NCBI GenBank assembly: GCA_002269645.1
Contig: NIVC01001666.1
Coordinates: forward strand, 62,001-126,000
Direction of reading: 5' to 3'
Length of the DNA: 64,000 nucleotides
Origin: Macrostomum lignano
Taxonomy: Eukaryota
The notes under the pieces are model-generated. The model had not been told where the DNA came from. It did not search any database and saw only the letters and a list, made by a program, of their open reading frames with translations. Positions 1 to 64,000 of this stretch are shown in pieces. Both the position numbers and the translations under genes were made by a program. Numbering within the stretch: the first letter of the stretch is position 1; every line of letters begins with the position of its first letter.

Positions 1-200
1 AAGCCTCACCCTCACCGGTACCCCAACCGGGGAAGCCTCACCGGAACCCCAACCGGGGAAGCCTCACCGTTAGCCCCCACCCAGGGGAAGGTCACCGGAA
101 ACCCCAACACGGGGAAGCCTCACCGGTACCCCAACCGGGGAAGCCTCACCCTCATCGGCAACCCCAACCGGGGAAGCCTCACCGGAAACCCTACCCCAGG
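1..200. repeat. Minisatellite ~27-33 bp (aagcctcaccggaacccccaaccgggg), Mcr intron
   Basis: Tandem copies visible. Confidence 0.9.
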
Positions 201-237
201 AAGCGAACCCCCAGCCGCCTAATTGAAGCCCGCTCAC

Positions 238-3200
238 CTGCACAGCATAAGCATCGTTGGGCCACTCAATCCTGGCCTTGATGATCACTTTTCCAGCTGA
301 ATCTGGCTCCCGGATCAGCGGCTTGACCCGTCTGTTGGCCCAATAGAGATAGTTGTCATCCCTGGCAATGCTCATCAGCAGGTTCATAGCCGTGCTCTTA
401 TCCGAGGAGGAGGAGTCGAAGGTGAGCGCGTAGGCGGTCATGGCCAGACTGAGGGCGTCCTCCGTCATTTTGCTCAGGTGCCGCTTCAGGTACTGAATGG
501 CCGCGGTGGAGACCCGGCTGGCATGCGAGCCCAGACTCATGGGGATGCTCGGGTGCCTGGTTGCGATCACCGCCAGAGCTGTGATGGGGACGCGGCGCAG
601 GTAGACATTGTTAGCCGGGTTCACCGACTTGTCCTTGATGTAGACATTAAAGTACTTCATGTCCCATTGGATATCGTCTGTGAAAGAGCCGGCCAGGCTG
701 GGGTCCACAGCTCCAGTGTCCTGGGTGGCATTCAAGTACAGGATGAACTTCTGGAACAGGTCAGCGTTGATGGCGGTGACTCGGTCCCACTGCGAGAAGG
801 AGGTCTCCGCCAGGGTGAACAGGCCGAACGCCGTCAGGAAAGTGCTCGTCTCCGTGTTGAACCGTTCGGGAAAGTTGGCCATGCCGCCAGTGACGGGGTT
901 GATGTAGAATGAGAGTCTGGACAGCTGCGAGTTCACGTACTCGAGAGCGGAGTTGAGAGTTGCCGCCTCCAGCTGCTTGGTCATGCGCAGGTAGTGCAGC
1001 ATCTGCACGTTCCAGTTGATGTTGAACAGGACGCTCTCGCCGGACCCGATGGGCCGCCAGACGGTGCTGGCCGCGTCTCCGTAGGGCATCTCGTTGCCGA
1101 GGGACGGGCCGACAATGTCTCCGACCACACTGATCTTGGTGTACTTGGAGCCGGGCACGAAACGGCGCCAACGGCGCTCCGGCTCTACGAAGGCCTGCTC
1201 AGGCGTGATGAAGAAGTTCTGGGCGAGCAGCTCGGAGTTGGAGACCAGGTCGAGCAGGATGGGAGTGCTGTAGTTGTTGGGGGCGCCGTTGATCTGCGGG
1301 GGACATTGGAGGGCACCGTTTACTGAATTGGTTGACTACTATTGATAGAAGGTACAGATACTGTAGCTGTGTACGCTCGTACACAGACTACTCATGATTT
1401 TACAGATACAGGTAATGTACCCGCGTACACAGACCACTGTTGATTGTACAGATACAGACACTGTACCTGCGTACAGACTACTCATGATTGTACCAACAGA
1501 TAGTGTACCAGTGTACAAAAAGTGCACTTTGATGCAGAGACAACAAGCCAGACTCACAATGACGGGCACATTAACGGTGGAACACTCTCCGCCATTGAAC
1601 GAGTAGGCGCAGAAGGTGATGGTGGTATTTCCGGTGTTCCTGGGCAGCACAGGGAAGTACAGCATCCGGTGACCACCAGCGGGCAGGAAGACCACCGTGT
1701 GCACGTTCTCGTTGCTGGCCAACTCTGGGGCATAACTGTTCACCTGGCCTCGGTAGCCCACCTTGATGAAGTCGTACTCGGTACTTTTCTTCAGCTCGAT
1801 AATCACCTGGAGTTCGATTGTTTGGCGGAAGCTTAAGCCTTAAGATACGGTGACTATGGAGCTTTTCTTTCTATCTTTCAGATCCCCTATGCACCCAAGG
1901 ATCCCTAACAGCACGGATCCCATGTTTCCCCAAGGATCCCTAACAACCCGGATCCCATATTTCTCCAAGGATCCCTAACAACCCGGATCACAAATATCCC
2001 CAAGGATCCCTACCAACCCGGATCACAAATATCCCCAAGGATCCCTAACAACCCGGATCACAAATATCCCCAAGGATCCCTAACAACCCGGATCCTATAT
2101 ATCCCCAAGGATCCCTAACAACCTAGATTTCTAACAACCCGGATCCCATATTTCTCCAAGGATCCCTAACAACCCGGATCACAAATATCCCTAAGGATCC
2201 CTGACAGCATGGATCCCATATTTCCCCAAGGATCCCTGACAGCATGGATCCCATATTTCCCCAAGGATCCCTAACAACCCGGATCCCATATTTCTCCAAG
2301 GATCCCTAACAACCCGGATCCCATATTTCTCCAAGGATCCCTAACAACCCGGATCGCATATTTCTCCAAGGATCCCTAACAACCCGGATCCCAAATATCC
2401 CCAAGGATCCCTAACAACCCGGATCCCAAATATCCCCAAGAATCCCTAACAACCCGGATCGCATATTTCCCCAAGAATCCCTAACAACCCGGATCCTATA
2501 TATCCCCAAGGATCCCTAACAACCCCGATCCCAAATATCCCCAAGGATCCCTAACAACCCGGATCCCATACTTCTCCAAGGATCCCTAACAACCCGGATC
2601 CCAAATATCCCCAAGGATCCCTAACAACCCGGATCCCAAATCCCCAGACCCAGCACCAGCCCAGGGCAGCTTACCTCAGTCCAGTAGTCGAACCTGTTGA
2701 ACACGGCCACCCGAACTCCAATCTGCTCTCCCCAATAGGCGTACGGCGGCGCTTCCAGCACCATGTAGAACCGTCGGGTGGAAGTGAACCTGGTCGGCAC
2801 GCTCTGCACCTGAACGCCGCGCTCGCCATCGATGGCGATGGCGCCGACCACCCAGGAGGTCTCCAGCTTCGGCGTCACCGCCGGATTGAACGGAACTCGG
2901 CCGTTCATGTTGGCTCTGGAACGGGTGCAGCAAGGCGGAGCCGTGTCTACTGGGACTGTCTACCGTGTCTATTGGGACTGTCTACCGTGTCTACTGGGAC
3001 TGTCTACCGTGTGTACTGGGACTGTCTACCGTGTGTACCGGGACTGTCTACCAGTGTCTACTGGGACTGTCTACCGTGTGTGTCTACTGGGACTGTGTCT
3101 CTCTACAAATAGGTCTACTCTATCTACAGACAATGTCCTGGCTCTCACTTCATATAGACATCCTGCCAAAGCCACAGATCGTCATATATAAAGTGCCGAT

Positions 3201-6200
3201 ATTCGAATTTGAATTTCGGCTCAACGTAGCCGGGCGCGCTAGTCAAGTTGACCCGATCGCAGTTCATCTCGTCCACCCCGGTGTTGCAGTCCAACTTGCC
3301 GTCGCATATGTGCCGATAGCCGTAGCACTCGTCCGGTGAGCCCGCGTAGCACGGGAAAGCTCGGTCTGGGTTCAGCGTCTCGTTGCAGGTGTCTGTACAG
3401 GTGATAATGATTAGATGAAGTATGCCATGTACTTTTCAATGGTTAAAAGTACACCAATTACTAAAGTACACCAAGTACTTTTCAATGGTAAAAAGTACAC
3501 CAATTACTAAAGTACACCAAGTACTTTTCAATGGTAAAAAGTACACCAAGTACTTTTAATGGTTAAAAGTACACTAACTACTTTTTAATGGTTAAAGGTA
3601 CACCAAGTACTTTTCAATATTTAAAAGTACTTTTAAAAGTCTACAAGTGTACCATGTACTTTTCAATGTTTAAAAGTACACAATGTACTTTTAATCTGGG
3701 GTTATTAAAAAACTTACGCCAGAAGGTGACCTTAGTGTAGTTGGAGTCCGTGAACATGATCATGCCGGAGTAGTTCATAGTCTTGTTCGCATCAGGGCCG
3801 TAGGTGGGGCTGGGGAAGTACTGCAACTGCGGCATGTCTGAGGTGTCATCAAACCAAGCGAACTGCAGGGGCTGCTCCGCGTGGGCCTCGTAGGACATCT
3901 GCTCCTGCAGCAGCTGTGGGATGGTACAGCAGGGGCATTGGGATCAGGATTTGACAGGGTTGAGCTTTGAGATTGGGATTTGGGATTTGAGATTGGGAAT
4001 TTGGGATTTCTCGGGGACGGGATTTGGGATTCGGATTTGTGATTAGGTTTGAGACTGGAATTTCGGATTTGAGATTTCGATTAGGGATTCGACAGTGTTG
4101 GGATTTGGAAATTTCAAAAGATTCAATGGGATAATAAAAAATGTAGGCAGGGAGGGATCTTGGGATTTGGATTCAACAATGGGATCAAAGATTGGGATCT
4201 GAGAATTGGAATAATGATTTAAAGGCACAGGTATTATCGATTCTCGGGATTCCATACTCACCGTGTAGGGCTCCAGGATGACCTTGTTGCCATACCGCAG
4301 GTACAGGTCGTACGGGATGGCCGACAGCAGGACAAACGAGCCAACATTGGCGCCGGTGATCCAGCCCGTGACAGATTTACCTGTGAGATCCGAGCCCTGA
4401 GTCACCTGCAGATCCACTGAGTTGATGCTGAGCACGTCGACAAAGAAGGACATGGAGTCCGTGACCAGCTCGCCGTCCTGCTTCATGAAGTAGGCCACGA
4501 TCCGCGCGATGGGCGCTATCTCTCGGGACAGGGCGATGGAGAAGGTGCGAGACTGGACGCCAGCCGGCATGAACAGGATGTCGCTGTGCAGAATGTTGCC
4601 GCCGCCAAGGATTATGTAATAGATTCTGTCCGAGTAGTAGTTAGTCTTGATGTTGAACACCATGTACCGGTCCACCGTGGGTTTCACTGTTGAGGTTGTC
4701 ACCTGCATGTAGGCACCGGATGGAGAGTAGTGCCTGAACAGGAATTGCTCAGCTGTGCGGACATCCTTTGAAGTTGTGGACGAGAGCAGCACCGCGTACA
4801 GGCGGTAGCTCAGGCAGTTCATGGATGTCTCGATGGGGTAGCGGACGACGGAGTCGTCGGGAATGGGGATCGACGCGTCTGTCTTTACCCGCTTGCTGCG
4901 GTCGCAGTAGACCTCCAGGGTGAGCTTCCGGTAGCGGAAGTCCGGCTTCCGGCCGTCTGGTTGAAAAACCCACAGCTGGGAAATTGTTTTGGGGGTGGAT
5001 TTGGGATATTTTGATGCATTGTGAGATCGGGATTCGGGATCACCTACAGTCTGGGATTCGGGATCATCTACAGTTTGGGTTTCGGAATCATCTACAGTTT
5101 GGGATTCGGGATCATCTACAGTTTGGGATTCGGGATCATCTACAGTTTGGGATTCGGGATCATCTACAGTTTGGGATTCGGGATCATCTACAGTTTGGGA
5201 TTCGGGATCATCTACAGTTTGGGATTCGGGATCATCTACAGTTTGGGATTCGGGATCATCTACAGTTTGGGTTTCGGGATCATCTACAGTTTGGGATTCG
5301 GGATCATCTACAGTTTGGGATTCGGGATCATCTACAGTTTGGGATTCGGGATCATCTACAGTTTGGGATTCGGGATCATCTACAGTTTGGGATTCGGGGT
5401 CATCTACAGTTTGGGATTCGGGATCATCTACAGTTTGGGATTCGGGGTCATCTACAGTTTGGGATTCGGGATCATCTACAGTTGGGGATTCGGGATCGCA
5501 CTCTCACCAGGGCGGTGAAGGGGAATCCCGGCTTGAACTGGCGCACGTATCCGCCAAGAAACTTGACCTCCGGGATCTCGCGGAAGATCACTGTGTAGGC
5601 ATAGCTGGTCTGGTTCACCAGAAAGTACCAATCGTACACGAAGGCGTCTGCGCGGACCTCCAGATTGGAGGGCCGGTCGGACAGCTTGAGGCTGCTCGAG
5701 ATCTCCGACATGGTGAATAGAAAGTCGGAGCGCCCGTAGAACTGCGTGCGATTGGGAATTTTTTATTGATTTTTGCCAAATGGCGGCTCACTTCCGGGTG
5801 TCACCCGGAAACTGAGTCTTACGCTATTAGTATTTGTGACTTACCTTTCGAGCAATCTGTTTTACAAAAATTAATTGAAAATCTACCATAAGAATCTCCA
5901 AAATAATTACCCTAGATATCTCACCAGAGATTCTCATAAAAAATCTCACAAATGATATCCTAACCGAAGCATCCAATTCTAGAGATCCGACCAGAAGAAT
6001 CTCAAGCATGAGATCACACCGGAAGAATTTCACCCATGAGATCCCATCGGAAGAATCTCACTAATGAAATGATGAGATCACTGATGAGATCCCACCGGAA
6101 GAATTTCACCCATGAGATCCCACCGGAAGAATCTCACTAATGAAATGATGAGATCACTGATGAGATCCCACCGGAAGAATTTCACCCATGAGATCCCATC

Positions 6201-8746
6201 GGAAGAATCTCACTAATGAAATGATGAGATCACTGATGAGATCCCACCGGAAGAATTTCACCCATGAGATCCCACCGGAAGAATCTCACTAATGAAATGA
6301 TGAGATCACTGATGAGATCCCACCGGAAGAATCTCACCAATGAGATCCCACCGGAAGAATCTCATGAGATCCCACCGGAAGAATCTCATGAGATCCCACC
6401 TAAGAATCTCACCCATGAGATCCCACCAAAAGAATCTCACCCATGAGATCCCACCGGAGACTGGCAACTCACATAGGGAATATCCTTCCACATCACCCCG
6501 ATAGGCGGCGAGTTCTCGGCGGCGCCCCGCTGCCGGAACTCTAGCCGGATGGAGGCGTTGCCAAACACTGGCGCATTGGTGGTGTGGTTGGCCTCCAGGA
6601 TGCCGTAGACACCGAAGGCGAACTCCGACAGCCGCTGCGGCATGGTGATGTTCACCGAGATCATGCTGGTGATGGTGTTGAAGAACACCAAGAAGCTCCG
6701 CTCGGTGACGAAGGCCTCCCTGGTGCAGCGAACCTTCCAGCTGCCGTGGTTGCTGGTGTCCGCCAGCTGGTAGCTCAACTCGATGAAGCCTTTGGCATTG
6801 TTCCTGGGTGATAGCCAGCGCCTAACGGAGACGTTCTTCGAGTCGACCACCTCGATGGAGGTGAAGACGCGATTCTTCACCATCAGGTTGGACTCGTAGG
6901 GGAAGACGCGGAAACGGACAATGTCTCCCATAGCGTAGATGGGCTTGGAGAACTGGATGAAGGCTGAGAACAGTCTGGGCTCGTAGATGATCTCCGTTCG
7001 GTTGTAGAATACCAGGCCGCCCAGAGTCTTCACTGAGCCTTCCACGTGGATGTTGTAGGTTCCAGTTGGCGTGTTCTCCGGGATCTGGCGGTTTGCAACG
7101 GCAGCGGGTACTGTTTGGTTGGTTAATTGTTGCTTTCGGAAGCAGAAAGTATTGCGGGTCAATGGTAACTAGGGTAGCGGCTGCCCACTGAAGGACCCGT
7201 GGATGGCGGCGGCCCACCGAAAGACCCGTGGATGGCGGCAGCCCACTGAAGGACCCGTGGGTGGTAGCGGCCCATTGAAGGACCCGAGGCTGGCAGCGGC
7301 CCATTGAAGGACCCGAGGATGGCAGCGGCCCATTGAAGGACCCGTGGGTGGCGACGGCCCATTGAAGGACCCGCGATTGCAGCGGACCATTGAAGGACCC
7401 GTGGGTGGTAGCGGCCCACTGAAGGACCCGTGGGTGGCGACGGCCCATTGAAGGACCCGAGGATGGCAGCGGCCCATTGAAGGACCCGTGGGTGGCGACG
7501 GCCCATTGAAGGACCCGCGATTGCAGCGGACCATTGAAGGACCCGTGGGTGGTAGCGGCCCACTGAAGGACCCGTGGGTGGCGACGGCCCATTGAAGGAC
7601 CCGTGGGTGGCGACGGCCCATTGAAGGACCCGTGGGTGGCGACGGCCCATTGAAGGACCCGCGATTGCAGCGGACCATTGAAGGACCCGTGGGTGGTAGC
7701 GGCCCACTGAAGGACCCGTGGGTGGCGACGGCCCATTGAAGGACCCGTGGGTGGCGACGGCCCATTGAAGGACCCGTGATTGCAGCGGCCCACTGAAGGA
7801 CCCGTGGGTGGCGACGGCCCATTGAAGGACCGTGATTGCAGCGGCCCATTGAAGGACCCGTGGGTGGCGACGGCCCATTGAAGGACCCGTGATTGCAGCG
7901 GCCCACTGAAGGACCCGTGGGTGGCGACGGCCCATTGAAGGACCGTGATTGCAGCGGCCCACTGAAGGACCCGTGGGTGGCGACGGCCCATTGAAGGACC
8001 GTGATTGCAGCGGCCCACTGAAGGACCCGTGGGTGGCGGCGCCGCAGCCGAAAAACAGCTGTCACTTTTTCTAACTTTTTTCCATCACTCCGAATCCGGA
8101 AAAGGTGGCTGAGCGGTAAGAGTACACTCGGCTGATAGCTGGGACACGTGCCAACAAGAATCGGGGCCATTGGATTCAGTCGGGGTCAACGGCTCGGCTA
8201 GGAGGGGTCACTTCCGGGTTCTTCCGGGTCGAAGTATCACAGTGCCAGAAAAGGTCAAACAGCTGGGGCTTTAAAGGTCATACCCTGACGCGAATCAGGC
8301 GCGAAGCAGCTCGAGTGAATGTCTCTTCAGCGAAGGCGTACTCGGTCTCGGCTACGCCGGAGCCGGGCTCGTTCAGTCGACGCACCGACACGCGAAACGT
8401 GAGACTGTCGTAGAGCATTCGGAACACGGTGGCGCTGACCCGAAACTCCTGCTCAGGTCGGATCTTTCTAGGCACCAGCACTAAATAGGTCCTGCCGAGT
8501 TGATAATATAGTAAATTAGTGAACAGGTATGGTCGATAAACAATTAGTTAAAGTTATAACTGATAAGATAAGAGCCGCCCACCCAACTGCACACGAGCCC
8601 TTATCTCCCTTAATAATTTCTTACGGAGTCGGCGGCAATTCCATACTGGTAGCCGGGACCGCCTGCTGTCCCCCGGCGCCGGCCAGGAGGCAGCAGAATA
8701 TTGTCGATAACAGCAGCAGCGGAACGTCGAAGGATGCCGCGGCCAT
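238..8746 (-). CDS. Mcr: Macroglobulin complement-related protein (Mcr/TEP6-like; alpha-2-macroglobulin/CD109 family), 3' end beyond the left edge of the window
   Basis: Manual GT-AG join with compatible phases: 8746-8625, 8491-8284, 7084-6473, 5741-5508, 4975-4262, 3913-3718, 3392-3149, 2915-2675, 1806-1558, 1293-238. Signal peptide MAAASFDVPLLLLSTIFCCLLAGAGG, then TYLVLVPRKIRP (MG1), FIQFSKPIYAMGDIVRFRV (MG2), an LDLa module, the A2M middle domain and an alpha-barrel with GSGES at the thioester position and STFLTAF. Confidence 0.88.
1885..2640. repeat. Minisatellite ~35 bp (ggatccctaacaacccggatcccatatttccccaa), Mcr intron 8
   Basis: About 20 tandem copies. Confidence 0.95.
2941..3095. repeat. 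Minisatellite 22 bp (gtgtctactgggactgtctacc), Mcr intron 7
   Basis: Tandem copies. Confidence 0.9.
3149..3392 (-). CDS. Mcr exon 7 encoding an LDL-receptor class A module (not visible in the ORF track)
   Basis: Translates as TCNETLNPDRAFPCYAGSPDECYGYRHICDGKLDCNTGVDEMNCDR; the CDGxxDCxxGxDExxC LDLa signature is intact; splice phases 1 and 2 match the neighbouring exons. Confidence 0.9.
3420..3690. repeat. AT-rich degenerate repeat (aaagtacaccaagtacttttcaatgg), Mcr intron 6
   Basis: Tandem copies. Confidence 0.85.
3935..4200. repeat. Degenerate (gggattt)n tract, Mcr intron 5
   Basis: Short-period degenerate repeat. Confidence 0.75.
5028..5497. repeat. Minisatellite 24 bp (gggattcgggatcatctacagttt), Mcr intron 4
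   Basis: About 19 near-identical copies; produces spurious ORFs. Confidence 0.95.
5990..6460. repeat. Compound repeat (gagatcccaccggaagaatctcac...), Mcr intron 3
   Basis: Tandem copies with higher-order units. Confidence 0.9.
7175..8035. repeat. Minisatellite 29 bp (ggcccattgaaggacccgtgggtggcgac), Mcr intron 2
   Basis: About 30 copies. Confidence 0.95.
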
Positions 8747-8834
8747 GGCTTGGAACAGGCAAGAGGGGAGGGAGGGAGTCGCAGTGGAGAAAGCCCTATT
8801 CTTTGCGCTGGAACTGTTGGCGGGGCCTTGTAAA

Positions 8835-9212
8835 CTGGAGGGGAGGAAGGCACGGAGGGGTGGGGGTTCGTTTGGGGGGTTAGAAATTTTACGGGTTTCT
8901 TTCTCGCTCGTGCGCGCGCGTGGAACGGGTGAAAAACCCCCAAACCCCACCCCACAGCCCCGCCACCCCGGGCCGTTGAGCGTGCGGTCCACGCGAGTGG
9001 AGGGGGTTGGGGTGGCTCACTAATATATTGAGTATAGAGCCAGCCACTCCCTGAAAAAGGACAGGACTCTCTCTCAGGAGGCCGGGTGAGTCAGCCCTGG
9101 AAAGAGAGTACAGATAGGTAGTTCTACCTCAGATCAACAAACAGCACCGTGAGCCTTGGGGGGGAGGTTGGGGTAAGAAGACCGCACCGGATCAGGTCGT
9201 CTTAGTTCTTAC
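8835..9212 (-). other. Probable 5'-UTR intron of Mcr
   Basis: Minus-strand donor AAG|GTAAGA at 9212; CTAAC branch-like motif, pyrimidine tract and CAG acceptor at 8835-8837, upstream of the ATG at 8746. Confidence 0.45.
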
Positions 9213-9834
9213 CTTTTGTTCGCTTTCTCGCTTTCCCGTCCTCCGCGTGCGGATAGAGGCAGAACTGGAACCGGCCAGAGCTGACAGAAAGAGCGCGGAC
9301 GAAGGCAGACAGCAACCCCGCCTGTACCTACCTCCCAAACTCAATCCAAATTGGGAGGTGAAAGACGAATATGCATTAGAATAGAATGAGCTCACTCTTC
9401 AGGACCAATAGCAAGACGAACGAGTCTTTTCCGCGTTTGGAAATTTGCGCATACAGGCAAGGGGTTATATAGCTAATATTAGACAACTCTGAATGCCAGA
9501 ATAACATATATTTCTGTAGACTACGCGATATATGAGATACGAAGGACGACCCACACTTTCTTACAGGCTTAAGCTCGTTTTGTTCACTGTGCAGTTTCTA
9601 TTGAGCGCTGTTTATTCATTTGAGTCGGGTGTATGTAATGACAAGCGCAGATGAGCTGCGACTACAGATAAACAACTAGTGAGCAAAATAGTCGGTACAA
9701 TTGTGAGTTTAAACTGAACTCTCAGTAGGAATAGAATTCGAATCACGCTTAGATTCGATTTGTTTTTCCTTTCCAATGGATTTCCGAATTGCTGTGCGAA
9801 CGTATTTGTCTTAATAGACACCCAATAAAGATGA

Positions 9835-10372
9835 ACTGAACTGTGGGTCTGGGATGCTGGAGGAGTGAACTGGGATCTGCGCTGCCGGAGCGAACTGGGA
9901 TCTGGGATGCCGGAGGAGTGAACTGGGATCTGGGATGACGGAGCGAACTTGGATCTGGGATGCTGGAGGAGTGAACTGGGATCTGGGATGATGCAGGAGT
10001 GAACTGGGATCTGGTATGCTGGAGGAGTGAACTGGGATCTGGGATCATGCAGGAGTGAACTGGGATCTGGGATGCTGGAGGAGTGAACTGGGATCTGGGA
10101 TCATGCAGGAGTGAACTGGGATCTGGGATCATGCAGGAGTGAACTGGGATCTGGTATGCTGGAGGAGTGAACTGGGATCTGGGATGCTGAAGAAGTGAAC
10201 TGGGATGCTGGAGGAGTGAATTGGGATCTGGGATGCTGGAGGAGTGAACTGGGATCTGGGATGCTGGAGGAGTGAACTGGGATCTGGGATGATGCAGGAG
10301 TGAACTGGGATCTGGGATGATGCAGGAGTGAACTGGGATCTGGGATGCTGGAGGAGTGAACTTGGATCTGGA
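9835..10372. repeat. Minisatellite 28 bp (gggatctgggatgctggaggagtgaact) between eIF5 and Mcr
   Basis: Tandem copies. Confidence 0.95.
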
Positions 10373-10821
10373 AACTTTGTTGCAGCAAAAAATAAACATT
10401 TGAAAAACCAAAGGTAAATTTTTGCAGAAGTTTGCTAAAATATCTGCATTTTTTTCAAAGAAAATGATTTATTTTTTATCGAATGAGGTGAAAAAAATTG
10501 ACGTCGGCTTTGTTGTATTTTAATTCTTAAAAGAAAATTTGCGCGCGAATTTAAAATTGATTCCTTTAAGATTTAACTAGCAATGCTAATAAACAAAAAA
10601 AGTAGTATTTAGTGAGTTTTTGTTGTGTTTTTAGTAAAGGAAAACCTGAATAAATAATAGAAATGATTGATAGCTTCTAAATATACGAGTCGGTTAAATA
10701 ACAAGAGACCAAAGCCGTTCTAAATTCAAAAAGACGCGATAGACAAAGATAAATATAAATATGGCTTGTATTGTTTAGCAGATGTTTGTTTTAATTTATC
10801 AATCCAATCAGTGCATCAGTG

Positions 10822-13800
10822 TCAGATGTTATCAATATCCACGTCCGAGTCCGGCTGCTCTTCTTCAACTCGGCCTCCGTTGGATGGCCGAACCTGCCGC
10901 GAACTCTTAGTGGAGCCGTTGCCGTTAATCTTCTCTTTCAAGTGTCCAGCCTCCTTATTGTTCTCCTCATCTTCCTCATCATCCTCGCTGGATGACTCTT
11001 CGTCCGCAGTTTGCAACCAGTTGATGAAGGGCTGCGACAGCTCGTGGATGCTGCGGCTAAGCTTCCGGTCACCGGAGTAGCGCTTGCTCGGCTGCGGGTT
11101 TGGGAATGAAAATGGATGGGAGGATAAACTGATTGAGACTTTGATAATAATTGCGACAGTTCACCCTGTTATTGATTAATTGCAGTACTTATCAGGACTC
11201 ATTGGTGTTTCAAGATCACATGCCCCCAGTAATGACTAGGGTCATAGGCCTGGACACTTGTAAATAGTTTTTCATCATTATTTGTTTCTGTTGAACATGT
11301 GACAAAATGGAAGATTACTAAAGTTGCCAGTCAGGACTCACAGGTGTTTAATATCATGACCAAATTAGATTCATAGGCCTGGACACTTGTAGAGATTTCA
11401 TCATGTGTGCAACTCTTCTGCTCAATAGTCAGGATTGATAATTGCCGGGGCGATTCAGAGATGATTTTACAGAGTGATTCAGAGATGATTGAATAAAGTG
11501 ATTCAGAGATGATTTTACAGAGTGATTCAGAGATGATTGAATAAAGTGATTCAGAGATGATTTTACAGAGTGATTCAGAGATGATTGTAAAGAGTGATTC
11601 AGAGATGATTTTACAGAGTGATTCAGAGATGATTGTAAAGAGTGATTCAGAGATGATTTTACAGAGTGATTCAGAGATGATTTTACAGAGTGATTCAGAG
11701 ATGATTGTAAAGAGTGATTCAGAGATGATTGTAAAGAGTGATTCAGAGATGATTGTAAAGAGTGATTCAGAGATGATTTTACAGAGTGATTCAGAGATGA
11801 TTTTACAGAGTGATTCAGAGATGATTTTACAGAGTGATTCAGAGATGATTTTACAGAGTGATTCAGAGATGATTTTACAGAGTGATTCAGAGATGATTTT
11901 ACAGAGTGATTCAGAAATGATTGTAAAGAGTGATTCAGAGATGATTGAATAGAGTGATTCAGAGATGATTTTACAGAGTGATTCAGAGATGATTGTAAAG
12001 AGTGATTCAGAGGTGATTGTAAAGAGTGATTCAGAGATGATTTTACAGAGTGATTCAGAGATGATTGTAAAGAGTGATTCAGAGATGATTTTACAGAGTG
12101 ATTCAGAGATGATTTTACAGAGTGATTCAGAGATGATTTTACAGAGTGATTCAGAGATGATTGTAAAGAGTGATTCAGAGATGATTGTAAAGAGTGATTC
12201 AGAGATGATTGTAAAGAGTGATTCAGAGATGATTTTACAGAGTGATTCAGAGATGATTTTACAGAGTGATTCAGAGATGATTTTACAGAGTGATTCAGAA
12301 ATGATTGTAAAGAGTGATTCAGAGATGATTGAATAGAGTGATTCAGAGATGATTTTACAGAGTGATTCAGAGATGATTGTAAAGAGTGATTCAGAGGTGA
12401 TTTTACAGAGTGATTCAGAGATGATTCAGAGACAATGCTACTATTTTAAACTCTCAGCAATGATCGGTCAGAGAGATTCCCGAATAGTTCTATTGTACAA
12501 AAGAAATTGAATGATTTGCAAAGCGAACAACAAAAAAACGCACCCCCTTGGCGGCCCACTCGATCAGGGTCTCCTCGGACAGCAGATCGGCCGAATAGAA
12601 GGCATTGAGCAAGTTAGGAATCCGTTTAGCATCCAGCAGGCTGTCCCGGAACCTGGCAATCAAAGTCTCCACCGCGCCCATCAGATATTTCTGAGCCCGA
12701 CGATTCTTGTCGCCGCCAACAAAAGCCAGGAACACCGGACGGTAAGTCTTGGCGATGTCCGACACCAGAGTGGCCGGCGAATCGAGCAGCACTTCAACAA
12801 CAACCAGCACGGCTTTGTCGCGAATGTCCAGACGCTCGGCTTCAAGCACCAGTTCGCCGGGACTGAGCTGGCCAGATGACAGGCGCTCAGTAAGGAACTT
12901 GTGGAACCGGTCCGCCCGGTCTTGGGGCGTCAGCTCCAGCATCTCGTCCGTTACAATCAGTCGCTGGATGGAGGCCGGCAGCTCATCCGCAGCTGCCCGC
13001 TGCTGCTCTCTATCATTCTCATCGTCTCCGCCCTCCCATTCGCCATCACTATCGAAGTCGTCCCCGCCTACGCCGGCGCCGTTTAAGTCGTCAGCATCTC
13101 CGTCGTCAGGATGATGATTGCTCTCCTCTCCGCTGTTGCCGCCTTCCGGGCTGCGATCGGCGGTGGTGCCGCCGTTAGCGCCGCCGCGCCTCCTCCGAGT
13201 ACCGGCGGCTCCCCGGCCGCCTTTGCCGCTAGAGGCGCCAGCGGCCAGAGCCAGGCCGGTCTCGTCCGGCGGATTCTTTAAAATGAACTGCGCAGTTCGG
13301 CCATTGTCCGGGACGGGGGCCAGGCAGCCGCAGGCTTTGCATTTGGCCAATAGTTCGCCGCCTTGTTTGCCGCGAGTGCGCACAATCAGATCGGTCTCGG
13401 GGTTCTCGCATTTCGAGCACAGAACGTACCTGGGATGGCGATCGATTGTGCTTGTGCTGTTGTGATGTGAATCACTCGATTGTGCCTTCATTGTGACAAG
13501 TCGATTCAATTTAAGACCTCACTGCTAAATCGTACCACTAAAAAAGGGTGTCTACTGAACCTAAAACCTAACCCAAAACTTTAATCCTAAGCTGAAACGT
13601 AACCCAAAACCTAACCTTGACGTAAAATCGAAAACCCAACCTAAAACCTAGCCCTAAACCACAGATACTAGAATAGCTAGATGGACCACTCTGGTCTGGC
13701 TAATTAGTAAAACAGCTTTCTACTTTCAGTTCAGTAGCAAAGAAGAATACATAAGCTGTTTTTAAGAATAAAGGCAGCTGAAATGACTTTGATAAGTTTA

Positions 13801-14747
13801 GAAGCCCAAGCTTGCAGGCGTAAACAACTTGCTAATTGGTTCAGCAATAATGTACATTAGCCAGTCCAAAGAAAATGTACATGGCAGATTTGGACTGGAA
13901 TTCTGAGAAAGGCAATAAAAATTGGGGCGGGCGGGGGTAGTGTGGAAAGGCGCGGTTGGAGGGTTCAAGTTGGGGGGGGGGGGGGGGGTTAGAGTAGGGG
14001 TGTTCGGGTCGGGTTTTGGTACCGGTTTCGGGGTTCGGGGTAAGGTGTTCGGGTCGGGTATCGGGTACGGGGTTAGGTGTTCGGGTTTTCGGGTTCAATG
14101 GAAAAATAAACTTTAGCTATTTTAAAAATACATTTCTCCTAATGTCGTTATGTACCGCTTTAAAGTATAAAAAGGTGAATATTTAAACTTCAAAAACCGA
14201 AAAAATGCTTGAATTTAGGTTTTCAATTACAAATGTAGGGTTCTACGGATGAAGTCTATGAATCTATGGATTCTGGCTGGCCGCTGGACTATGCTTGTGG
14301 ATTTAAAAAATCACAACTTAAACCCAAGTTGGTAAACATTTGGATAAGTGGATGTTAAAGTCAATGCTAAGATCTTAAGAATGAGGAGTCAAATTATAGA
14401 GAGGAGAGTAAAGACTTTGCTAGCTAATGACAAAGTTAGTGTAGAACAAATCAAGCAACTTACTTGCGTATGAAAGCATCCAAAATAGTCTGCAACTTGT
14501 CGCAATCGTGCGCCCCATTCACTATGAACCGTTCGTTCTTCTGGTCGAATTGAATCTGGGCGCCAAGTTCGGCGCCAAAAAATTTAGTTGGATAGATTGG
14601 CGGCCGGCCAAGGGCTTTGGCAACCTCGGGCATGTTCACTATAACAGTTTTAATGCCGTTACCCTTGCCCTCGACTTTGGCAATCAGTCTGGGCATCTTG
14701 TAGCGATAGAAGTCGTCGCTAACCTCTCGATTCACGTTCAGAGCCAT
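10822..14747 (-). CDS. EIF5: Eukaryotic translation initiation factor 5
   Basis: Join 14747-14464, 13429-12544, 11091-10822 (1440 nt, 479 aa). N-terminus [34 protein letters not shown], zinc-ribbon [12 protein letters not shown]2 domain [10 protein letters not shown], terminal DVDIDNI. Confidence 0.97.
11187..11283 (-). ncRNA. Box C/D snoRNA copy B, SNORD66-like, in eIF5 intron 2
   Basis: C box ATGATGA (11278-11272), identical guide plus D' block (21-nt perfect match to copy A at 11242-11262), D box CTGA (11195-11192). Terminal stem weak; ends approximate. Confidence 0.72.
11322..11414 (-). ncRNA. Box C/D snoRNA copy A, SNORD66 (HBII-142)-like, in eIF5 intron 2
   Basis: Sense to host. C box ATGATGA (11404-11398), guide AGTGTCCAGGCC (11387-11376), T + D' ATGA, degenerate C' ATGATA, D box CTGA (11334-11331), 6-bp terminal stem (11322-11327 with 11409-11414). 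Confidence 0.8.
11452..12430. repeat. Minisatellite 24 bp (agagtgattcagagatgattttac / gtaa variants), eIF5 intron 2
   Basis: About 40 copies. Confidence 0.97.
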
Positions 14748-15019
14748 TTCCTTAATTTCCTAAGACTTGCAATTCTAAAAACTAATTTATGCCTTGATGA
14801 AAGATTTGCTTTAATTAGTTAGTTAGTCTTTTTATACTGATTATGGTGCCCTGTTCAACTTATTATTCTCTTCTCATAATCCAGAAGATACCGATGGCTT
14901 GGAGCAGCAATTTTTATTGCTTCTTTTCGATGCGTTCGAATTTTAGCAGCTCGATTTGCATTTAGCCACTTCCGTCTGCTTGATAGCGTACTGCCTGCTG
15001 CTGCGGCGGGACTCTGCAT
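14738..15019 (-). promoter_or_regulatory. eIF5 uORF1: poor-context AUG, out of frame, overlapping the main AUG after splicing of predicted leader intron 14760-14891
   Basis: cgcATGc at 15019 (C at -3, C at +4). 42 codons + CG, spliced to G AAA TTA AGG AAA TGG CTC TGA, ending 10 nt inside the CDS. The main AUG is gaaATGg (strong). Confidence 0.6.
14914..14961 (-). promoter_or_regulatory. eIF5 uORF2 (MQIELLKFERIEKKQ*), poor context
   Basis: taaATGc at 14961 (U at -3, C at +4); TAA at 14916-14914. Assumes the transcript starts upstream of 14961. Confidence 0.55.
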
Positions 15020-15505
15020 GCGATTGACTTAGACTGGGCGCGTGCGTGCCTTGGCTTTGAGAATAGCGCCTAGTGAAATCTGCTGAGCAATTCTCCTGTC
15101 AGTGTCAGCTGGAGCTTGGCTGCACCTGTAACAGAGTGCATTTGAGGATTTAAGTTGTTGCTGAAAATATTCAATAAGTTAATTGTCTATCCTGGAGGTT
15201 AACTTTGATGATGTTTTAATTCTAAGTCCTTATTTTGTATATAATCAGGTGTTCCAAAAAAGGTCAAGTTTTAATTCAATGACCAATATTGTACAAAACT
15301 GTTTGCTCCTGTTTCCTAGCAACTGTATGTGCTAATAATAAACATTAATAAGGTTTGTTTCCCGGAGTTCTTATTCTGATTGGTGCTTTTGTTCCTAGGG
15401 GTCAGACAATATCATATTTACAAGATTTTTGGGATTTGATCAAGATACAAGATTAAGCCTAATTAGCATCTAGTAGGCCTAGTCTATCTATTAACAGTAG
15501 AACTA

Positions 15506-17342
15506 CCAAGAGGGGGGGAAAAATCCCCCCCCCTTGACAATTTTTTTTGCTGCGCCGGAACGGAGCAACGCAGGCACACGAAATTCAAGAACACGGGCTA
15601 ACTTTTTGTTGCGCACCTTCTCAAACAAGAATCAAGTCGCCAGCCCTTCGGACCGTCGAGATATTCGACGATTCTGCCAGAAGGTCGGATTTTTCCCATA
15701 AGCGCTAGTGTATTCAGTACACCCCTGTGCGCCAAATAGCACTGCGCCTCAGTGCAGCCTTGCCAAGTCTCCAAATTTCATCAGCACGCCGACCAAATGT
15801 GTCTGCATCAGCTCTGACTTCGTTGGTTACTGGCCTTCACCGAGACGGAGCTTCTAGACCTTCAACAGGTGGCACCAGGTGACTATGAACACCTTGATGC
15901 GAATTTCTCTAGTTTCGCCGATCAAGCCTCGATAGTGGGCAAAAATCAACTGCTGGACATCCTCAGCTAGTCTCCTGAGCATTCCTTCATCATCCCGACA
16001 CCGTCGGCACCTTCAACAGGTGGCATCAGGTGACTATGGACGTCCTGTTGCAAATATGTCAGGTCTTTCTTATCAAGCTTCAATAATGGGCAAACTTCAA
16101 CCGACGGACATTGTCAGCTAGTCTCTCAAGCATTCCGTCATCATCCCGACGCCGTCGGCTCCTTCAACAGATTACACCAGGTGACTATGGACAGCCTGAT
16201 AAGAATTTCTCTAGTTTCGCCGATCAAGCCTCGATAGTGGGCAAAAATCAACTGCTGGACATCCTCAGCTAGTCAGTCAAGCATTCAGCCATCAACCGGA
16301 CGCCGTCGGCTCCTTCAACAGATTACACCAAGTGACTATGGACATCCTGTTGCAAATATGTCAGGTTTTTCTTATCAAGCTTCAATAATAAGCAAACCTC
16401 AACTGCTGGACATCCTCAGCTAGTCAGTCAAGCATTCAGCCATCACCCCGACGTCGTCGGCACCTTCAACAGGTGGCACCAGGGGAGTAAGGACACCTGA
16501 GCGTGATTTTTCATCATGCTCTTAACATTTCTGAAGCTCTCAAAATTTTTAAAGCACGGACATTGCTATAGTTAAGCTTGAACTTATGTTGCTGTATATT
16601 TATATTATTATTACACATACTTTTATGCATACGAGCTACATACATATTTTATTCGAAAAGCTGTTTAGTTTATTCAACTATAATATTGAACCCAATTTTT
16701 ATGCAGAAAGGGTTATGCTTTTAAGAAGCCAGTAAATTCAATCCGTTTTTTCATTTTTTAATGATTCAGAAATGTTAAGAGCATGATGAAAAACCACGCT
16801 CAGGTGTCCTTACTCCCCTGGTGCCACCTGTTGAAGGTGCCGACGGCGTCCGGTTGATGGCTGAATGCTTGACTGACTAGCTGAGGATGTCCAGCAGTTG
16901 ATTTTTGCCCACTATCGAGGCTTGATCGGCGAAACTAGAGAAATTCGCATCAAGGTGTTCATAGTCACCTGGTGCCACCTGTTGAAGGTCTAGAAGCTCC
17001 GTCTCGGTGAAGGCCAGTAACCAACGAAGTCAGAGCTGATGCAGACACATTTGGTCGGCGTGCTGATGAAATTTGGAGACTTGGCAAGGCTGCACTGAGG
17101 CGCAGTGCTATTTGGCGCACAGGGGTGTACTGAATACACTAGCGCTTATGGGAAAAATCCGACCTTCTGGCAGAATCGTCGAATATCTCGACGGTCCGAA
17201 GGGCTGGCGACTTGATTCTTGTTTGAGAAGGTGCGCAACAAAAAGTTAGCCCGTGTTCTTGAATTTCGTGTGCCTGCGTTGCTCCGTTCCGGCGCAGCAA
17301 AAAAAATTGTCAGGGGGGGGGAAATTCCCCCCCCCCTCTTGG
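15506..17342. mobile_element. Non-autonomous foldback-type DNA transposon with very long terminal inverted repeats and ~151-bp internal subrepeats
   Basis: 15500-15972 is a near-perfect reverse complement of 16876-17348; an inner inverted repeat pairs ~16400-16533 with ~16767-16900. The motif ccttcaacag..gtgactatg recurs at ~15860, 16011, 16162, 16313, 16464. Termini CCAAG..CTTGG are flanked by TA (probable TSD). No ORF. Confidence 0.85.
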
Positions 17343-18242
17343 TAGTTCGACAGGCGGAAAAATGGCTTGGTATTCCTACTGTAAATGCTAGTATTGTTAC
17401 TTGTTAAATGTGTACAATGATAATAGTAATAGGAAAAACTTTTATTACATAATATATTTAGCATGTTAATAACTAGATGTATACCAAATATAAATATGAT
17501 AATATTGTAGTCACCAATATTTGCATAGTCAAATCTTGACTTATTTGACATGTTGAAACTGATATGAATAAAAAACCAACAATCAACATTTTTAAGTTGA
17601 CATGTTTTGTATTCCATGGTGAATTTTTAGGTTTATTTTATTAGAATGAAAAAAATAACCAAGGCTAACAATAATAAATATTTGTGATGCAAAAAATTGA
17701 TGAGTAATTATTATTCTATACAATAAATTTGTCCAAAGATCAATAGGCAAGTTGGGAATGGAAATCTTTGGACAAATTTAGGCCTATTTACTAATTGAAT
17801 AGTTACAAATGTATGCCAAAAACATTTTGAGTGCATGCCCACACTTTCAAATCTAAGCTAATGTTGCAAAAATGACCTTTTAATAATAATTTGGTTGGTT
17901 TTCTTTTTTGTCTATATTATTTATAGTAGACAATCAATATATGCTAAAATTTGTTAGAATGCTTTATTACAAGCTTAAAAACTAGAAAGCTTAAAAATGA
18001 ACTTTTGAGTTTTTTTCTACTTACCTTCTTTTCTAATACTAAACCTCCTACGTGATTCTATAAACTGCATGTCAGGTATGCATGCAGACTATTTTCTTAG
18101 GAGTAATACACAGTGATGGGCACTAATGCTGCTAAATTTGAATTCTGCTAAAGCAGCACTAACATTTTGTTAGTGCCGCTAAATTGAAATTCCAATTAGC
18201 ATGTACTATCAAAGCACCGCTAATATTTTCTAAAAATCACTA

Positions 18243-18845
18243 TTTGTACTAAATTTAGATAGTTCACGATAAGTTAGCAGATCGGCAAGCTGCTTCCACC
18301 CTTAGACTTTTACTATCACTACTTAAAATTGCTGGATCAGTTGACTAACTAATTAAATGGTGAGCCAGGGTAGACGGCGGAAGAGTTGGTATAAGGAGGC
18401 CAGATAGCATTATAGCTAAGGGTTAGCAAGCCTAGGTCGAGAAGCAAAGCAAGGGGAAGGGCGAGAGCCACTGCTGACTGTAGTGTAAGCATATATTTAA
18501 GGGTAAACAGATAACAACATCCTTAATCTAAAACCCAGACAAACAACCCCCCCATGCGGCATGCAATGTACATGTACAAATTATTCGATAGAATATATCA
18601 TGCAAGAATAACATATGTCAGTACATGTACATAGGTAGAACTACTTTACAAGAAATAATAACAATATGAATGAAATACAAATAATAGAATAAATACATAC
18701 GAGGCTACAAAAACAAAGCAATTAACAGTAAAAATAGCGCTATAATAATATGTACAAATATTGTTAAAATAAATACAGTAGTAGTATCATATGCATATGA
18801 AAATAAAGAAATATGATACACGCTTCTACAAATCACATTGTCACA
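18243..18845 (+). mobile_element. Decayed, 5'-truncated copy of the solo LTR at 22381-23010 (inverted)
   Basis: About 590 bp aligns by eye to the reverse complement of ~22381-22970 and shares the ...TGTCACA end; many CG to TG/CA changes. Confidence 0.8.
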
Positions 18846-19754
18846 ACTGTTTAATACTTAAAATGAGACCCTATTTGAGTAATAAGTTAAAGATTATGTA
18901 AATTCATCTATAGGCCTACTAAATTATCTTTTTTGCTTTTGTTATCAACAACTAATCTTGTTTTTGTCATTGACTTTCAAAAGTTTTATTACTACTTTTA
19001 ATTTGTTAGCAAAAAGTTGTTGATGATCTTGCTTTCTTTCTTGAATATAAGAAGGCCATGGCCTGGGTAGCAAGGGCCCTTGACATTTTTCAAGACAAAT
19101 AGCATTGTAATTTAGGAACTCTTTCTACTATCTGTTGCTCCGATAGTTCAATGGCTTGAGGATTTTTTATTAGGATTGATAATAGCTTGTAGAAACAAAT
19201 TATTAGCAATAGCATTATTAGGCCTTAGCTTATTCATTTAAGTTAAGTCCTAAAATGAGTTAAAAATGTGCAAAAATGCATAGATACTATGTGAAATGGC
19301 AGTTTATATTAAATGTATTTACTAATTTAGTAATTAGTGCATTTCAAAATTAGTGGCGCTAATTGCACTAAATTCAAAGTAGAAATAGCACCTACTATTA
19401 GCAATTGCTAATTTTTTTCTTTTATCAGTTAGTGACAGCACTCAGTGACACTAGGGTCAAGATTGTGTACCACTGTACGCCAGAATGAAAATTGCTTCCG
19501 TAGCTCATGCACATCAATGTACACCAATGAACTTTTTATGGCATACAAAAATACACCAAAATAAAAGTTACAAATTACAACTAATATTAAAAGCTTGCAA
19601 AATTTTAATATTCAAACAACTTATATGCTAAAACTGAAAATCTATTTACTAAACTGTAGAGAACTAGTTCATTTTAACTATTTTTGTTTTATTTTTACTT
19701 TCCTAGAAAAGTTAAACCCAGTTTTTCAAATTTAGTTTTACATTTTTTGTAAAG

Positions 19755-20175
19755 TGTAACGAGTCCGGTATATTTAATATTACTAGCGAAGAGAGTATTA
19801 GCAACGTATATGGTTCAGCAGATACGTCTGTCAGTCCTGGACGATTTACTATACTCGGAGCATAAGAAATCTTACTGTCTTAGTATGAATGCGTACACTG
19901 GTGATCGGCTCTGATTATAATTATTGTATCTTACGTACATGCTAGGTTGATCTACGTCCCAGGCTGCCACACGCTTACAGAAAAAGACTAGAACTTACAT
20001 GTTAAAATTATGAGTCGCATTTCTTGGAAACGGAAACCAAATTAACAAAATACGTAATATTAAAACCCTAGAATAAATTACGCACGTAATCTAAACAGCT
20101 AAGGATTTGAATAAAGTTAAAATACACCATGTAAATAAACTAAGATTTGAATTACAGAATTTCCAAACCGTTACA
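19755..20175 (+). mobile_element. Solo LTR (Gypsy-type, 421 bp)
   Basis: Termini TGTAACG...CGTTACA, perfect 4-bp TSD AAAG, AATAAA motifs near 20092 and 20110; CpGs retained. Confidence 0.78.
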
Positions 20176-20584
20176 AAAGGCTGCTCGCTGGTTATTTTTT
20201 CTGATCAAAATGTAGCTATTATAACTATGTACATTGAGACTACACCAAATGCAAACTTAATCATTTTTGTATGCTAATTATGTACATGTAGATTGATTGT
20301 TGGGACTTGGAACTTTTGGTCCTACCTGCTAGTCTTGGCAATCTTTATATGCCAAGCTGTATGCTAATATGACACGCCAGGCCCCTTTGTAAGCCAAGTT
20401 GTATGCCAATGGTGTAATCTAGGTCCATTTGTACCCGGGAAAATTCTGGCATACATGTATACTATCCGGAGTCTGGAAGTGACATAACCAGGGGGGTGGG
20501 GGGCAGTCACCCCCCTTAGGTGGAGACCCAAAAAATCAAAGGAGGGACCAAATGAATTTTTGCCAAAAAGAGACACCCCTCCGC

Positions 20585-21347
20585 CAGTGGTATGATTGGC
20601 AAAAGGCCATTTTTTTGCGCCTCACAAAAAAATTCGCGCCATTGTTTACTAGTTTAAATAACATGCTAACTACAATATATATGTACATGTAGAAAACCCA
20701 TATTTTTATGGTTTTTGCTTCTTTTTTCTAGCACTAAGGATCAATCCTTGCTGTGGCAGTACTTTACCACTCATAAAAGTTTGGCCTGCACAACTAAAAA
20801 GCAAGCAGCAAATGTCCTTGGACAAAAATGGGTGTCAAAACTTCATGGTATTTGATTTCTAAACTTTTTTGAAGGACACTCTGGGGCAGGCAATGGCTAT
20901 TCCTAACTTCCTGCTCAACAGCCTTCCATTTCAGCACTTGCTCAACAATTCTTTCAGCTTCCTTCAATTTCTTCTGCTAGAGCTTGCATTTCTCCTGTCG
21001 AAGCTGTTCCAACTCTTGATCCTTCTCCTTGTTACGAGTCAGCTCCAGCAGCAGTCGTTGGAGCTCTCTTTAGTCTGCTTCCGTTTTGACTGGATCTCAT
21101 CTTTTTTCATTTTCAGCTGCTGCTCCAGATCCAGATTTGCATGCATTGTACACCATAACATAAAGTTTAAATTTGAATAAAGCGTGCATGAATAGACTAA
21201 ACGTGATCAGTTCATCAGTAAAAAATGAAAATTTGAAAATTGAAAAATCGCACCTCTGCTTGACGAAAATTTGCACCTGCCCTTAGAAATCGCGTATTCG
21301 CGCCTTTTTCGCACCTGGCACGAATTTGCGCCTCAATCATACCACTG
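20585..21347. mobile_element. Nested non-autonomous hAT element (763 bp)
   Basis: 14-bp perfect TIR CAGTGGTATGATTG; perfect 8-bp TSD CCCTCCGC (20577-20584 and 21348-21355). Confidence 0.88.
20868..21137 (-). pseudogene. Disrupted coiled-coil coding fragment inside the inner hAT
   Basis: NLDLEQQLKMKKDEIQSKRKQTKE, then a frameshift near 21065, then LQRLLLELTRNKEKDQELEQLRQEKCKL*QKKLKEAERIVEQVLKW (TAG at 20977-20979). Confidence 0.55.
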
Positions 21348-21412
21348 CCCTCCGCCCCCCTCTTGGGACTTTACCCTCCAGAATCCACCCCCCCTTCAAA
21401 AGGGGTACTATA

Positions 21413-22028
21413 TAGTCGTTTCGCTGACAAGACATTTCAGTGACAGACATTTCGGTGACAAATAGTTGTTTTGGTGACAAGTTGCAATTGTGATAGACAC
21501 ACTTCATTTTCAATGAAAAATCAAAGATTTCATAAGTATTGTTATTTTTAGTGATAGAGGTGTTTTATAATATTCGGTTGTAGTTATTTTGTTAAGATTT
21601 ATGTTTTGTAATGTATTTAAAAATTTTCGTCGAAAGAATATATTTAAAAAAAGAAAGCAAACTAATTATATTGTTATTTTCCTGTGCAGATCGTTTTGAA
21701 TTGTCCCAGAGTGTTCAGACACAAAAACCATAAACCTAGAGAGAATCCTTATGAAATGCAGACCACGAGAAAGGCGGAGATATTCACTCATTGACGCTTT
21801 TGCACGTGTTTAAATTGGAAAACATAATTCAAAAGACCGCAACTCTATAATTGTAAATAAACAAAATTAAATACAGAAATACTTAACTGTTTAAAAAAAT
21901 ATAAAATTTTAGGGTCAATATCCCTTAAGATTTTCTAAGTAATTTTCTGTTTAAAAACAGAACGGCTATAACTAAAATTGTATTTTTCTTGTCACTGAAA
22001 TGACTTTTGCTTGTCACCGAAACGACTG
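21413..22028. mobile_element. Tc1/mariner (pogo/Tigger-like) MITE, 616 bp
   Basis: TIR (C/T)AGTCGTTTCG(G/C)TGACAAG with internal tt(t/c)(a/g)gtgaca subrepeats at both ends; TA on both flanks. Confidence 0.8.
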
Positions 22029-22380
22029 TAATCCTTCAAAAGTTTCTGGTTGTGCTACTGACAGCACTAATTAGTAGCGCTAAAAATAAATTTAGTGGTG
22101 CCCATCACTGGTAATAGTAATACATACCAACACAACTGTGTATGCCTAGCTATAAGGATGCAAGAATTGACACAAGAATTGGTCGCATTTCAAACGAGCG
22201 CACCAATCTGAGCATGCAATGTATAGAAAGCGTGCCTAATCGGATCAAACTTGGCCACAGGTCGGCAATAGAAACGTAGGGGCATAGCCTGAATGCTCTC
22301 GAATTTGCCCAAGTCATCTGAGCACTGCTCACCGTAAAAACCTGGCAAAGTAAATTCGATCTCGCAGGCCAATGTACATG

Positions 22381-23010
22381 TGTGACAGTGTGATTCGTAG
22401 AAGCGTGTATCGTATTTCTTTATTTTCATATGCATACCGTATTCTTTCATTTATTTTAACAATATTCGTACGTATTATTATCGCGCTATTTTTACTGTTA
22501 ATTGCTTTGTTTTTGTAGCCTCGTATGTGTTTATTCTATTATTTGTATTTCATTCATATCGTTATTATTTCTCGTAAAGTAGTTCTACCTATGTACATGT
22601 ACTGACACATGTTATTCTTGCATGATATATTCTATCGAATAATTTGTACATGTACATTGCGCGCCGCGTGGGGGGTTGTTTGTCTGGGTTTTGGATTAAG
22701 GGTGTTGTTGTTATCTGTTTACCTTTAAATATATGCTTACACTACAGTCAGCAGCCGCTCTCGCCCTTTCCCTTGCTTCGCTTCTCGACCTAGGCTCGCT
22801 AACCCTTAGCTGTGACGCTGTCTGGCCTCCTTACACCAACTCTTCCGCCGTCTACCTTGGCACACCAATTAGTTAATTAACTGATCCAGCAATTTTAAGT
22901 AGCACTAGCAAAAGTCTAAGGGTTGAAGCGGCTTGCCGATCTGCTAACTAATCGTGAACTATCTAAATTAACCGCTACACAAATCCGTCTTATTCGCCTT
23001 ATTCGTCACA
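22381..23010 (-). mobile_element. Solo LTR (630 bp), intact sister of 18243-18845
   Basis: Termini TGTGAC...GTCACA, perfect 4-bp TSD CATG (22377-22380 and 23011-23014); TATA-like and AATAAA motifs on the minus strand. Confidence 0.82.
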
Positions 23011-23988
23011 CATGTAAATGCATGTACATGTGTATTTAATTTGCGACTTCCGCTCGTAATTTTGGCAGCGCTGGCTTAAGCTATATCAGATAAATCTTCA
23101 AGGCATAAAATCGTTAGAAAAAAATGATTTTCAAAGGGTCTATAATAAAAAATACAATTGTAAACATTAAGGGACTCGTACACTATACTAGCTGAGGTTT
23201 GCCGATCTAGGAAGAACATTTAATGAACTCGTATATTTACATGCACACCAATTAGCGCTTATCTGCCCCGATCATCCGATGACTCCTAGAAAAGTGCAGC
23301 TGCGTAGGTGTTGCTACGCATGTAGTTCACGTCACGAAGGCAAATATTGACTAGCACAAGCATATACTGCCATGCTTGTTAATTAACTGAATGATTTTCT
23401 TTTGGATGAATCGCGGGCGCAGCAATGTGACGTAGTTTACTTCCATTGTGCTTTTTGATAGATCAATGATGTCGCAAGCCTGCTTTTATTACATTCCAGC
23501 TGTTTTCGCGTGCGCGTTCGATTGAAGTAGTCATGAACATTTTGATTCAAACCACCAATCTCTTAGATCTACCACCCTCTACCACGCATCCCACTGTACT
23601 TTTACATTCGATTATCTTTGCTTGATCCGTAAACTGAAAGAACGAGGCAACGCGGCTAATTTTCAGGGTTTGGTTTCAAATATTTATGGCTTAGTGATCC
23701 TAGAAAAACAGTTAAATTATAATAAATCAAAAAACTCTGCGCTAGATTTTATTATTCCCTGCAGTCGTGCCCTGAAAGCACAAAGAGAGAAGCTTAAATT
23801 GAATTAAAATATGAAAATATAAGAAATTTGAGCGGGCGGAAACAGGTTCATCAAGCATCAGGACAACAACGCCACTCCTGGAACTTGAAACTTCGTCACA
23901 TTAGAACAGCACAATTAAGTTATAATTGACGTCTTGGTATTCGCCAACAAAACAATTGGCTGCTGAAATGTACTTTTCAAAGTGCACC

Positions 23989-50007
<26,019 letters not shown>

Positions 50008-50829
50008 CTGCAAGATTGTGCGTGATATTTTATGCTGACTACTATGAGTAGAAAAACGACCAACACGTTTCGAGTCTTTAAATTGATTTTTTAAAGTAAA
50101 AATTTAAAATAAATTCGTACAATGCATTTCCTACTCAGATGGAAAACCGACTACAGTTTTGCAGAAATAAACAAAGCAGAAATGCACGGAAGAAGAGACT
50201 GCAATGCTGGAGAAAGAGAACAAAGCAGCTCCTGTTGGCTTCGCCCGCTGAAACGGGTGCCGCCTGTCAGTTCTGTCAGCAGCTGGGCGCTCCGGATCGT
50301 GCCTTGGCTGTCACAGATTTGAAGTACTATAAATCACTCAAATAAATAAGCTGCAGCATCCTCCGGCTCTCTGCTCTCTCTCATCTCTTTATTCTCCCCA
50401 TCTCTTCTCTCTCAGCGCTCCCAGCCGTTCCATTGACTAAAAGGCAGAGTACAAACTGATGACACTTGAATTCTCAGTTCAACAAAGCCCCGAAAGCGGC
50501 TCTTGCAGCAGAGGCGCCGGTAGCAGAGTTCCTTTCTGAAGCACACGTGTTTCAAGCAGCTGAAGCTACTTGAAACCCTTCCCCAAATTTAGTTCAGCTT
50601 ACTGTTGGCTAACTTTTAACTGACAGCTTTAAACAGTTTAATGAATAAAAGTTCAACTACAGCAAGCCTCTTCTGCTTGCCACATCGTTCTTGACTTGGA
50701 TTAATTACCCTCGTAACCCATAAGCGGCTACGACCGTATCTAACTGCATGAATCAGTCGGTATATCTTTATTCGTCTCACTTGTATTTGCTTCGAATCTT
50801 CTCAATATTTGTTCTTCCCTATCTCACTG

Positions 50830-51660
50830 TCTCTCCTGTCTCTCTCTCCTGACTCTCTCTCCTGACTCTCTTCCCTGACTCTCTCTCCTGACTCTCTCTC
50901 CTGACTCTCTCCCCTAACTCTCTCTCCTGACTCTCTCCCCTAACTCTCTCTCCTGACTCTCTCTCCTGACTCTCTCTCCTGACTCTCTCTCCTGACTATC
51001 TTCCCTGATTCTCTCTCCTGACTCTCTCTCCTGACTATCTTCCCGATTCTCTCCCCTGACTCTCTCCTCTGACTCTCTACCCTGACTCTCTCCCCTGACT
51101 CTCTCCCCTGACTTTCTCCCCTGACTCTCTACCCTGACTCTCTCCCCTGACTCTTTCCCCTGACTCTCTCCCCTGACTTTCTCCCCTGACTCTCTACCCT
51201 GATTCTCTCTCCTGACTCTCTCTCCTGACTATCTCCCTGACTCTCTCCCCTGACTCTCTCCCCTGACTCTCTCCCCTGACTCTCTCCACTGACTCTCTCC
51301 CCTGACTCTCTCCCCTGAAACTCTCCCCTGACTCTCCACTGACTCTCTCCTTTGACTCTCTCCTCTCACTCTCTCTAATGACACTCTCCTCTCACTTTCT
51401 CCCCTGACTCTCTCCCCTGACTCTCTCCCCTGACTTTTTTCCCTGACTCTCTCCCTCATTCTCTCCCCTCACTCTCTCCCCTGACTCTCTCCCCTGACTC
51501 TCTTCCCTGACTCTCTTCTCTCACTCCCTCACTCCCTTGAATCTCTTCCTCACTCCCTTGAATCTCTTCCTCACTTTCTACCCTCACTCTCTCCTTTGAC
51601 TCTTTCCCTTGACTACCTCCTCAGACTCCCTCCCCTATCTCTCTCCCTTGACCCTCCCCC
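50830..51660. repeat. Pyrimidine-rich (ctgactctctcc)n repeat
   Basis: 12-13-bp degenerate unit. Confidence 0.93.
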
Positions 51661-51947
51661 TTGACTCTTGACTATAATTATAAGTTGATTTTTCTGTAAA
51701 AAACGTGCGTAAATAACCCGACTCATGCCTCATCAATGCAGACTCCGAGTTCACTGCCATCATTTGTCTCCTGTTGATGCCTTGAGACTGCAGAGCCCAG
51801 AATTCCTCGCTCTCTGGCTAATCGGGTAGCCGTCTGCCAACGGGACGGCCTTTGCTGTTGCTGTTGTTGTTGCTGCTGGGACCTGCTTGGGGGTTTGTTT
51901 TCAAGTTGAAACTTTTATCTGTTGGTTTCTATAGCAGTCTAGATCCT

Positions 51948-51950
<3 letters not shown>

Positions 51951-52035
<85 letters not shown>

Positions 52036-52315
52036 GAGAAGATAAGAGCGGAGAGAGAAAGAATGAGAGTGGAGAGAGAGAGGAGGGGAGAGCGGAGAGA
52101 GGATGAGAGCGGAGTGAGAGAGGATGAGAGCGGAGTGAGAGAGGATGAGAGCGGAGTGAGAGAGGATGAGAGTGGAGTGAGAGAGGATGAGAGCGGAGTG
52201 AGAGAGGATGAGAGCGGAGTGAGAGAGGATGAGAGTGAAGAGAGAGAGGATGAGAGTGGAGTGAGAGAGGATGAGAGTGGAGTGAGAGAGGATGAGAGTG
52301 AAGAGAGAGGAGGGG
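51951..52315. repeat. (GA)n followed by 21-bp (gagaggatgagagcggagtga)n repeat
   Basis: Direct inspection. Confidence 0.95.
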
Positions 52316-52559
52316 GAGAGCGGAGGTGCTGTGCAATTGCTTTGTAGGTATGTACATCTGCTATGTACATCTGTTTTCGGATATTGATTAGTCGCTGTCT
52401 AAAGTATAAATATACCCAGTGGGAAGGCCAACGTGATCTAAAGGTCGTGTGTACCCCAAAATCAGTCTGCCTCTTGTTGTATTGAGAAAATCAGAGTGAT
52501 GCGTAAAAGCATTTCGGGACAGAAACAAAGGCAAGTTGCAATGCCCAAAGCCTACGTAC

Positions 52560-53654
52560 CTTGGTGCCTGCAGCTGCACTGACTGACAGCTCGTTGACGA
52601 CTCGTCCCGTCCCGACGGCCGCCTTCGCCTCCGTGGAGACCGCGACGCTGCCGTGGACGCGCCAAGCCGCAGCGCCAGTTGGATCAGCATCCGAGACTCG
52701 CGCCTCATCAGGCCGCCAGAGTCCAGCTGATCCGCAGTGGCTCCCAGGGCGTTCCGCACTGCGCCGAAGCCTCCGTAGGCGGCGCCGGCCTCGAGAAGGT
52801 GCCGAAGGACGCTCAGCGAGGCCGGCCTGTCCTCGTTCGACGACGTGACCGCAGCGGCCACGGCGAGATGCAGCGGCGAGTTGCCGAGGCACGGCTCCAC
52901 GCAGTCTGGCCGGGCTCCGTGCGACAGCAGGATCGCCACCAGGGCCGGGCGGCGCAGCGCCGTGGCCAGCAGCAGCGGCGGAGCTTCAGCCAGCGCTGAC
53001 GACTGGAAGGCGGCCGAGAGAGCCAGGCGGGCAGTGAAGGAGCAGCCGCCGCCGCCGTCTTCTCCAGCCTGCTGGATCAGCCGTCGACGAATCCAGTTGG
53101 CGTCGGGCTTGGCTCTGCTGTGCGGCTCAGGCGGCTCGGCGCGCTGCGGCAGCAGCCAGTCGGCCAGGGCGGCCCAGGCGCTCGGATCGACCAGCGGGCC
53201 CGGCCGGTTCGGCTCGAACAGCCCGGCGTTGCCACCGAACCTCAACAGGGCGCGCAGGCAGTCCTCGGAGTTGCTCAACACCGCGGCGTGCAGACAGCGG
53301 CGCAGTCGGCTGGAGTTCTCGTCCAGCTCCGAGGCGCTAGCGCTAGCGACGGTCCCGGAGCTGGAAGATACGACGCGCCACCAGCGACGGAGGAGGCGGC
53401 GTAGAGTGTCGGAGTCGCGGCTGTTGATGGCGCGTTCGAGGCTGGCGATGTCGCTGGACGGGATGGCGGCGGAGGGAGGCGACGATGCGGCCGAAGGTGT
53501 CGCCGAGTGGCTTCGGTGGTGAACTGAGATCGGGCCCGAGACGGCCTCCGGCATGGACAGTGCGCTGCTGGAGAGTCTGGGCTGCTGACTGTCGGAGTTG
53601 CCGGCTAGGGGGTGAGGCTGCAGTAACTGCGGCTGCTTCGACATCGTTGAAGAC
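52560..53654 (-). CDS. Ankyrin-repeat exon, probably the N-terminus of the PLC epsilon gene (link not resolved)
   Basis: CLHAAVLSNSEDCLRALLRFG, PPLLLATALRRPALVAILLSHGA, GNSPLHLAV...LRHLLEAGA. Acceptor CAG at 53655-53657, ATG at 53644, donor AG|GTACGT at 52559. Confidence 0.8.
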
Positions 53655-53659
53655 CTGCG

Positions 53660-54100
53660 GCTGCTTGGTGAGGGGGTCAGGGGTGACTGGTGAGTGGTCA
53701 TGAGGGGGTCAGGGGTGACTGGTGAGGGGGGCATGAGGGGGGTCACGAGTGGCTGCTGATGCCTGGTGAGGGGGTCAGGGGTGACTGGTGAGGGGGTCAG
53801 GGGTGACTGGTGAGGGGGTCATGAGGGGGTCACGAGTGGCTGCTGATGCCTGGTGAGGGGGTCAGGGGTGACTGGTGAGGGGGTCATGAGGGGGGTCACG
53901 AGTGGCTGCTGATGCCTGGTGAGGGGGTCAGGGGTGACTGGTGAGGGGGTCAGGGGTGACTGGTGAGGGGGTCATGAGGGGGGTCACGAGTGGCTGCTGA
54001 TGCCTGGTGAGGGGTCAGGGGTGACTGGTGAGGGGGGTCATGAGGGGGGTCACGAGTGGCTGCTGATGCCTGGTGAGGGGGTCATGAGGGGGGTCAGGGG
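53660..54100. repeat. G-rich compound minisatellite (ggtgagggggtcaggggtgact / gagtggctgctgatgcct)
   Basis: Tandem copies immediately upstream of the ANK exon. Confidence 0.92.
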
Positions 54101-54349
54101 TAGCTGAAGTGGAGAGCGCCTGCCAATTGTGTTGTGAAAAAATGACAAGAGAGGCTGAATAAGTGCAGGCGCAGTCATGGCTGCTAGCTAAAAATACAAA
54201 GAAAGAACGCAGGTGTGAGAGCCACTGCTAGAGAGGGACTTGTTCTAGAGCTTCCTGGATTTGCACTTTCAAATTATCGCAAATCTGGGATAGACGGAAA
54301 TAGAGGGATTAAGAGCAGATAGTGGCGAGAGGGGTGCTGTGAGGGCAAA

Positions 54350-56560
54350 GAGAAGGAAAAGGGAGAGGGTGAGAGGGTGAGATGGTGAGGGTGAGAGGAA
54401 GAGGGTGAGAGGGAGAGAGTGAGAGGGAGAGGATCAGAGGGAGAGGGTGAGAGGGAGACGATCAGAGGGAGAGGGTGAGGGAGAGAGGTCGAGAACGAGA
54501 GGGCGAGAGGGAGAGGGTGAGAGCGAGAGGATGAGAAGGAGAGGGTGAAATGGAGAGGATCAGAGGGAGACGATCAGAGGGAGAGGATGAGAGGGAGAGG
54601 GTGAGAAAGAGAGGGTGAGACTGAGAAAGTGAGAGGTAGAGGGTGAGAGGAAGAGGGTGAGAGCGAGAGGATGAAAGGCAGAGAGTGAGAGGGTGAGAGG
54701 GTGGGAGGGAGAGGGTGAGAGGGTGAGAGGGAGAGGGTGAGACGGAGAAAGTGAGAGGCAGAGGGTGAGAGCGAGAGGATGAGAGGGTGAGAGGGTGAGA
54801 GGGAGAGGGTGAGAGGGAGAGGATCAGAGGGAGAGGGTGAGAGGCAGAGGGTGAGAGCGAGAGGATGAAAGGCAGAGAGTGAGAGGGTGAGAGGGTGAGA
54901 GGGAGAGGGTGAGAGGCAAAGGGTGAGAGGGAGAGGGTGAGGGAGAGAGGTCGAGAACGAGAGGGCGAGAGGGAGAGAATCAGAGGATGAGGGTGAGAGG
55001 GTGAGAGGGAGAGGGTGAGACGGAGAAAGTGAGAGGCAGAGGGTGAGAGGAAGAGGGTGAGAGGGAGAGGGTGAGAGGAAGAGGGTGAGGGAGAGGGTGA
55101 GAGGAAGAGGGTGAGAGGAAGAGGGTGAGAGGGAGAGGGTGAGAGGGAGAGGGTGAGAGGCAAAGGGTGAGAGGGAGAGGATCAGAGGCAGATGGTGAGA
55201 GGCAGAGGGTGAGAGCGAGAGGATGAGAGGGTGAGAGGTTGAGAGGGAGAGGGTGAGAGGGAGAAGATCAGAGGCAGATGGTGAGAGGCAGAGGGTGAGA
55301 GGCAGAGGGTGAGAGCGAGAGGATGAGAAGGAGAGGGTGAAATGGAGAGGATCAGAGGGAGACGATCAGAGGGAGAGGATGAGAGGGAGAGGGTGAGAAA
55401 GAGAGGGTGAGACTGAGAAAGTGAGAGGTAGAGGGTGAGAGGAAGAGGGTGAGAGGAAGAGGGTGAGAGGAAGAGGGTGAGAGGGAGAGGGTGAGAGGGA
55501 GAGGGTGAGAGGGAGAGGATCAGAGGGAGAGGGTGAGAGGGAGACGATCAGAGGGAGAGGGTGGGGGAGAGAGGTCAAGAACGAGAGGGCGAGAGGGAGA
55601 GAATCAGAGGATGAGGGTGAGAGGGGGAGCGGATTAGTTTTGATGGGTGGGTGCCTAAGACTTTCTGAAGCAGAATAGCTAGTGCGAGGCGAGGAAGTCA
55701 GGCATGTGCGGGGACGAAGCTCGGAGCTGAGACCGATGCACCTGCTGTGTCTGCACGCAGGCCGGCTCGGGCAGCAATCAGTAATCGTGTCTGGCGCCCC
55801 CTCGGACAGGAAGCGAAACTTGAATAGTCAGGACTCGAATTACCTGTTAATTGGCTGATAATTCTACCTGCTGATAGGCAGGTTGGAGATATTGGACTAG
55901 ATCTCTTTAACTGGGAAACTCGAAAGGAAGAGAATGGGGGAGAGGGAGAGAGGAGAGGGAGAGGGAAAGAGGGAGGAAGAGAGGAGAGGGAGGGGGAAAG
56001 GGAGAGAGGAGAGGGAGAGGAGAGGGAGAGGAGAGGGAGAGGAGAGGGAGAGGGAGAGGGAGAGAGATGAGAAAGGGAGAGAGAAGAGAGGGAGATAGGA
56101 GAGGAAGAGGCAGAGGGAAGAGAGAGAGAGAGGAGAGAGTCTCGAAAGGGAGAGAGGAGAGAAGAGAGGGGGAGAGGAGAGGGAGAGGAGAGGAGAGGGA
56201 GAGAGGAGAGAGAGAGGAGAGGGAGAGGAGAGGGAGAGGAGAGGGAGAGGGAGAGGGAGAGGGAGAGGGAGAGGGAGAGGGAGAGGGAGAGGGAGAGGGA
56301 GAGGGAGAGGGAGAGGGAGAGGGAGAGGGAGAGGGAGAGAGGAGAGAAGGAGAGATGAGAGGGAGAGGGAGAGGGAGAGAGGAGAGAAGGAGAGATGAGA
56401 GGGATAGAGGAGAGGGTGAGAGGAGAGGGAGAGGAGAGGAGAGGGAGAGAGGAGAGGGATAGAGGAGACGGAGAGGAGAGGGAGAGAGGAGAGGGATAGA
56501 GGAGAGGGAGAGGAGAGGGAGAGAGGAGAGGGATAGAGGAGAGGGAGAGAGGAGAGGGAG
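54350..56560. repeat. Two polypurine tracts (54350-55628 gagggtgaga-type; 55925-56560 gagagg-type)
   Basis: Nearly pure A/G on the plus strand; internal ~140-bp duplication (about 54521 and 55313). Confidence 0.95.
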
Positions 56561-56997
56561 GGATGAGATAAGCAGGCAGGCAAGAGTCTCAGAGGTAATT
56601 GAGGGACATTGAAAAAGCCAGCTAGAGATGCAGCAGACACTGATAGAGTCAGCGCGGGCACAAAGCGGAATTAATCAGAGAGGTAGGCAAATGAATATCC
56701 GAATTATCGTTAGAATCGCATATTAATAAATAACTAATCACCCAAGAGGGAAGGCATGACGGCTCAGTCTCAGTGATAACGGGAAGATTAGGAAGTGATT
56801 ATTCGGGCTGGATCAGCTCGCGGGAAGCGGAGGCAGCAATGCAGATTGGCAGTATAGTTCAATATTTGCATGAGGCTCAGATAAGGCGGCAGCCGAGGTC
56901 TCAGATGGTCCTGTCAGTTTCCCGACTCCCCTGCAGTCTGCTGTTGCAGATTCGAAAAGTTTTTTTAAAAATCCGCGACAGAGAAGCCTTGGCTCAC

Positions 56998-57168
56998 CTG
57001 TTGTTCAGGGAGATGACCCTCGGATTTCCTCGATCTGCCACTAGAAGGAGCTGATGGGCGTTCTGGGTCGGACAGAAGCAGGCCGATAGACATGGCGCGG
57101 GCTTTATCCTGAGCGATGAGGGAGAGGCAGAGACTGTGCCAAGCCTCTTCATCAAAGCGGCTCGCCAT
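56998..57168 (-). CDS. Possible upstream exon of the ANK/PLC gene (MASRFDEEAWHSL...EQQ)
   Basis: ATG-initiated frame ending at a good donor CAG|GTGAGC; no recognisable homology; phase 0 does not match the phase-2 ANK acceptor. Confidence 0.3.
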
Positions 57169-57339
57169 TGGCTGTCTGTCTCAGATTTAACGGTGTCAAT
57201 TTTCAGCCAGATAGAGAGATGTGCTTTCTATGATAATAATGTATAGCGGTATTTACTGCCCTCAAACTAATCTGCTGAGTTGTATGCTGCTTGGGTGTGG
57301 CCACATTTTATATAGATGGGGCGCGTCTTCAAGGGCGCT

Positions 57340-59056
57340 ATTTCATTTGAGTAGGGGTGCCATTTCATTTGAGTAGGGGTGCCATTTCATTTGAGTAGGG
57401 GCGCCATTTCATTTGAGTAGGGGTGCCATTTCATTTGAGTAGGGGCGCCATTTTAATAGAACAGGGTTGCCATTTCATTTGAGTAGGGGCGCCATTTCAA
57501 TAGAGTAGGGGTGCCATTTCATTTGAGTAGGGGTGTCATTTCATTTGAGTAGGGGTGCCATTTCATTTGAGTAGGGGTGCCATTTCATTTGAGTAGGGGT
57601 GCCATTTCAATAGAACAGGGGTGCCATTTCATTTGAGTAGGGGCGTCATTTCAGTTGAGTAGGGGTGCCATTTCATTTGAGTAGGGGTGCCATTTCATTT
57701 GAGTAGGAGCGCCATTTCAATAGAGTAGGGGCGCCATTTCAATTAAGTAGGGGCGCCATTTCATTTGAGTAGGGGCGCCATTTCATTTGAGTAGGGGCGC
57801 CATTTCATTTGAGTAGGGGCGCCATTTTATTTGAGTAGAGGTGCCATTTCATTTGAGTAGGGGCGCCATTTCATTTGAGTAGGGGCGCCATTTTATTTGA
57901 GTAGAGGTGCCATTTCATTTGAGTAGGGGTGCCATTTCATTTGAGTAGGGGTGCCATTTCATTTGAGTAGGGGTGCCATTTCATTTGAGTAGGGGTGCCA
58001 TTTCATTTGAGTAGGGGTGCCATTTCATTTGAGTAGGGGTGCCATTTCATTTGAGTAGGGGCGCCATTTAATTTGAGTAGGGGCGCCATTTCATTTGAGT
58101 AGGGGTGCCATTTCATTTGAGTAGGGGTGCCATTTCATTTGAGTAGGGGTGCCATTTTATTTGAGTAGAGGTGCCATTTCATTTGAGTAGGGATGCCATT
58201 TCATTTGAGTAGGGGTGCCATTTCATTTGAGTAGGGGTGCCATTTCATTTGAGTAGGGGTGCCATTTCATTTGAGTAGGGGTGCCATTTCATTTGAGTAG
58301 GGGTGCCATTTCATTTGAGTAGGGGTGCCATTTCAATAGAACAGGGGTGCCATTTCATTTGAGTAGGGGCGTCATTTCAGTTGAGTAGGGGTGCCATTTC
58401 ATTTGAGTAGGGGTGCCATTTCATTTGAGTAGGAGCGCCATTTCAATAGAGTAGGGGCGCCATTTCAATTAAGTAGGGGCGCCATTTCATTTGAGTAGGG
58501 GCGCCATTTCATTTGAGTAGGGGCGCCATTTTATTTGAGTAGGGGTGCCATTTCATTTGAGTAGGGGTGCCATTTCATTTGAGTAGGGGCGCCATTTCAT
58601 TTGAGTAGGGGTGCCATTTCATTTGAGTAGGGGTGCCATTTCATTTGAGTAGGGGTGCCATTTCATTTGAGTAGGGGTGCCATTTCATTTGAGTAGGGGT
58701 GCCATTTCATTTGAGTAGGGGTGCCATTTCATTTGAGTAGGGGTGCCATTTCATTTGAGTAGGGGTGCCATTTCATTTGAGTAGGGGTGCCATTTCATTT
58801 GAGTAGGGGTGCCATTTCATTTGAGTAGGGGTGCCATTTCATTTGAGTAGGGGTGCCATTTCATTTGAGTAGGGGCGCCATTTCATTTGAGTAGGGGTGC
58901 CATTTCATTTGAGTAGGGGTGCCATTTCATTTGAGTAGGGGTGCCATTTCATTTGAGTAGGGGTGCCATTTCATTTGAGTAGGGGTGCCATTTCATTTGA
59001 GTAGGGGTGCCATTTCATTTGAGTAGGGGTGCCATTTCATTTGAGTAGGGGTGCCA
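57340..59056. repeat. Satellite 22 bp (ccatttcatttgagtaggggtg), about 78 copies
   Basis: Highly homogeneous array; a variant block recurs after 726 bp. Confidence 0.98.
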
Positions 59057-59534
59057 AGGAGTTGGAGAACGCAAGAATCGAGAATCCATCAAAGTCGATG
59101 CAGATTTTTGGGGATTTTGCAGGAATGCTCAGCTCAAACACACAGGACAGACAGAATGTAGACTGACAAAGAGGCAGACATCCCTATTGAGAATTTATTT
59201 AATCAATGCCGTTGCTGCATGAGCGCACAGCTATAGAATGCAGCGCGAACCACCGTGAAGCCTTTCGCTCAATTCCCGCACTCAAAAAAAACAGATAAAG
59301 TGCACAAATGCCAGGCATAAAGCACGCCATGCCCACGGCTTACAAAGCTTTAAAGCCATTAAGGCTGGGCTCGACTACGGATAAGCAACTGAGACTGCGC
59401 TTCATCTGGGATCAGATTGAGTCGCTGCAATTCGCTAGATTGACAGAAGCATAGTTACAGCCCTGTCAGTTGCAGCTTTGTGCTGCGCTGTTTATACTAC
59501 TGAATGCTTGTAAGTAGGAAAGTAGGCTTTATAC

Positions 59535-60580
59535 CTGTAGATTGCAAAACTGCAACATGTAGATTGCAAAACTGCAACCTGTAAATTGCAAAATCTGCAA
59601 CCTGTAGATTGCAAAATCTGCAACCTGTAGATTGCAAAAACTGCAACCTGTAGATTGCAAAATCTGCAACCTGTAGATTGCAAAAACTGCAACCTGTAGA
59701 TTGCAAAGAGCAACCTGTAGATTGCAAAGAGCAACCTGTAGATTGCAAAGAGCAACCTGTAGATTGCAAAGAGCAACCTGTAGATTGCAAAGTGCAAAAC
59801 TGCAACCTGTAGATTGCAAAAACTGCAACCTTTAGATTGCAAAACTGCAACCTTTAGATTGCAAAAACTGCAACCTGTAGATTGCAAAAACTGCAACCTG
59901 TAGATTGCAAAGTGCAACCTGTAGATTGCAAAGTGCAACCTGTAGATTGCAAAGTGCAACCTGTAGATTGCAAAGTGCAAAACTGCAACCTGTAGATTGC
60001 AAAACTGCAAAGGCTGTAGATTGCAAAACTGCAACCTGTAGATTGCAAAAACTGCAACCTGTAGATTGCAAAAACTGCAACCTGTAGATTGCAAAGTGCA
60101 AAACTGCAACCTGTAGATTGCAAAACTGCAAAGGCTGTAGATTGCAAAACTGCAACCTGTAGATTGCAAAAACTGCAACCTGTAGATTGCAAAAACTGCA
60201 ACCTGTAGATTGCAAAGTGCAAAACTGCAACCTGTAGATTGCAAAACTGCAAAGGCTGTAGATTGCAAAACTGCAACCTGTAGATTGCAAAAACTGCAAC
60301 CTGTAGATTGCAAAGTGCAAAACTGCAACCTGTAGATTGCAAAACTGCAAAGGCTGTAGATTGCAAAACTGCAACCTGTAGATTGCAAAGTGCAAAACTG
60401 CAACCTGTAGATTGCAAAACTGCAAAGGCTGTAGATTGCAAAACTGCAACCTGTAGATTGCAAAGTGCAAAACTGCAACCTGTAGATTACAAAACTGCAA
60501 CCTGTAGATTACAAAACTGCAACCTGTAGATTGCAAAACTGCAACCTGTAGACTGCAAAGTGCAACAGGTCGATTGCGAA
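59535..60580. repeat. Minisatellite 22-23 bp (gcaacctgtagattgcaaaact)
   Basis: Tandem copies. Confidence 0.97.
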
Positions 60581-61009
60581 CCTGCAATTATAGACTTGTA
60601 TAAAAACATTTATTTTCAATTGAAATAATTGAAGAAAAAATCCTATTCAATATTTAAACATAGAAAATATTAATTCAATGCATCTCTAATAAAAATTTCA
60701 AGTCATTCGATTTTGTATTTAATAAGGCTAACAACAATCCAAATCGGTTGATATCACTAACAGAAAGAATCGGCACAGTGCACAAAACATGCAAAAAAAG
60801 TTTTTAATCAGCTCACTATCGAAGGAAATTAGCAAAATTATTAACGAAATAAAATGATAAAAAAACCTATTCATTTCACAGCATATGATTATTTTATCAT
60901 GAGGTGACAGCCTGTCATAAAATTTTGGGATGGGACAGCTCACTGGCACTTTGTGGGGGGCGAAACAAGCATAGGGACACCGCGGAACAGGAACAGGTTG
61001 GGCAGAAGG

Positions 61010-61230
61010 GTCATCTGCCCCCTGGCATTGAGATGGGGGGCACTGACCCCCCACTGACATGTGATATAATTGCTTCACTGCAATGACTGAGCTATCCAGG
61101 GGAGGTCAAGGGAGTCATCTGCCCCCTGGCATTGAGATGGGGGGCACTGACCCCCCACTGACATGTGATATAATTGCTTCACTGCAATGACTGAGCTATC
61201 CAGGGGAGGTCAAGGGAGTCATCTGCCCCC
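61010..61230. repeat. 104-bp tandem duplication downstream of the CROT stop
   Basis: tcatctgccccc recurs at 61011, 61115 and 61219. Confidence 0.92.
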
Positions 61231-61311
61231 TTTCCTTAGTGAAACGGGGGGTGAGGATGTTTCCTGGGAAAAACTAATCTGCTTTAAGCTTGAAAGCATG
61301 TTCACCGGTAG

Positions 61312-64000
61312 TTACAGCCTGGCGGCAGCGGCGGACGCCACAATTCGTCGAATATCGCGAAGGCCGTCGTCCAGACAGTCGGCCAGTCTGCTCACGGAGG
61401 TGTCAGGGTCGGCGGCCCATCTGGTGAGGTTGAAGAGCACCTTGGCTGGTCCAATGCGATAGAACACTCCGTACCCATCCGGGCACATGGGAGCCACGCA
61501 GCCCACGGCCGTAACGGAGCCCAGGTAGCTGGTGCTCAGCACGAAATTGCCGTTGCCACCGGATTTGGAGTAGGCCGGATCGGTGAATAATGAAGGCAGC
61601 GGGCCGCCCGACTCCATGGCAAGCAATTGAAGGCCGAGCAGGTGACGGTCGCAACCGCGGGCAGCTTCACATCTGGTGGGGGAATGTCGGTGTTAAGCAT
61701 ATGTACATTGTGGTCTACATTGTGTACATTGTGGTGTACATTTTAGCATATATTGTGATGTACATTGTGGTGTAAAGTTTAGCGGATATTGTGATGTGCA
61801 TTGTGGTGTACATTTTAGCGTAGATTGTGATGTACATTGTGGTGTAAATTTTAGCGTATATTGTGATGTACATTGTGGTGTACATTTTAGCGTATATTGT
61901 GATGTATATTGTGGTGTACATCGTTTTTTACATTGTGGTGTACATTTTAGCGTATATTGTGCCGTACATTGTAGCGTATATCCTGGTTTAGATTGTGGCG
62001 TACATGCTGGTATGCATTTTGTAAATTGTGGTGTACTTTGTGTACATTTCGGTGTACATTGTAATTTGCATTTAGTCCCATATTTTAGATTCTCAGTTTT
62101 ATATGTGCAAATAGTTGAGCAAAGTTAGAAACTTGAGCTGCACAATTATTAAAACACATTGATTGCGTGCAAAGTGTACAGAAGTCTAAACTACAAGGTT
62201 CCAGTACATTAAAAAAGTACATTAGGTAAGCATACTCTTGAAATTCACACCGTTTAAAAAGCGGCTAAAACGTACACAGAGCTAAAAGCACATCACTTAA
62301 AGTACATCCAGAAAGTACATTCATAAAGTACAGCCAGAAAGTATACTCATTATAGTACATTCATTAAAGTACACCCACAAGTATATTCATTATAGTAAAT
62401 TCATTAAAATACAGCCAGAAAGTATACTCATTATAGTACATTCACTAAAGTACAGCCTGAAAGTATACTCATTATAGTACATTCACTAAAGTACATCCAG
62501 AAAGTATATTCATTAAAAGTGCATCCGATTAAACGCGAAAATTTAAACTTCGCATCACTGCAAAAACTAAAGCTCCTTAACCCCCTTCCCCAGAAATCTC
62601 GCAGCCCACTAGCACACCTGGCTCTTAGCTCGTTGTGCCGATCGTGCGCCGCCAAGATGGCCGTCCGCGCCTCCGCCGTGGCCGCACCGCCGGCCGCTGT
62701 CACAGCCCGGCACATGGCCACCGCCTCCGCCGTGCATGACCGAATGGTCTCGGTGCGACCCCGATGAAACTGCCTGGTAGTGGCCGTCTGGTAGGTCGGC
62801 GCTGGCCTGCCGCCGTGGGCGCGCCAATAGGCCAGCTGCAGAGCCAGCTGCACCACCGTGTCCGGGTGCAGCCGCAGTCTGCGCAACTCCGACCGGCCGA
62901 AATCGTTGAACTCGTGCGGCAGAGCGTCCAGACTGGCTCGTTGCGACGCGTTCTCGGCCAGCCCTCTGGACGACTCGACCATGAGATGGTTGTCAAGGAT
63001 TAAGCGAAGCTCGACTGGCACTGCCGGTGGGCCCGAGGCCGCCTCGCTGCTGTGGTGCCGCTCACATGGGTCCTCAGGGCCGCCCTCGATTCGGCCCTGC
63101 GCGGGTGGGCGAGGTGCAATTTGTACATGATCTAATCTGTACATGATCTAATCTGCACATGATTGAATCTGTACATGATCTAAACTGTACATGATCGAAT
63201 TCGTACATGATTGAATCTGTACATGATCGAATTATTACATGATCGAATCTGTACATGATTGAGTTTGTACATTATTGAATCTGTACATGATCGAATTTAT
63301 ACATGACATAAACTATACATACCCTAAACTATACATGACCTAAACTATACATACCCTAAACTATACATGACCTAAACTATACATGACCTAAACTATACAC
63401 GACCTAGACTATACATGACCTAGACTATACATGACCTAGACTATACATGACCTAGACTATACATGACCTAGACTATACATGACCTAAACTATACATACCC
63501 TAAACTATACATGACCTAAACTATACATGACCTAAACTATACACGACCTAGACTATACATGACCTAGACTATACATGACCTAGACTATACATGACCTAGA
63601 CTATACATGACCTAAACTATACATGACCTAAACTATACATACCCTAAACTATACATGACCTAAACCATACATGACCTAAACTATACACGACCTAGACTAT
63701 ACATGACCTAAACTATGCATGACCTAAACTATACATGACTTAAACTATACACAACCTAGACTATGCATGACCTAAACTATACACAACTTGCACAGTCTAA
63801 ACTGTAAATTTTGACATCAACAATAGCAAGCAGCCTCACCTGAGTCTTATAGATCTGGCCTTCAACATAGTAGGTCATCAGCGCGATAGTCATCCCGTCC
63901 ATAGGCGTGTGGCCGCAGTTATTCAGCCACACGCCATCACCGGTGACCATCAGGTTGCAGGACTTATCCGGCACCACAGATTGAATATCTCCGGTCAGGG
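61312..64000 (-). CDS. CROT: Carnitine O-octanoyltransferase-like (peroxisomal), 5' part beyond the right edge
   Basis: Join >64000-63840, 63096-62618, 61672-61312. CGHTPMDG (catalytic His), HPDTVVQLALQLAY, TATTRQFHRGRTETIRSCT, GCDRHLLGL, SGGNGNFVLSTS (CROT-type motif), DGYGVFY; C-terminal ARL PTS1. Confidence 0.88.
61700..62520. repeat. Two degenerate AT-rich repeats (tgtacattgtgg-type; aaagtatactcattatagtac-type), last CROT intron
   Basis: Tandem copies. Confidence 0.85.
63120..63790. repeat. Minisatellites ~16 bp (tgtacatgatcgaatc; gacctaaactatacat), CROT intron
   Basis: Tandem copies. Confidence 0.93.

What the first reader, a model, noticed from the sequence alone, without database searches (positions are those of the whole stretch)
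11187..11414. Hidden tandem pair of SNORD66-like C/D snoRNAs in eIF5 intron 2
Seen: two ~90-nt units sense to eIF5, each ATGATGA...guide-T-ATGA(D')...C'-like...CTGA. They share a perfect 21-nt block containing the guide AGTGTCCAGGCC while their spacers diverge; copy A has a 6-bp terminal stem. Established (from memory, verify): vertebrate SNORD66/HBII-142 uses GTGTCTGGGCCA-CTGA to direct 18S Cm1272 within GGCCCGGACAC and is hosted by EIF4G1; vertebrate EIF5 hosts SNORA28. By the D+5 rule the target here is the second C of GGCC, the same register. Inference: the guide has moved between translation-factor host genes, and two copies share one intron ~100-320 nt from the 3' splice site. Perfect pairing predicts that this species' 18S reads GGCCUGGACACU.
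Basis: partly seen in the sequence, partly recalled or inferred. Interest (0 to 1): 0.7.

Follow-up and report, generated by a model that had tools for sequence, protein, structure and literature searches.

The report
Two box C/D snoRNAs in flatworm eIF5 intron
The last intron of the Macrostomum lignano (flatworm) eIF5 gene holds two diverged copies of an unannotated box C/D small nucleolar RNA that probably directs ribose methylation of a conserved cytidine in helix 32 of 18S rRNA, the site guided by SNORD66 in humans. This is an ordinary new member of a well-known RNA class.

Summary
On the minus strand, sense to eIF5, two units sit in the 1452-nt last coding intron (12543..11092). Each has ATGATGA (C), a 17-nt antisense element, ATGA (D'), a degenerate C' (RTGATMT) and CTGA (D).

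The boxes and the 17-nt guide are 100% identical between the copies. Spacers and flanks are at chance identity, which points to selection on both copies. Unit A has a significant terminal stem of 8 bp plus 2 more; unit B has none.

The window is Macrostomum lignano (eIF5 99% identical to the UniRef entry). The D' guide pairs with 12 contiguous Watson-Crick base pairs to 18S helix 32 in 20 environmental 18S genes that read GGCCUGGACACU. The D'+5 rule selects the conserved last C of the helix 32 5' strand, which appears to be the human C1272 position guided by SNORD66.

Not supported: membership of the Rfam SNORD66 family (no hit even at E<=10), and any demonstrated "move" of the guide between host genes. 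M. lignano 18S itself could not be obtained, so the target remains a prediction. The second (D) guide is conserved 14/17 but has no rRNA target that I could find.

Verdict: very likely genuine C/D snoRNA genes, a functional analogue of SNORD66, a new member of a known kind, of modest interest.

The parts
11092..12543 (-). Host intron of eIF5 (between coding exons 2 and 3; GT at 12543-12542, AG at 11093-11092, phase 0). It also holds a 24-nt minisatellite at 11452-12426.
   Evidence: ORFs; 99% match to M. lignano eIF5 P0001 with junction ...EWAAKG|PSKRY; tandem array.
11320..11416 (-). Unit A, complete predicted C/D snoRNA including terminal stem (97 nt).
11409..11416 (-). Unit A 5' arm of terminal stem (AGAGUUGC).
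   Evidence: MFE fold; duplex -10.5 kcal/mol, p about 0.001 against shuffles.
11398..11404 (-). Unit A box C, ATGATGA.
11375..11391 (-). Unit A D' antisense element TACAAGTGTCCAGGCCT. G11379 is the fifth nucleotide upstream of D'.
   Evidence: Identical in both copies; 12 contiguous Watson-Crick pairs with 18S helix 32 GGCCUGGACACU.
11371..11374 (-). Unit A box D', ATGA.
11351..11357 (-). Unit A box C' (degenerate), ATGATAT.
   Evidence: shares RTGATMT with unit B.
11335..11350 (-). Unit A D-guide region TAAACACCTGTGAGTC; target unknown.
   Evidence: 14/17 identical to unit B; no rRNA target found.
11331..11334 (-). Unit A box D, CTGA.
11320..11327 (-). Unit A 3' arm of terminal stem (GCAACUUU).
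11192..11278 (-). Unit B, predicted C/D snoRNA core from box C to box D (87 nt); no terminal stem.
11272..11278 (-). Unit B box C, ATGATGA.
11246..11262 (-). Unit B D' antisense element TACAAGTGTCCAGGCCT. G11250 is the fifth nucleotide upstream of D'.
11242..11245 (-). Unit B box D', ATGA.
11213..11219 (-). Unit B box C' (degenerate), GTGATCT.
11196..11212 (-). Unit B D-guide region TGAAACACCAATGAGTC; target unknown.
11192..11195 (-). Unit B box D, CTGA; 100 nt upstream of the 3' splice site.

Best explanation
Two paralogous intron-encoded box C/D snoRNA genes lie in the last coding intron of Macrostomum lignano eIF5.

Proposed mechanism (inferred from how intronic C/D snoRNAs are known to work, not shown here):
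1. The eIF5 pre-mRNA is spliced and the lariat debranched.
2. Exonucleases trim the intron down to the two snoRNPs, which are protected by Snu13/15.5K, Nop56, Nop58 and fibrillarin bound to the C/D and C'/D' motifs.
3. In each snoRNP the 12-17 nt just upstream of D' (5'-UACAAGUGUCCAGGCCU-3') pairs with 18S rRNA at the helix 32/helix 33 junction (predicted 5'-AGGCCUGGACACUUGUA-3').
4. Fibrillarin 2'-O-methylates the C opposite the fifth guide nucleotide. This is the conserved last C of the helix 32 5' strand, the position of human Cm1272, whose guide is SNORD66.

Shown: the boxes, their spacing, unit A's stem, the conservation pattern, and 12-bp complementarity to real 18S genes carrying the U variant.
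Inferred: expression, processing, the sequence of M. lignano 18S, and the methylation itself.

Secondary inference: unit A (D box 239 nt from the 3' splice site, strong terminal stem) and unit B (100 nt from it, no stem) fit the two assembly modes I recall for mammalian intronic C/D snoRNAs: stem-dependent, and splicing- or position-dependent.
For: - Anatomy: both units have RUGAUGA ... guide-N-AUGA ... RUGAUMU ... guide-CUGA, with cores of 74 and 87 nt on the sense strand of an intron.
- Duplication pattern: C, D', D and the 17-nt guide are 100% identical. Spacers differ in length and sequence and flanks are unrelated. The 21-mer has chance expectation 0.01.
- Unit A's terminal stem scores -10.5 kcal/mol, p about 0.001. 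Among all 19 C..D combinations on both strands of the 64 kb it is the best candidate.
- There is no stable overall fold (z = +0.35 and -0.38). I would expect this for a C/D snoRNA and not for a hairpin precursor.
- Target: 12 contiguous Watson-Crick pairs with 18S GGCCUGGACACU in 20 of 20 environmental 18S genes found with a pattern anchored on helix 33. L021 scores 1086 bits as SSU_rRNA_eukarya.
- In the Rfam consensus the targeted C is the conserved upper-case C that ends the helix 32 5' strand. The following base (c/U) is unpaired and variable.
- Human C1272 lies in helix 32 and is guided by SNORD66. C1272 and U1288 are 16 nt apart in human, planarian and zebrafish tables, matching the spacing from the targeted C to the first U of GGAUUG.
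- The host is a highly expressed translation factor gene, which I recall as the usual kind of snoRNA host. Human EIF5 hosts SNORA28.
Against: - No Rfam family matches, not even weakly for SNORD66.
- No expression data are available.
- M. lignano 18S was not obtainable. If it reads GGCCCGG as in human, an A-C mismatch would sit next to the target nucleotide.
- Unit B lacks a terminal stem.
- D' is AUGA rather than CUGA, and both C' boxes are degenerate.
- Planarian RiboMeth-seq did not list the equivalent C1212 among its methylated sites, although that survey detected only 24 sites in 18S.
- No orthologous locus from another Macrostomum species or from the M. lignano paralogue could be fetched, so there is no cross-species covariation test.
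Confidence: 0.72

Rival explanations
1. Genuine, expressed C/D snoRNAs whose real substrate is not the helix 32 cytidine. The target could be another rRNA site specific to flatworms, an snRNA, a tRNA or an mRNA, or the RNAs could act as chaperones or in processing. The conserved D-guide, rather than or as well as the D' guide, could be the functional element.
For: M. lignano 18S is unverified. The D-guide is conserved 14/17 between copies, which suggests it also does something, yet it has no target in complete rDNA units of other eukaryotes. The planarian survey did not report methylation at the equivalent C.
Against: I estimate the chance of a 12-nt perfect match to rRNA that lands in register on a site known to be methylated in vertebrates at about 1e-5 per guide (about 7 kb of rRNA / 4^12, times about 110 known sites / 7000 nt). 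The whole 17 nt next to D' is invariant between copies.
Confidence: 0.13
2. Only unit A is a working snoRNA gene. Unit B is a non-processed or decaying duplicate that survives in the intron.
For: Unit B has no terminal stem, and its distal flank pairing is no better than shuffles (p=0.29). Its D'-C' spacer is longer.
Against: All four boxes and the 17-nt guide of unit B are intact while the neutral parts have diverged to chance level. A dead copy of that age should have accumulated changes there too. Its D box is 100 nt from the 3' splice site, close to the position I recall as allowing stem-independent, splicing-coupled assembly in mammals.
Confidence: 0.1
3. Not snoRNAs at all. The units are a duplicated intronic segment, a repeat or mobile-element fragment, or a cis-regulatory or splicing element, and the box-like motifs and rRNA complementarity are fortuitous.
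For: The window is extremely rich in repeats (56 TRF rows) and a 975-bp minisatellite adjoins unit A. There is no Rfam hit.
Against: Only two copies exist in 64 kb, even allowing 3 mismatches. Conservation coincides exactly with the C, D', C', D boxes and the guide, not with a contiguous repeat. Unit A's stem brackets C and D precisely. The guide is complementary in register to a known methylation site.
Confidence: 0.05

Closest known systems
SNORD66 (HBII-142), vertebrate box C/D snoRNA in an EIF4G1 intron, guide for 18S Cm1272
   Same: Same RNA class. Same predicted target nucleotide, the conserved C at the end of the helix 32 5' strand. One unpaired spacer nucleotide lies between guide and box. 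The host is a translation initiation factor gene.
   Different: No detectable sequence or covariance-model similarity. The host is eIF5, not eIF4G. There are two copies in one intron. The guide has A where the vertebrate guide pairs with C or G-U, implying a U in the flatworm 18S.
Intronic snoRNA gene clusters with several snoRNAs per intron (from memory: described in Drosophila melanogaster and common in plants)
   Same: More than one C/D snoRNA is released from a single intron, and tandem paralogues share a guide.
   Different: Here there are only two copies and the organism is a flatworm. The 'one snoRNA per intron' habit of vertebrates is not followed. This rests on my own knowledge; the Drosophila paper I opened has no passage on this.
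SNORA28 in human EIF5
   Same: The same host gene family carries an intronic snoRNA.
   Different: SNORA28 is an H/ACA pseudouridylation guide and is unrelated in class and target. No H/ACA family was detected in the window.

Membership tests
Box C/D snoRNA (class) | Box C RUGAUGA near the 5' end and box D CUGA near the 3' end, 60-120 nt apart | tested here: met
   ATGATGA and CTGA in both units; cores of 74 and 87 nt.
Box C/D snoRNA (class) | Short terminal stem bringing C and D together (kink-turn context) | tested here: inconclusive
   Unit A: 8+2 bp, -10.5 kcal/mol, p about 0.001. Unit B: none next to the boxes, and the distal pairing is not significant.
Box C/D snoRNA (class) | Internal D' and C' boxes (often degenerate) | tested here: met
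   D' = AUGA in both units. C' = AUGAUAU and GUGAUCU, sharing RUGAUMU.
Box C/D snoRNA (class) | At least 10 nt of antisense to rRNA or snRNA ending 1 nt from D or D', with the target opposite the fifth nucleotide | tested here: inconclusive
   12 contiguous Watson-Crick pairs to helix 32 of 20 environmental 18S genes, in register on the conserved C. The organism's own 18S could not be obtained.
Box C/D snoRNA (class) | Stable 70-100-nt RNA bound by fibrillarin, Nop56, Nop58 and Snu13 | not testable with these tools
   No expression or RIP data are accessible.
Rfam SNORD66 family | Covariance-model score at or above the gathering threshold | tested here: not met
   No hit at gathering score. 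No SNORD66 hit at E<=10 on 801-nt and 246-nt queries.
Rfam SNORD66 family | Guide for 18S C1272 (helix 32) | tested here: inconclusive
   The register and the helix 32 position fit. The exact mapping to human numbering rests partly on my memory of the human 18S sequence, and M. lignano 18S is unknown.
Rfam SNORD66 family | Guide located upstream of box D; host gene EIF4G1 | tested here: not met
   The guide is upstream of D' and the host is eIF5. EIF4G1 as host comes from PMC7072173. The D-box position of the vertebrate guide is recollection only.

The most novel reading that the evidence does not exclude
Methylation of the helix 32 cytidine (human Cm1272) would be an ancestral bilaterian modification. 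I know of no invertebrate record. The planarian paper's comparison table marks the site as not methylated in yeast or Xenopus, and the planarian study did not report the equivalent C as methylated. In flatworms the site would be served by a guide with no detectable homology to SNORD66: placed on the D' side, in a different translation-factor host gene, and kept as two copies in one intron. The two copies would use the two different snoRNP assembly routes, stem-dependent and splice-site-proximity-dependent. That would be a clean natural example of guide turnover with target conservation.
Probability: 0.35. Interest if true: 0.4.

Novelty: new member of a known kind. Interest (0 to 1): 0.25.

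Why it matters
I found no description of snoRNAs for Macrostomum lignano (8 papers mention both terms and none appears, from its title and abstract, to catalogue them). Flatworm rRNA methylation has only one low-depth map.

If confirmed, the pair adds one guide-target assignment to a regeneration model organism. It would extend the known range of the Cm1272-equivalent site beyond vertebrates. It would also give a compact case of duplicated guides under selection in a single intron.

It does not change the understanding of how C/D snoRNAs work.

Tried and rejected
1. Rfam at gathering score on the whole window, and at E<=10 on 801 nt and 246 nt. Only chance-level partial hits driven by the C box appeared (SNORD73, SNORD81, SNORD5 in the minisatellite); no SNORD66.

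2. Getting M. lignano 18S:
- Full-text search for the target and guide strings gave only irrelevant primer hits.
- A search on Macrostomum, 18S and rRNA depletion gave nothing usable.
- The planarian rRNA-depletion probe table does not cover the site.
- Planarian RiboMeth supplements hold no sequence, and the 18S score sheet is apparently truncated.
- Scans of genome contigs and viral contigs for the 17-nt extended target were empty.
- The single metagenome scan gave 20 18S genes with the 12-nt target but none with the UUGU extension, and none attributable to flatworms.
- I considered searching the protein database with spurious ORFs translated from 18S. I rejected this: only 1-2 residues would be specific to the predicted target, 90% clustering would hide the variant, and hits could not be assigned to Macrostomum.

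3. Comparative loci. The M. lignano paralogue P0004 is not on record. The closest relative, P0002, exists only as spliced transcripts. eIF5 genes of Lingula, Dreissena, Tribolium and Parasteatoda contain no such guide and no Rfam snoRNA.

4. Target for the D-guide. There is none in 20 rDNA loci, which include two loci (L005, L013) carrying every SSU and LSU marker motif tested, and none elsewhere in the window. My first scanning script had a bug and returned nothing; it was replaced.

5. Hairpin or miRNA-like reading. Rejected because fold z-scores are about 0.

6. Plus-strand reading. Rejected because there is no C box in plus orientation and no ORF of at least 40 aa over the units.

Full report
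**Organism and host gene**

The minus strand of window 10822-14747 encodes eIF5 in three coding exons. The concatenated product is 99% identical over its full length to a UniRef eIF5 of Macrostomum lignano (P0001). A second M. lignano paralogue is 64% identical, and Logan transcripts from unidentified samples, presumably related flatworms, are 63-69% identical. P0001 reads ...EWAAKG|PSKRY... across the junction. This fixes exon 2 as ending at 12544, the intron as 12543..11092 (gtgcgt...cccgcag, phase 0, 1452 nt) and exon 3 as starting at 11091. Most of the intron is a 24-nt minisatellite (11452-12426, 40.6 copies). The finding lies between that array and the 3' splice site.

**The observation**

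On the minus strand there are two units.
- Unit A: stem arm 11416-11409, C ATGATGA 11404-11398, antisense element 11391-11375, D' ATGA 11374-11371, C' ATGATAT 11357-11351, second antisense region 11350-11335, D CTGA 11334-11331, stem arm 11327-11320.
- Unit B: C 11278-11272, antisense element 11262-11246, D' 11245-11242, C' GTGATCT 11219-11213, second antisense region 11212-11196, D 11195-11192.

The shared 21-mer TACAAGTGTCCAGGCCTATGA occurs exactly twice in 64 kb even with 3 mismatches allowed. The chance expectation is 0.01.

Segment by segment, the boxes and the 17-nt guide are identical and the D-side antisense region is 14/17. The C-guide spacer is 4/9, the D'-C' spacer is 10/22 with a 9-nt length difference, and the flanks are 12/20, which is chance level for a gapped alignment. 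This is the signature of an old tandem duplication with purifying selection on exactly the parts a C/D snoRNP needs.

Unit A's flanks form an 8-bp stem plus two further pairs right next to C and D. The duplex is -10.5 kcal/mol against a shuffle mean of -3.0 +/- 1.9, and 1 of 1000 shuffles reached it. Of the 19 RTGATGA...CTGA combinations on both strands of the window it is the best candidate. Unit B has no such stem, and a 12-bp distal pairing of its flanks is not better than shuffles (p=0.29). Neither unit folds more stably than shuffled sequence, which argues against a hairpin precursor.

**Target**

The fifth nucleotide upstream of D' is G11379 in unit A and G11250 in unit B. It would pair with the second C of 5'-AGGCCUGGACACU-3'.

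I could not obtain M. lignano 18S, so I asked whether that reading exists at the right place. One scan of JGI metagenome contigs for GGCCTGGACAC-N5-GGATTGACAG returned 20 contigs. All have ...GACUCAACAYGGGGAAACUYACCN-GGCCUGGACACU-.... Three were checked and are SSU rRNA (L021 at 1086 bits).

A guide-target scan found 12 contiguous Watson-Crick pairs at this site in all 20 and nothing comparable elsewhere in those rDNA units.

In the Rfam eukaryotic SSU consensus the region reads CUuACCaGgcCcgGAcaccguaAGGAUUG. The targeted base is the conserved upper-case C that closes the 5' strand of helix 32. The next base (c in the consensus, U in the predicted flatworm sequence) is unpaired and variable. 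The following 'caccg' is the 5' strand of helix 33.

The literature places human 18S-C1272 in helix 32, guided by SNORD66 from an EIF4G1 intron. A cross-species table gives C1272 and U1288 as 16 nt apart in human (1272/1288), planarian (1212/1228) and zebrafish (1339/1355). That equals the distance from the targeted C to the first U of GGAUUG. The final step, that C1272 is precisely the second C of GGCC, rests on my recollection of the human 18S sequence counted from m1acp3-pseudouridine 1248.

Because all 17 nt upstream of D' are invariant between copies, I predict that the M. lignano 18S reads AGGCCUGGACACUUGUA-GGAUUG. None of the 20 environmental sequences has the UUGU extension. Scans of GTDB genomes and IMG/VR for it were empty, as expected for those collections.

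**Second guide**

The region upstream of D (AAACACC-UG/AA-UGAGUC) is conserved except for two adjacent bases. It has no convincing target in the 20 rDNA loci. Two of these (L005, L013) carry every SSU and LSU marker motif tested and so appear to span 18S through the sarcin-ricin loop of 28S. There is also no target elsewhere in the window.

Its last six bases are complementary to the universally conserved GACUCA of the helix 31 loop, about 22-27 nt upstream of the D' target. A 6-mer this close is expected by chance about 3% of the time (my estimate), so I record it as unexplained, not as a function.

**Family membership**

No Rfam family reaches its gathering score anywhere in the window. At E<=10 only partial matches driven by the C box appear, and never SNORD66.

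The guide is on the D' side, whereas by recollection SNORD66's is on the D side, and the host differs. So the units work like SNORD66 (same predicted target) but cannot be filed as members of that family.

The idea that the guide 'moved' between translation-factor genes is untestable here. eIF5 genes of a brachiopod, a bivalve, a beetle and a spider contain neither this guide nor any Rfam snoRNA. The association with eIF5 is therefore not an old protostome feature. Human EIF5 hosts the unrelated H/ACA snoRNA SNORA28.

**Flatworm context**

The only flatworm RiboMeth-seq map (Schmidtea mediterranea, PMC11649923) aligns planarian C1212 with human C1272 but does not list it among its 10 fully or 14 partially methylated 18S sites. 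It does detect Um1228, equivalent to human Um1288. That survey recovered few of the conserved sites, so this is weak negative evidence, and planarians are distant from Macrostomum. The same table marks C1272 as methylated in human, mouse and zebrafish but not in yeast or Xenopus.

**Mechanism**

The most likely reading (0.72) is two functional intron-encoded C/D snoRNAs released from the spliced eIF5 intron, both guiding 2'-O-methylation of the helix 32 C through their D' guide.

Unit A lies far from the 3' splice site (D box 239 nt away) and has a strong terminal stem. Unit B lies 100 nt from it and has none. This matches the two assembly modes I recall for mammalian intronic C/D snoRNAs (Hirose and Steitz; cited from memory). 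It is an inference.

Rivals:
- Real snoRNAs with another or an additional target (0.13).
- Only A functional (0.10).
- Fortuitous repeat (0.05).

**Verdict**

The decisive check is reading the species' own 18S, which is trivial outside this tool set. Interest 0.25.

Noticed in passing
window 11452-12426: A 24-nt minisatellite (GATTCAGAGATGATTTTACAGAGT, 40.6 copies, 93% matches) fills two thirds of the same eIF5 intron, immediately 5' of unit A in the transcript. Its GATGA and CAGA motifs produce a spurious weak SNORD5 hit on the plus strand.
   Followed up: partly
window 11335-11350 and 11196-11212 (minus strand): The D-side antisense regions of both units are conserved 14/17 (AAACACC..UGAGUC) but differ at two adjacent central bases, and no rRNA target was found. 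Their 3' hexamer UGAGUC is complementary to the universal GACUCA of the 18S helix 31 loop, about 22-27 nt upstream of the D' target. This could be accessory pairing or chance.
   Followed up: partly
window 1-64000: The whole window is unusually dense in minisatellite arrays (56 TRF rows with score >=200, periods of 13-40 nt, up to 91 copies). Examples are 57333-59056 (22 nt x 78), 35004-36173 (39 nt x 30) and 54360-55629 (14 nt x 91). No tRNA genes and no Rfam family at gathering score.
   Followed up: no
window 9837-10371: A 28-nt tandem array (19.5 copies) lies about 450 nt downstream of the eIF5 stop codon (CDS ends at 10822). It is probably in or just after the 3' UTR, and it generates long artefactual ORFs.
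   Followed up: no
window 7172-8041: A 29-nt array (with 115- and 144-nt higher-order periods) is open in two frames for 333-398 aa (repeats of the type HGSFNGPSPPTGPSMGRRHPRVLQWA). It is unclear whether it codes for anything.
   Followed up: no
window 10822-14747 (eIF5 CDS) compared with P0001 and P0004: The window's eIF5 differs from the UniRef M. lignano entry at a few residues (for example R/C in ...FLTE[R/C]LSS and E/G in ...SEDD[E/G]EDE). A second M. lignano eIF5 is only 64% identical. This suggests allelic or duplicated copies. The other copies' introns could not be fetched to test conservation of the snoRNAs.
   Followed up: partly
L008 and L012 (metagenome contigs): Two of the 18S genes carrying the GGCCUGGACACU variant are extremely divergent (only about 225 bits against the eukaryotic SSU model over 1.2-1.4 kb). 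They come from unidentified fast-evolving eukaryotes.
   Followed up: no
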